Origin: Candidatus Buchananbacteria bacterium
GTDB taxonomy: Bacteria; Patescibacteriota; Patescibacteriia; Buchananbacterales; UBA6539
Reading direction: 5' to 3'
Assembly: GCA_016930315.1 (NCBI GenBank)
Contig: JAFGGX010000018.1
Location: forward strand, 1 to 45,119
DNA: 45,119 nucleotides
The translations under genes were made by a program, and so were the position numbers. This document shows, in pieces, positions 1-45,119 of this stretch. Within the stretch, counting starts at the first letter, position 1, and each line of letters begins with the position of its first letter. A model generated the notes under the pieces. That model ran no database searches, had not been told where the DNA came from, and was given only the letters and a program-made list of their open reading frames with translations.

Positions 1-1
1 G

Positions 2-2035
2 ATTGACCAAACAATCCTGCAGCAAATCCTTGATAAATTAGAGGCGCTTGATCGACGTCTTAAAAAACTTGAATCAGCCTCGACTGGTTTGGCACCCGAG
101 CCGGAAAAGCCGGTCTTGCAGGCTAAACCTGATCCGGCTGAATCTACCCAAACTCCGGCGGCTCCAGCTCTAGCGCCGAAGAAATCCAATTTTTCCGAAG
201 CCAAAATCGGTAAAGAGTGGTTTAATAAAATTGGTGCGCTATCAATTATCATTGGTGTTGTTTTGTTTATTGGTTACACTTTTCAATATTTAGGACTGGT
301 AGGAAAAATTGCGATTGGTTATCTAGTAGCCTTGGTTTTATTTGGCAGTGGTTGGTTTTTAGTAAAAAAATACAAGTCCTATGCGGATAGTTTGTTGGCT
401 ATCGGTTGGGCAATTGCTTATTTTACTACCTTTGCTACCCATTATATTAGTGCTTCTCGTATTATCGAAAGCGTCAATCTAAATTTATTTTTATTATTTA
501 TTGTTAGTGGCGGTTTGGCAATTTTTTCTTATTTTTATAAATCAGAGCGGTTTTCGGTAATGGCAATTTTGTTAGGAGCAATTAGTGCTATTATTAGTCC
601 AACTCCTTTTCTTAGTCTGATTGCCATTTTAGTTTTGATCCTTTATGCTGCCAGCCTGGCCATTGTAAAGAATTGGGCGGTCCTCGGATTTTCATCAGCC
701 GTAGTTAGCTACGTGACTTATTTTATCAGCTTTGATCGTCAAGGTTATTTCTATTCATTAGACATTTTTAAATTGGGAGCAATTTTTTTGACGATATATT
801 TTTTGTTGTTTGTTATTGCCAGTCTTTTTATGAAGCCGGGAATGTTTAAAGAAGATAAATATGCTGCTTCTTTAATTAGCTTTAATGCTTTTGCTTTTTT
901 TATTTTATTTTTAAGCCAACTCTATCATTTTTATCCGCAACAAGATGGAATTTTTACCACTATTTTTGGTTTGGCTTTATTAATGATTGCTTTGGTCAAT
1001 TATTTGTTTTTTAAAGAGAAAAAATATATCTGGTCTACTTATGGTTGGTTGGGTTGGGGATTTTTGACTTTGGCTATTCCATTGCAGCTGACCGGTACTT
1101 GGATTGCTGGCGTTTGGTTGGCAGAAGGGGCAGCTTTATTGGCGGTTGGTCTGCTTAATAATCGTCAGTCATTTATCAATAAGGGCGCAATTACTATTGG
1201 TTTGTTTTTGGTGCATCTTTTAGGATACGATATTTGGAAAGAAAATACTGTTGATATTTTTGGTCTAGCGGTTAAAAGTCGGGTGATATTTATTGTTTTT
1301 ACCACTTTTGTTTTTTTGGCAATTAGCTTGGTTTGGGAAAAAGCCCGACGGTTGCTATCAGAGCAGTTGAGTGTTTTGATTTTTTTACCTTGGCTGGCGG
1401 TTGCTTTAACGGTGATGCTCGGGTTTGTTTTAGATATTAATCGATATGTTTTGTCGGTGGCATTTTTGTCAGAAGGTTTTGTTATCTATCTGGTTGGGTT
1501 ACTTGCCAATCGGCAGCATTTAAGATTAATTGCTTTGTTGCCATTGTCTTGTTTTGCCTTGCGTTGGTTTGGCTTTGATTTTTTCTATTTAAAAGACGTT
1601 AGTTTAGGTTTATTCGGTAATTTAACTTATCTAACGGCCAATTCCGTTATTGCAATTATTATATTTTATTTCCTCTATACGGCGTCGCAATTCGATAGTA
1701 AATTAGGAGAAGAAGAAAAATCAATTGTTGATTTTTTTGCTCTAGGTGCTTCAATCATTTTAATTTTATTAACTTTTGTTAAAGGTAACGATAGATTAAT
1801 TAGTGTTTCTTGGACAGCTGAGGCTGGTTTAATTTTGACTGCCGGATTTATTTTTAAAAAAAGAATATTACGTTTAACCGGTATCGCTATATTGCTATTG
1901 GCGATACTTAGGGTCTTTATTATTGATTTGTCTTTCTTGGAAACAATTTATCGAATTATTTCTTTTATTATTTTGGGCGGAATATTAATGGCCGTTTCTT
2001 TCCTTTATACGAAATATAAAGATAAGATATTGTAG
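2..2035 (+). CDS. DUF2339-like polytopic membrane protein; start probably just upstream of the window
   Basis: The frame is open from position 2 (IDQTILQQILDKLEALDRRLKKLE..., coiled-coil) into the listed 89..2035 ORF. It has a Pro/Ala linker, a 'WFNKIGALSIIIGV' motif, many TM helices and a C-terminal 'RIISFIILGGILMAVSFLY' typical of DUF2339. Confidence 0.8.
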   Translation: MDQTILQQILDKLEALDRRLKKLESASTGLAPEPEKPVLQAKPDPAESTQTPAAPALAPKKSNFSEAKIGKEWFNKIGALSIIIGVVLFIGYTFQYLGLVGKIAIGYLVALVLFGSGWFLVKKYKSYADSLLAIGWAIAYFTTFATHYISASRIIESVNLNLFLLFIVSGGLAIFSYFYKSERFSVMAILLGAISAIISPTPFLSLIAILVLILYAASLAIVKNWAVLGFSSAVVSYVTYFISFDRQGYFYSLDIFKLGAIFLTIYFLLFVIASLFMKPGMFKEDKYAASLISFNAFAFFILFLSQLYHFYPQQDGIFTTIFGLALLMIALVNYLFFKEKKYIWSTYGWLGWGFLTLAIPLQLTGTWIAGVWLAEGAALLAVGLLNNRQSFINKGAITIGLFLVHLLGYDIWKENTVDIFGLAVKSRVIFIVFTTFVFLAISLVWEKARRLLSEQLSVLIFLPWLAVALTVMLGFVLDINRYVLSVAFLSEGFVIYLVGLLANRQHLRLIALLPLSCFALRWFGFDFFYLKDVSLGLFGNLTYLTANSVIAIIIFYFLYTASQFDSKLGEEEKSIVDFFALGASIILILLTFVKGNDRLISVSWTAEAGLILTAGFIFKKRILRLTGIAILLLAILRVFIIDLSFLETIYRIISFIILGGILMAVSFLYTKYKDKIL

Positions 2036-2056
2036 TTTTTGGGTAATAATTGTCAT

Positions 2057-2087
2057 AAAAAATGGTCAGTTTATCTGGCTATTTTTT
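2057..2087 (+). terminator. Intrinsic terminator hairpin
   Basis: AAAAAATGGTCAG-TTTAT-CTGGCTATTTTTT (with G-U pairs) just after the stop codon. Confidence 0.55.
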
Positions 2088-2157
2088 GTTTTTTAAAATA
2101 TCACTAATTTTGCTATAATCAATCAGTGCTTATTATCCACTCACCAAAAAATAATCA

Positions 2158-3519
2158 ATGAAACAAGCGGAAGCGGAAGAAATCTTGAAAATGGGCCATA
2201 ATGTCTTGCTCACCGGACCGGCCGGTTGCGGCAAGACTTTTTTATTGAATCGCTATATCAAATACCTTAAAGACCATGGTATTGACGTGGGTGTGACTGC
2301 TTCAACCGGGCTGGCTGCTTCGCATTTAAATGGCCGGACCATTCATTCGTGGTCGGGGATTAACGTGGCCAAATCAATTACAGATTTGAACATGAAAAAG
2401 TTACTCAAAAATAATCGGCTCAGGAGTCGAGTGCGCGCCGCTAAGGTTTTAGTGATCGACGAAGTTTCGATGTTAAGCGCTACCCAGCTGGATTTAATTA
2501 ATTATGTTTGTCAGGCGTTTAAACAAGACATTCGGCCGTTTGGTAATTTGCAAATTGTGCTTTGTGGTGATTTTTTTCAGCTGCCGCCGATTGGTCGGGG
2601 TGATTCGGCGGATAGTCGATTTGTGACTGAATCAATTGTTTGGCCGCAGATGGATTTAAAAATTTGTTATTTGGAAGAACAACATCGCCAACAAGACGGT
2701 GAATTTTTAGAAATTTTAGAAAATATCAGAGCGGCGCGCAGCAGTCCAAAAATTTTTGAAACTTTACAGCGGCGATTAAACGAACCGTTAAAAACTAAAA
2801 TTCGGCCCACTAAATTGTATACGCACAAAGCTGATGTGGGGGCCGAAAACGATGTTGAGTTAAATAAATTGCCGGGCCAGTCCGAAACTTATTTAATGAA
2901 TTCCAATGGACCCAGCCGGTTGGTGAAAAGTTTAAAAGAAAGTTATTGCTTGGCCGCCGAAACTTTAGTTTTAAAAAAAGGGGCGGTAGTAATGTTTGTT
3001 AAAAATAATTTTGAGCGTGGGTATATTAATGGCAATTTGGGCAAAGTGGTTGATTTTGATTTTGCCACTCGGCTGCCGATTGTCGAAACTTTTAACGGTC
3101 AGCGGATTTTGGCCGAACCGGAAAGTTGGGGAGTGGAAGAAGGCGACAAAATTATCGCTTCGGTTTGCCAGGTGCCACTGCGACTGGCTTGGGCCATTAC
3201 AGTTCATAAAAGTCAGGGGATGACTTTGGATTGCGCCGAGATTGATTTAAGCAAATCTTTTGCTTTTGGGATGGGTTATGTGGCAATGTCTCGGGTGCGG
3301 TCGTTTGCGGCCATGAAATTAATTGGTTTAAATAAATTGGCGTTGCAAGTTGATAAAAAGGTGGTTGCGTTCGATAAAACTTTGCGTAAAAAATCAGCTC
3401 AGGATTTAAAAATGGTATTAAAAAAAGCCAAAACCGAAATCGAAAAATTAAAGGCAGGGTTCATTAAGGAAAATAAAGAAGGTTTTGTGGAAGATAATTT
3501 ATTTGGTGATTTTGTTTGA
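2158..3519 (+). CDS. PIF1/RecD-like SF1B DNA helicase
   Basis: Walker A GPAGCGKT, ASTGLAA, TIHSWSG, DEVSM, GDFFQLPPI, LAWAITVHKSQGMT, YVAMSR; extended -10 TGCTATAAT upstream (~2112-2120). Confidence 0.9.
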   Translation: MKQAEAEEILKMGHNVLLTGPAGCGKTFLLNRYIKYLKDHGIDVGVTASTGLAASHLNGRTIHSWSGINVAKSITDLNMKKLLKNNRLRSRVRAAKVLVIDEVSMLSATQLDLINYVCQAFKQDIRPFGNLQIVLCGDFFQLPPIGRGDSADSRFVTESIVWPQMDLKICYLEEQHRQQDGEFLEILENIRAARSSPKIFETLQRRLNEPLKTKIRPTKLYTHKADVGAENDVELNKLPGQSETYLMNSNGPSRLVKSLKESYCLAAETLVLKKGAVVMFVKNNFERGYINGNLGKVVDFDFATRLPIVETFNGQRILAEPESWGVEEGDKIIASVCQVPLRLAWAITVHKSQGMTLDCAEIDLSKSFAFGMGYVAMSRVRSFAAMKLIGLNKLALQVDKKVVAFDKTLRKKSAQDLKMVLKKAKTEIEKLKAGFIKENKEGFVEDNLFGDFV

Positions 3520-3561
3520 ATATTTTTTAGAAAAAATATTAATTTATTTGGTGATTTTGTT
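3495..3561. repeat. 22-bp direct repeat flanking an AT palindrome
   Basis: TAATTTATTTGGTGATTTTGTT at 3495-3516 and 3540-3561, with AATATTTTTT-AG-AAAAAATATT between them. Confidence 0.85.
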
Positions 3562-3649
3562 ACTTTTGGTAAAAAGTTTTTATTTTATAAATTATTTTTT
3601 TTGAGATATAATTATTTGTAGTTAAAAATAGATAATTAGATATAAAATT

Positions 3650-4765
3650 ATGAAGATTAGAATTTTATCGTTAGTGATTGTTTTTCTGTGTTTTTTTCCG
3701 CCCTCAGTCTCAGCAGCTCAAGAACAAGCCAGTGATGAGATTTTTAAGGCTAAAGTAGTGGAGATATTAGAAAATAATAAAATCGTTCATGATGACGGCT
3801 CAGTTTCAATTCAGCAAAAAATGAAGCTACGAGGTTTAGATGGCAATTGGAATGATCAAGAAATAATTTTTGATGGTACTCAATTTGACGTTTTATCGGC
3901 CAGTGAATATGGGGTGGGGGATAAGGTTTTAGTTAGTCATAGCTTAAGGCCAGATGGCCAATCTGATTTTTATATTGTTGGTTTTTCCAGAAGCCCGGCT
4001 CTTTATTGGTTGGGTGTTTTGTTTGCGTTTGTTGTTTTGGTAGTCGGGCGTTTAAAAGGGGCTAGGTCTTTAGTGGTTTTATTTTTAACTTTTTTTATTA
4101 TTTTAAAATTTATTATTCCTAAAATTTTAGCTGGTGCTAGCCCATTATTTATTAGTATAGTTGGTTCTTTTTTGATTTTGATTTTAGCAATTTATATTAC
4201 CGAAGGGTTTAAAAAAACTTCTACAGTTGCTATATTTTCAATTTTAATTTCTTTAATTTTAACGGGACTGTTATCAACTTATTTTTCCACCCTGACTAGG
4301 TTGACTGGCTTTGCTAGCGAAGAGGCAATGTATTTGGTTGGTCTTCAGGGCGGGTTTATAAATGTTAAAGGGCTTTTGTTGGCTGGCATTATTATTGGCG
4401 CTTTGGGTGTTTTGGATGATGTGGCTATTTCTCAGGTGATGCTGGTTAAAGAGTTGAAGTTGTCAAATCCAGATTCATCAAATTATCAAATTTATGTTCA
4501 AGCGATGAGGGTTGGTATTTCGCATCTTAGTTCTATGGTTAATACTTTATTTTTGGCCTATGCCGGTGTTTCTTTACCATTGTTGATTTTATTTAGCCTT
4601 AAGCAACCGCCATTTTTGACTTTTGGCCAAATCATTGACAATGAAATGGTTGCCACTGAAATTGTCCGGGCATTGGTTGGCAGTATTGGCTTAATTTTAG
4701 CTGTACCGATTACGACTTTTTTAGCTTCTTATTTTATTAAGCATCAAAAAAGTAGTAGTAACTGA
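3650..4765 (+). CDS. YibE/F family membrane protein
   Basis: Signal peptide, extracellular N-domain, TM region with GIIIGALGVLDDV, SMVNTLFLAYAG, EIVRALVGSIGLILAVPITT motifs. Confidence 0.9.
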   Translation: MKIRILSLVIVFLCFFPPSVSAAQEQASDEIFKAKVVEILENNKIVHDDGSVSIQQKMKLRGLDGNWNDQEIIFDGTQFDVLSASEYGVGDKVLVSHSLRPDGQSDFYIVGFSRSPALYWLGVLFAFVVLVVGRLKGARSLVVLFLTFFIILKFIIPKILAGASPLFISIVGSFLILILAIYITEGFKKTSTVAIFSILISLILTGLLSTYFSTLTRLTGFASEEAMYLVGLQGGFINVKGLLLAGIIIGALGVLDDVAISQVMLVKELKLSNPDSSNYQIYVQAMRVGISHLSSMVNTLFLAYAGVSLPLLILFSLKQPPFLTFGQIIDNEMVATEIVRALVGSIGLILAVPITTFLASYFIKHQKSSSN

Positions 4766-4830
4766 TGTTTGATGATTATTTGACAATGTTGTAAAATATT
4801 AGTGTCTAAATTTTTTAAAATCAAAACTAT

Positions 4831-7341
4831 ATGACAAAAAAAATTACTTCGTTTACTTTGGCCGCCGCTTTTGTGGTTTCGGCCGTGTTTTGCTTTGGTT
4901 TGTCGGCTAAGGCCGCTTCAAGCTATAGCGGTAAATTAATTAAGATGAATGGTTTGAGCACCGTTTATTACGTTGCCTCTGACGGCAATCGTTATGTTTT
5001 TCCTAACGAAAAAATTTATAAATCGTGGTTTTCTAATTTTGGCAGCGTGCTAACGATTGGCGCTGATGAATTGCAGGACATACCGTTGAAAGGTAATATT
5101 TTGTATCGACCGGGTGTGGTGTTGGTTAAAGTAGACAGCGATCCAAAAATTTATGCGGTGACTAAAAATGGAGTTTTAAGATGGTTGCAAAATGATGCAG
5201 TCGCTCAAGCTTTGTATGGTAATAATTGGAAATTGTTAATTGACAGTTTGCCTGATTCTTTTTTCTTTAATTATCAAGTTGGTAGCCCAATTGCTAATGT
5301 CGGTGATTATAACCCTAGTCAAGAAGTCGAAGATGTCAAAACCATTGAAGCCGATATTAATTTAGCCCCGGGCAACGCCAAGGTTTCTGATACGGGCAAA
5401 TGTCAGATTGTCGGTGGGGTGAGAAGTTGTAAACCTGGTCAAGCCACTACCGATAATAACACTAACAATAATACAAATTCAGTGGTTGATAAGACTAGTC
5501 CCTACATCACCAGCATTGCGGTTGCTAATGGCGGCAATATTGGTTATGTCGACGCTGGGGATTCGATTACTATTACTTTTAGCGAACCGATTAACCCAAA
5601 AACAATTAATGGCAGTTTAGTGGCTGGTGGTAGCGTTAGTAATATTGCCTATGCCAGTCCAGGCGGAGTGAGAATTTATTCCTCGGGTAAAATTGATGTT
5701 AACAGCATTATTAGTTTTGATATTGGCTCGGTTAATACGGCCGAAACTTATTTGGTTCGGTTAAATTTAAATTCGGCCGGCAAAGTTTTAACCGTGACTT
5801 TAACCAGCGGTAATGACGATCAAATTATTAATGAAGCTTTCAGTAAGGCCGTTCAAGTTGGTGGTCAGGTTGAAGATTTGGCTGACAATGTAATGACTAG
5901 CCAAGAAAATGTTGTTTATCCAACCGGTACTTTTGGTGGTAATGTTGATGATGGCTCCACTCCTTATATTAAATCAATTGTGGTGGAAAACGGTGGTAAA
6001 GATGGTTATATTGATATTGACGATTCAATTGCCATTACTTTTAGCGAACCAATTGATCCGCAATCGGTTAATACTAATTTGGAACGCGGCGGTTATGTCA
6101 GTTCTATTAATGACTCAGAAGTTGCCGGTTTAAGTATCTATTCTAAGGAATTTAACATCAACGGCATCGCCAGTTTCTATATCGGTTCGGTTTCCGGCTC
6201 CGGCACTTTTGTTTCTAAGGTGGCTTTAAATGAGGATGGTGATGTTCTAACTATTACCATTACCAGCGGTAATTCAATTGTTATCTGGGATGATAATTTC
6301 ACTAACGCCAACCAAATTAGTGGAACAATAACCGACTGCTCTGGCAACAAAATGAAGTCTAACTCAAGCCTTGCTAATCCAGTTGGTACTTTTGGTGGTA
6401 GTTTGTTAGACGAGGCCAACGCCGGCCCGGTCATTACCGGCATTAATGTCTCCAATGGTGGTAGTGATGGGTATATTGATGTTAATGATAGCATTGTGAT
6501 TACTTTTGATAAGCCAATTGATCCGCAGTCAATTCATACCAGCTTGAATGAAGGTGCTTCGGTTTCCGATATTGCTTATTCTAAGCGCGGCGGAGTTCAG
6601 GTTAATTCCGATGGTTTGGTAACGATTACAGATATTGCCAGTTTTGATATGGGTTCGGTTAGTCAATCCGGTACTTTTACCGACAAAATTGCTTTGAATT
6701 CTTCTGGTAAAGTTTTAACCATTACTTTAACCAGTGGTAATGATCTAAAAATTACCAAAGAAAATTTTGGCAATACTAATCAGGTTGGTGGAGCCGTGAC
6801 TGATTGGGAAGATCACAAAATGGTTGCTAAATCTAATATCTTTGAACCAACCGGTACTTTTGGTGGAGTTTATGGCTATACCGGCACTGATGATGGTTTT
6901 GCGCCAAAAATTAATTCGATTCAAATTACTAATGGCGGCGCTAACGGTTATATTGATGTTGGCGATTCAATTGCTATTACTTTTAGCGAACCAATTGATC
7001 CGGAAATTATTGATAGTAGCTTGCATGAAGGTCAATCAATTAATGGAGTTGCTTATTCAAAGACTGCTGGCGTGAGTGTGTTTCCAACTGGTTTGATGTA
7101 TATTCAAGATATTGCCAGCCTCGATGTTGGCACTGTTGCCGGTTCTGGTGTTTTTGGTTCTCGAGTGGCTTTGAATTCAGCCGGTGATGTTTTAACTATC
7201 ACGTTAACTAGCGGCAGTTCGGTTCAAATCACCAACAAGAATTTTAGCGATTCCAAGCAAACCGGCGGGGTGATTGAAGATTTAAGCGGTAATAAAATGA
7301 ATAGTAATTCTAATCTCGGTAATCCGGGCGGAGGTTTCTAG
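4831..7341 (+). CDS. Secreted cell-surface protein: N-terminal YVFPNE domain plus four ~155-aa beta-rich repeats
   Basis: Sec signal (…SAKA/AS); N-terminal GKLIK…VYYV…RYVFPNE…SWF domain; four repeats of P.I..I.V.NGG..GYID..DSI.ITF.EPI.P…P.GTFGG. Confidence 0.8.
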   Translation: MTKKITSFTLAAAFVVSAVFCFGLSAKAASSYSGKLIKMNGLSTVYYVASDGNRYVFPNEKIYKSWFSNFGSVLTIGADELQDIPLKGNILYRPGVVLVKVDSDPKIYAVTKNGVLRWLQNDAVAQALYGNNWKLLIDSLPDSFFFNYQVGSPIANVGDYNPSQEVEDVKTIEADINLAPGNAKVSDTGKCQIVGGVRSCKPGQATTDNNTNNNTNSVVDKTSPYITSIAVANGGNIGYVDAGDSITITFSEPINPKTINGSLVAGGSVSNIAYASPGGVRIYSSGKIDVNSIISFDIGSVNTAETYLVRLNLNSAGKVLTVTLTSGNDDQIINEAFSKAVQVGGQVEDLADNVMTSQENVVYPTGTFGGNVDDGSTPYIKSIVVENGGKDGYIDIDDSIAITFSEPIDPQSVNTNLERGGYVSSINDSEVAGLSIYSKEFNINGIASFYIGSVSGSGTFVSKVALNEDGDVLTITITSGNSIVIWDDNFTNANQISGTITDCSGNKMKSNSSLANPVGTFGGSLLDEANAGPVITGINVSNGGSDGYIDVNDSIVITFDKPIDPQSIHTSLNEGASVSDIAYSKRGGVQVNSDGLVTITDIASFDMGSVSQSGTFTDKIALNSSGKVLTITLTSGNDLKITKENFGNTNQVGGAVTDWEDHKMVAKSNIFEPTGTFGGVYGYTGTDDGFAPKINSIQITNGGANGYIDVGDSIAITFSEPIDPEIIDSSLHEGQSINGVAYSKTAGVSVFPTGLMYIQDIASLDVGTVAGSGVFGSRVALNSAGDVLTITLTSGSSVQITNKNFSDSKQTGGVIEDLSGNKMNSNSNLGNPGGGF
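5500..7338 (+). repeat. Four tandem intragenic protein repeats (start at about 5500, 5962, 6427, 6904)
   Basis: Repeated peptide motifs and repeated DNA, e.g. ATTACTTTTAGCGAACC and CCAACCGGTACTTTTGGTGG. Confidence 0.9.
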
Positions 7342-7359
7342 AATTTATCAGTGATTAAA

Positions 7360-7404
7360 AATTTAAAAAACAGTTCTGCTAAAAGTGGGACTGTTTTTTA
7401 AATT
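7360..7404 (+). terminator. Bidirectional-type intrinsic terminator
   Basis: AATTTAAAAAACAGTTCTGCT-AAA-AGTGGGACTGTTTTTTAAATT inverted repeat. Confidence 0.7.
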
Positions 7405-7436
7405 GGTTGCTTTGGTTGCTTTTAACAAACCAATTA

Positions 7437-7555
7437 TTGTTATTTCGACTGAGTTATGACAAAGACTGGTGGAGCGGAGAAATCCCATCTTAATGATTTT
7501 ACCTTAGATCTCTCGACTCCACTCCGCCAAAAATAAAGCTCGCTCGAAATGGCAA
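7437..7555. repeat. Degenerate REP/MITE-like palindromic element
   Basis: Terminal inverted repeat TTGTTATTTCGA…TCGAAATGGCAA, internal GGAGCGGAGAAATC…AGATCTCTCGACTCC pairing; GC-rich relative to the flanks. Confidence 0.55.
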
Positions 7556-7614
7556 GAAAATGTTTTAGATTTAAAAGGTTTTATTTTTTTCAGGTCTGAG
7601 TTATACTTAAAAAT

Positions 7615-8979
7615 ATGAAAATCTCATTTCACGGAGCCGTCAGAGAAGTCACCGGCTCTTGTCATTTAATTCAAGCGGGCGAAACTAAATTTTTGCTTGA
7701 TTGCGGCATGTTTCAGGGTTCAAATTTTGCCGAAGAGCGCAACAACGATCAATTTGGCTTTGACCCAATGTCAATTGATTTTGTTTTACTCACTCACGCC
7801 CATGCCGATCATTGCGGCCGGTTGCCAAAATTAGTCCACGATGGGTTTAAAGGCAAAATTTTTTCTACTCCGCCAACCAAGGATTTTGCCGCTGTGATGT
7901 TGGCTGATTCCGCTCGAGTAATTGCCGAGGAAGCTAGGGAGCAGGGCCGGTTACCACATTATACTTTAAACGATGTTAAAAAAGCCTTGCAACTTTTTGA
8001 AACGGTTGATTATCGTCAAGAAAAACAAGTGACTGAAAATATTAAAGTAGTTTTTCGTGATGCCGGCCATATTTTAGGCTCGGCTTTTTTGGAAATTTAT
8101 GTCACTGAAAATGGTCAAGAAAAAAAGTTAGTTTTTTCTGGTGATTTAGGCAATCCGCCCGTGCCATTACTGAAAGACACAGAATTTATTGACAGCGCTG
8201 ACGTGGTAATTACCGAATCAACTTATGGCAGCCGAATCCACGAACCCAGCGCCGAACGCTTAAAAATGTTACGAGAAATTTTTACCCGCACTATCAAGGG
8301 CGGGGGAGTTTTAATGATCCCGGCCTTTGCCTTGGAAAGAACTCAAGAATTACTCTACGAACTTAATTATTTAGTAGAAAATCATCAAGTGCCCAGAGCA
8401 CCAGTTTTTGTTGATAGTCCGTTAGCTATTAAAGCCACTACAGTTTATAAAAAATATGCCAAAGATTACGATCGGGCTTCGCGTAAATTAATTGAAAGCG
8501 GTGATGATTTGTTTAATTTCCCGGGCTTAAGCTATACAAGCAGTGGTCGTAGTTCAATGGCAATTAGAAAGATTAAAGCGCCGAAAGTAATTATCGCCGG
8601 CAGTGGCATGTGTACCGGTGGGCGGATTGGTTATCATCTACGCGATTATTTGAGTGATGCTAAAAGTCAGTTATTAATTATTGGCTATCAGGCTCAAGGC
8701 AGTTTGGGCCGGCGATTGCTTGATGGTGAAAAAAGAGTGGAGATTTTTAAAACCCTAGTTGATGTTAAGGCTAGGGTTTCAGCGGTTGGTGCTTATTCGG
8801 CCCATGCTGATCAGCTGAAACTGCTCAAATGGATTGGAGCGATGAAAAAAAATAAACCTAAAAAGATATTTTTGATTCATGGGGAGCTGTCGGCTAATCA
8901 GGGTTTAGCGAAGCGCATTAATCAGCAATTAAAGCTGCCAACCACTATTCCAGTTTATGGCCAAACCTACGAGATTTAG
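7615..8979 (+). CDS. MBL-fold beta-CASP ribonuclease (YSH1-like)
   Basis: GAVREVTGSCH, LDCG, THAHADHCG, AGHILGS, FSGDLG, ESTYG, SAHAD, IHGE motifs. Confidence 0.92.
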   Translation: MKISFHGAVREVTGSCHLIQAGETKFLLDCGMFQGSNFAEERNNDQFGFDPMSIDFVLLTHAHADHCGRLPKLVHDGFKGKIFSTPPTKDFAAVMLADSARVIAEEAREQGRLPHYTLNDVKKALQLFETVDYRQEKQVTENIKVVFRDAGHILGSAFLEIYVTENGQEKKLVFSGDLGNPPVPLLKDTEFIDSADVVITESTYGSRIHEPSAERLKMLREIFTRTIKGGGVLMIPAFALERTQELLYELNYLVENHQVPRAPVFVDSPLAIKATTVYKKYAKDYDRASRKLIESGDDLFNFPGLSYTSSGRSSMAIRKIKAPKVIIAGSGMCTGGRIGYHLRDYLSDAKSQLLIIGYQAQGSLGRRLLDGEKRVEIFKTLVDVKARVSAVGAYSAHADQLKLLKWIGAMKKNKPKKIFLIHGELSANQGLAKRINQQLKLPTTIPVYGQTYEI

Positions 8980-8987
8980 TTTAAAAA

Positions 8988-9049
8988 AACAGCAACAAAA
9001 AAGACGTATTTTTTAATGTTGTTTAAATTACGTCTTTTTTGTTGCTGTT
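8988..9049. terminator. Long perfect inverted repeat (21-bp arms), convergent terminator
   Basis: AACAGCAACAAAAAAGACGTA…TACGTCTTTTTTGTTGCTGTT between convergent genes. Confidence 0.75.
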
Positions 9050-9185
9050 ACTTTGTCAATTTATTGTAAATCCAGGCGAAAATATAGTAACCGATAAAAC
9101 CATCCAAAAAACCATAGATTAGCCCGACAATAATGCCCGCGCCACTCACTTGGTAACTTGGGTAAATATTGCTTATTATTTTGAT
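9048..9185 (-). pseudogene. N-terminally truncated small membrane protein of the 'bacteriophage holin'-annotated family
   Basis: Manual translation gives IKIISNIYPSYQVSGAGIIVGLIYGFLDGFIGYYIFAWIYNKLTK*. This resembles the YPGY…G..IG..YGF.DG.IGG..FAW.YN family C-half. In-frame TAG directly upstream, no ATG; not in the ORF track. Confidence 0.6.
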
Positions 9186-9316
9186 CTATAATTAAATTTT
9201 TTAAAAAAATTGGTGTGTCAAAGTCACAAATTCATTCCGAACGATTTGGCTTTTAGGTTGCTCAAAATTTTAATTCAGGTTAGAATCGTTGGGAGAGACG
9301 ATTCTTATATTAATTT

Positions 9317-9883
9317 ATGATAAGTGAATTACCAAAGCAAATCATTATTTTAGATACAGAGTACACGGCTTGGGAGGGGAGCTGGGAGAGGGATTGGAAA
9401 TTACCTGATGAACATCGAGAAATTGTCCAAGTCGCCGCTTTAAAGATTGATACTGAAAATTTAAGAGAGCTTGACAGTCTATCAATATTTGTTAGGCCGC
9501 GGATTAAAGATCAGCTTTCAGATTACTTTATTAATCTTACCGCCATTACTCAAGATCAGATTGATCGGCATGGAATAGATTTCGCCTTGGCTCTAGAAAA
9601 GTTTCAAAAATTTATTGGTGAGTTGAATGTTTATTCTTTTGGTGGTGACCAAAAAGTTTTTAAAGAGAATTGTGAGTTGTATAAAATCAAATATCCTTTC
9701 GATGATTCAAAATTTTTTGATATGCGTGATTATTTTATTGCTCGTGGGGTTGATGCGACTAAATATCAAAGTGGCAATATCACCGAAGCTTTTGGTATTG
9801 AACCGAAAGAGCGTGGTCACAATGCCTTGAATGATTGTCGCAGTATTGTTGATGGTTTGAAATTATTAAAGAATAAAAAATAA
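9317..9883 (+). CDS. DEDDh 3'-5' exonuclease (ERI-1/KapD-like)
   Basis: LDTEYT (ExoI), EIVQ, LTAITQ, HNALNDC (ExoIII). Confidence 0.85.
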   Translation: MISELPKQIIILDTEYTAWEGSWERDWKLPDEHREIVQVAALKIDTENLRELDSLSIFVRPRIKDQLSDYFINLTAITQDQIDRHGIDFALALEKFQKFIGELNVYSFGGDQKVFKENCELYKIKYPFDDSKFFDMRDYFIARGVDATKYQSGNITEAFGIEPKERGHNALNDCRSIVDGLKLLKNKK

Positions 9884-9895
9884 CTAGTAAAATCT

Positions 9896-10582
9896 ATGGA
9901 TTTAAAAGATAAGGTAGTAATTATTACCGGAGGAAGTAAAGGGTTGGGTTTGAGTTTGGCTAAAAAATTTATTAGAGCTGGCTCAAAAGTAATTATTGCC
10001 AGCCGCGATGAGGCAGAGTTAAAAAAAGTAGCTGAGCAAATCGGAGCAATTAGTCAGTTCGTTGATGTGACTGATGAAAGTTCGGTTCAGGCTTTAGCCG
10101 ATTTCGTGGTTAAAAAATTTGGGCGAATTGATGTTTGGGTTAATAATGCAGGAATTTGGTTGCCTCATGGCCCAATTGAAGATATGGATTTAAAGCGGGT
10201 TCACGACATGTTAGAAGTTAATTTATTTGGTACAATTTATGGTTCCAAATATGCTTTGCTACAAATGAAAAAACAAAAAGGTGGTACAATAGTCAACATT
10301 TTATCAACCAGTGCTTTGACCGGTCGTCCTTTTTCTTCCGGCTATTGTGCCAGTAAATATGCTGCCACCGGCTTTACAAAATCTTTGCGCTTAGAAGTAG
10401 AGTCAGATAATATTATGGTTGTAGCTGCTTACCCAGGCGGAATGCAGACTCATTTTTTTGACGAACAGAAACCGGAAAATTATGACGAATATATGTCACC
10501 AGATGAGGTGGCTGAAAAAATTGTTGCTAATTTGCAATCTAATCAGTTGGAATTAGAACAAGAAATCCGTAGGCAAAAATAA
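9896..10582 (+). CDS. Short-chain dehydrogenase/reductase
   Basis: TGGSKGLG, NNAG, YCASK catalytic motif. Confidence 0.92.
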   Translation: MDLKDKVVIITGGSKGLGLSLAKKFIRAGSKVIIASRDEAELKKVAEQIGAISQFVDVTDESSVQALADFVVKKFGRIDVWVNNAGIWLPHGPIEDMDLKRVHDMLEVNLFGTIYGSKYALLQMKKQKGGTIVNILSTSALTGRPFSSGYCASKYAATGFTKSLRLEVESDNIMVVAAYPGGMQTHFFDEQKPENYDEYMSPDEVAEKIVANLQSNQLELEQEIRRQK

Positions 10583-10589
10583 GTAAAAT

Positions 10590-10618
10590 TGAAATAAACT
10601 TCAATTTGCAGCGTATTA
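10590..10618 (+). promoter_or_regulatory. ECF sigma promoter, likely autoregulatory with a near-leaderless transcript
   Basis: TGAAAT-N16-CGTATTA, with CGTA 9 nt before the sigma ATG; the same motif recurs at 11925; resembles the SigW-type TGAAAC-N16-CGTA. Confidence 0.8.
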
Positions 10619-10624
10619 ATATAT

Positions 10625-11206
10625 ATGGCCGAAAATCTTGATTTTGCTACTAAAACCGACAACCAGCTTGTTGCCTTAACCCTGGCTAATCAGGATAATT
10701 TTTTGTATCTGGTTAATCGTTATGATCAAAAAATTTTGCGTTATATTTTACGGATTTCGAATGTCGACGCTGATTCGGCCCAGGATTTATTGCAAGAAAT
10801 TTTTATCAAGGCTTACCAAAATTTAAATAGTTTTGATCAAAATTTGAAATTTTCTTCTTGGCTTTATCGGATTGCTCACAACCACGTCATCAGCAGTTTT
10901 CGTAAAAATCAGGCTAGACCGCAAACGTTTAGTTTAGAAGTCAACGAACAGATTTTAGAAAATTTAGCCGACGATTCTTCTGTTGTTCAAAAAATTGATC
11001 AGCAATTTTTGAGAGATCATTTGGAAAAAATTTTAAATCGGCTTGATAAAAAATATCGCGAAGTAATTATTTTGCGTTATTTTGAAGATAAAGACTACAA
11101 AGAAATTTCTGATATCATTAGAAAACCGGTGGGAACGGTTGGCACACTAATTAATCGGGCTAAAAAACAAATAGAAGAAATTATCAAAAATTATGACCGA
11201 CAATAA
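10625..11206 (+). CDS. ECF RNA polymerase sigma factor (SigW-like)
   Basis: DLLQEIFIKAY, FSSWLYRIAHN (region 2); YKEIS…PVGTVGTLINRAK (region 4). Confidence 0.92.
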   Translation: MAENLDFATKTDNQLVALTLANQDNFLYLVNRYDQKILRYILRISNVDADSAQDLLQEIFIKAYQNLNSFDQNLKFSSWLYRIAHNHVISSFRKNQARPQTFSLEVNEQILENLADDSSVVQKIDQQFLRDHLEKILNRLDKKYREVIILRYFEDKDYKEISDIIRKPVGTVGTLINRAKKQIEEIIKNYDRQ

Positions 11207-11924
11207 AAATAACACTGGTCAAAAAATTTTAGATCAGATTAAAGAAAAGAATTTAAAACCAACGCCGCGCTGGGAATTTTTACTCAAAGATTATCTAGTT
11301 TGGGGTATTTTTGTTTTCGCCATTGTCATTGGCAGTTTGGCCACGGCGGTGATTATTTTTGTTTTTTCGCGTTCCGGTTGGCAGCTGTCTTTGTTAGATG
11401 ATGATACTTATTTGACTAATTTTTTATTGCTGATGCCGTATTTCTGGTTGTTGTTGATGATCATTTTTGTGGCAGTGGCTTTTTATAATTTCAAACACAC
11501 TAAAACCGGCTATCGTTACAATGCTTATTTGGTGGTTTTAACTAGCATTGTTTTAAGTTTAGTTTTTGGCAGTGGTATTTATGGGTTGGGTTTAGGTGAA
11601 AAATTTGAAGATATTTTTTATCAGCAAGTGCCTTTTTATCGTAATTTTGTAGAACATCGTTCCGAGATGTTTGTTCGACCAGAGCGGGGTCGGATCGCCG
11701 GCCGGGTGATCGAAATTACTCCTGATTACATCAAAGTTCAAGATTTTAAAGGTAATACTTGGCAGTTTACCACCACAACCGATGAACTTTCAATTGGCCA
11801 AAGAGTAATTATTTTTGGTCAAAGAAATGACCCCGATGATTTTTTACCAGATCAAATTCGGCCATGGTTTGGGCCGGGTCCGGAAATGATGCCGCCAGGT
11901 CGAATGATGCCACCGCGCTTTTGA
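11193..11924 (+). CDS. Putative membrane anti-sigma factor (3 TM plus extracellular OB-like domain)
   Basis: Overlaps the sigma stop codon; three hydrophobic helices; Met/Pro-rich tail. Confidence 0.6.
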   Translation: MTDNKNNTGQKILDQIKEKNLKPTPRWEFLLKDYLVWGIFVFAIVIGSLATAVIIFVFSRSGWQLSLLDDDTYLTNFLLLMPYFWLLLMIIFVAVAFYNFKHTKTGYRYNAYLVVLTSIVLSLVFGSGIYGLGLGEKFEDIFYQQVPFYRNFVEHRSEMFVRPERGRIAGRVIEITPDYIKVQDFKGNTWQFTTTTDELSIGQRVIIFGQRNDPDDFLPDQIRPWFGPGPEMMPPGRMMPPRF

Positions 11925-11953
11925 TGAAATAAAATTTTTTTAGGCGCGTATTA
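11925..11953 (+). promoter_or_regulatory. Second copy of the ECF promoter
   Basis: TGAAAT(AAA)-N16 spacing-CGTATTA, identical -35/-10 to the 10590 copy. Confidence 0.8.
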
Positions 11954-12032
11954 CTAGGCAGAGAGGGGCCCAAATGACAGTTGACAGTTTACTATTGACT
12001 GTTGACTCTAAAAAATAATCTATTATAAGCCT

Positions 12033-12659
12033 ATGAAAAAATCCTACTACGCAGTAGCTGCTGTGCTCGGTTTAATCATTACAACTGGTATAGTGGCTGC
12101 TACTAGTCTAGCCGCTGATTCTAATGTCAGCCAATTTAATCGAGGACCGAGATTTGATTCTCAAGCCCATCAATCTATTTTGCAGGCCTTGGAAAATCGA
12201 GATTACCAAGCCTGGAAAGAAGCGGTGGGCAACAATCCGATCGCTAATGTCATCACTCAAGATAATTTCGATCAATATGCCGAAATGCATGATTTAATGC
12301 AGGCGGGTAAAATTGATGAAGCCAAAGCGATCGCCGACCAATTAGGAATAAAAAATGGTTTTGGCATGATGGGTGGCCGCGGTTATGGTCTACAGATTGA
12401 TTCAGTCAAGCAGCAAGCTATCCAGCAGGCTTTGGATAATAAAGATTACACTGCTTGGAAAGCGGCGGTTGGTGATAATAAATTAACTCAAGCAATCACT
12501 GAAGACAATTTTGATCAGTATATGCAGATGCATGATTTGATCAAGCAAGGTCGAGAAAAATTTGATCAAGCTCAAACTATTGCCAGAACTCTCGGCTTGA
12601 ATGGTTTGGGTAGAGAAGCCGGCGGTCGAGGCATGGGCATGATGATGGGTTATCGTTAA
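12033..12659 (+). CDS. Secreted helical protein with two internal repeats and Gly/Met-rich linkers
   Basis: Signal peptide; QALENRDYQAWKEAVG…ITQDNFDQYAEMHDL and QALDNKDYTAWKAAVG…ITEDNFDQYMQMHDL; GMGMMMG tail. Confidence 0.8.
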   Translation: MKKSYYAVAAVLGLIITTGIVAATSLAADSNVSQFNRGPRFDSQAHQSILQALENRDYQAWKEAVGNNPIANVITQDNFDQYAEMHDLMQAGKIDEAKAIADQLGIKNGFGMMGGRGYGLQIDSVKQQAIQQALDNKDYTAWKAAVGDNKLTQAITEDNFDQYMQMHDLIKQGREKFDQAQTIARTLGLNGLGREAGGRGMGMMMGYR

Positions 12660-12724
12660 AAATTAAGCCAACTCAAAAATAAAATAATATAATCAAGATA
12701 ATAAAAATCTAATTACTAAGCAAG

Positions 12725-12755
12725 AAAGGTTCAACGAGAAAAGTTGACCTTTTTT
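12725..12755 (+). terminator. Intrinsic terminator
   Basis: AAAGGTTCAAC-GAGAAAA-GTTGACCTTTTTT. Confidence 0.7.
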
Positions 12756-12761
12756 GTCTGT

Positions 12762-12808
12762 AAAGGAAAACCGCGAGAGCATGACACGGTGTCAATCGCT
12801 CTCGCGGT
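12762..12808 (-). terminator. Intrinsic terminator of the minus-strand orphan gene
   Basis: ACCGCGAGAGC…GCTCTCGCGGT stem with an inner TGACAC/GTGTCA stem, followed by TTTCCTTT on the minus strand. Confidence 0.7.
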
Positions 12809-12830
12809 CTGAGTGGATTGCTCCAAAGAG

Positions 12831-13385
12831 CTAAAAGATCAGGCTTGCCACATCCCGACTTGTGAGAACTTCGCTCAGAAGGCGGTTTGTTGCACTGTTT
12901 TGGTGCCGGCCATTGGCTTCCTTAGCTTTTTCGATTTTTTTGATCGTAGAGCTAAGCCAGACAAATCTGGCAACCGTTTTCAGGAGGTCTTCAATGGCGT
13001 CTGCTAGGTGTTGAGTCGTGAAACTTTTTGCTCCACAGAAAGGTCCGAATTCGAACTTGAACAGAGTTCCTCCTGCCGGAAACTTCTGAATACCCAGGGC
13101 GTAGGCCTCGCAAGCTGTATGTCTGCTGCCAATAATCGGCAGATTGACGTCGGTTGTCAGGCTGATTGCCTTGAGATCTTGGACTTCACCGAGATTAAGG
13201 CCTTTGATCGGCAGGTCATCGTGCGCTGAGAAGGGGTTGGGGCCACAGAGTCTTTTTAAGTTCAAGATAAGCTGGCCCACAATGTAGCCATCTTCTCTTT
13301 CGCCTTCAAGCTCAATAACCTCGATAGGCCTTGGTCGATTTTGTGGTTGGCGGTACCGTCTGAATTCGAAAGTGAGGCAAAACAT
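12831..13385 (-). CDS. Hypothetical (orphan) protein, 184 aa
   Basis: Strong SD AAAGGAGG 7 nt before ATG; own promoter and terminator; no recognisable motif. Confidence 0.7.
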   Translation of the reverse strand: MFCLTFEFRRYRQPQNRPRPIEVIELEGEREDGYIVGQLILNLKRLCGPNPFSAHDDLPIKGLNLGEVQDLKAISLTTDVNLPIIGSRHTACEAYALGIQKFPAGGTLFKFEFGPFCGAKSFTTQHLADAIEDLLKTVARFVWLSSTIKKIEKAKEANGRHQNSATNRLLSEVLTSRDVASLIF

Positions 13386-13486
13386 GATGTTTCCTCCTTT
13401 CTGCCGCTGTTAAGCGGAACTACAGTATTTTTGGGCCTGTAGCACGCCAGATTTTGGACCGTTCAAAAGAGCGGTCAGCTGCCAGA

Positions 13487-13515
13487 ATCTTAGTATTATT
13501 TTTATAAAATTGCAA
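13487..13515 (-). promoter_or_regulatory. Sigma70 promoter of the orphan gene, followed by a boxA-like motif
   Basis: TTGCAA-N17-TAAGAT on the minus strand; GCTCTTTTGAA in a hairpin loop at 13462-13472. Confidence 0.6.
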
Positions 13516-13580
13516 GGATTTATCTAATGTTTTATTTTTATGCTATAATACGAACTCATCTATTTTTAAATGATTAAAAT

Positions 13581-14753
13581 ATGTCTATTCAAGAGGAATC
13601 ATTAGAAAAACATCAAGAATGGCAAGGAAAAATCGAGATGGTTAGCCGGGTGCCGGTTAAAGATAAACACGATTTATCGTTAGCTTACACGCCGGGTGTG
13701 GCTGAGGCTTGCTTGGCAATCCAAAAAGAACCAGACCTTTCTTATCAATACACGCGGCGCTGGAATACGGTGGCGGTGATTACCGATGGCACGGCAGTTT
13801 TAGGGTTGGGTGATATCGGCCCGGAAGCGGCCATGCCGGTGATGGAGGGCAAGGCCGTATTGCTTAAAACTTTCGGTAATGTTGATGCTATCCCATTGTG
13901 TCTGCGCACTAAAGACGTTGATCAGATAGTTGAAATTGTAAAATCGTTGGCCGGCAGTTTTGGCGGGGTGAATTTGGAAGATATTTCAGCGCCAAGATGT
14001 TTTGAAATTGAACGGCGATTAAAAAAGGAATGTGACATTCCAATTTTTCACGACGATCAGCACGGTACAGCCGTAGTTGTTTTGGCGGCGTTGATTAATG
14101 CTTTAAAAATTGTTAAAAAACAAATTGCCGATATTAAAGTGGTAATTAATGGTTCGGGCGCGGCTGGGATTGCAATTGCGCGCTTGTTGATTAGTAGAGG
14201 TTTAAGAGAGGTAATTTTGTGTGATACTAAAGGTGCAATTTATCAGGGCCGGGAAAATTTAAATGATGAAAAAATAGCAATGGCTAAAATTTCCAATCCA
14301 AATAAAATTGCCGGAACATTAAAAGAAGTTATTGCTAACGCTGATGTGTTTGTTGGTGTGTCAGCCCCAAATTCAGTTACGCCCGAGATGGTTAAAAGCA
14401 TGGCCAAAGATTCGATTATTTTTGCCATGGCTAACCCGACCCCAGAAATCATGCCAGAAGTGGCGAAGTCAGCCGGAGCAAAAATTGTTGGGACTGGCCG
14501 ATCGGATTTTGCTAATCAGATTAATAATGTTTTAGCTTTTCCGGGAATTTTTCGTGGTGCTTTGGATGTACGCGCTAGCGACATTAATGATGAAATGAAA
14601 ATCGCCGCGGCGGAAAAGTTAGCTTCGTTAGTTGGAGTGGAGGAGTTGAGTGAAGATTATATTTTGCCGGCTCCGTTTGATTCAAGAATTGCCAAGGCAG
14701 TAGCCGAAGCGGTTGCTAGAGAAGCTAGGGAATCTGGTGCAGCTAGAATTTAG
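13581..14753 (+). CDS. NAD(P)-dependent malic enzyme (small, YtsJ-type)
   Basis: [58 protein letters not shown]; TGCTATAAT upstream at 13541-13549. Confidence 0.93.
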
Positions 14754-14763
14754 TTTTTAAGGT

Positions 14764-14817
14764 TTGACATTATTTTAAATTAATTATAATATAAACATAC
14801 CGACCGTCGGTATGTTT
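14764..14817 (+). promoter_or_regulatory. Sigma70 promoter and TetR operator
   Basis: TTGACA-N17-TAATAT, then a perfect palindrome AAACATACCGAC-C-GTCGGTATGTTT (14793-14817) ending 4 nt before the tetR ATG. Confidence 0.85.
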
Positions 14818-14821
14818 TAAT

Positions 14822-15520
14822 ATGAAAAAAAATACTCATTCTATCGAAACTAAAGATAAATTGGTCAAAACGGCCATGGCTCTTTTTTATCGCAATGGTT
14901 TTGATAAAACTTCAGTGGCGGAAATTGTTAAACAGGCTAAGGTTTCCAAGGGGGCATTTTATCATTATTTCGATACAAAAATTGATATTTTACGGTCAAT
15001 TGCTAATGCTAAAGCCAGAGAACTGACCGGAGTTATTCAAAAGATTGTTGATAACCAAAAATTAAACGCAATCGAAAAATTTAATCAGGTGATCAGAGAA
15101 GCTCAAATGTTCAAATTGGCTAACGTTTCTGAACATATGCAAATTTATAAAATTACTGAAAATGCCGAAAATGTTAGATTAAAAAAAGAAATGATGCAGG
15201 CCGTGGCTTTGGTTATCTCTCCACTATTAGAGAGGATTTTTCAGCAAGGGGTGAAGGAAAAATTTTTTGATACTGCTTATCCCAAAGAATTGGCAGTGAC
15301 TTATTTTGATATCGGGCTGGTCTTGAGTCAGCCGTTGGTAAAGTTAGCCATGGACTTGGATAAACGGCCGGAAAATGCTAAAATTATTAAACGTCAATTA
15401 TTGTTTTTTGAAGACTTTTTGACTCGAATTTTGGGGGCAAAATCTGGTGCGATTAAATTTGCCGACTTGGTTTATCAAAATTTATTAAAAAATAGAAAAA
15501 TATTAAAAAAATATAATTAA
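14822..15520 (+). CDS. TetR/AcrR family transcriptional regulator
   Basis: LFYRNGFDKTSVAEIVKQAKVSKGAFYHYFDTK HTH. Confidence 0.92.
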   Translation: MKKNTHSIETKDKLVKTAMALFYRNGFDKTSVAEIVKQAKVSKGAFYHYFDTKIDILRSIANAKARELTGVIQKIVDNQKLNAIEKFNQVIREAQMFKLANVSEHMQIYKITENAENVRLKKEMMQAVALVISPLLERIFQQGVKEKFFDTAYPKELAVTYFDIGLVLSQPLVKLAMDLDKRPENAKIIKRQLLFFEDFLTRILGAKSGAIKFADLVYQNLLKNRKILKKYN

Positions 15521-15522
15521 AT

Positions 15523-17169
15523 ATGAAGAAACTTTTCAAGTCAAAAATTTTTTGGGGGGTGGTGGTGGTTTTAATCGTTGTGATAATTCTTATTGTCCGA
15601 TCGATAAACTCGGGCACCAAGCAGACCTATGTTACCGAAGAGGCTAAAATTGGTAATATCGTCCAGACAGTCTCGGCTACCGGGCAAATTAAGTCGGCTT
15701 CAGAAATTGAATTGAATTTTAAAAATACTGGTCAATTGGCTGTCTTGAATGTCAAGAAAGGCGATGAAGTAAAAAGTGGCCAGGTTTTAGCTCAGCTTAA
15801 ATCCACTAATTCATCAATTAGTATTACCAGCGCTCAAGCTGATTTGTTAGAAGCACGGGCCAATCTAGACAAAGCGATCGCCGGCGTAACCCAGGAAGAA
15901 ATTGATGTGGCTAAGGCAGCCGTTGATACAGCCAAAACCGATTTAGCTAATGCCGAAAAAACTTATAGCCAAGCAATCGAAAACGCTAAACAGGATGCTT
16001 TAACCAACGTTAATTTGGCTTTAACCAAATCAAGGATTGCTCTGCAGCAAGTTAATGACACTATTATTTATAAAGGCGATCCTGCTAATTTTAATACTTC
16101 TAATCCAAGTCTAGAAATTAAAGTTGAAAATGGTTATCAGGCTGGTTTGATTGCAATCAATGCCGCTAACACTTCTTATCAATCAGCTCAGGCTAGTTTA
16201 TCGGATGTGGCGGTGGACCAGGCCATTAGCGATGGATTATTGGCAATTGATAAGACGGAAACTAATTTGGATGATTTGGGAGATTTGCTCGATTATGTCA
16301 TCACCGACTCAACCATCACTCAAACCGTTTTGGACACGATGAAAACCAGCATTAATACTCAGCGCACCACCATTGATAGTAGTTTAAGTACAGTTCAAAC
16401 CTATAAGCAGAATTTAGCGGATGCAAAGATTACTTATCAAACTAAAGTTTCTGCTGCTCAAAAAAATTTGGAATCAGCCGAAGCGTCTTTGGCCTTAAAA
16501 CAGGCTCCGTCAAGACCGGAAGATATTGCTTTGTATCAAGCTAGGGTAAAGCGCGCGCAAGCTAATCTAAGTTTGGCGCAAGACCAATATAATGACACAA
16601 TTTTGCGCGCGCCGATTGATGGCATAATTACTGAAACCAATTTTTCGGTTGGCGAGCAGACCAATTTGAGTAAACCGGTAATTAAGATGTTAGCCAATCA
16701 AAATTATGAAATTGAAGTTGATATTCCAGAATCTGACATTGCCAAATTAATCGTTGGCGATTCAGCCAGCATCACATTGGATGCTTTTACCGAAGACGAT
16801 ATTTTTGCCGGCACGGTTACCACAATTAATCCGGCTCAAACTGATATTCAAGATGTGGTTTACTATAAAGTGACAGTGATATTTAGCCCAGACCAGTCGG
16901 AAGCAATTATGAATTTGATGGATAAAATTAAACCGGGCATGACTGCCAATGTCGATATTAAAACTGCCGAAAAAGATGATGTATTAATTATTCCATTGCG
17001 AGCAGTCAAAGAAGACGGCGGCATCAAAACAGTCAGCGTTTTAGCAGCCGACAATCAAGTTAAAGATTTCACGGTTGAAACCGGCTTGCGAGGCGACGAA
17101 GGCTTGGTAGAAATCACCAATGGTTTAAAGGCCGGTGATCAAGTTATTACTTATACCAAGAACCAATAA
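15523..17169 (+). CDS. Efflux periplasmic adaptor (MacA/HlyD-like) with an extended coiled coil
   Basis: N-terminal TM; lipoyl halves (VKKGDEVKSGQVLA…LRAPIDGII); IKPGMTANVDI; GLKAGDQV. Confidence 0.88.
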   Translation: MKKLFKSKIFWGVVVVLIVVIILIVRSINSGTKQTYVTEEAKIGNIVQTVSATGQIKSASEIELNFKNTGQLAVLNVKKGDEVKSGQVLAQLKSTNSSISITSAQADLLEARANLDKAIAGVTQEEIDVAKAAVDTAKTDLANAEKTYSQAIENAKQDALTNVNLALTKSRIALQQVNDTIIYKGDPANFNTSNPSLEIKVENGYQAGLIAINAANTSYQSAQASLSDVAVDQAISDGLLAIDKTETNLDDLGDLLDYVITDSTITQTVLDTMKTSINTQRTTIDSSLSTVQTYKQNLADAKITYQTKVSAAQKNLESAEASLALKQAPSRPEDIALYQARVKRAQANLSLAQDQYNDTILRAPIDGIITETNFSVGEQTNLSKPVIKMLANQNYEIEVDIPESDIAKLIVGDSASITLDAFTEDDIFAGTVTTINPAQTDIQDVVYYKVTVIFSPDQSEAIMNLMDKIKPGMTANVDIKTAEKDDVLIIPLRAVKEDGGIKTVSVLAADNQVKDFTVETGLRGDEGLVEITNGLKAGDQVITYTKNQ

Positions 17170-17173
17170 AATT

Positions 17174-17905
17174 ATGGCCGATGAAGTTTTGATTCAAATC
17201 AAAGACCTGAAAAAAGATTACGTAACTGGTGAGGTGGTTACCCCGGTTTTAAAGGGGTTGAATTTCGAAGTTAAAAAAGGAGAATTCCTGGCGATCATGG
17301 GCCCGTCCGGGTCTGGTAAGTCAACTTTAATGCATATCTTGGGTTTTTTGGATAAATTAACTACTGGACAGTATTTGTTTGAAGATCACAACATCGTGGA
17401 ATTTGATGATGATGAATTGGCGCGATTACGCAATGCCGAGATTGGTTTTATTTTTCAGAGTTATAATTTGTTACCAAAAACCACGGTTTTAGATAATGTC
17501 AAACTACCTTTAATTTATGCTAAAAATGTCAGCGCCAAGCAAGCCGACCAACGCGCTACTAAAGCAATTGAATCAGTTGGTTTAACTCATCGAATCCATC
17601 ATTATTCCAATCAACTTTCTGGTGGTGAACAACAACGAGTGGCGATTGCTCGAGCGTTAGTTAATGATCCGGCTGTTGTTTTTGCCGATGAGCCAACCGG
17701 CAATTTGGATTCAAAATCCGGCACTCAAGTCATGAATATTATTCAGGGTTTAAATGATTTAGGTAAAACTGTGATTTTAGTGACTCACGAGCAAGATACC
17801 GCTGAGCACGCTAAAAGAATTATTATGGTTAGAGATGGTTTAATCGTTAGCGACCAGCCGGTCTCACGTCAGCGCTTGGCTTCGGACGGTGAATTAAGAA
17901 AATAG
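17174..17905 (+). CDS. ABC transporter ATP-binding protein (MacB/LolD-like)
   Basis: [30 protein letters not shown]; ATG at 17174 preferred over the upstream GTG. Confidence 0.93.
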
Positions 17906-17920
17906 AATTAAGCTAATTCT

Positions 17921-19162
17921 ATGCGCATTGACCAAAGCATTAAAAATAGTTTCAAAAATTTGAGAGCGCATAAATTGCGTTCATTTTTAACGACGTTAGG
18001 GATGGTTATCGGTATTGCTTCGGTGATGTTAATTATGTCAATTGGCGCTGGTGTGCAAAGTTTAATTTTGGGTGAAATCCAAAGTGTTGGGTCTAATTTA
18101 GTTGGGGTTTTACCAGGTGCCTCTGACGAAAATGGTCCGCCGGCTTCAGTGATGGGAGTGGTGGTCACTACTTTAATTTACGACGATGCTAAAGCGATTG
18201 GCCAAAAACAAAATGTACCCCACGCCACGGCTGTATCTTCTTATGTCCGAGGAGCGGGGACGATCCAATATCGAAATCAAGATATCAGTTCAAACTTTAC
18301 CGGCACAACCGCCAGCTATTTGGAAGTTGAAAGCGCTGACGTGGCCGAAGGTCATTTTTTTGATGAATCGGATGAGCGGGGAATTAGTCGAGTGGCAGTT
18401 TTGGGCAGTAGTGTAGCTGACGATTTATTTGCCGGTCAGGATCCAATTGGTAAAGAAATTAAAATTAAAAAGCAACTCTTTAAAGTAATTGGAGTGATGA
18501 AAGAGCGGGGGACGGTTTTTTTTGTTAATCAAGATGACCAGGTTTTTATTCCGTTGGAAACCGCTCAAAAAATTTTATTAGGCATAAATCATCTTAATTT
18601 TATTCGAGTTAAAATTGACAAAGTCGACAATCTCGACCAGTCGGTTGAAGATATAAAAATGACTTTGCGTGAACGTCACGACATCACCGACCCGAGTCAA
18701 GACGATTTTTCGGTTCGCAATACTCAGCAGGCGTTAGATGTCTTAACTCAAGTTACCGACGCTTTAAAGTTTTTTCTTGTTGCTATTGCCGGCATTGCTT
18801 TGTTGGTCGGTGGAATTGGGATTATGAATGTAATGTTAGTGGCCGTTAATGAACGAATTAAAGAGATTGGTTTACGCAAGGCGGTCGGGGCAACCAAAGG
18901 CGGAATTTTGACTCAATTTTTGGTTGAGACAATCGTGGTTTCTTTGGTGGGCGGCGTAATTGGTATTTTAATTGGTTTAATTATTTCTGGTTTAGTGGCT
19001 ATTGTCATTAATTTTTTGGGTTATAATTGGCCATTTGTAGTGCCAATTAGTGCCATTATTTTAGCCAGCAGCTTTTCTTTGGCAGTTGGCTTGATTTTTG
19101 GTCTTTATCCAGCCTGGAAAGCCGCTAAACTTGATCCAATCACCGCTTTAAGATACGAATAA
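17921..19162 (+). CDS. MacB/FtsX-like ABC permease 1
   Basis: RSFLTTLGMVIGI, VGGIGIMNVML..V.ER.KEIGLRKAVGA, PAWKAAKLDPITALRYE. Confidence 0.92.
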   Translation: MRIDQSIKNSFKNLRAHKLRSFLTTLGMVIGIASVMLIMSIGAGVQSLILGEIQSVGSNLVGVLPGASDENGPPASVMGVVVTTLIYDDAKAIGQKQNVPHATAVSSYVRGAGTIQYRNQDISSNFTGTTASYLEVESADVAEGHFFDESDERGISRVAVLGSSVADDLFAGQDPIGKEIKIKKQLFKVIGVMKERGTVFFVNQDDQVFIPLETAQKILLGINHLNFIRVKIDKVDNLDQSVEDIKMTLRERHDITDPSQDDFSVRNTQQALDVLTQVTDALKFFLVAIAGIALLVGGIGIMNVMLVAVNERIKEIGLRKAVGATKGGILTQFLVETIVVSLVGGVIGILIGLIISGLVAIVINFLGYNWPFVVPISAIILASSFSLAVGLIFGLYPAWKAAKLDPITALRYE

Positions 19163-19165
19163 TTT

Positions 19166-20413
19166 ATGAATTTAGTTACTCTAAAAATTGCCTTAAGAGC
19201 CTTGTCTAGTCATAAAAGCCGGACGTTTTTAACCGTTTTGGGCATTGTGATTGGGATTGCCGCAGTGGTAGCAGTGATGTCAGCCGGTCAGGGAATTAAA
19301 GCATTGGTGGTTGATCAGGTTGAATCTTTTGGTTCCGATTTGATCCAAACCGAAATCAAAGTGCCGAGCGCCAAAAAAAATTCTTCGGAAAATGCTTTTG
19401 GTATTGCTAGCGGAATTGAAGTAACGACTTTAAAACTTTCTGATCGCGACGCTATTATGAAGTTGCCAAATATCAAAGACAGTTATGCTGGTTCAACCGG
19501 TCAGGAATTAGTTTCTTACAATGGGCAGAACCAGCAAGCATTGCTTTATGGCGTTTCGGCTACGTTTATTAATATTGACAAAGGCCAAGTGGAGACGGGT
19601 CGGTTTTTTACCAATGAAGAAGATAATGGTCTGGCTAATGTCGCGGTGATTGGTCAAAAAGTTAAAGATAAATTATTTAATAATGGGCAGGCGATTGATA
19701 AATTGATTAAAATTGGCAAGCAAAAATTTCGGGTGATTGGCGTAATGGAAAAAAGGGGAGCGACTTTTGGTTTTGATATGGATAACATGATTTATATTCC
19801 GGTTCAGACCCTGCAGAAAAAAATTATGGGCGTTGACTATATTATGTTTATTACCTCTCAGGTTAGAAATCCGGATTTAATTGATCAAACCGTTGCCGAA
19901 ATGGAGCAGCTGTTGCGCGAGCGCCACGACATCACCGACCCGGATAAAGAAGATTTTGCCGTCACTTCGATTGCCGAAGCGTTGGATATGTTAAATACAA
20001 TTTTTTGGGCAATCTCGGTTTTGTTAATTGCCGTGGCGGGAATTTCGTTAGTGGTCGGTGGGATTGGGATTATGAATATTATGTATGTGTCGGTAATGGA
20101 GCGAACTTACGAAATTGGTTTGCGCAAATCAGTGGGTGCGACTAACAATAATATTTTGTTTCAATTCTTGTGGGAAGCAGTGATTGTTACTTTCTTGGGT
20201 GCAATCATTGGGGTTTTGATTGGAGTGCTGTTTGCGTGGCTGGTTTCGGTGGTGGCTACATCTCAAGGTTTTGCCTGGAAGTTTGTAGTTTTGCCGTCGT
20301 CTTTAGCCTTAGCCAGCGGCGTAGCCATTGCGATTGGTTTATCGTTTGGAGTTTTTCCAGCCAAAACAGCGGCTAACATGGATCCAGTAACGGCCTTGAG
20401 GTATAATCGATAG
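19166..20413 (+). CDS. MacB/FtsX-like ABC permease 2 (paralog)
   Basis: Same motifs as the preceding permease. Confidence 0.92.
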   Translation: MNLVTLKIALRALSSHKSRTFLTVLGIVIGIAAVVAVMSAGQGIKALVVDQVESFGSDLIQTEIKVPSAKKNSSENAFGIASGIEVTTLKLSDRDAIMKLPNIKDSYAGSTGQELVSYNGQNQQALLYGVSATFINIDKGQVETGRFFTNEEDNGLANVAVIGQKVKDKLFNNGQAIDKLIKIGKQKFRVIGVMEKRGATFGFDMDNMIYIPVQTLQKKIMGVDYIMFITSQVRNPDLIDQTVAEMEQLLRERHDITDPDKEDFAVTSIAEALDMLNTIFWAISVLLIAVAGISLVVGGIGIMNIMYVSVMERTYEIGLRKSVGATNNNILFQFLWEAVIVTFLGAIIGVLIGVLFAWLVSVVATSQGFAWKFVVLPSSLALASGVAIAIGLSFGVFPAKTAANMDPVTALRYNR

Positions 20414-20472
20414 AATCTCAAAAATTAAATCTCAAAAATATGGTGTCTCGCTAGTCGCGGGATTTTTTTAGT

Positions 20473-20517
20473 TTGACAAATTTAGCGAAAAATAGTAAGT
20501 TTTCGGTGGTTCTTTGA
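20473..20517 (+). promoter_or_regulatory. Sigma70 promoter with a downstream boxA-like motif
   Basis: TTGACA-N17-TAAGTT, then GTTCTTTGA (20509-20517); preceded by the TCTCGC/GCGGGA-T7 terminator of the ABC operon. Confidence 0.6.
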
Positions 20518-20554
20518 TGTATGAACAAACCCTTTTAGCATAAGGAGAAGTGTC

Positions 20555-21190
20555 ATGGATCCGAGAAGGGAACGTTGTTTTAAATCTTTTAGGGCAACCT
20601 GTATTCATGTGTTGCCTCGTGTTATCGCTGAGCAGGCTGATGAGCCAAGCACTTGGAGAAGACTCAATCAGGTTAGCGAGTTTGGCCTAATCAACTTCTG
20701 TTGTTTTGCTTATCTTGCCACCCAAGAGTCTTTTTACCGTATTGTATTCGGGCAAAAAATCCTTCAGCCGGCCTTGCGCTCTTTCGTGCCGAGAATGGAT
20801 GCAACGGATTGGTGTGAGTGCTATCGATACGCGATACAACAAGCCATAGCCGACGCCTTGAGTGCGTGCACTGATGTGCCAGAGGATTGGGGCGATACTC
20901 AGAACCAATTCAAGATTGACATGTATTGCAGTGCTCTTAGTCTGCTTCTACTGTGCTTGCACGATGGTTTCTTTGAAACACCTCCAGCATCAAAAGTGCT
21001 CGGATTGATTAGTCGTGGCGAATTAACCCCAGATGCGCTTGATGTGGGGTTCAAAGAAGCTCTCACCGCTGATCATCTGGCCGGCATGTTGGGCGTTGAA
21101 AGGCCGGGAGGTAGGGAGAGGATCAATATGGCTACGGCTTTTTTTGTTTTGTTAGCTGGAAGTGGTGATCATGAAATCCAAGGGCCTTGA
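20555..21190 (+). CDS. Hypothetical (orphan) protein, 211 aa, helical and Cys-rich
   Basis: SD AAGGAG 7 nt before ATG; own promoter and terminator. Confidence 0.7.
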   Translation: MDPRRERCFKSFRATCIHVLPRVIAEQADEPSTWRRLNQVSEFGLINFCCFAYLATQESFYRIVFGQKILQPALRSFVPRMDATDWCECYRYAIQQAIADALSACTDVPEDWGDTQNQFKIDMYCSALSLLLLCLHDGFFETPPASKVLGLISRGELTPDALDVGFKEALTADHLAGMLGVERPGGRERINMATAFFVLLAGSGDHEIQGP

Positions 21191-21229
21191 TGCCCCGCTT
21201 TCGTATTTAGAGTCAATAGCAACTCTAAA

Positions 21230-21268
21230 AAACCCGCGTCTTTTATTTTGGCGCGGGTGTTTCTTTTA
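21230..21268 (+). terminator. Intrinsic terminator, copy 1 of a direct repeat
   Basis: AAACCCGCGTC-TTTTATTTT-GGCGCGGG-TGTTTCTTTTA. Confidence 0.8.
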
Positions 21269-21349
21269 TTATAAAATGGTTGACAAAAATATTAATAATA
21301 TGCTAAATATATGATGAATTCCAATTCAGAGAGTGAGGTGAAAAGCAAG

Positions 21350-21748
21350 ATGAGAAGAGCTAAAGAATCAAAGCGGAGTGTGTTGACAGAGCGAAATAAT
21401 CTGACAGAGCGAAAGGCGGGTCAGGCCAGAAAAGCAATTGCTGTCCTTGAGCAAACTTTTACATGTAAAGTCTTGTACCTGCCGACAAATGATCTCAATG
21501 AGAATCCTGTAGTTGCGATTTCTGTTCTGAAGAAAGGGTCAGAATTCACGCACTCAGATTTGGAAAAAATTGGTACGGTAGTTGGTGGCTTGGTGTGCGA
21601 CGACGGATTCATTATTGTGATGCATGGGGAAAAGGCCTTCCTTGGCCCTGACCCCTGTGACGCAGATGGGTCCAAGCACAACGGCGAAGTGATCAGTTAT
21701 TATAAAGTTGAATATGATCTCGAGCTCACCGCCCCAGCCGTCGCGTGA
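21350..21748 (+). CDS. Hypothetical (orphan) protein, ~132 aa
   Basis: SD-like GAGGTG 9 nt before the in-frame ATG at 21350 (alternative start 21311); TTGACA at 21280. Confidence 0.65.
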   Translation: MRRAKESKRSVLTERNNLTERKAGQARKAIAVLEQTFTCKVLYLPTNDLNENPVVAISVLKKGSEFTHSDLEKIGTVVGGLVCDDGFIIVMHGEKAFLGPDPCDADGSKHNGEVISYYKVEYDLELTAPAVA

Positions 21749-21798
21749 CCGTCGACAGCATCCAAGAAGCGCAATGTGCGCTGACGTCCTTTGGACAT

Positions 21799-21836
21799 AA
21801 ACCCGCGTCTTGTTTTTTGGCGCGGGCTTTCTTTTA
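21799..21836 (+). terminator. Intrinsic terminator, copy 2 of a direct repeat
   Basis: AAACCCGCGTC-TTGTTTTTT-GGCGCGGG-CTTTCTTTTA. Confidence 0.8.
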
Positions 21837-22409
21837 CCACGGCATTGTTAAGTTGATTGTGGTTTCTTTTTTTTCTTCCCAAGCGGCAGTTTCAATCGGG
21901 AATTGTTTAATTTCATCTAAAATTTTATAGCGTAAGAATTTGTTGTTGAGGGCAAATTCATAAATCTCTTTGGTGATTTTTACATCTTGCTGGCAGTATT
22001 GTTTGATTTTTTCAATCTCGCCATTTTTATACCAAGTAATTGCATCCAAGCCATTACCGCTTTTTTTTATTCCAAGAGTCCCGTCAGCTACCGAATCCAA
22101 ACGGATTTTGTGACCCAAGGATTTTCTGATTTCTTCCAATAAATCTAGACTTTTGATTTTGGTTAAGTCGCCCGGATAATATTTATTTAAAATCGGAATA
22201 TCAAAATAATCGGAATTATATCCGATAATTAAATCCGTGTTTTCTAAAAGCGGCCAAAGTTTATTTAATTCGTTTTCCAGAAAAGTAAAATATTGATCGG
22301 TTTGGTAGTCGTAAACAACCAACAAAGAAATATCTAAAAGTTTAGGTTCGTTTTTACCAACTTGCTGGAAAGTATTTTTTGTTTCAATATCTAAAACAAC
22401 TTTTTTCAT
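21834..22409 (-). CDS. RNase H-like DEDDy exonuclease domain protein (YprB/MrfB-like)
   Basis: LDIET, GYNSDYFD, LDSVA..TLG..KSG, YCQQDV. Confidence 0.85.
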   Translation of the reverse strand: MKKVVLDIETKNTFQQVGKNEPKLLDISLLVVYDYQTDQYFTFLENELNKLWPLLENTDLIIGYNSDYFDIPILNKYYPGDLTKIKSLDLLEEIRKSLGHKIRLDSVADGTLGIKKSGNGLDAITWYKNGEIEKIKQYCQQDVKITKEIYEFALNNKFLRYKILDEIKQFPIETAAWEEKKETTINLTMPW

Positions 22410-22503
22410 AGGTTTATATAGTCTAGCCTAAAATTTAACAGTAATCAAATAATAATCGGCTAGGCGTAAAAAGCCTGGTTTTTAACAATGGGGGGTGGGT
22501 CGC

Positions 22504-22527
22504 GTAGGCGAGGAATTTATCCTCGCC
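22504..22527 (+). repeat. GTAG-type REP-like hairpin
   Basis: GTA-GGCGAGGA-ATTTA-TCCTCGCC in a GC-rich intergenic patch. Confidence 0.5.
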
Positions 22528-22574
22528 GTTGGTGTTTGCTCGTCAAAAAATTATTTTTTTGTTAAAATAAACTC

Positions 22575-23933
22575 ATGGTTAAAATCAAAAAATCAAAATC
22601 AAAAAATTTAGCCTGGGTGGTGGCAGTGAATATGGGCTATGGCCATCAACGTCCGGCTCATAGTTTGCATCAATTGGCTTATCAAAATCAAGTGATTGTT
22701 GCCAATTCTTATCCGGGCATTCCTCAATCAGACAAAAGAATTTGGAAAACCAGCCGCAAATTTTATGAATTTGTTTCGCGTTTTACTCACGTGCCAATTG
22801 TTGGGCCGTGGGTTTTTTCGATTTTTGATCGAATTCAAGAAATCCCTTCTTTTTATCCGCGGCGCGATTTATCCAAACCAACCATCCAAATTAAACAAAT
22901 TTATCGATTTATCAAACGCAATCATTGGGGCAAGCACTTGATCGAAAAATTGGCTAAAAATCCATTGCCACTGGTTACTACTTTTTTTGCCATTGCTTTT
23001 ATGGCCGAAGAATATAATTATCCGGGTGAAATTTATTGTGTTGCCACCGACACCGATATCACTCGAGCTTGGGCACCGAAAAATCCCCATCAAACTCGGA
23101 TTAAATATTTTGCCCCAAATTATCGGGTGGTTGAAAGGCTTAAAGAATATGGTGTACCCGAAAAAAGTATTCATTTAGCCGGTTTTCCGTTGCCAATGGA
23201 AAATATCGGTGGGCCGACTATGAATATTTTGCGTCGCGATCTAGCCAACCGATTAATTAATCTTGATCCAAAAAATAATTATCGGAATAATTATGGTGCA
23301 CTGGTAACTAAAAAAATAAAATTAAAAAGTTTACCAAAAGAAAGCAATCATCCTTTAACTTTAACTTTTGCAGTTGGGGGAGCGGGCGCACAGCGAGAAA
23401 TCGGCGCTTTGATTTTGGCGAGCTTAAGAAAAAAAATTAAAGAGAAAAAAATTCGGTTGGTTTTGGTGGCCGGTATTCACAATAGTGTTAGTACTTATTT
23501 TCGTCAGCAAGTCAAAAAAAACGGATTGGCTAATCAACTTGATTCGGGGGTGGTGATTGTTCACGCTTCTTCTAAGGAAGAATATTTTGATTTATTTAAC
23601 GAAGCCATGCGCGTCACTGACATTTTGTGGACCAAACCATCAGAACTATCTTTTTATTGTGCGTTAGGAATTCCGATTGTAATGTCGCCGCCAATTGGTT
23701 CGCAAGAGGTCTTTAATCAGCGCTGGCTACAAACGTTGGGTGTGGCGGCCAACCAAGATCGGCCGGAATATACTCATGAATGGCTATTTGATTGGATTGA
23801 TAGCGGCTGGTGCGCCGAAGCGGCGATGCAAGGCTTTATTGAAGCGCCAAAATGCGGTACTTGTAACATTGAAAAAATTATTGCCCGCAAACCTCAAGCA
23901 ACTAAAAAAATTAAGATGACTTTGCAATACTAA
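22575..23933 (+). CDS. GT-B glycosyltransferase-like protein (MGDG synthase/GT28-related)
   Basis: GYGHQRPA, ATDTD, TKPSEL, PIGSQEVFN resemble the GT28/UgtP motifs GxGH, TD, TKPGG, PIPGQE. Confidence 0.65.
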   Translation: MVKIKKSKSKNLAWVVAVNMGYGHQRPAHSLHQLAYQNQVIVANSYPGIPQSDKRIWKTSRKFYEFVSRFTHVPIVGPWVFSIFDRIQEIPSFYPRRDLSKPTIQIKQIYRFIKRNHWGKHLIEKLAKNPLPLVTTFFAIAFMAEEYNYPGEIYCVATDTDITRAWAPKNPHQTRIKYFAPNYRVVERLKEYGVPEKSIHLAGFPLPMENIGGPTMNILRRDLANRLINLDPKNNYRNNYGALVTKKIKLKSLPKESNHPLTLTFAVGGAGAQREIGALILASLRKKIKEKKIRLVLVAGIHNSVSTYFRQQVKKNGLANQLDSGVVIVHASSKEEYFDLFNEAMRVTDILWTKPSELSFYCALGIPIVMSPPIGSQEVFNQRWLQTLGVAANQDRPEYTHEWLFDWIDSGWCAEAAMQGFIEAPKCGTCNIEKIIARKPQATKKIKMTLQY

Positions 23934-24041
23934 ATTGACCTTGATTTAAATTTCCCTTAAATACTAGTATTTTTTTAAATTTTCCTTTATAATACCATTG
24001 TGTATAACTAAAAAGCCTTAATTATTAATAAAAAGGAAATT

Positions 24042-24323
24042 ATGGCAAAAATGACCAAGTCTCAGTTATTAGCCGTTTTGGCTGAGAAAACTGAGCTAAG
24101 TAAGAAGGACGTCGCTAATTTTATGGATAAAATGACGGAACTTGCTTACGTAGAAGTCAAAAAGAATGGCGAATTTACCATCCCAGGCGTTGGTAAATTA
24201 GTCAAAGTCGACCGAAAAGCAAGAATGGGCCGAAATCCAGCCACTGGCGAAGAAATCAAGATTCCTGCTAAAACTGTGGTGAAGTTCCGAGTTGCTAAAG
24301 CTGCCAAAGACGCCGTATTATAA
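24042..24323 (+). CDS. hup: Histone-like DNA-binding protein HU
   Basis: ARMGRNPATGEEIKIPAK motif; SD AAGGA. Confidence 0.93.
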   Translation: MAKMTKSQLLAVLAEKTELSKKDVANFMDKMTELAYVEVKKNGEFTIPGVGKLVKVDRKARMGRNPATGEEIKIPAKTVVKFRVAKAAKDAVL

Positions 24324-24341
24324 TCTAGTTTAAGGCGAATC

Positions 24342-24369
24342 AAAAGAGGGCTATTTAGCCCTCTTTTTT
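24342..24369. terminator. Bidirectional terminator
   Basis: AAAAGAGGGCTA-TT-TAGCCCTCTTTT. Confidence 0.85.
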
Positions 24370-24382
24370 GTTTTGATAATTT

Positions 24383-24624
24383 TGGTCGGGCTGGTCACGT
24401 CGCTCGCGAGCGACGTGAAGGCTTTATCGTTCCGAATCCATCACCTTATTTAAAAATTTCTTTGTCGGGGTAGCCGGATTTGAACCGACGACCTCATCGT
24501 CCCGAACGATGCGCGCTACCAACTGCGCTATACCCCGGCAGAAAAATTTTAATTTAAAAAATATAAGATGAAAGACGCGCTAGCCAATGGAGTTTATCCC
24601 GACGAATGTCGGGGCTACAGCTCG
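24383..24624 (-). pseudogene. Degenerate outer tRNA-Pro-like gene split around the intact tRNA
   Basis: 5' part CGAGCTG-TA-GC…ATTGGCTA-GCGC-G (24624-24576); 3' part TTCGGAA-CGATA-AAGCC…CAGCCCG-ACCA (24436-24383); acceptor strands pair 6/7. Confidence 0.6.
24465..24537 (-). tRNA. tRNA-Pro (anticodon CGG), CCA not encoded
   Basis: CGGGGTA TA GCGC AGTTGGTA GCGC G CATCG TTCGGGA CGATG AGGTC GTCGG TTCAAAT CCGGC TACCCCG A forms a full cloverleaf. Confidence 0.95.
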
Positions 24625-24638
24625 ATTGTGTCTTTGCT

Positions 24639-24667
24639 AGTTTAACTTTTTTTGTTACTAAAATCAA
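24639..24667 (-). promoter_or_regulatory. Sigma70 promoter for the tRNA locus
   Basis: TTGATT-N17-TAAACT on the minus strand, 14 nt upstream of the outer tRNA-like 5' end. Confidence 0.6.
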
Positions 24668-24799
24668 GCCATTTGTTGTTAAAGAGGTCATTAAATTAGT
24701 CTATATTATTATATTTTTGTCAAGTTTGGGATAATTTTGACCATTGTCTTAATTAAAGGTAAAATGTAATAGCATTTAAAGCTTAAAAATTGCGATTTT

Positions 24800-25492
24800 A
24801 TGGCCGAAATTAACCAATTAGCACATTTAGGCATTATTATGGACGGCAATCGACGTTGGGCCAAAAATAATGGTCTGGCTAGTCTTGTAGGCCATCGCAA
24901 AGGGTATGAAAAGATGAAAGAAGTGGCTAGTTGGTGTATTGAAGCTGGTGTAAAAGTTTTGACCGTTTATGCTTTTTCAACTGAGAATTGGAACCGCTCT
25001 GAGTATGAGGTCAAATATTTAATGGATCTGTTTCGGCTGGTATTAAAAAACGATTTAGCAAAATTAGCCGAGCAGGGAATTAGAGTTAATGTCATTGGTC
25101 AAAAAGAAAGATTGGATGCCGACATCCAAGATTTAATTGCTCAAGCTGAAATCAAAACTAAAAACAATCAGCGTTTGATTTTTAACTTAGCCATTTCATA
25201 CGGCGGTCGGCCGGAAATTATTCAGGCAGTCAAAAAAATCATTGATCAAAAAATTGCAATTGAAAAAATTGACGAAGATTTAATTAAAAAATTTTTGTGG
25301 ACAGATGGCTTACCCGATCCAGATTTAATTATTCGCACTTCCGGTGAACATCGCTTGTCAAACTTTTTAACTTGGCAATCAGTTTATTCCGAATTGTTAT
25401 TTATCGATAAACACTGGCCGGATTTTAGTCAGGCCGATTTACAACAAGCAATTGAGGTGTTTAATAACCGCCAACGTCGATACGGAAAGTAA
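24800..25492 (+). CDS. uppS: Undecaprenyl diphosphate synthase
   Basis: HLGIIMDGNRRWA, YAFSTENWNRS, DLIIRTSGEHRLSNFL, RRYG. Confidence 0.95.
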   Translation: MAEINQLAHLGIIMDGNRRWAKNNGLASLVGHRKGYEKMKEVASWCIEAGVKVLTVYAFSTENWNRSEYEVKYLMDLFRLVLKNDLAKLAEQGIRVNVIGQKERLDADIQDLIAQAEIKTKNNQRLIFNLAISYGGRPEIIQAVKKIIDQKIAIEKIDEDLIKKFLWTDGLPDPDLIIRTSGEHRLSNFLTWQSVYSELLFIDKHWPDFSQADLQQAIEVFNNRQRRYGK

Positions 25493-25496
25493 TTTT

Positions 25497-26744
25497 ATGG
25501 ATTTATTCGACCAAAATTTAGAAAACAATTTAGCCAGTCAAGCTCCGCTGGCCGATCGCTTGCGGCCAAAAACGCTGGATGATTTTGTCGGTCAAAAAGA
25601 AATTATTGGCCCAGGTACTTTATTGCGCCAAGCGATTGAAAACGATAATTTGCCGTCAATTATTTTTTGGGGCCCGCCGGGCAGCGGCAAAAGTACTCTG
25701 GCCAGAATCATTGCCCAAATGACTAAGTCAGTTTTTATTCAATTTTCGGCTGTGACCTCGGGGGTTAAAGAATTGCGCGAAATTATTCAGCAAGCCCGCG
25801 ACCGTCGGAAGTTTAATAGCCAACGAACCATTCTTTTTATCGATGAAATCCATCGTTGGAATAAATCTCAGCAAGATGCGTTACTGCCTCATGTCGAACA
25901 AGGTCTAATTACTTTAATTGGCGCCACCACTGAAAATCCAAGTTTTGAAGTGAATTCAGCTCTGCTTTCCAGAAGTCGAGTTTTTGTGCTCCAACAACAT
26001 TCCGATCACGATTTAGAAATGATTATTGAGCGGGCAATCAAAACCGCTTTCAAGCATTTAAAAATTGATATTGATGCTCCAACGATTCGTTATTTTGCCT
26101 CTTTGGCTAATGGCGATGCTCGAGTGGTTCTAAACGCTCTTGAATTTGCGGTTAATTCGATTCGGCCAGACAGCCAAGGAAAAATTGTGATTACTAAAGA
26201 CAAAATTAAAGAGGCATTGCAAAAATCCAGTTATCTTTACGACAAAGATGGCGAACAACATTACAACATTATTTCGGCTTTGCATAAGTCAGTCCGAGGC
26301 GGTGATGCCGACGCGGCTCTTTATTGGCTCAGCCGGATGCTGGAAGCCGGCGAAGACCCTCTTTACGTCGCTCGGCGCATGATTAGAATGGCGGTTGAAG
26401 ATATTGGTTTAGCCGACCCGCACGCCCTAGAACAGGCCGTGGCTGCTTATCAAGGCGCTCATTTTTTAGGCATGCCCGAATGTGACATTATTTTAGGCCA
26501 ATGTATTGTCTATTTGGCCCGAGCGCCAAAATCGGTGGAGGTTTATCGCGCTTATGGCCAGGTTAAAGAAGATGTAAAAAATACCATGGATGAACCAGTC
26601 CCGCTTCACTTGCGCAACGCGCCGACCAAATTGATGAAGGATTTAAATTACGGCAAAGATTATAAATATTCGCCAGACTACGATTGGCAAGAAGACCAGC
26701 AATATTTGCCGACCAGCTTAAAGGGTAAAAAATATTTAGACTAA
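25497..26744 (+). CDS. rarA: Replication-associated recombination protein A (MgsA)
   Basis: [61 protein letters not shown]; ATG at 25497. Confidence 0.93.
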
Positions 26745-26790
26745 AAATAAAATAGATTAAAAAACTAGCTTAAAACATGAACTAAATTTT

Positions 26791-27222
26791 ATGGTTAGGC
26801 AAAACACAATCGGCTTTGTCATTTTTAAAATGGTGGGCCGTGAAATCAAATATTTGATGTTGCATCACGAGGGTCAATATTGGAATTTTCCTAAAGGTCG
26901 CCAGGAGTCGGGGGAAAGCGAGCTAGCAACCGCCAAACGAGAATTAGCCGAAGAAACCGGTATCCAGACAGTCGAAGTGATTAAAGATTTTCGTTATGAG
27001 TATGATTATGATATCGATACAATTGTTAGCGACGGAGTAAAAGAAAAAGCCGCCAAACACGCCATTTTTTTCTTAGGTCAAGTCCAAGATCAAGAAATTA
27101 AAATTTCGGCTGAACATCTTGACTATGGTTGGTTTGATTTTGAAACCGCTTTAAAGAGAGCCTTTTATCAGGATGGTCAGAATCTAATTAAAGCGGCTAA
27201 TCAATTTCTTTCAAAAAGGTAG
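26791..27222 (+). CDS. NUDIX hydrolase (Ap4A hydrolase-like)
   Basis: WNFPKG…E…AKRELAEETG; SAEHLDYGW. Confidence 0.85.
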   Translation: MVRQNTIGFVIFKMVGREIKYLMLHHEGQYWNFPKGRQESGESELATAKRELAEETGIQTVEVIKDFRYEYDYDIDTIVSDGVKEKAAKHAIFFLGQVQDQEIKISAEHLDYGWFDFETALKRAFYQDGQNLIKAANQFLSKR

Positions 27223-27270
27223 GATTTTGTGTTATAATCAACAATAATTAACTGCTAAAATTTTTGAATT

Positions 27271-27609
27271 ATGACTGACGAAAAATGGCAAGACATCAAG
27301 TGGCTAGTCAAAGATAAATTTGGCATTGATGTTGACGACACCCAAGATTTGCCTGAAGACGAAGGCCCAGGAATAATTGAAATTATTGAATTTCATGGTC
27401 CGTTGGGTAAAATGCGGCTGACTCGAACAACTAAGCCATTGATCTTAGAAAAAAAAGTTTTAGGTTCACGCCGAATTGGCAGCGATTCTTCGGTCCAATA
27501 TAAATATTCCGACACGGAAAAAACTTATAAATTTACCGTTTATCGATGGGACGATACCGCCAACGATTGGGTGGAGATGGAAAAAGAGCGCGGTGAAATG
27601 ATTTTTTAA
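27271..27609 (+). CDS. Hypothetical cytoplasmic protein
   Basis: Clean ORF in an operon context with host-like codon usage. Confidence 0.75.
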   Translation: MTDEKWQDIKWLVKDKFGIDVDDTQDLPEDEGPGIIEIIEFHGPLGKMRLTRTTKPLILEKKVLGSRRIGSDSSVQYKYSDTEKTYKFTVYRWDDTANDWVEMEKERGEMIF

Positions 27610-27620
27610 TAGTTTAACCA

Positions 27621-28022
27621 ATGAGCATACTAAAAAAAACCATTCTGCCATCAATTTTGTTATTTAGCCTTTTTATTTTTTCCGGCTGCAGTTCACAAAA
27701 TAACAATCAGACGGTTGATGTTGGCAATCAAGATGCTGTAGTTCAGTCGCAATTGTTGACGGAACAAGTTGAAAAAGATTATCAAGTTCAACTTGCAAAT
27801 ATTCTTGCGCCCTATTGGTTAACCGGTCAATTTACTGGTATTAAAGACCAGATATTAGACTTGCGCGCGCCAAGCCAAGATCTTAATCTTCACCTTAATT
27901 TGGTTTTAGCTTTACAGGATTTAGAAGATGGTACTAACGACAATGATCAAGAAAAAATTGATCAAGCTAAAAAAAGAATTGACCAGTTAGCCAACCAATA
28001 TGATTGGTTAAAAAGTAAATAA
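27621..28022 (+). CDS. Putative lipoprotein
   Basis: Basic N-terminus, hydrophobic core, lipobox FSGC. Confidence 0.7.
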   Translation: MSILKKTILPSILLFSLFIFSGCSSQNNNQTVDVGNQDAVVQSQLLTEQVEKDYQVQLANILAPYWLTGQFTGIKDQILDLRAPSQDLNLHLNLVLALQDLEDGTNDNDQEKIDQAKKRIDQLANQYDWLKSK

Positions 28023-28024
28023 TA

Positions 28025-28717
28025 ATGGTTAGAATTGATCACATTGAAGATCTTGAAGCCGATGACGATTGGCAGCGACCCAAAAGAAAGTATCGTCGGC
28101 GTAAACGGCTTAAGGCCAAATTTAAAAAAGGCTGTTGTGTTTTTGTCGTTCTTATTTTTATTGGTTTATTGCTGGTTGGTCTGGCCGCCTTGGCTAAAAG
28201 TGGTTTGGTGAAAATTCCAATTTTTTCCGATATTTTTTATCAGTTGCCAACGGCAGAAAAAAACGTTAAGATTGACCCTGCCGATTTGAATAATTTGCAA
28301 ATCAATCAGAACCTTAGTCAAACGGGTGATGGTTTGACTTTAACTATTTCTGATGAGCAGTTAACCTATTTGTTGCGTCAAACTTTAGCCACTGGCCAGG
28401 ATCCATACTTTGCCGATGGGGTTCAAGCGACAATTGATTCGGAAAAAATTGAAATTTTTGGTTCACTGCTTAAACCAATCAAAACTGATTTAACTGTCGA
28501 TTTAGTACCAACGTTAGTTGATAATCAGGTTAAGTTTGATATTAAGTCGGTTCAGGTCGGCAATCTGGGCTTACCTAGTTCGACCATCAATCAGTTATTT
28601 GGCGGCCTGTTGGATAGTTTGATCAGTGATTTTAGCCAGCTGATTAATGACTATGGGTCAGTTCAATCTATTAGCTTATCGGCCGGTCGAGCAACCGTAA
28701 AAATTTCACCAAAATAA
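28025..28717 (+). CDS. Single-TM protein with an extracellular LmeA/DUF2140-like domain
   Basis: Basic cytoplasmic stretch, TM helix, 'LTISDEQLT…L' and 'SVQVGNLGLP' patterns. Confidence 0.5.
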   Translation: MVRIDHIEDLEADDDWQRPKRKYRRRKRLKAKFKKGCCVFVVLIFIGLLLVGLAALAKSGLVKIPIFSDIFYQLPTAEKNVKIDPADLNNLQINQNLSQTGDGLTLTISDEQLTYLLRQTLATGQDPYFADGVQATIDSEKIEIFGSLLKPIKTDLTVDLVPTLVDNQVKFDIKSVQVGNLGLPSSTINQLFGGLLDSLISDFSQLINDYGSVQSISLSAGRATVKISPK

Positions 28718-28718
28718 T

Positions 28719-29483
28719 ATGAATTTACTTAATCGTTTATCAGTTTGGATTTCTAGTTTATTATTTTTGAGTTTCTTTTGGTTGGTTTTAGTCCAGGCTG
28801 AGCTTTTTTATTGGTTATCGGTTTTGTCTTTAGTGATATTATTTTTAACTATCTGGCAGTTGACCGGTCGCCAAATTAGAAAAAGTCAGTTTTGGTTTTT
28901 GAGCATTTCCCCAACGATTTTTTTGTTTTCGGCCTGGTTATTTTTTCTTTTTGTTGAAGGCAGGTGGTTGCGTTATTTTTATGGTTTAGTTTTCACATTT
29001 TTTTTGTTTATTTTTTTACAAATTATTTATCTTTATTTACATCGTCGGCCAAAATATGAAGCTTATGCTTTAGAAAATATTTCCAATTATTTGAATGTTT
29101 TTGCTGTCTTTTTACTTTTCAGTGGTTTTTTCGGCCTTCAGCTTTTTTTGAATTTTAATATTTGGTCGATTTTATTACTTGGCGGCGTGGCTTTGTTTTT
29201 ACTTACTTTTGAATTATTTTATGTCAGCAATCTTTCTTTCACCAAAAGTCGTCTAGCAATATTGATAATTATTTTAGTTAGTTTGGAGGTCTGTTTGGCA
29301 GTTAATTATTTGCCAACCAGTATTTATGTCGATAGTTTGATTGTGACTTTGACTTATTATTTAATGTCCGGGTTAGCCAGAAATTGGCTGCTTAATATTA
29401 AAGAAAAAAGGGTGATCATTAGATACGTCATTATTACTTTAGTCTGCTTGGTTTTGATTTTATTTTCAGCTAAGTGGGTTTAA
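28719..29483 (+). CDS. Polytopic membrane protein of unknown function
   Basis: About 9 hydrophobic segments. Confidence 0.75.
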   Translation: MNLLNRLSVWISSLLFLSFFWLVLVQAELFYWLSVLSLVILFLTIWQLTGRQIRKSQFWFLSISPTIFLFSAWLFFLFVEGRWLRYFYGLVFTFFLFIFLQIIYLYLHRRPKYEAYALENISNYLNVFAVFLLFSGFFGLQLFLNFNIWSILLLGGVALFLLTFELFYVSNLSFTKSRLAILIIILVSLEVCLAVNYLPTSIYVDSLIVTLTYYLMSGLARNWLLNIKEKRVIIRYVIITLVCLVLILFSAKWV

Positions 29484-29492
29484 CTTTTTATT

Positions 29493-30638
29493 ATGAAATT
29501 ATTTAAAAATCAAAAAGATCGCAAACTTTTACAATCAATTTTTTTGGCTTCCGCCTTTGGTTTTTTTGCCGGTTTGGCTGGTCAAGCCTTAGGGACTGTT
29601 TATTTTGATCCGTGGCGGCAACATTTTTTGAATTATCAGACGCAAGTTATCCAGCAGCAAAATAATCAAACCTCAGATATCCAGGAGCTAAAAAAAGTTA
29701 AAAAAGTAATTGGCACCGAACAAGATTTTGCAGTTGACCAAGCGATTCGAAAAGTTGACGCCAGCGTGGTCGGTTTTTATCCAATCAAAAAGGCGAGTCA
29801 GAATATTTTACAGTCGATTTATTATCCGGCTGATTTGTTAGGCAGTGGGTTTATTTTAACCAGCGATGGCTGGTTAGCTACCGACCAATCAGTGGTGAAT
29901 GAAAATAAAAAGGGCTTGGTGGTTGTGGTTTATCAAGGTCAAGAGTATAAAATTGATCAATTAGTTACCGACCCGATGACTGGTATTACTTTTGTCAAAA
30001 TCACCGCTAATAATTTGCCAGTAGTTTTGCTGGGTGATTCCGATGAGCTTTTGGCTGGTCAATTGGTGGTGGGGGATAATTCTTTTGGTCAGGCCAGTGT
30101 TGATTATGTCAAAAGTCTCAATTTTCAAAATCAATCGACTAGTCAAGATTATGTTTTATCTTCGGAAAAATATGCTCGATTTATTTTATTAACTAACAAT
30201 CTAGATAATTCATATTTAGGTGGGCCAATCATTAATTCTAATGGCGAGGTGGTTGGCGTTATTCAATCAAATAAAAATCAGACTATTGTGGTACCAATTA
30301 ATCATTTTCGGCCAGTTTTGGTTAGCGTTTTTCGGGATGGTTCGATTAGGCGTTCTTATCTAGGAGTTCAATATATTGATTTATCTAATACAACCAGTGC
30401 ATCCGATCAGCAATCCGGTGCTTTAATTTATAGTCAGCCGAAAAAAAATTCGCCAGCCGCTAATGCTAAGTTACAAGTTGGTGATGTAATCATTAGTGTT
30501 GAAAATCAGTTGATCGACAAGACTAATAGTTTAGCTGAAATCATTCAGCAGTATCAGTCTGGCGATAGCTTAAATTTAGAGGTTTTGCGTGATGATAAAA
30601 ATATTAAATTGAACGTTTCTTTGTCCCCGTTGCCATAA
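29493..30638 (+). CDS. HtrA/DegP-like protein (trypsin-like + PDZ) with a degenerate catalytic triad
   Basis: GSGFILTSDG, LGDSDEL, GGPIINSNGEVVG, PDZ SPAANAKLQVGDVI; TDQSV replaces TNxHV and NSYLGGP replaces GNSGGP. Confidence 0.8.
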   Translation: MKLFKNQKDRKLLQSIFLASAFGFFAGLAGQALGTVYFDPWRQHFLNYQTQVIQQQNNQTSDIQELKKVKKVIGTEQDFAVDQAIRKVDASVVGFYPIKKASQNILQSIYYPADLLGSGFILTSDGWLATDQSVVNENKKGLVVVVYQGQEYKIDQLVTDPMTGITFVKITANNLPVVLLGDSDELLAGQLVVGDNSFGQASVDYVKSLNFQNQSTSQDYVLSSEKYARFILLTNNLDNSYLGGPIINSNGEVVGVIQSNKNQTIVVPINHFRPVLVSVFRDGSIRRSYLGVQYIDLSNTTSASDQQSGALIYSQPKKNSPAANAKLQVGDVIISVENQLIDKTNSLAEIIQQYQSGDSLNLEVLRDDKNIKLNVSLSPLP

Positions 30639-30657
30639 AAAATATTTTAAATTTTTT

Positions 30658-30695
30658 AACTAAAAAATCCCTCAACAAGTGGGGATTTTTTAGTT
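30658..30695. terminator. Bidirectional terminator
   Basis: AACTAAAAAATCCC…GGGATTTTTTAGTT between convergent genes. Confidence 0.85.
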
Positions 30696-30697
30696 AG

Positions 30698-30970
30698 TTA
30701 TTTTTCGAGTAGTTTTGGGTTAGGGGAGTAGAGTCGGTTTTTAATTTTCCATTTATCCACATATTGGCCGATGCCATTTTTAGCCAATTTATTTTTGGCA
30801 GTGGTTCTATTTTGCGACCATTCCAAAAGACTCTCAAAATTGATTTTATATCGACCTCTTACCACCACATATTTTATTTCTTGTTTGGCCAGCGCTCGTC
30901 TGATTGTTTTTTGGTCAACGCCAAATAGCCTTGAAGCCTCTGACACTGACACCCTAATCATGTTATTCAT
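30698..30970 (-). CDS. Small excisionase/MerR-like HTH DNA-binding protein
   Basis: SVSEASRLFGVDQKTIRRAL…RYKINFESLLEW winged HTH (start at 30970 or 30961). Confidence 0.8.
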   Translation of the reverse strand: MNNMIRVSVSEASRLFGVDQKTIRRALAKQEIKYVVVRGRYKINFESLLEWSQNRTTAKNKLAKNGIGQYVDKWKIKNRLYSPNPKLLEK

Positions 30971-30997
30971 AAGTTATTTTCTATTGACTTATTAAGG

Positions 30998-31027
30998 TAT
31001 TTTGTCTAGAATATTGTAGACAAAATA
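30998..31027. promoter_or_regulatory. Near-perfect 30-bp palindrome (candidate operator)
   Basis: TATTTTGTCTA-GAATATTG-TAGACAAAATA in the divergent intergenic region. Confidence 0.6.
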
Positions 31028-31109
31028 TTATATATTTACTATACAATAGTGATTTAAAATAAGCAAGTTAATCTATCAAATCTGTGGGTATCTTAGTTTT
31101 TTAACCCCA

Positions 31110-31177
31110 TTGACTAAAGGTGGATAAATTAATTATAATCAGGTTATTGTGTAACATTTATGCCTATTTATCGTCTA
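31110..31177 (+). promoter_or_regulatory. Tandem sigma70 and ECF promoters
   Basis: TTGACT-N18-TATAAT (31110-31139), then TGTAAC-N16-CGTCTA (31150-31177), with CGTC 7 nt before ATG 31183. Confidence 0.7.
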
Positions 31178-31182
31178 CTATA

Positions 31183-31740
31183 ATGAGTTTAAGTTTAAAA
31201 GAAAAACTTCTACTAGTCAGGTTGAAAAAGAAAGATAAAGATGCTTTTGGTGAGCTTTATGATTTGTACGTTGCTTCGATCTATCGGTTTATTTTTTTTA
31301 AGGTTCCAACCAGACAAGATGCCGAAGACTTAACCTCAGAAACTTTTTTGAAAATTTGGAATTACGTTGCCGAAACTCAAGAAGAAGTTAAGAATTTAAA
31401 ATCACTTTTATACACCACGGCCAGAAATTTAGTGGTCGATTTCTATCGCAAGAAATCGCAAGTTCAACTGGTTGGCGACGAGGAAACGCTTTTGAAAATT
31501 GAAGATAGCAGGCAGCAAAACATTCTTTCCCAAATTGACATCAAAGCAGAGGTCAATAATATTGAAGAAATTATTAAGGGATTAAAAGATGAATATCGGG
31601 AAGTAATTGTGATGCGGTATGTTGAACAACTTTCAATCACCGAGATTGCTGAAGTTTTAAATAAATCAAAAGGTTCGGTTCGAGTATTGGTCCATCGAGC
31701 TTTGAAAGTAGTTAAAGAGACTATCGAAAAAAATGTTTAA
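31183..31740 (+). CDS. ECF RNA polymerase sigma factor
   Basis: DAFGELYD.Y…IYRFI, AEDLTSETF, LYTTARNLVVDFYR, EIAEVLNKSKGSVRVLVHRA; start reassigned to ATG 31183. Confidence 0.92.
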   Translation: MSLSLKEKLLLVRLKKKDKDAFGELYDLYVASIYRFIFFKVPTRQDAEDLTSETFLKIWNYVAETQEEVKNLKSLLYTTARNLVVDFYRKKSQVQLVGDEETLLKIEDSRQQNILSQIDIKAEVNNIEEIIKGLKDEYREVIVMRYVEQLSITEIAEVLNKSKGSVRVLVHRALKVVKETIEKNV

Positions 31741-31745
31741 ATCAA

Positions 31746-32624
31746 ATGACTGAAGAAAAGTTGATTAAAAAAATTAAGAGTTTAAAAAATGTTAAACCAC
31801 GATCAGAGTGGCAAACTTTGAATCGTGATTTTTTATTATCTCAGATCAACCAGACAGCTGAAGAAAAGAGTTTTGGTTGGCAAGACTACGTGGTGGCTTT
31901 TGGTTCTCTTTTTCGCCAACGATTGTTAGAGCCGGCAGTTGTGATGTTGTTGGTCCTTGGTTTTTCAGTCGGCAGTAGTTTGGTGGTTAACGCTTCTTTT
32001 TATAGTTTGCCTGGTGACGGTCTGTATCCGGTTAAATTAGCTTTAGAAAGTGTTCAAATTGCTGTTAGCTCTGGTGATGAAAGAAAGGTTGAATTAAAAA
32101 TTGAATTCGCTAAAAAAAGAATTAATGAATTTGATCAAATTGCTTCTCGTTCAGACGATCAGACCCAAGAAAAAAATGATAAGTTAGCTGCAGTAGTCCA
32201 AGAATTACAACGTAATGTCGCTTCAGTTCAAAATCATATTAATAATATAGATAAAGATGGCAATCAATCCGATCACGATCGAACACTCAGAATCGCCATC
32301 ACCATCAGTAACGAAACTAAACAGTTAGCTCAGTCGCTAGATCAAAAAGCTAAAACCATCAGCGAAACCGATCCGGAAATTAAACAAATTGTCGATCAGG
32401 CAGTCGAATCAGTGCAGGCGGTCACTGTTTCGGCCGATAAGTTAGTTGAAGAAGAAAAGCAGTCTGCTATTGCCACCAGCACCGATCAAATAATTGATCA
32501 AGACAATCAACCCGGCGAGGTCTTGGGAGAAAGCAAAGATCTTACCGAGCAATCAAGTCAGGCAGAAGTCGAGTCGGCTGACAACAGTCAATCAGAATCA
32601 ACTGCCACTAATATAGAAAATTAA
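31746..32624 (+). CDS. DUF5667-domain putative anti-sigma factor
   Basis: One TM followed by SLPGDGLYPVKLALE…KRINE; acidic tail containing GEVLGE. Confidence 0.8.
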   Translation: MTEEKLIKKIKSLKNVKPRSEWQTLNRDFLLSQINQTAEEKSFGWQDYVVAFGSLFRQRLLEPAVVMLLVLGFSVGSSLVVNASFYSLPGDGLYPVKLALESVQIAVSSGDERKVELKIEFAKKRINEFDQIASRSDDQTQEKNDKLAAVVQELQRNVASVQNHINNIDKDGNQSDHDRTLRIAITISNETKQLAQSLDQKAKTISETDPEIKQIVDQAVESVQAVTVSADKLVEEEKQSAIATSTDQIIDQDNQPGEVLGESKDLTEQSSQAEVESADNSQSESTATNIEN

Positions 32625-32667
32625 ATAATTTATCTTACCTGCCAACTATAAGTTAGCGGGCTAGATA

Positions 32668-32881
32668 AGTTCATTTAAACTTTTTAGATTAATTAGGGTT
32701 TAGATTAGCCTTAAGTTTTAAGATAAAGGTCGACCACTAAAAAAGTCGGATCTTTAAACTTTTGAGGAATTTAGTAATCTAAACGCTCCATTCCTAGGGG
32801 AGCTAAGTGATGTTGTTGGTTTAGCCTAGGCGCAACAATATCACTTTAAAGTTACCTAACTAAAAAGTTTTCAAGTGGACT
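32668..32881 (+). ncRNA. Long structured 5' leader of the S-layer-like gene
   Basis: Nested helices 32668-76/32873-81, 32677-87/32860-70, 32698-707/32775-84, 32785-89/32799-803 and 32805-18/32833-46; SD AGAAAGGA immediately after. Confidence 0.75.
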
Positions 32882-32899
32882 AGAAAGGAATTTATTTTC

Positions 32900-35800
32900 A
32901 TGATTAAAAAATTATTAACCTACGCGTTAGTTGTAACAACAGCAGTCTGGTCATTAGGATTGCTTGCTACTCCATTGGCAGTAGGCGCCGCTTCAACCGG
33001 TGATTTAGTCAAACTTGATTGTGCGGCTAAAGACGGTATTTGCGATGCTGTTTACTACATTGGAACTGACGGTAGAAAGTATGTTTTCCCAAATGAGGGT
33101 ACATACTCAACCTGGTACACTGGTTTTGGCTCGGTGAAAAAGATTTCCCAAGTTGAAATGTCAGCTTATCCATCAGGCGGATTTGTGACTGTCAGACCAG
33201 GCGCTAGAGTCATTCAAATTGGTGGCGATTCAAGTTACTATGTGGTTTCTGGCGGCGGCAAGCTTCATTCAGTAACCGAAGCTCAAGCAGCTGAAATTTA
33301 TGGTAGTGATTGGAAAACCACTTCATTGGTTAGTATGAATGCTTTAAACAGCTACTACTACACCATGAATCCATCTCCAATTCCAGCTTTAGGGTCAGCT
33401 TCTGACTACGACAAAGCTGCTGAAATGGATGCTTCAGCTACTATTGATGCTGATAAAGCTTTAAGCGATAGTTCTCCAATCTCAACTGGTAGTTCTGTAA
33501 CTGTTTCATTAGCTCCAGACAGTCCAGCTTCTGGGATTGTTGTTGGTGGTGCAGCTGACGTTGCATTTACCAAAATCAACTTAACCGCTTCAGCTGACGG
33601 TGACATTATCATCGACAACTGGGGTGTAGTAAGAGGTGGTTTAGGTAATGATGCTGCTTTTGCCAGCGTTGACATCTTAGATGGTGCAACTATGTTGCCA
33701 ATCAACGATTCAGGCAAAACCTTCAACTCAGAACATGTTGCTAACTTTACCGATGACTTTACCATCCCAGCCGGTACAACTCGTTCAGTTTACTTAGCTG
33801 GTAACATGGCATCTCAAGCCACTATGGCTAGTTATGCCGGTGAAGTACCTGCTTTAGGTCTAAAAACATTGACCTTAAAAGGCAGTAGTTCAATTTCTGG
33901 CAGTTTGCCAATTTTTGGTAACTATCAGACAACCAATGCTACTATTACTATTGGTACTGCTACTGTTTCTAGAGGTGCTTACACCAATTCAACTTCAACT
34001 TTGGAAGTTGGAAAGACTAACTACACAATGTTTTCTTTCCAGGTTGCCAACAGCTCAGCTGAAGAAGCTCAATTTAGTTCAGTCAAAGTGTACCAGAGTG
34101 GTAGCGCTAGCTTGGCTAACGATTTAGCCAATATTAAGCTTTATCAAGATGGCACTGAGATTGCTAATGGTGTAGTTAGTGGTAATTACGTTACTTTTAC
34201 TTTTAGTCCAATTACTTTGACTAAAGGTCAAACTAAACAATTCTTAGTTAAAGCTGATGTTGTTGATGGTTCAGCTCGAACTATCCAATTAGGTCTTTAC
34301 CGATCAACCAACTTATTGTTGAAAGGTTTAACCTATGGTTACAACATTACCCCAACTTACAGTGGAACCGGTTCAAGCAGCAACAATCCAGTATTATCTG
34401 ACAACACCTTTACTATTTCGGCTGGTAGCTTGAGAGTTGGTCGCGCTAACACTATTGCCGCCGGCAATATCACTATTGGTGCAGATCAAACCATTGGTGC
34501 CTTCGAATTCCAAGCTAAAGGTGAACCAACCACTATTACTGCATTAACTTTGACCATCACTTCAAGTACTTCTGGTACTATTACCGAAGATGCTTTCAAG
34601 TCAGTCAAATTAGTTGACGCAGCTGGTAAAACCGTTGCTGGCCCAACCGATATTACTAACAATGCTTTGACCGTTGCTTTCACTGACACATTTACTGTGC
34701 CAACTGGCACTTCGGTTTATAAAGTTGTTGGTACTTTGGACACTAATGGTGGTTGGACAACCAATGACACCATTTATGCCAGCGTTACTCCTTCGGCCAT
34801 TACCGCCAAAGGTGAAACAACCGGTTTAACCATCACTCCATCACCAGCTTCAAGCATCTCAACTGTCACTCAAACAGTGAAAACTGCTACTTTGACCGTT
34901 GCTAAAAATTCTACTCCAACTGACAAAAATGTCATTGTTAATAGCACTGGCGTGTTGATTGGTAGCTGGAATTTTGATGCTTCAAATTCTGGTGAAAATA
35001 TCAGAGTCACTTCAATTTCAGTTAGAGCATCAACTACTGGTGCCTTGAATAACTTGACATTGAAAGATGGCAGTACAATTTTATTGCCAGTCAACGACAA
35101 TCCAGTCACTTATGACGGTGATGGCGATGCAACCGCTACTTCAACCTTCGCTTTAAGTGAACCTTTGATTATTACTAAAGGTACTTCAAAGAATTTAGAC
35201 CTTTATGCTGACATTGGTTCAAATTCAGCCGCTGGCGAAGTAGATGCTTGGGGTATTACTTCAAGCGCAGCTATTACTGCCTATGGTGTAACCACTGGCA
35301 ACGCTGCCACAGTTACTGTGACTGCTAACGATGGTGCTTTAGTTACCACTACTGGTGCAGGTACATTGGCAGTAAATGTCAATGGTATTCCTGGCCAATT
35401 ATTAGTGGCTGGCACTACCGGTGTTACATTGACCAATGTCAACTTAAAAGCTACTAATGAACCAATCGACGTTACTAAATTAACTGTTCGTATTGGTGAT
35501 GGTGGTTTAGAGGGTACAGCCGCTGGTGACTATACTCAAATCAGCAAAATCTACTTAAAGATTGATGGTAGCGTTGTTGGTAATGCTGATGGTTATGCAG
35601 TTGCCGCTGCTACTAAGCAGATCAACCTTGAAAGAGGCGCATTAACCATTCCAGCCACCGATGATGGTAAAGATTTAGTTGTTTTGGGTGACATTGTTTC
35701 GATGGGCACCAACCAACCAGGTACAGCTAATGCCGACATTGTCGTTGGTTTATCTGGTCAAAATGGTTTCACTGCCACTGGTAACGGTTCTAATACTACT

Positions 35801-36457
35801 GCTACCTTCGACTACAACAGTTCAACCGGTTCAGCGATGATTATTCACAAAGCTGTTCCTCAGGTTGTAATTGAAACCCCAACTAACAAATTAGCCGCTA
35901 CCGCTTCTCTACAGAGAACCAAAATTACCGCCGTTGGTAACAAAATTGGTGTGTACAAATTATCATTTGTGACCACCACTTCAACCGGTGTTAATTTGAC
36001 TAACGGTTATATCAAGTTGGCTTCAAGTTGTGGTAGTTTAAGTTCAGGTACAGTGTTATCTGCCGCAACCCCTGCTGGCACAGACATTGGCGCTGGTATT
36101 AAGACTTGGGGTCTTAAAATTAGTAACGCCTTGAATACAACCAAATATTATTTGGATATCAACAAAGACAGTACTTGTAGTATTGATTTCTATGCTACTA
36201 TTGGTACTACATCTAATGTTGATACTGTTTCAACTAGTTTGTTGGGCGATACCGCCACTAGCACTACTAATCATGTTGCTGGTGCGGAAGCTGATACATT
36301 CGTTACTAACGACCAAGGTAACTTTGTTTGGTCAGATTTGAATGCAGATCAGACTCAAACCGCTGGTTCTTTGACTGCCAGCCAATGGTACAATGGTTAC
36401 CTAGTTGAAGGCTTAGGTTCTACTTCTACTTCTACACCAGTTACTGTCGGTGAATAA
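32900..36457 (+). CDS. Large Thr/Ser/Gly-rich secreted surface protein (S-layer-like), 1185 aa
   Basis: Signal peptide, YVFPNE N-domain, serial beta-rich domains; strongly biased codons (GCT/ACT/GGT/TCA, TTC/AAC/TAC) suggest high expression; SD present. Confidence 0.75.
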   Translation: MIKKLLTYALVVTTAVWSLGLLATPLAVGAASTGDLVKLDCAAKDGICDAVYYIGTDGRKYVFPNEGTYSTWYTGFGSVKKISQVEMSAYPSGGFVTVRPGARVIQIGGDSSYYVVSGGGKLHSVTEAQAAEIYGSDWKTTSLVSMNALNSYYYTMNPSPIPALGSASDYDKAAEMDASATIDADKALSDSSPISTGSSVTVSLAPDSPASGIVVGGAADVAFTKINLTASADGDIIIDNWGVVRGGLGNDAAFASVDILDGATMLPINDSGKTFNSEHVANFTDDFTIPAGTTRSVYLAGNMASQATMASYAGEVPALGLKTLTLKGSSSISGSLPIFGNYQTTNATITIGTATVSRGAYTNSTSTLEVGKTNYTMFSFQVANSSAEEAQFSSVKVYQSGSASLANDLANIKLYQDGTEIANGVVSGNYVTFTFSPITLTKGQTKQFLVKADVVDGSARTIQLGLYRSTNLLLKGLTYGYNITPTYSGTGSSSNNPVLSDNTFTISAGSLRVGRANTIAAGNITIGADQTIGAFEFQAKGEPTTITALTLTITSSTSGTITEDAFKSVKLVDAAGKTVAGPTDITNNALTVAFTDTFTVPTGTSVYKVVGTLDTNGGWTTNDTIYASVTPSAITAKGETTGLTITPSPASSISTVTQTVKTATLTVAKNSTPTDKNVIVNSTGVLIGSWNFDASNSGENIRVTSISVRASTTGALNNLTLKDGSTILLPVNDNPVTYDGDGDATATSTFALSEPLIITKGTSKNLDLYADIGSNSAAGEVDAWGITSSAAITAYGVTTGNAATVTVTANDGALVTTTGAGTLAVNVNGIPGQLLVAGTTGVTLTNVNLKATNEPIDVTKLTVRIGDGGLEGTAAGDYTQISKIYLKIDGSVVGNADGYAVAAATKQINLERGALTIPATDDGKDLVVLGDIVSMGTNQPGTANADIVVGLSGQNGFTATGNGSNTTATFDYNSSTGSAMIIHKAVPQVVIETPTNKLAATASLQRTKITAVGNKIGVYKLSFVTTTSTGVNLTNGYIKLASSCGSLSSGTVLSAATPAGTDIGAGIKTWGLKISNALNTTKYYLDINKDSTCSIDFYATIGTTSNVDTVSTSLLGDTATSTTNHVAGAEADTFVTNDQGNFVWSDLNADQTQTAGSLTASQWYNGYLVEGLGSTSTSTPVTVGE

Positions 36458-36480
36458 TAGTTAGTTAGAACACAAGTTAG

Positions 36481-36517
36481 AATTTCAATGAGCCCCCAAA
36501 AGGGGGCTCTTGAAATT
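36481..36517 (+). terminator. Strong terminator hairpin
   Basis: AATTTCAA-T-GAGCCCCC-AAAA-GGGGGCTC-TTGAAATT. Confidence 0.85.
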
Positions 36518-36574
36518 TGTAGTTTAAAATATTATAATATTCTTGAGTATTAAGTAATATGTCTTTTATATAAT

Positions 36575-37327
36575 ATGGATAATTTGGATCAAAAAGTTAA
36601 ATTAAACAGTAAAAAGATGGTTGTTAGAATCGTAGCAGTTGCTATTTTAGCCATTGTCGTGGTTTTTGGTGTGTTATTTTATTATCAATCTCAAGGTTTA
36701 ATTAAGGTTTTTCCAACGGCTAAAGATTTTGAGATCAGAAAATTAACCAGTATCGATGAAAATAAATTTAGACCGGCTGAAGGCTTGGACATGAAAATCT
36801 TTGATGATAAAATTAGCCAACTTCAAAATCTAAGGTCAGAGATTCTAAAAGACCCAGAAAATCCTTCAAATTGGGATGATTTTGCCCAGATAAAAGAATT
36901 TTTAAATGATCATCAAGGAGCAATCGATGCTTGGGAAATGGCTTATCAGTTGCAGCCATATAATTTTAGAACCACTTATAATTTGGCTAATGTCTATCAA
37001 TATTTTATTAAAGATTATCAAAAAGCAGAAGAATATTATCTTGAAACTCTTGAGCTGCAGCCGGGCTTAACAATCGCTTATCAGGGCTTGATGGATCTGT
37101 ACCGCTATAATTTGCCAGACTCACAGGATAAATATGAGCCAATTGTTTTGCAAGCAATTGAAAAAAACTCAGCCAATAGCGTTGAGTACTATTCGCAATT
37201 AATTAGTTTTTTTGAATCTAAAAACAATCAAGATTTAGACAAGGCTAAAGCCTATTATTCTGAATTAAAAAAGATAGATCCAAAAAAAGCCGCTTCGGTT
37301 TTGGGTAATTATCCTAATTTAAAGTAG
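36575..37327 (+). CDS. Membrane-anchored TPR protein
   Basis: N-terminal TM; TPR-like helices (YNLANVYQYF..DYQKAEEYY..TL.LQP). Confidence 0.75.
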   Translation: MDNLDQKVKLNSKKMVVRIVAVAILAIVVVFGVLFYYQSQGLIKVFPTAKDFEIRKLTSIDENKFRPAEGLDMKIFDDKISQLQNLRSEILKDPENPSNWDDFAQIKEFLNDHQGAIDAWEMAYQLQPYNFRTTYNLANVYQYFIKDYQKAEEYYLETLELQPGLTIAYQGLMDLYRYNLPDSQDKYEPIVLQAIEKNSANSVEYYSQLISFFESKNNQDLDKAKAYYSELKKIDPKKAASVLGNYPNLK

Positions 37328-37333
37328 TTAATT

Positions 37334-39619
37334 ATGACTAGTTATTTGGAAAAAATTAGTCTTTGGATTATTTATATTTGCGTTGGTATTACTCTAGTTG
37401 CAGCTTTGTTGATTGATAATCGATTTTTTTTCCCATTTATTTTTACAAAAGTTTTGGTTTTTCGCTTGGCTGTCGAAATAATGCTTTTAGCTTATCTTTT
37501 TTTGATTTATAGAAATCGTCAATATTTACCTCGGTTTAATTTTTTGTCAGTAGTCCTTTTGTTATTTGTTATTATAGCTTTTTTTTCTTCAGTTTTTGGA
37601 GTTGATTTTCATCTAAGTTTTTGGGGGGATATTGAAAGGGGAGAGGGGCTAATTTTATGGCTTCATTTGCTGGCATATTTTTTTATTTTAAGTTCGGTAT
37701 TTAGAAAAGAAAATTATTGGTTGCCATTTTTTGATTTTTCCTTATTGGTTTCTTTGTTCGTCTCAGCCTTTGCTTTGGCTCAATTATTCGGCGCGGAGTC
37801 AATTTTGAATACCACTGGTAGTCGAGTGGCGTCAACTATTGGCAATCCAGCCTTTTTAGCAGCCTATCTTTTGCTTAATCTTGGCTTGGCTATTTATTTA
37901 TTATTTCGTCGCCATAACATTTATTTAAAAATATACTACAGTATTTTAAGTTTACTTTTTATTTTTATTATGGTTCAAACTCAGACCAGGGGAGCTATCG
38001 TTGGGCTTGCTATTGGTTTGTTTTTGGCGTTGGTTCTTTGGTTGTTTAAGGCTAGCAATAAAAAAGTTAGAATTTGGGCAGGGGGAGGAATCCTAATTAT
38101 TTTGGTTATTAGTTTTTTATTTTATTCCGCTAGAAATAGTAATTTTATAAAAAATAATCAAGCTTTGGCTAGAATCGCTTCTATCTCCTTGCAAGAGCGA
38201 ACCGCAGAAACTAGGCTGGCAACTTGGCAGGCGGCTTGGCAGGGGGTTAAGGAGCGTCCATTTTTTGGCTATGGCTTAGAGAATTTCACTTACGTTTTTG
38301 ATCGACATTTTCCGGCCATTATTTATGAAGATCAGGGTTCACAAGTCTGGTTTGACCGTGCCCATAATATAATCTTTGACCGAGCTATAACAGTTGGAAT
38401 CGCAGGCTTGATTGTCTACCTTCTATTTATTTTTAGTCCGGTTTTTTATTTGAATCGAAAGGAAAAATTTAAAACCAGTATGTCTTTGCCAATTATTATG
38501 GTTGGCTTAATAATTGCTTTTTTTGTTCAAGATTTGTTTGTCTTTGAAGCTGTTACTACCTATATTATGTTATTTTTTGTTTGGTCTTTTATGTCAATTT
38601 TTGCAACTGATTTTAAATTTAAATGGCCGCAGCAGGGTGCGAATCGGATAATTGGTCTATTGCCATTTATCACTTATTTAATCTTTATTTCCCCGTTGAT
38701 TTATTTAGTTAATATCAAACCAGCCCAAGCCAATCTTGATGCCGCTACCGCCATTGTTGATAGTCAAAATGGCACTAATGACTTTTTTAAAGTGGTCGAT
38801 CAATTTAAAAATGTTTTAGCTATTGACACTTACGGCATCCCAGAATATCGTATTCAATTCATTCAGTTTGTCGATCAGAATTTGGCTAATTTAGGGCCGG
38901 TCGCGCTGTCGGTTATTCCGATCCTTAATTATGCCGATCAACAGGTTGATATCCAACTAATCGACCAGCCTAACAATGCTAAAAATTATTTGTTGGCGAT
39001 GAGGCATTATAATTATACTTTTGCTTCTCTACCGGAGCAAAAATTTGATCGTCTACAAAAAGCTTTGAGTTACTTGCCTAAACTAGAAGAATTATCACCT
39101 GATCGACCGCAGGTTTATCAAGAGGCTGGCTATAGTCATTTGTATTTATATCGCAATTATAAAGATCAGAACAATTTGGATCAGGCAGGTCAAGAGGTGG
39201 CTTTAGCTGAGCAATATTTTAATCGAGTCATAGATATTAATCCACAAGTGGTTGAATCTTATTCTAATTTGATTATGTTGTATTTGAATACTAATGATAA
39301 TGAAAAAATTCAAAAAACAGTTGATGAGATGGTTGATTTGGCGCCTAATTATCAAAAACCTTCCTATTTAAATAATTTTATTAATTTATCGGTTGGCAAT
39401 AAAAATTATTATTGGGCTCAGTATTTTGTTGAACGCTGGTTAGAAGTTGATCCAGAAAATTTAGATTTATTTACTCAATTAGCTCTGGCTTACGCCTATC
39501 AGGGTAAAGATCAGCAGGCGATCGATACGGCCAATAAAATTAAGGCTATAAACGGTCAATATTCCGACCAAGCGGATTTATTTATTCAGGATGTCAAGGC
39601 TGGCAAATATAAAAATTAA
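37334..39619 (+). CDS. O-antigen ligase (Wzy_C)-family protein with C-terminal TPR; candidate oligosaccharyltransferase
   Basis: RVASTIGNPAFLA, TQTRGA, R…W..A…..ERPFFGYG, DRAHN motifs; ~12 TM. Confidence 0.85.
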   Translation: MTSYLEKISLWIIYICVGITLVAALLIDNRFFFPFIFTKVLVFRLAVEIMLLAYLFLIYRNRQYLPRFNFLSVVLLLFVIIAFFSSVFGVDFHLSFWGDIERGEGLILWLHLLAYFFILSSVFRKENYWLPFFDFSLLVSLFVSAFALAQLFGAESILNTTGSRVASTIGNPAFLAAYLLLNLGLAIYLLFRRHNIYLKIYYSILSLLFIFIMVQTQTRGAIVGLAIGLFLALVLWLFKASNKKVRIWAGGGILIILVISFLFYSARNSNFIKNNQALARIASISLQERTAETRLATWQAAWQGVKERPFFGYGLENFTYVFDRHFPAIIYEDQGSQVWFDRAHNIIFDRAITVGIAGLIVYLLFIFSPVFYLNRKEKFKTSMSLPIIMVGLIIAFFVQDLFVFEAVTTYIMLFFVWSFMSIFATDFKFKWPQQGANRIIGLLPFITYLIFISPLIYLVNIKPAQANLDAATAIVDSQNGTNDFFKVVDQFKNVLAIDTYGIPEYRIQFIQFVDQNLANLGPVALSVIPILNYADQQVDIQLIDQPNNAKNYLLAMRHYNYTFASLPEQKFDRLQKALSYLPKLEELSPDRPQVYQEAGYSHLYLYRNYKDQNNLDQAGQEVALAEQYFNRVIDINPQVVESYSNLIMLYLNTNDNEKIQKTVDEMVDLAPNYQKPSYLNNFINLSVGNKNYYWAQYFVERWLEVDPENLDLFTQLALAYAYQGKDQQAIDTANKIKAINGQYSDQADLFIQDVKAGKYKN

Positions 39620-41312
39620 TTTAATAGTTTTAGCGGTTATTTTATTATTAGCCGGATTTCTGCGTGGCTATGGCCTGACTAGTCATGATTTATTGACCGA
39701 CGATTCTCTCTATTCATTTCGCGCCCTTGGTTATTTTGATTATTTAGCCGCTGGTGGACAGACTACTCCGATTCAATGGTTTGGTCACATTCCTTGGTGG
39801 GCAAATTTGTCTTTTCATGATGCTCCTCCGTTAGTTTTTATTATTCAAAAAATATTTTTTTTAATTTTTGGGGATAATACTTTAGCGGCTCGGTTACCAT
39901 TTTTTTTCGCTGGCTTAGTCTCGGTGGCTATAATGTATTTTATTTTTTTAGAATTATTCAAAAAAAAGTGGCCCTCATTTTTAGGAGCAACTTTTTTTTC
40001 ATTTCTGGCTAGTAATATTTGGGTTAGTCAGGTGGGCTATTTGGAAGGCTTTGCTATTGTTTTTATTAGTTTATCACTACTATTTTTTATTAAGTTTATT
40101 AATTCTGATAAAAATAGTTGGCTGATGTGGTGTGGGGCTGCGATTGGCTTGGCCTTAATAACTAAATATACAACTCTATTTTTAATTCCCACTTACCTTT
40201 TTTATCTAGTATTTTTTAAAAGAGAAATTTTTAAGCAATCAAGATTTTATTTATCGATATTGATTTCTTTTATCGTCTTTCTGCCAGTTGGTTTTTATAA
40301 TTTGATGGTTTATCAAACTCGGGGCCATTTTGATGCGGCCATCTCTTCGATGGTTGGCATGCATCCACAAGATTTTAGTACTATTTCTGGTCGTAGTATT
40401 AGTATTAATTATTGGTCTAATTTTTCGGCCATTTTTAAAACTTTGGCCAGTCTAGTTTCTTGGCCAATTATGGCTTTATTTGTCCTTTCATTGATTTATG
40501 CTGTTTGGTGTTTGACTAGTAGGAGGAATACTAATTATTTCTTTTTATTTTTTATTGGATTAATTTTTTTAATTTTAGAATTTATTTTTATTGGAGCTAG
40601 TAATCGATTTTTGCCAATTTTTAATTCATTTTTGGTTGGGATTATTTGCTTGGCATTTTTTGATTGTTGGTCATTATTTGCCAGCCATAAAATTAAATCT
40701 TTTATTCTCCTGACTTTGGTCGGTTTGATGCTCGGCTGGGAGCTATTTTATGGAATTAATTTTTTAGCTCAGGGTGGAATCAATAAAAATAGATTTTTTT
40801 ATTCTGTTGGCTTGAGTGAAAAAAGTTTAGGTTTTAATAGGTTGACTGATTATTTTGATAAAAATATTTTGACAGAAGATGATAGATTAGTTAGACCAAA
40901 GAAGCTTTCAGATGTTTCTGATCGTGCTGGAGAATATATAAAAGAAAAGAGAACCATTTTTTTAGTTGATGGCTCAATCAGTTGGTTTGCTTATATGTGG
41001 TATGAGTTGAAATATCCTATTTATTATGGCCTACCATTTGTTTTCATTGATCAGCAGCAGTTTTTCACTCAACAAGATTTTATTCAATATTTAGACAATT
41101 TCGAAAAAATAGGAGCAGAGAATTTTTATTATATTTTTGCTCAAGATAGCTCCTTGGTTGATTCGGTAAAAATAAATAATGGTTCAAGAGAGAATAATCA
41201 AGCGGTTGCCAGTTATCTTAATAATTTTAGCGTCTCTTTTGATGAGATAAAAAACGATCGTGGCTTTGTTGCTTTCAGAATTTATCAATTTAATTTAAAA
41301 ACTATAAATTAG
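39591..41312 (+). CDS. GT-C glycosyltransferase (GT39/ArnT-PMT-like)
   Basis: LTDDSLY, HDAPPL, AARLP, LALITKYT; many TM helices. Confidence 0.8.
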   Translation: MSRLANIKINLIVLAVILLLAGFLRGYGLTSHDLLTDDSLYSFRALGYFDYLAAGGQTTPIQWFGHIPWWANLSFHDAPPLVFIIQKIFFLIFGDNTLAARLPFFFAGLVSVAIMYFIFLELFKKKWPSFLGATFFSFLASNIWVSQVGYLEGFAIVFISLSLLFFIKFINSDKNSWLMWCGAAIGLALITKYTTLFLIPTYLFYLVFFKREIFKQSRFYLSILISFIVFLPVGFYNLMVYQTRGHFDAAISSMVGMHPQDFSTISGRSISINYWSNFSAIFKTLASLVSWPIMALFVLSLIYAVWCLTSRRNTNYFFLFFIGLIFLILEFIFIGASNRFLPIFNSFLVGIICLAFFDCWSLFASHKIKSFILLTLVGLMLGWELFYGINFLAQGGINKNRFFYSVGLSEKSLGFNRLTDYFDKNILTEDDRLVRPKKLSDVSDRAGEYIKEKRTIFLVDGSISWFAYMWYELKYPIYYGLPFVFIDQQQFFTQQDFIQYLDNFEKIGAENFYYIFAQDSSLVDSVKINNGSRENNQAVASYLNNFSVSFDEIKNDRGFVAFRIYQFNLKTIN

Positions 41313-42404
41313 CTTAGTTTTTTCAATCATATTTGTTAGGTCAAATTCTGGAGTCACATCATTTTTAGCTTGGTGGCTTATTTGTTCGGCTAGATTTTTA
41401 TTTCTCATTAGCCAATTGATCGAACGAGCAATGGTTTCTGCGCTTGATGGCTTAATTAATAAGCCGTTTTTTTTGTCTTGAATTGCCTCTGGAACACCGC
41501 CCACATCAGTACTAACAATCGGTAATCCAGCCTGCATTGCCTCTAGAATTGAGTAGGGGAATCCTTCCTTGACCGATGGACAAACATAAATATCCAGTGC
41601 CGGCAAAAATTGCCAGGCATTTTTTGTGTTTTGTAAAAAAATAAAATTATTTTCTAAATCACTATCTTTGATTTTTTGTTTTAAGTTTTTATTGCCAAGT
41701 CCGTCGTTGATGACAATAAAAATTGTATTAGGAAAATCATTTTTAATAATTTTTGCCGCTTCAACTAAATATCTCAAACCCTTGGTTGGATAATCACGAG
41801 CAATTGTGCCAATGATTATTTTGCTTGTTGGTAAATTTAATTTTGCGCGTAGTCGCTCTTTTGACTCAAATGGCAATTGGTTTATTCCGTTGTGAATTAC
41901 GGTCATTTTGTTTTCAGGAATATCAATTTTTATCCCGGCTTGATAATCGTATTCGGAAACACAGATTAATTTGTCTTTAAACTTAGAAGTTAACTTTTCT
42001 AGATAAATGTAAAGATTTTTTTTCCAGTTGGGTAGAGGTTCATTAAAAACAAAACCATGCACAGTATAAATAATTTTTTTTACCCCTAATTTTTTAGCAG
42101 CAATTGAACCAATAATGCCAATTTTAGTACTGTTTAAGTGAACGACATCTGGCTGGAAATTTTTGATGATTTTTTTAATTTCGAAATAAGCTAAAAAATC
42201 TTTAATCGGATTAATTTCTCTGACCAAATTTTTAATTTTGATTGTTTCAATTTTAGCTTGTTGTAATTCGTCAAACATTTCACTAGCCCCACCAGCCCCA
42301 ACTAAAATTTTGTTTTCTGCAGCTAAATTAGTTGCCAAGTCGATGATATATTTTTGAGCGCCGCCTAGCTCCGATTGAGTAACTAAATAGAGGATTTTTT
42401 TCAT
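41295..42404 (-). CDS. GT4 glycosyltransferase
   Basis: GGAQKY, YTVHG, IHNGI, SVKEGFPYSILEAMQAGLPIVSTDVGG. Confidence 0.9.
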   Translation of the reverse strand: MKKILYLVTQSELGGAQKYIIDLATNLAAENKILVGAGGASEMFDELQQAKIETIKIKNLVREINPIKDFLAYFEIKKIIKNFQPDVVHLNSTKIGIIGSIAAKKLGVKKIIYTVHGFVFNEPLPNWKKNLYIYLEKLTSKFKDKLICVSEYDYQAGIKIDIPENKMTVIHNGINQLPFESKERLRAKLNLPTSKIIIGTIARDYPTKGLRYLVEAAKIIKNDFPNTIFIVINDGLGNKNLKQKIKDSDLENNFIFLQNTKNAWQFLPALDIYVCPSVKEGFPYSILEAMQAGLPIVSTDVGGVPEAIQDKKNGLLIKPSSAETIARSINWLMRNKNLAEQISHQAKNDVTPEFDLTNMIEKTKLIYSF

Positions 42405-42532
42405 TAAATTAAAGATTGACTAAATTAAGAATTTATACAATAATAATAGAGTATTATTAGTTATTTTTCAAGCCTAGTCTTGGAAAAGTTTTATATTATT
42501 TTAGCTAAATTTAGCTATTTTACACTTATTTA

Positions 42533-43618
42533 ATGAAAGTTTTAATTTTTTCTTTAGCTTATTTGCCGTTTATTGGTGGAGCAGAAGTGGCAATTAAGGA
42601 AATTACCGATCGAATTGGTGATATTGAGTTTGATTTATTGACTGTTAACCTCGACGGAAAACAAAAAAATCAAGAGCGGATCGGCAATATCAACGTCTAT
42701 CGTTTAGGTAAAAATAAGTTGGCAAAATATTTTTTCCCTTGGACTGCTTATGAAAAGGCCAAAGAATTAAATCAAGAAAAAAAATATGATGCTATCTGGG
42801 CGATGATGGCTAATCAAGCTGGCTTGGCGACTTTATTTTTTAAATGGAAATTTCCGGCTGTAAAATACTTGCTGACTTTACAGGAAGGAGATTCAAACAG
42901 AAGTATTTGGCTTAGGACTTGGTTTATGCGCCCGCTTTACAAAGCAATTTATCGCCAAGCCGATTATATTCAAGCGATCAGTAATTTTTTAGCTCAGCGC
43001 GCCAAGCAGTTGGGTGTTAAATGCCCAGTTGAAGTTGTGCCTAATGGAATTATTTTGCCGGCTGACCAGGTAAGTAGTCAGAAAATAGGTAGTTATGTTA
43101 TTAGTGTTTCTCGTCTGACTAAAAAAAATGGTCTTGAAGATTTAGTTAAAGCAATGCAGTTTGTTCCGGGCAAGCAACTTAAATTGGTTGGCGACGGAGA
43201 GCTTAAAGAAAAGTTAAAGAAGTTAACGGCCAATCTTGGTTTGCAGGATCGGGTTGAGTTCGTTGGCCAGGTAGATTATCGGTTAGTCTATGATTATTTA
43301 AGAAACGCTAGTGTTTTTGTCCGGCCATCTTTGTCGGAAGGTTTAGGCAATGCATTTTTAGAAGCAATGGCGGTTAATACGCCAGTTATTGCTACGCCGG
43401 TTGGCGGTATCCCGGATTTTTTAATTGATGGTCAAACCGGTTGGTTTTGCAAAGTCAGAAATCCAGAAAGCATTGCTAAAAAGATTAACTATATTCTAGA
43501 TCCCCAAAATGCTAATGAAGTTAATCGGGTAGTTGAAGATGCTTATCAAATGGTTCGCCAAAAATATCGGTGGGATTTAATTGCATCACAAATGAAAGAA
43601 ATTTTTAGTCATTTATGA
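42533..43618 (+). CDS. GT4 glycosyltransferase
   Basis: PFIGGAE, VPNG, SLSEGLGNAFLEAMA…VGGIPD. Confidence 0.9.
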   Translation: MKVLIFSLAYLPFIGGAEVAIKEITDRIGDIEFDLLTVNLDGKQKNQERIGNINVYRLGKNKLAKYFFPWTAYEKAKELNQEKKYDAIWAMMANQAGLATLFFKWKFPAVKYLLTLQEGDSNRSIWLRTWFMRPLYKAIYRQADYIQAISNFLAQRAKQLGVKCPVEVVPNGIILPADQVSSQKIGSYVISVSRLTKKNGLEDLVKAMQFVPGKQLKLVGDGELKEKLKKLTANLGLQDRVEFVGQVDYRLVYDYLRNASVFVRPSLSEGLGNAFLEAMAVNTPVIATPVGGIPDFLIDGQTGWFCKVRNPESIAKKINYILDPQNANEVNRVVEDAYQMVRQKYRWDLIASQMKEIFSHL

Positions 43619-44718
43619 AAATTATTATTGCCTCTGGGACATATAAGCCAGAAATTTCCGGTCAGTCGACTTTTATTTCTAATTTAATTTCAGCTTTAAA
43701 AAAAGTTGAGCCAAGTTTTGATGTTAGCGTTGTTACTTATTCGGATTCTAAACCGGCTGAAGCAGAAGATAAAATTTATCGGGTGCCTCGGAATTTATTT
43801 AGGCATTTTAGTTATTTTTTGCAAATTAAAAAATTATTGAATCAAGATTCGATTATTTACGCCCAGGATTTGTTTTCTTCCGGCTTGCCGTCAGCCTTGG
43901 CAAAAATGAAAAAGAAAAAGTTGGTGATTCGTCTTGGCGGTGATTTTCTGTGGGAAAAAATGGTTAACAGCGGCAAAATTAAAGTGCCGCTAAGTCAGTA
44001 CTATCAATTAAAAAAAACTTTTGTCGAAAAATTTTATTTGTTTTTGTATCGTTTTGTTTTAAAACGAGCTGATTTATTAATTTTTAATACTTTGTGGCAA
44101 AAAAATTTTTATCAATCAATTTTTAATTTGTCAGCCGACCACCTGGCAGTAATTGAAAATCCTTTCCCAACGATTGGTTCAGCGGTGATTGATCAAGATC
44201 AGCAATATAATCAGGCGATTGTTTTTGCTGGCCGGTTTATTAAATTAAAAAATTTAACCAGTTTAGTGGATGTTTTTAGAAAAATCAAGACCGATAAAAA
44301 GTTGATATTGATTGGCGAAGGGCCGGAAAAAATTAATTTGCAAAACCGGGCCGCTGGAGACAACCGGATTGAATTTATTGATTCCAAAGGCCGAGAAGAG
44401 CTGCTAAAAATTTTAGCCAGTAGCTATTTGGTGGTGCTTCCATCTTTGTCCGAATTAAATCCAAATCTGGCTATGGAATGTTTGGGCTTAAAAAAGCCAA
44501 TGGTTTTAACCAGTGAAGTTGGTTTTCGTCCAGAGATTAAAAAATCATTTAAATTAGTTGATCCTACAAGTCAAGAGCAAATTAAGCAGGCGATTGAGTT
44601 TTTTTTGGTACCTGATAACTATAATCTTTTTGTGGAAAATTTACAGTCAACAGAAATATCTAAATATAGTTGGGATGACTTAGCTAAAAAACATATTGAT
44701 TTTTTTTCAAATCTATAA
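43615..44718 (+). CDS. GT4 glycosyltransferase
   Basis: FAGRFIKLKN, LPSLSELNPNLAMECL (EX7E). Confidence 0.85.
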   Translation: MKIIIASGTYKPEISGQSTFISNLISALKKVEPSFDVSVVTYSDSKPAEAEDKIYRVPRNLFRHFSYFLQIKKLLNQDSIIYAQDLFSSGLPSALAKMKKKKLVIRLGGDFLWEKMVNSGKIKVPLSQYYQLKKTFVEKFYLFLYRFVLKRADLLIFNTLWQKNFYQSIFNLSADHLAVIENPFPTIGSAVIDQDQQYNQAIVFAGRFIKLKNLTSLVDVFRKIKTDKKLILIGEGPEKINLQNRAAGDNRIEFIDSKGREELLKILASSYLVVLPSLSELNPNLAMECLGLKKPMVLTSEVGFRPEIKKSFKLVDPTSQEQIKQAIEFFLVPDNYNLFVENLQSTEISKYSWDDLAKKHIDFFSNL

Positions 44719-44727
44719 GATTTTGCC

Positions 44728-45119
44728 ATGCATATTGTAAACATTGGTACAGATAAAACTTTAGTTGGCGGGCCAAAACTTGGTGATGCACTGGCCCGGC
44801 ATGCTAGTTATGGTCGGTTTGTTGATCAATTAGATGTTATTGTCTATACAAATAAAAATGAAGGGTTGAAAAAATTTGTGATTTCTGACAACGTTATCGG
44901 CCATCCAACTAATTCATTGGCCAAAATATTTTTTATTTTTGATGCTGTTAAAATTTTTCAAAAAATCAACCAAGAAAAAAAAGTTGATGTGGCAGTCTGT
45001 CAAGATCCGTTTGTGATGGGGCTGGCGGGAGTATTGTTAAAATTTAAATATAAAATAAAATTGCAGGTTAATTTCCATGGTGATTTTTGGCAAAATAAAA
45101 ATTGGCTTAAAGAAAACAA
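44728..45119 (+). CDS. Glycosyltransferase (GT4 N-terminal domain), truncated by the window end
   Basis: Open from ATG 44728: MHIVNIGTDK…RHASYG…CQDPFVMGLAG…QVNFHGDF; not in the ORF track. Confidence 0.75.
   Translation, partial: MHIVNIGTDKTLVGGPKLGDALARHASYGRFVDQLDVIVYTNKNEGLKKFVISDNVIGHPTNSLAKIFFIFDAVKIFQKINQEKKVDVAVCQDPFVMGLAGVLLKFKYKIKLQVNFHGDFWQNKNWLKEN

Follow-up and report, generated by a model that had tools for sequence, protein, structure and literature searches.

An intact tRNA-Pro(CGG) gene between the halves of a tRNA-Pro(CGG) pseudogene in a Candidatus Buchananbacteria genome

The locus and its parts

On the minus strand of the window (the whole stretch of 45,119 nucleotides that was analysed), between positions 24383 and 24667, an intact tRNA-Pro(CGG) gene lies between the 5' part and the 3' part of a second tRNA-Pro(CGG). 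The elements of this arrangement had been listed in a sequence-only reading of the DNA, and every one of them is present at its place on the minus strand. The inner gene (24464..24537, minus strand; detected with ARAGORN and Rfam) is called by ARAGORN as Pro with the anticodon CGG and matches RF00005 at 67.9 bits (gathering score 29) over model positions 1-71. The source genome (G000) has three tRNA-Pro genes, with anticodons GGG, TGG and CGG, and the inner gene is the sole CGG isoacceptor among the 42 tRNA genes detected in the assembly. It is bracketed by an AT-rich leader (24538..24575, minus strand), which in the predicted fold is the 5' arm of a leader-trailer helix, and by a trailer (24437..24463, minus strand), the 3' arm, whose pairing with the leader is indicated by the fold and by duplex energy.

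The outer 5' part (24576..24624, minus strand), placed by its homology to an intact gene in another genome (G017), consists of the acceptor 5' strand and remnants of the D arm, approximately tRNA positions 1-26. It reads CGAGCTG-TA-GC, then a GC-rich 25-nt hairpin module with a conserved tail that occupies the D loop (24589..24613, minus strand), then ATTGGCTAGCGCG. The outer 3' part (24383..24436, minus strand; likewise placed by homology to the G017 gene) contains the anticodon loop and 3' stem strand, the variable region, a palindromic T arm, the acceptor 3' strand and ACCA. It reads TTCGGAA-CGATA-AAGCC, then a perfect 22-nt palindrome in place of the T loop (24396..24417), then CAGCCCG-ACCA at 24383-24393; CAGCCCGACCA, in this part, occurs only once in the genome. 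As had been claimed, the outer acceptor strands pair at 6/7 positions, and ACCA is encoded by the outer gene, CCA being absent from the inner one. Three pairs distinguish the two acceptor stems, and 139 nt separate the outer halves.

A promoter-like site of the outer (ancestral) gene (24639..24667, minus strand) lies ~14 nt ahead of the outer 5' end, with TTGATT at 24662-24667, a 17-nt spacer and TAAACT at 24639-24644. By eye the arrangement TTGATT...TA(G/A)ACT recurs upstream of tRNA-Pro(CGG) in nine related loci (L002, L003, L004, L005, L011, L012, L017, L018 and L020), but the site has 8/12 consensus matches, counted by eye, and is absent from the output of a consensus promoter scan with a threshold of 9/12. 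It is presumably active. At the other end of the locus, a terminator scan identifies a hairpin with an 11-pair stem and T runs on both sides (24342..24367), which is likely to serve as a two-way terminator for the tRNA unit on the minus strand and for hup, the Bac_DNA_binding ORF at 24042-24323, on the plus strand.

The layout bears on a possible origin by integration, in which an integrase-borne mobile element would have entered a tRNA gene, been deleted later and left the halves as attachment-site scars. Mobile elements commonly integrate at tRNA genes, partial tRNA genes derived from integrated elements are described as widespread in the part of PMC9897764 drawn on here, and in G035 a direct repeat of ~170 nt includes the 3' end of a tRNA-Pro. 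Attachment-site scars, however, are repeats that match the 3' part of a gene, while the window also has the 5' part upstream; the halves are only 139 nt apart, the outer and inner acceptor stems differ, there is no integrase among the neighbouring ORFs (HU, UppS, an MgsA-type ATPase and a DUF6938 protein), and a quarter to a third of the tRNA loci in two genomes show the same layout. This origin is very improbable, and the earlier denial of a simple att-type duplication is upheld by the upstream 5' part and the short distance between the halves. The partial tRNA genes of mobile elements in that part of PMC9897764 do resemble the window's pieces in being non-functional, in lying beside a working copy and in their capacity to mislead annotation. 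Unlike them, the window's pieces flank both sides in gene order with no element or integrase between, the working gene is a diverged copy with complementary flanks of its own, and such nests reach three layers.

Probable remains of an ancestral tRNA-Pro gene

In G017 an intact, CCA-encoding tRNA-Pro(CGG) with the acceptor CGGGCTG/CAGCCCG adjoins uppS, as the locus does in the window. In gap-tolerant alignment the outer 5' part scores 32.75 against the 5' half of the G017 gene (shuffles 14.0 ± 2.8) and the outer 3' part scores 39.25 against its 3' half (shuffles 16.5 ± 3.3); 0/500 shuffles reach the score in either case, and controls with the halves swapped are unremarkable, 21/500 and 144/500 shuffles being as good. 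At the level of sequence, the outer halves are thereby shown to be a tRNA pseudogene from tRNA-Pro(CGG), homologous in order to its positional counterpart, and the proposal of a second tRNA gene sitting in the anticodon arm of a decayed isoacceptor is supported by an intact gene by uppS that matches both halves. At 24622 the ancestral G, which gives CGGGCTG, is still read in a contig of a related strain. A generic tRNA model, which had been suggested as a further check, gives nothing on the unspliced outer halves: RF00005 matches nothing but the inner gene in 24300-24700 at E up to 10, and searches of the outer parts against Rfam families yield no credible match at E up to 10.

Since the outer halves are without positions 27-31 (the 5' strand of the anticodon stem), and the T loop has been replaced by the palindrome, they could not make a tRNA; we infer that they are non-functional as such. 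The same loss weighs on the notion of a true split gene, in which the inner unit would be an excised intron and the outer exons would be joined into a second tRNA-Pro. The inner unit does sit in the anticodon arm, the outer gene retains ACCA, and the helix at the window's junction recalls the anticodon-intron helices of archaeal pre-tRNAs. Joined halves would nevertheless lack the 5' anticodon-stem strand and the T loop, and PF01974, the tRNA-intron endonuclease, has 0 matches in G000 (98.8% complete) in a search whose control picked it up in four archaea. No bulge-helix-bulge (two 3-nt bulges with a 4-bp helix between them) is seen at the junctions when sequence and fold are inspected by eye. 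Relatives, moreover, are without outer partner strands: the acceptor partner strand is missing in four of the eight genomes with tRNA-Pro(CGG) remnants (G013, G018, G019 and G002), both strands being clear in three (that of the window, G012 and G037) and ambiguous in G009. The split gene is hardly credible, being already close to refuted, and the tRNA-in-tRNA precursor with a joined outer product, which the sequence-only reading had offered as its other possibility, is not supported, in view of the missing segments, the endonuclease that was not found and the missing partner strands.

Archaea and red algae have disrupted tRNA genes with introns at odd positions, as well as split and permuted genes (PMC4090602, PMC3978253). 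In the parts of those accounts drawn on here, the D, anticodon or T region is interrupted, sometimes repeatedly, with helices at the junctions, as in the window. There, the pieces are joined by a splicing endonuclease and a ligase; the window's interrupted copy, in contrast, cannot give a tRNA, the interrupting sequence is the working tRNA itself, and the endonuclease domain was not found.

The retained segments of the outer halves are nearly unchanged by comparison with the G017 gene (10/11, 11/11 and 12/12 bases in three blocks, compared by eye), which weighs against a dead outer gene, and the related-strain contig, with 11 listed differences in 24622-24850, has none in 24540-24621, although this is weak evidence from one contig at a depth of 3.2. 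On the other hand, G013 and G018 have a second D-loop hairpin in which one arm is gone in the first genome and the other arm in the second. A look-up of RNA runs listed none that contains the stretch. Contigs from four sequencing runs match it, for other organisms, over the conserved tRNA core alone; the exception is that one related-strain DNA contig, and no joints were reported. A scan of genome and metagenome contigs for the junction between the outer 5' part and its hairpin returned the G018 contig only.

The leader-trailer helix and two kinds of tRNA gene

That the flanking sequences put the tRNA at the tip of a long stem had been proposed at the outset and is borne out by the fold of 24335-24635, in which the outer strands close the structure. 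Its energy is -105.7 kcal/mol, against -77.6 ± 4.9 for shuffles with 0/100 as good (the tRNA and the terminator are included in this figure). The leader-trailer duplex alone reaches -15.5 kcal/mol, against -9.1 ± 2.2, and 7/500 dinucleotide shuffles are as good. Counted ungapped from positions -1/73, the window's helix has 12 pairs. tRNA genes with a helix of at least 8 pairs from -1/73 (here called armed) make up 14/42 in G000, 14/47 in G012 and 12/45 in G003. CCA is encoded in 0/40 of these armed genes, and the association of the helix with absence of CCA has Fisher p values of 7e-6, 8e-6 and 3e-9 in the three genomes, respectively. This defines two classes of tRNA gene in these genomes, one encoding CCA and with free flanks, the other CCA-less and with a long leader-trailer helix.

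In G018, G013, G012 and G019 the arm-plus-acceptor helix comprises 21 pairs, with 98.8% of cells paired; five pairs are altered on both sides, three of them within the arms. Mismatches in arms favour G-U over A-C (38 vs 21, p 0.036). Because pairing is maintained through compensatory changes, the flanking stem does look functional. Relatives had been proposed as a test for the flanking stem and the outer acceptor alike, and the two part company: the stem is kept in this way, but the outer closing helix is missing in half of the eight remnant-bearing genomes.

The helix is probably a processing stem. G000 encodes RNase III and RNase P RNA (the latter at C6:12438-12867). RNase III cuts the leader-trailer helices of bacterial rRNA precursors, and it is the obvious candidate for a double-strand-specific cut that would open the helix here; maturation of the tRNA would then be left to RNase P, a 3' endonuclease and the CCA-adding enzyme. 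The CCA-adding enzyme was not found in G000 by searching for PF01743 and PF09249. PF01743 is present in 38/40 relatives, including 19/19 in the family, so the deficit is likely to be an assembly gap, and it was no longer taken to hint at a function of the outer ACCA.

In the part of PMC10250234 drawn on here, the rRNA precursors resemble the present case in that both flanks pair and bring the ends together; the differences are that single tRNAs are flanked here, that the helix is confined to CCA-less genes and that cleavage is predicted. Since the helix extends the acceptor stem unbroken, the discriminator base is paired. Pairing of the leader with the 3' end is inhibitory to bacterial RNase P in the model substrates covered in part of PMC9433436, where the acceptor stem is likewise lengthened by leader pairing. 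Here, unlike there, 10-19 further pairs are the conserved native state in a third of the tRNA genes. Because pairing that is inhibitory in those substrates is the conserved native state in these genes, an extra opening step would be needed.

Nested genes, palindromes and a proposed gene replacement

A self-flanking test (score of at least 13, 250-nt flanks, annotated tRNAs masked) finds tRNA genes flanked by their own pieces at 11/42 in G000, 16/47 in G012 and 2/45 in G003; the swapped controls yield 3, 3 and 0. The window locus scores 12 in the ungapped-leaning version of the test and stands outside the 11 positives of its own genome. It is one case of a genome- and lineage-wide pattern. Nests are up to three layers deep, as at tRNA-Ser(TGA) of G012, where each of three layers is split cleanly between anticodon nucleotides 35 and 36 and every inner layer has its own arms. 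The tRNA-Ser(TGA) junctions are identical in G000 and G012, which belong to two genera, and the outer copy with its arms is 80.9% identical over 199 nt between them (the 89-nt tRNA itself included), coding DNA of these genomes being ~67-73% identical. Free decay in a genome of 0.9 Mb would hardly leave such conservation, which points to selection, gene conversion or recent origin.

The tRNAs for Pro (all three), Asp, Ser(GGA), Gly(TCC) and Leu(CAG) are encoded in G003 by plain, CCA-encoding genes; in G000 or G012 the same tRNAs come from genes that are CCA-less, armed and mostly nested. This is counted in favour of a change from plain CCA-encoding genes to armed, nested, CCA-less ones. No tRNA for His, Trp or Tyr is present in the assembly. 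When hidden hairpin-bearing tRNAs were sought by their T-arm motif, one extra site came up, the outer Lys(CTT) piece; the intron mode of ARAGORN gave two more calls, in contigs C11 and C17, and the one in C11 looked spurious on inspection.

The palindromes of the outer halves also recur. The 25-nt module lies at the matching place in the D loop in G018 (91% over 44 nt). In G000 it has two copies only, both within D loops of outer tRNA pieces, the second being in the outer tRNA-Gln copy on contig C46, while in G026, G031 and G001 it occurs as single scattered copies within larger palindromic repeats, away from any tRNA. The core of the 22-nt palindrome is identical in G006 and near-identical in G033. 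Palindromes like it stand downstream of tRNA-Gln(TTG) in C42 and of the tRNA-Asp unit in C23, each with (A/G)CCAGCC following; one host repeat carries a 20-nt palindrome in its loop in C23 and C41 and is without it in C39; and RNase P RNA and a T-box-like leader hold similar modules. The best explanation is that palindromes of this lineage insert into the loops of DNA that can form hairpins. On a loose definition, a census of GC-rich hairpins put 37/331 within 300 nt of a tRNA, too noisy a result for use.

Two other identities for the hairpins were considered and set aside. The idea of the D-loop hairpin as a CRISPR repeat came to nothing, no arrays being found in G000, G026, G031 or G001, and Ssn-related motifs (SRM) gave two hits in G000, against 0-4 in ten shuffles, with none in 24300-24700. 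Hairpin-forming repeat families are known from small AT-rich genomes (PMC2800124), and NTS/SRM hairpin repeats are tied to small GIY-YIG (Ssn) single-strand nucleases (PMC11893778). The present palindromes are like both in being short, GC-rich and present in many copies, but the modules of the outer halves do not fit the published degenerate SRM pattern, and no description of palindrome insertion into palindrome loops or tRNA loops was met in the parts of these two papers drawn on here. In G000 a gene for a 100-aa GIY-YIG protein lies between inverted hairpin repeats similar to the NTS form.

Nesting might be only apparent if, as has been proposed for mitochondrial tRNA clusters, partial tandem duplications on both sides were followed by random loss, with no insertion at all. 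At tRNA-Gly(GCC) the leader of the upstream piece does resemble that of the intact gene (~9/10 bases), loci with a one-sided piece exist, and in G018 an 80-nt stretch of tRNA 3' part and trailer is present twice. The leaders of outer piece and inner gene are unrelated, however, at most loci, including the window, Gln, Lys(TTT) and Ser(TGA); both outer layers of tRNA-Ser(TGA) in G012 are split at 35/36 with zero overlap or gap; 5' parts lie upstream and 3' parts downstream far more often than in the swapped controls (11, 16 and 2 positives vs 3, 3 and 0); and the acceptor stems in the window differ at three pairs. Duplication followed by loss is improbable.

The locus is better explained, at a rough probability of 0.55, by replacement: a live, hairpin-flanked gene would lie within the dead ancestral one and make use of the latter's promoter and terminator. 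The stretch would be transcribed as one unit, with the inner tRNA-Pro(CGG) as its sole working product, and the outer halves would be relics of the locus's ancestral, CCA-encoding tRNA-Pro(CGG) gene, split in the anticodon arm between approximately positions 26 and 32 by a replacement copy without CCA, bracketed by complementary leader and trailer and now reliant on its predecessor's promoter and terminator. Small GC-rich palindromes would later have remodelled the dead halves, hitting the D loop and the T loop. The split points count against this explanation: 26/32 in the window but 35-37 in G012, G013 and G018. The window nonetheless has its D-loop hairpin in common with G018.

A working role of the outer halves within the precursor is less likely, and on the whole unlikely. 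On that view they are kept by selection and form, with the helix, a closed tRNA-like shell at whose anticodon-arm end the inner tRNA sits. Such a shell could aid folding, protect ends or guide processing enzymes, and the 5' part might also give a -35-like box for an internal promoter, the promoter-like TTGGCT-16-TATATT (9/12) at 24587-24560 spanning the outer D arm and the leader. The outer strands do close the fold; the retained outer blocks are almost unaltered; the related strain is (weakly) without differences in 24540-24621; two genera have the tRNA-Ser(TGA) nest and its junctions in common, with a core more conserved than coding DNA; and nests persist in genomes of 0.9-1.2 Mb. Against a shell stand the tRNA-Pro(CGG) outer acceptor strand missing in four of eight remnant-bearing genomes, the several loci with a 5' piece only (e.g. 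Lys(TTT), Gly(GCC) and Phe), the hairpins of outer halves that decay differently between sister genomes and a compact cluster of five tRNAs in G011 without such flanks. G003, finally, has 12 armed genes and only two nests, so the helix works without a shell.

A replacement gene inside a dead one admits a wider, tentative extension, possible though doubtful: armed CCA-less tRNA genes may be self-targeting replacement cassettes, copies of which repeatedly land in the anticodon region of the same isoacceptor, kill the resident gene and take its promoter, in a drive-like turnover of essential RNA genes. The old halves would persist as shells, up to three deep; the mechanism might be common with that of palindromes inserting into hairpin loops, and uptake of relatives' DNA might feed the turnover.

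rRNA genes with insertion sequences are on record from the candidate phyla radiation (CPR) (PMC11270868). The bacterial group is broadly the same and the genes, like the present ones, are structured RNA genes with an extra insert, but that work is about rRNA, and its main text contains the word "tRNA" 0 times. Neither nested tRNA genes nor armed, CCA-less ones are described for these bacteria in the literature searched. For annotators there is a warning in these loci, in that the flanks of tRNA genes hold tRNA pieces and hairpin modules that can be mistaken for introns, split genes or new RNAs. The locus also offers a concrete place to seek a DNA-level process that would put hairpin-shaped sequences into the loops of other hairpins. 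For the biology of a candidate-phyla-radiation lineage with tiny genomes, the finding would mean that tRNA genes turn over in an orderly way, live copies within dead ones, and that nesting has reshaped a quarter or more of them; the two gene classes predict a processing route unlike the textbook bacterial one.

The tRNA-Pro(CGG) locus

The inner tRNA-Pro(CGG) gene (24464-24537, minus strand; ARAGORN; 67.9 bits against Rfam RF00005) is the sole tRNA gene in the window and the only CGG isoacceptor in the assembly of the window's own genome (G000: 897 kb, 53 contigs, 38.5% GC). Its acceptor stem is CGGGGTA/TACCCCG, it encodes no CCA, and it is flanked by an AT-rich leader of 38 nt (24538-24575) and an AT-rich trailer of 27 nt (24437-24463) that pair with each other. 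Past the leader lies the outer 5' side, consisting of CGAGCTG-TA-GC, a hairpin module of 25 nt (24589-24613) and ATTGGCTAGCGCG; past the trailer lies the outer 3' side, consisting of TTCGGAA-CGATA-AAGCC, a perfect 22-nt palindrome (24396-24417) and a terminal CAGCCCG-ACCA (24383-24393). The sequence TTGATT, 17 nt, TAAACT is located 14 nt upstream of the outer 5' end, on the same strand. The neighbouring genes encode HU (24042-24323) and UppS (24800-25492). Beyond the outer 3' end and facing the end of hup, a hairpin flanked on either side by T runs (24342-24367) appears to serve as a shared end for hup (plus strand) and the tRNA unit (minus strand). All the elements listed in the sequence-only reading are present on the minus strand where it had placed them.

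In the predicted fold of 24335-24635 the outer strands close a long stem that carries the tRNA at its tip (z -5.8, a value that takes in the tRNA and the terminator; 0 of 100 shuffles are as good). The isolated leader-trailer duplex has a predicted energy of -15.5 kcal/mol, compared with -9.1 +/- 2.2 for dinucleotide shuffles, of which 7 of 500 do as well. In their unspliced genomic form the outer halves find no match to a generic tRNA model at E values up to 10. Alignment with cheap long gaps to the intact tRNA-Pro(CGG) gene of the related genome G017 gives 32.75 for the 5' side (shuffles 14.0 +/- 2.8) and 39.25 for the 3' side (shuffles 16.5 +/- 3.3), scores that 0 of 500 shuffles reach in either case; swapped controls are unremarkable (leader against 3' half, 21/500; trailer against 5' half, 144/500). 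The G017 gene is plain and CCA-encoding, and diverges from uppS as in the window (UppS identity 65% over 230 residues); the same gene is found in G003, G014 and G004. Its acceptor stem is CGGGCTG/CAGCCCG, and the outer strands of the window are CGAGCTG and CAGCCCG-ACCA. At 24622 a related-strain contig from a groundwater run has the ancestral G, which makes the single outer acceptor mismatch a recent change.

Judged by homology, the outer halves are the old tRNA-Pro(CGG) gene of the locus. The first of two interpretations offered earlier, that a second tRNA gene came to lie inside an older isoacceptor which then decayed, is thus supported by the match to an intact counterpart beside uppS. The other, a tRNA-in-tRNA precursor requiring special processing, finds no support, since the outer halves lack the 5' strand of the anticodon stem, have a palindrome in place of the T loop and therefore cannot form a tRNA. 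The window locus probably consists of a live gene within a dead shell.

Nests in relatives and at other tRNA genes

Remnants of a second tRNA-Pro(CGG) gene surround the working gene in eight genomes: the window's, G012, G013, G018, G019, G009, G002 and G037, the last from another family. In G012, G013 and G018 the outer 5' part extends to the anticodon; after it come, in order, a conserved junction rich in GC, a spacer rich in AT, one arm, the inner tRNA, the arm complementary to the first and a matching junction. G018 has, in addition, a second, partial inner-type copy with the same junction element, empty, in its anticodon loop. Of the two helices singled out in the sequence-only reading for comparison across relatives, the flanking stem is kept, with compensatory changes, but the outer acceptor pairing is not. 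The arm-plus-acceptor helix of the inner tRNA comprises 21 pairs in G018, G013, G012 and G019, with 98.8% of cells paired; both partners have changed at five pairs, of which three belong to the arms. When columns are shuffled, no more than 2 of 500 trials match these pairing counts, which come from only four sequences. Both strands of the outer closing helix are clear in three of the eight genomes (window, G012, G037) and unclear in G009, and one strand is missing in four: G013 retains just its last seven letters, G018 lacks the outer 3' part, G019 lacks the 5' part and G002 has only the 3' part. The outer gene of the window is split between positions 26 and 32 and those of G012, G013 and G018 at 35-37, and the window arms are unrelated in sequence to theirs, so that this nest seems to have arisen more than once. 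In another relative a direct repeat of ~170 nt takes in the final 16 nt of a tRNA-Pro(CGG) together with the trailer (L008, G035:C4:6197-9269); it resembles a tandem duplication or an attachment-site scar, a pattern unlike that of the nests.

When each tRNA was compared with its own 250-nt flanks (annotated tRNAs masked, score threshold 13), 11/42 genes of G000, 16/47 of G012 and 2/45 of G003 proved to be self-flanked, with 3, 3 and 0 positives, respectively, in swapped controls. The window proline locus, which scored 12 in an earlier version of the test, is outside the 11; its detection needed gap-tolerant alignment. The pieces keep gene order, 5' parts upstream and 3' parts downstream, and GC-rich hairpins break them up in the D, anticodon and T regions. 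The tRNA-Ser(TGA) gene of G012 (L099, G012:C3:112770-113570) lies in a three-layer nest, with both outer layers split cleanly between anticodon nucleotides 35/36; the middle unit and the innermost one each have arms of their own. The junctions are the same in G000 (C44:2300-2900), and that nest must therefore predate the split of the two genera. The upstream copy at tRNA-His of G012 is identical to the gene at 34/34 bases and ends at the first anticodon base, and tRNA-Arg(CCT) of G000 occupies the loop of a GC-rich hairpin, which in turn lies within the D loop of an outer copy that has diverged. A tRNA-like gene (G000:C36:6275-6353; Rfam 47 bits) lies between two tRNA-Thr(GGT) genes; ARAGORN assigns it a four-base anticodon (atta) and no amino acid.

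Several observations are at odds with a dead shell. The outer blocks retained in the window have hardly changed, the tRNA-Ser(TGA) nest aligns in its core at 80.9% over 199 nt between genera (the 89-nt tRNA included) against ~67-73% for coding DNA, and nests persist in genomes that are very small. These features could be due to selection on the proximal flank, to gene conversion or to recent origin; a promoter-like site across the outer D arm (24587-24560) is a possible target of selection. The D-loop hairpin that the window and G018 have in common is also hard to square with the difference between their split points.

Hairpin modules and palindromes

Besides the window, the D-loop module is found in G018, at the corresponding position of the D loop, and in the D loop of an outer tRNA-Gln copy in G000; in G026, G031 and G001 it is found inside larger palindromic repeats away from tRNAs. 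G013 and G018 share a D-loop hairpin of which each has lost a different arm. One host repeat of G000 occurs without a loop palindrome (C39:12050-12080) and with a 20-nt GC palindrome (C23:35920-35960, C41:4875-4915), which is direct evidence for palindrome entry into hairpin loops. The RNase P RNA of G000 (C6:12438-12867, in L031, C6:10938-14367; 430 nt, 155 bits, model 367 positions) has, close to its 5' end, a GC-rich hairpin that strongly resembles one in the outer tRNA-Asp copy and, close to its 3' end, a long extra hairpin. The same GC palindromes are present in a T-box-like leader (L037:1959-2291, minus strand; G000:C41:5458-5790), which is ~110 nt longer than its model and stays under the gathering score (35.3 bits, E 1e-4). 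The modules are read as small palindromes that would enter loops in hairpin-forming DNA and afterwards decay, persisting in tRNA copies only because these were already dead.

Palindromes of ~22 nt followed by (A/G)CCAGCC are seen at the 3' ends of tRNA units in G000 (C23:7189-7210, C42:8826-8847; window 24396-24417), and the tRNA-Ser(TGA) nest junction is likewise built of CCAGCC and GGCTGG. A copy of TCCGCCGAA, the motif that opens one hairpin family of outer tRNA pieces, is located at window 2612 (minus strand), remote from any tRNA. A 100-aa GIY-YIG gene of G000 (L041:798-1100, minus strand; C50:11297-11599; 55.4 bits) has inverted hairpin repeats on both sides, each with a small inner palindrome. 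Gene and repeats resemble the Ssn nucleases and their repeats (PMC11893778); the repeat motif published there is not enriched in G000.

Armed and plain tRNA genes

Two classes of tRNA gene can be distinguished: those that encode CCA and have unpaired flanks, and those without CCA in which a leader-trailer helix of 8-22 pairs continues the acceptor stem. With armed genes defined by an ungapped helix of at least 8 pairs anchored at -1/73, G000 has 42 tRNA genes, of which 20 encode CCA and 14 are armed (Fisher p 7e-6); the corresponding figures are 47, 23 and 14 for G012 (p 8e-6) and 45, 31 and 12 for G003 (p 3e-9), and armed genes with CCA number 0 in each. The census used the whole G000 genome and loci L072-L100 of G012 and L101-L128 of G003. 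The CCA-encoding Arg(CCT) of G000 goes uncounted by the anchored test because its GC-rich arms begin after the CCA. Pro (three), Asp, Asn, Ser(GGA), Ser(TGA), Gln(CTG), Gly(TCC) and Leu(CAG) are armed in both G000 and G012, with arm sequences that differ between the two. Among non-Watson-Crick arm positions G-U outnumbers A-C (38 vs 21, p 0.036), which leans towards selection at the transcript level.

Armed genes are more often nested than unarmed ones (8/14 vs 3/28 in G000; 10/14 vs 6/33 in G012). Pro (three), Asp, Ser(GGA), Gly(TCC) and Leu(CAG) are plain CCA-encoding genes in G003 and CCA-less armed genes, mostly nested, in G000 or G012, and CCA is still terminal on several outer 3' pieces of G000 (Pro(CGG), Pro(GGG), Lys(CTT)). 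On this comparative evidence the direction of change is from plain to armed, by replacement from within.

Alongside the observed anatomy, homology, recurrence, association of the helix with missing CCA and compensatory changes, a working of the unit can be proposed. Transcription would run from the old promoter to the shared terminator, and the leader-trailer helix, which together with the acceptor stem amounts to 17 to 26 pairs, would be opened by a double-strand-specific cut; G000 encodes RNase III. The extra opening step is proposed because pairing of the leader in extension of the acceptor stem is reported (PMC9433436) to hinder bacterial RNase P. RNase P, a 3' endonuclease and the CCA-adding enzyme would then complete the tRNA, leaving the outer halves as by-products. 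A search for RNA runs covering the locus found none. The CCA-adding enzyme domain was not found in the G000 assembly (marker completeness 98.8%), nor were tRNA-His, tRNA-Trp, tRNA-Tyr and tmRNA detected there; since that domain is present in 38/40 relatives, these absences are probably assembly gaps.

Closest among known systems are the partial tRNA genes that integrated elements leave behind (PMC9897764), the disrupted tRNA genes described from archaea and red algae (PMC4090602, PMC3978253), rRNA leader-trailer helices (PMC10250234), hairpin repeat families (PMC2800124, PMC11893778) and rRNA-gene insertions in the same bacterial radiation (PMC11270868, in the main text of which the word tRNA occurs 0 times). 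In none, as described in the accessible parts of these sources, does a functioning tRNA gene lie within a dead copy of the same gene, layered and at many isoacceptors, and a literature search found no account of such layered genes across isoacceptors. As far as could be found, the nested-tRNA pattern is undescribed, and it is worth following up.

Follow-up and report, generated by a model that had tools for sequence, protein, structure and literature searches.

A conserved multi-branched RNA leader with a bulge-hairpin core precedes a large putative surface-protein gene in Parcubacteria

The window that we analysed, a stretch of 45,119 nucleotides from a genome of Candidatus Buchananbacteria, contains on its plus strand a gap between two reading frames (positions 32625-32899) in which a structured leader is predicted to lie. 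On the 5' side of this gap, in the same orientation, there is a gene for an ECF-type sigma factor (31120..31740, plus strand; Pfam Sigma70_r2, r4 and r4_2), followed by a gene for a membrane protein of 292 aa with a DUF5667 domain (31746..32624, plus strand; Pfam E-value 5.6e-11), the translation of which has an anti-sigma-like layout, namely, a short N-terminal part, one hydrophobic segment and a coiled extracytoplasmic part. The GTG at 31120, the listed start of the sigma gene, overlaps a promoter-like site at 31110-31139, and therefore the true start of this gene probably is located further downstream. Divergently from the sigma gene, on the minus strand, a protein of 90 aa with an HTH_17 domain (excisionase or MerR-like) is encoded at 30698-30970. 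The arrangement around the leader is widespread: the upstream gene encodes a DUF5667 protein in 48 of the 67 related loci tested, with a methyltransferase gene found in this position at some others, and all six BLAST-matched relatives that were checked in detail show the same order of sigma gene, DUF5667 gene, gap and large frame.

The large frame on the 3' side of the gap (32900..36457, plus strand, with the ATG at 32900) encodes a protein of 1185 aa that starts with a hydrophobic signal or anchor segment and has a body rich in Thr, Ser, Ala and Gly. This protein matches no Pfam family and has no relative among the solved structures in the PDB, and the protein-atlas clusters that match it are all annotated as 'hypothetical protein'; nevertheless, its N-terminal 140 residues are conserved across 503 relatives. 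Further downstream, at 36575-41312, there are genes for a TPR protein, a Wzy_C (O-antigen ligase-like) protein with TPR and a PMT_2 glycosyltransferase, which may represent a glycosylation set for the Thr/Ser-rich protein. From the composition, the anchor segment and the glycosylation-type neighbours, we infer that the 1185-aa product is a glycosylated, secreted or anchored protein that would merit the name 'major surface protein', and it is in this sense that we speak of the surface-protein gene below.

The predicted leader domain comprises about 215 nt (32668-32881, plus strand) and consists of two stacked closing helices around three arms. It is separated from the stop codon of the DUF5667 gene by a distinct hairpin, P0 (32630..32668, plus strand), that is part of the minimum-energy fold. 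The outer closing helix, P1, pairs 32668-32676 with 32873-32881, and the inner one, P2, which covaries, pairs 32677-32687 with 32860-32870; both are recovered by RNAfold on the plus strand. They are followed by a conserved unpaired AAUU and by P3, a helix of 5 bp with the 5' strand UUAGG (32693-32697 with 32855-32859, plus strand), so that the 3' strands of P3, P2 and P1 together occupy 32855..32881. The first arm, P4 (32698..32784, plus strand), supported by RNAfold and by covariation, is long and carries an internal bulge and a tip hairpin: its base helix (32698-32707 with 32775-32784) and extension (32709-32724 with 32750-32767) lead to the core bulge AAAGGUCG on the 5' side (32725..32732), directly 5' of a small tip hairpin at 32731-32748. 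The second arm, P5 (32785..32803, plus strand, RNAfold), is a short hairpin of variable sequence, and the third, P6 (32805..32846, plus strand), is a lineage-specific hairpin with a near-invariant stem and the tip GCCUAGGC.

For the segment 32625-32905 on the plus strand, RNAfold yields -86.2 kcal/mol compared to a mean of -55.6 (standard deviation 4.9) for shuffled sequences, that is, z = -6.28, with none of the 200 shuffles folding as well; the minus strand folds more weakly (-69.6 kcal/mol, z = -4.80). The original prediction, which had been made from the letters of this DNA, withstands this comparison well: the helices that it drew are all present in the sequence, RNAfold recovers the same architecture, the separate hairpin that it placed at about 32630-32668 is P0, and the structure indeed closes immediately before the Shine-Dalgarno sequence, which starts one base after P1. 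The bulge AAAGGT that it left unpaired in P4 is a more complicated matter. The fold of lowest energy for this genome pairs the conserved AAAGGUC with a downstream GAUCUUU, and the bulge is by prediction mostly paired (unpaired probability of 0.11), whereas the unpaired form, not the minimum-energy pairing, agrees with the consensus of the family.

The leader stretch occurs only once in this 0.9-Mb genome. A BLAST comparison with 40 relatives produced seven significant partial matches, all in genomes of the same family, and a pattern describing the P6 arm occurred a single time in 14 of the 20 genomes of the family and never in the controls. From these 14 sequences a covariance model was built, which gives one match per genome in 23 of 31 genomes of the order, among them 18 of the 19 other members of the family; in 151 sampled genomes of the class it yields six matches, one of them false. 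Altogether, 25 of the 27 model matches are followed by an orthologous frame with the same conserved N-terminus, one of the remaining two being cut off by the end of a contig and the other being the false match, before an unrelated frame. Among the named relatives, the closest are labelled Candidatus Buchananbacteria and the more distant ones Uhrbacteria, Falkowbacteria or Parcubacteria group. The leader is, then, a conserved, single-copy element tied to the surface-protein gene. Its peripheral parts vary considerably: only 14 of 24 sequences have P6, the other true matches lacking it or having a different element in its place, P5 is found in most relatives with varying sequence and is absent in some, and the length of the leader ranges from about 180 to 670 nt. 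All true matches retain the closing helices, the AAUU that stays unpaired 5' of P3 and the AAAGGUCG word in P4, with a one-letter variant of the latter in the locus L069.

Pairing was counted in 24 sequences aligned to the covariance model, and 93.2% of 1062 cells form standard pairs compared to 76.6% in column shuffles, with the proviso that the alignment is fitted to the structure, which favours the structure. Changes on both sides are seen in 43 of the 50 pairs, and none of 500 shuffles reaches any of the five measures used; when the 3' partners are slid by 1-3 columns, pairing is found in only 34-53% of the cells. Compensatory changes are apparent already in 27 of the 50 pairs in a plain MAFFT alignment of 14 sequences. 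The individual helices conform to this picture: in P3, 100% of the cells are paired and all five pairs have changed on both sides; in the helices of P4, every pair has changed on both sides in some sequence; and P1, which lies outside the model, forms in 23 of the 24 sequences with quite different letters. As far as can be judged from the aligned sequences, the shape of the leader is held by compensatory evolution. The G-U pairs that the original prediction took as a sign of selection at the RNA level are found in 128 cells of the alignment compared to 17 cells with A-C, and the consensus fold of the alignment is better on the plus strand (-27.4) than on the minus strand (-16.2); together, these observations indicate that the RNA is read in the direction of the gene.

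The same counts bear on the possibility that the gap harbours an independent small RNA gene or a site bound by a protein at the DNA level. One could cite in favour of a DNA site the tip of P6, at 32822-32829, where the 8-nt palindrome GCCUAGGC corresponds to the 8-bp DNA palindrome GCCTAGGC, and the HTH_17 protein that is encoded divergently upstream. In one relative, the palindrome is kept via a double change (to CACCTAGGTG, also given as CACCUAGGUG), but a 3-bp stem around a CUAG loop accounts for this change equally well, and the change also fits loop-loop dimerisation. The excess of G-U over A-C and the covariation of helices without sequence conservation point to recognition of RNA rather than DNA, and a small RNA gene is hard to reconcile with a stretch that has no terminator after P1 and a ribosome-binding site one base further on. 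We therefore consider either version of this explanation most improbable.

The Shine-Dalgarno sequence AGAAAGGA (32882..32889, plus strand) comprises 8 nt complementary to the 3' end of the 16S rRNA, which in this genome reads ...CACCTCCTTTCTAG (the rRNA in the assembly consists only of the last ~590 nt of the 16S and a 23S fragment), and is conserved in relatives as AAGAAAGGAA. Its predicted mean unpaired probability is 0.67 compared to 0.30 for the leader, and 15 of the 20 sequences with a valid prediction have a value above 0.5; one more, mis-scored by the search pattern, was left out. Leaders of the Uhrbacteria type (L092, L095, L096 and L113) are without the AAGAAAGGAA box before the start codon. 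They possess instead a GCCC-GCAA-GGGC hairpin, the loop and 3' arm of which hold the only word resembling a Shine-Dalgarno sequence, AAGGG, 7 nt before the ATG, and the ribosome-binding site may thus be structured in this lineage.

The leader does not belong to any RNA family that we could recognise. In the region 32300-33200, the best Rfam match is a plant microRNA model with 23.9 bits against a threshold of 48; the whole window contains only a tRNA; and 20 diverse related leaders searched against Rfam 15 produced only two sub-threshold microRNA matches. The T-box, tRNA-like and kink-turn elements were considered and rejected, given that their defining words are absent and that there is no Rfam match. 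Among the papers listed by a full-text search, to judge from titles and the opening lines of abstracts, none deals with this leader RNA, and none of those listed contains the word DUF5667. The suggestion that the leader is a candidate new cis-regulatory RNA, for which a search of Rfam and a comparison of orthologous leaders had been proposed as checks, is accordingly strengthened on both counts: the orthologous leaders preserve the pairing via compensatory changes and, the tRNA aside, no Rfam family reaches its threshold in the window or in the 20 related leaders.

Could the leader then be a riboswitch, in which a small molecule bound at the junction or in the bulge would alter expression? A conserved multi-branched fold in a 5' leader, with strong covariation and with an invariant unpaired AAUU before P3 and AAAGGUCG in P4, could be counted in favour of such an element, and as no known family matches, it would have to be a new class. 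However, there is no sign of an expression platform: no terminator-like site was detected on the plus strand inside the leader, and the Shine-Dalgarno sequence is not sequestered in 15 of the 20 valid predictions. Furthermore, beyond the bulge-hairpin the architecture differs between lineages, with P6 in 14 of 24 sequences and with lengths between about 180 and 670 nt, unlike that of an aptamer, and a structural surface protein would be, in our judgement, an unusual target. On balance, we consider a riboswitch very unlikely.

The part of the leader that is conserved most widely is the bulge word AAAGGUCG, which is invariant in all 14 family sequences, and the AAGGUCG word of the bulge-hairpin reads AAAGGTCG in DNA letters. 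The range of this motif was assessed by counting it on the gene strand within 450 nt upstream of the best 80 of the 503 loci that encode the conserved N-terminal domain. The motif [A/C]AAGG[U/C]CG is found in 70 of these 80 best loci across Parcubacteria, that is, within 36 kb of upstream sequence, compared to a background in the same loci of 23 occurrences in the remaining 224 kb of the same strand and 26 on the opposite strand. Six of the ten loci that lack it are paralogue-like, with a protein match that begins at query residue 9 or later. These six (L081, L091, L107, L118, L127 and L129) encode second, paralogue-like copies of the N-terminal domain in related genomes, matching from residue 9-34, and are without AAGGUCG upstream, which suggests that the leader marks only the main orthologue. 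As for the other four, L069 has the one-letter variant AAAAGTCG at the position of the motif in the model alignment, L103 likewise has a one-letter variant, L135 has the motif about 470 nt upstream, just past the 450-nt limit, and in L109 no motif was seen upstream.

The context of the motif is constant. A helix is broken on its 5' side by 0-5 variable bases and AAGGUCG(A/G); these are immediately succeeded by a hairpin of 4-8 bp, and after another 0-2 bases the helix resumes. In 31 sequences, pairing in the hairpin after the motif reaches 98.9%, both sides have changed in 72 cells, and the covariation score is 1.01 compared to 0.27 in shuffles, in an alignment that is fitted to the structure and so favours pairing; the closing helix has at least 3 bp in all 31 sequences, in varying register. 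The motif accompanies the surface-protein gene even where the upstream gene encodes a methyltransferase. The core of the leader, a new feature of this analysis, is thus a 5'-side bulge [A/C]AAGG[U/C]CG combined with a covarying hairpin, and it is this AAGGUCG bulge-hairpin that links leaders of otherwise different shape. Two short models of the core, R2 and R3, proved too weak for searches: in the genome of the window, the best match of R2 is the leader, at an E-value of only 0.47, and R3 gives 27 matches at E ≤ 0.1 outside this genome, in 23 of 151 genomes sampled across the phylum. The R3 matches were dismissed as noise, all of them lying inside or beside unrelated reading frames and none before the N-terminal domain, so that the range of the motif rests on the protein-anchored count. 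A scan of the same genome, outside long reading frames, for the motif and its reverse complement as a possible antisense partner revealed none in the same context.

What could read such a motif? The bulge contains (G)AAAGG, which is the core of the gene's own Shine-Dalgarno sequence, and the AAAGG (often GAAAGG) is complementary to CCUUU(C) in the tail of the 16S rRNA, ...CACCUCCUUUCU, over only 5-6 nt; this shared word hints at the ribosome as the partner. The invariant UCG that follows AAAGG has no complementarity to the 16S tail, so that pairing with the ribosome does not by itself explain the motif, and this part of it hints at a protein.

Among the possible roles of the leader, we favour that of a cis-acting 5' domain that makes and keeps the surface-protein mRNA abundant, with the bulge-hairpin as a docking site for a factor; we would assign to this reading a probability of roughly 0.45. 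According to this scenario, the leader would be the 5' untranslated region of the large surface-protein mRNA and would form a closed multi-helix RNA domain, the stable structure of which, near the 5' end, would block decay by the RNase Y / RNase J route, while the long A-rich Shine-Dalgarno sequence just after P1 would stay open for ribosomes. The bulge-hairpin would be the docking site for a conserved trans-acting partner, either the 30S subunit or a protein, and the partner bound to the bulge would add protection or feedback. The genome encodes both RNase J (TIGR00649, 492.6 bits, cut-off 400) and RNase Y (629.9 bits, cut-off 454), and RNase E/G was not found in it, a combination that indicates a decay system of the Bacillus type. 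In such systems, degradation from the 5' end is blocked by structures near that end or by bound ribosomes.

Two precedents are relevant to this scenario. In Lactobacillus, stem-loops in the 5' UTR of the S-layer gene slpA are described as stabilising the transcript and exposing the ribosome-binding site, with truncation lowering expression (PMC10221546). The resemblance is that of leaders of abundant surface-layer mRNAs in which a stable 5' structure precedes an exposed ribosome-binding site, although in our case the abundance is presumed, the exposure is predicted and the surface role comes from the features of the protein listed above; there is no homology in sequence or structure, the slpA element being a simple stem-loop compared to a multi-branched domain of ~215 nt with an invariant bulge. 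By this analogy, a stabilising role of the leader is plausible. In Bacillus thuringiensis, the STAB-SD of cry3A is reported to bind the 30S subunit and to block 5'-to-3' decay by RNase J1 (PMC4113751). Here too, a word resembling a Shine-Dalgarno sequence, (G)AAAGG in the bulge, is located far upstream of the start in the leader of a gene that is, in our case presumably, massively expressed, and RNase J is present in both organisms, but only 5-6 nt of the word match the 16S tail, the UCG does not, and the word is found inside a helix bulge rather than at a processed 5' end. Moreover, if the leader were nothing but a stabiliser, the invariance of a 7-nt motif across distant lineages would not be required.

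A different type of regulation would be one in which a dedicated RNA-binding protein, be it the unexported surface protein, its chaperone or another conserved factor, would bind the bulge-hairpin as an operator and tune translation or decay to export and assembly. Binding sites for proteins typically show the pattern seen here: the small bulge keeps its sequence strictly over distant lineages, and the adjacent hairpin is free to vary. The motif also stays with the surface-protein gene where a methyltransferase gene is upstream, and paralogue-like loci that share the N-terminal domain, six of the ten without the motif, lack it. A parallel is the control of the flagellin (hag) leader in Bacillus subtilis by CsrA-FliW, which provides for homeostasis of a secreted, self-assembling surface polymer. 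If the operator reading holds, the likeness would extend to a purine-rich motif on a 5'-leader hairpin, with a second, similar motif at the ribosome-binding site. CsrA itself, however, is a poor candidate for the binder: the best match to PF02599 in the genome has 19.9 bits against a cut-off of 27 and is located inside a 756-aa frame, and the motif contains GGU and not the GGA that CsrA requires. All things considered, control by such a protein appears rather unlikely to be the principal function of the leader.

An extended version of the same idea can be offered tentatively, although it, too, is on the unlikely side. The AAGGUCG(A/G) bulge-hairpin might be the operator of a feedback circuit of a new kind common to Parcubacteria, in which a conserved partner, a protein or the ribosome, would read the motif on the main envelope mRNA and couple coat synthesis to export or assembly, while the lineage-specific arms (P5, P6 and their counterparts) would tune the response. 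Parcubacteria and their relatives are ultra-small, uncultured organisms with genomes of about 1 Mb, few regulators and an attached lifestyle that depends on the cell surface, and to our knowledge almost nothing has been established on the control of gene expression in them. If such a circuit exists, the candidate phyla radiation would have its first defined class of regulatory RNA, and the way in which minimal cells control their surface would become open to study. If the bulge-hairpin binds a specific partner, a new regulatory system is at hand; if the leader only stabilises the mRNA, a known strategy gains one more example. The leader, being conserved, covarying, absent from Rfam and tied to one giant surface protein across many lineages, is a concrete regulatory element that probably sets the amount of the surface protein made, and the bulge-hairpin can be used as a marker for the main surface-protein gene in new genomes.

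The origin of the transcript that carries the leader has a bearing on the remaining alternative. Two metatranscriptome contig sets from one study contained no match to the locus. The site before the sigma gene (31110-31139) reads TTGACT-18-TATAAT, a match of 11 out of 12 positions, and a second near-consensus site of the sigma-70 type, TTGACT-17-TAGAAT, is located at 30984-31012, also before the sigma gene. Between the DUF5667 gene and the leader there is one promoter candidate, with 9 out of 12 positions matched at 32602-32629; such matches are no commoner than in shuffled sequences, and there is no convincing promoter between the upstream gene and the leader in the window. In one relative, the gap itself contains a promoter-like site with 11 out of 12 matches, which lies on the 5' side of the leader model at a distance of about 120 nt. 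By eye, no motif of fixed spacing corresponding to an ECF-type AAC...CGT -35/-10 pair was recognised in 21 aligned upstream regions; the words CCCAAC...GTTGGG that occur there form the two sides of the P0 stem, around loops of 5-17 nt. Also by eye, 16 of 21 relatives have a TAnnnT hexamer, often TAATTT, that starts with the stop codon of the DUF5667 gene and is located 5-13 nt before P0; this hexamer could be a -10 element, in which case transcription would start at the foot of P0.

In 21 of 21 relatives, the position of P0 is taken by a hairpin with an energy of -6 kcal/mol or better, and by the tail criteria used here none of the 21 has a T-rich tail. A terminator-scan program called the hairpin terminator-like in one (L036) of the two relatives on which it was run and did not flag P0 of the window. 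In contrast to P0, the hairpin that follows the gene for an HtrA-like protease (29493-30638) is a canonical intrinsic terminator (30656-30697), with a 17-bp stem and then a T-run, which indicates that the organism does use classical terminators. A conserved AU-rich box (UAAUUAA-like) abuts P1. The transcript might either have its own start at the foot of P0 or result from read-through from the regulator genes and subsequent processing.

The second of these possibilities can be developed into an account of the leader as a processing site: the sigma, DUF5667 and surface-protein genes would be co-transcribed from the strong promoter-like site 5' of the sigma gene, RNase Y would cut at single-stranded, A-rich sequence adjoining a helix, with the AU-rich linker 5' of P1 and the bulge as the two candidate places, and the part with the structured 5' end would outlive the regulator part. 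The cggR-gapA operon of Bacillus subtilis, in which RNase Y processes the intercistronic region and the downstream mRNA outlives the regulator part, is a possible counterpart, with regulator genes upstream of a highly expressed gene (in our case presumably so) on one strand and a structured element in between that could provide the downstream part with a protected 5' end; RNase Y and RNase J are both encoded in the genome studied here. The strong promoter-like match before the sigma gene, the position of the only canonical terminator upstream of that gene, the hairpin without a T-tract in all 21 relatives, which makes read-through plausible, the presence of both nucleases and the AU-rich box next to P1 are all compatible with this account. 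Unlike cggR-gapA, however, at least one relative has its own promoter-like site in the gap, 5' of the leader; the motif is present also where the upstream gene is unrelated; and one P0, that of L036, is called terminator-like. In addition, we know of no requirement of RNase Y for a fixed 7-nt word, which likewise counts against processing as the reason for the conserved bulge. We regard processing as distinctly unlikely to be the main function of this leader, compared to the stabilising 5' domain that we favour.

Two minor observations concern the P6 arm. The possibility that an upstream reading frame in P6 encodes a conserved peptide was dismissed, inasmuch as the ATG opens 4 to 19 codons and, by eye, the frames differ between genomes. 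In a contig from a groundwater metagenome (X2), a single base of the P6 3' strand, at position 32844, is absent, possibly by error given a depth of 2.6; the contig is 90-99% like the window over 32613-33404, with 28 other letters.
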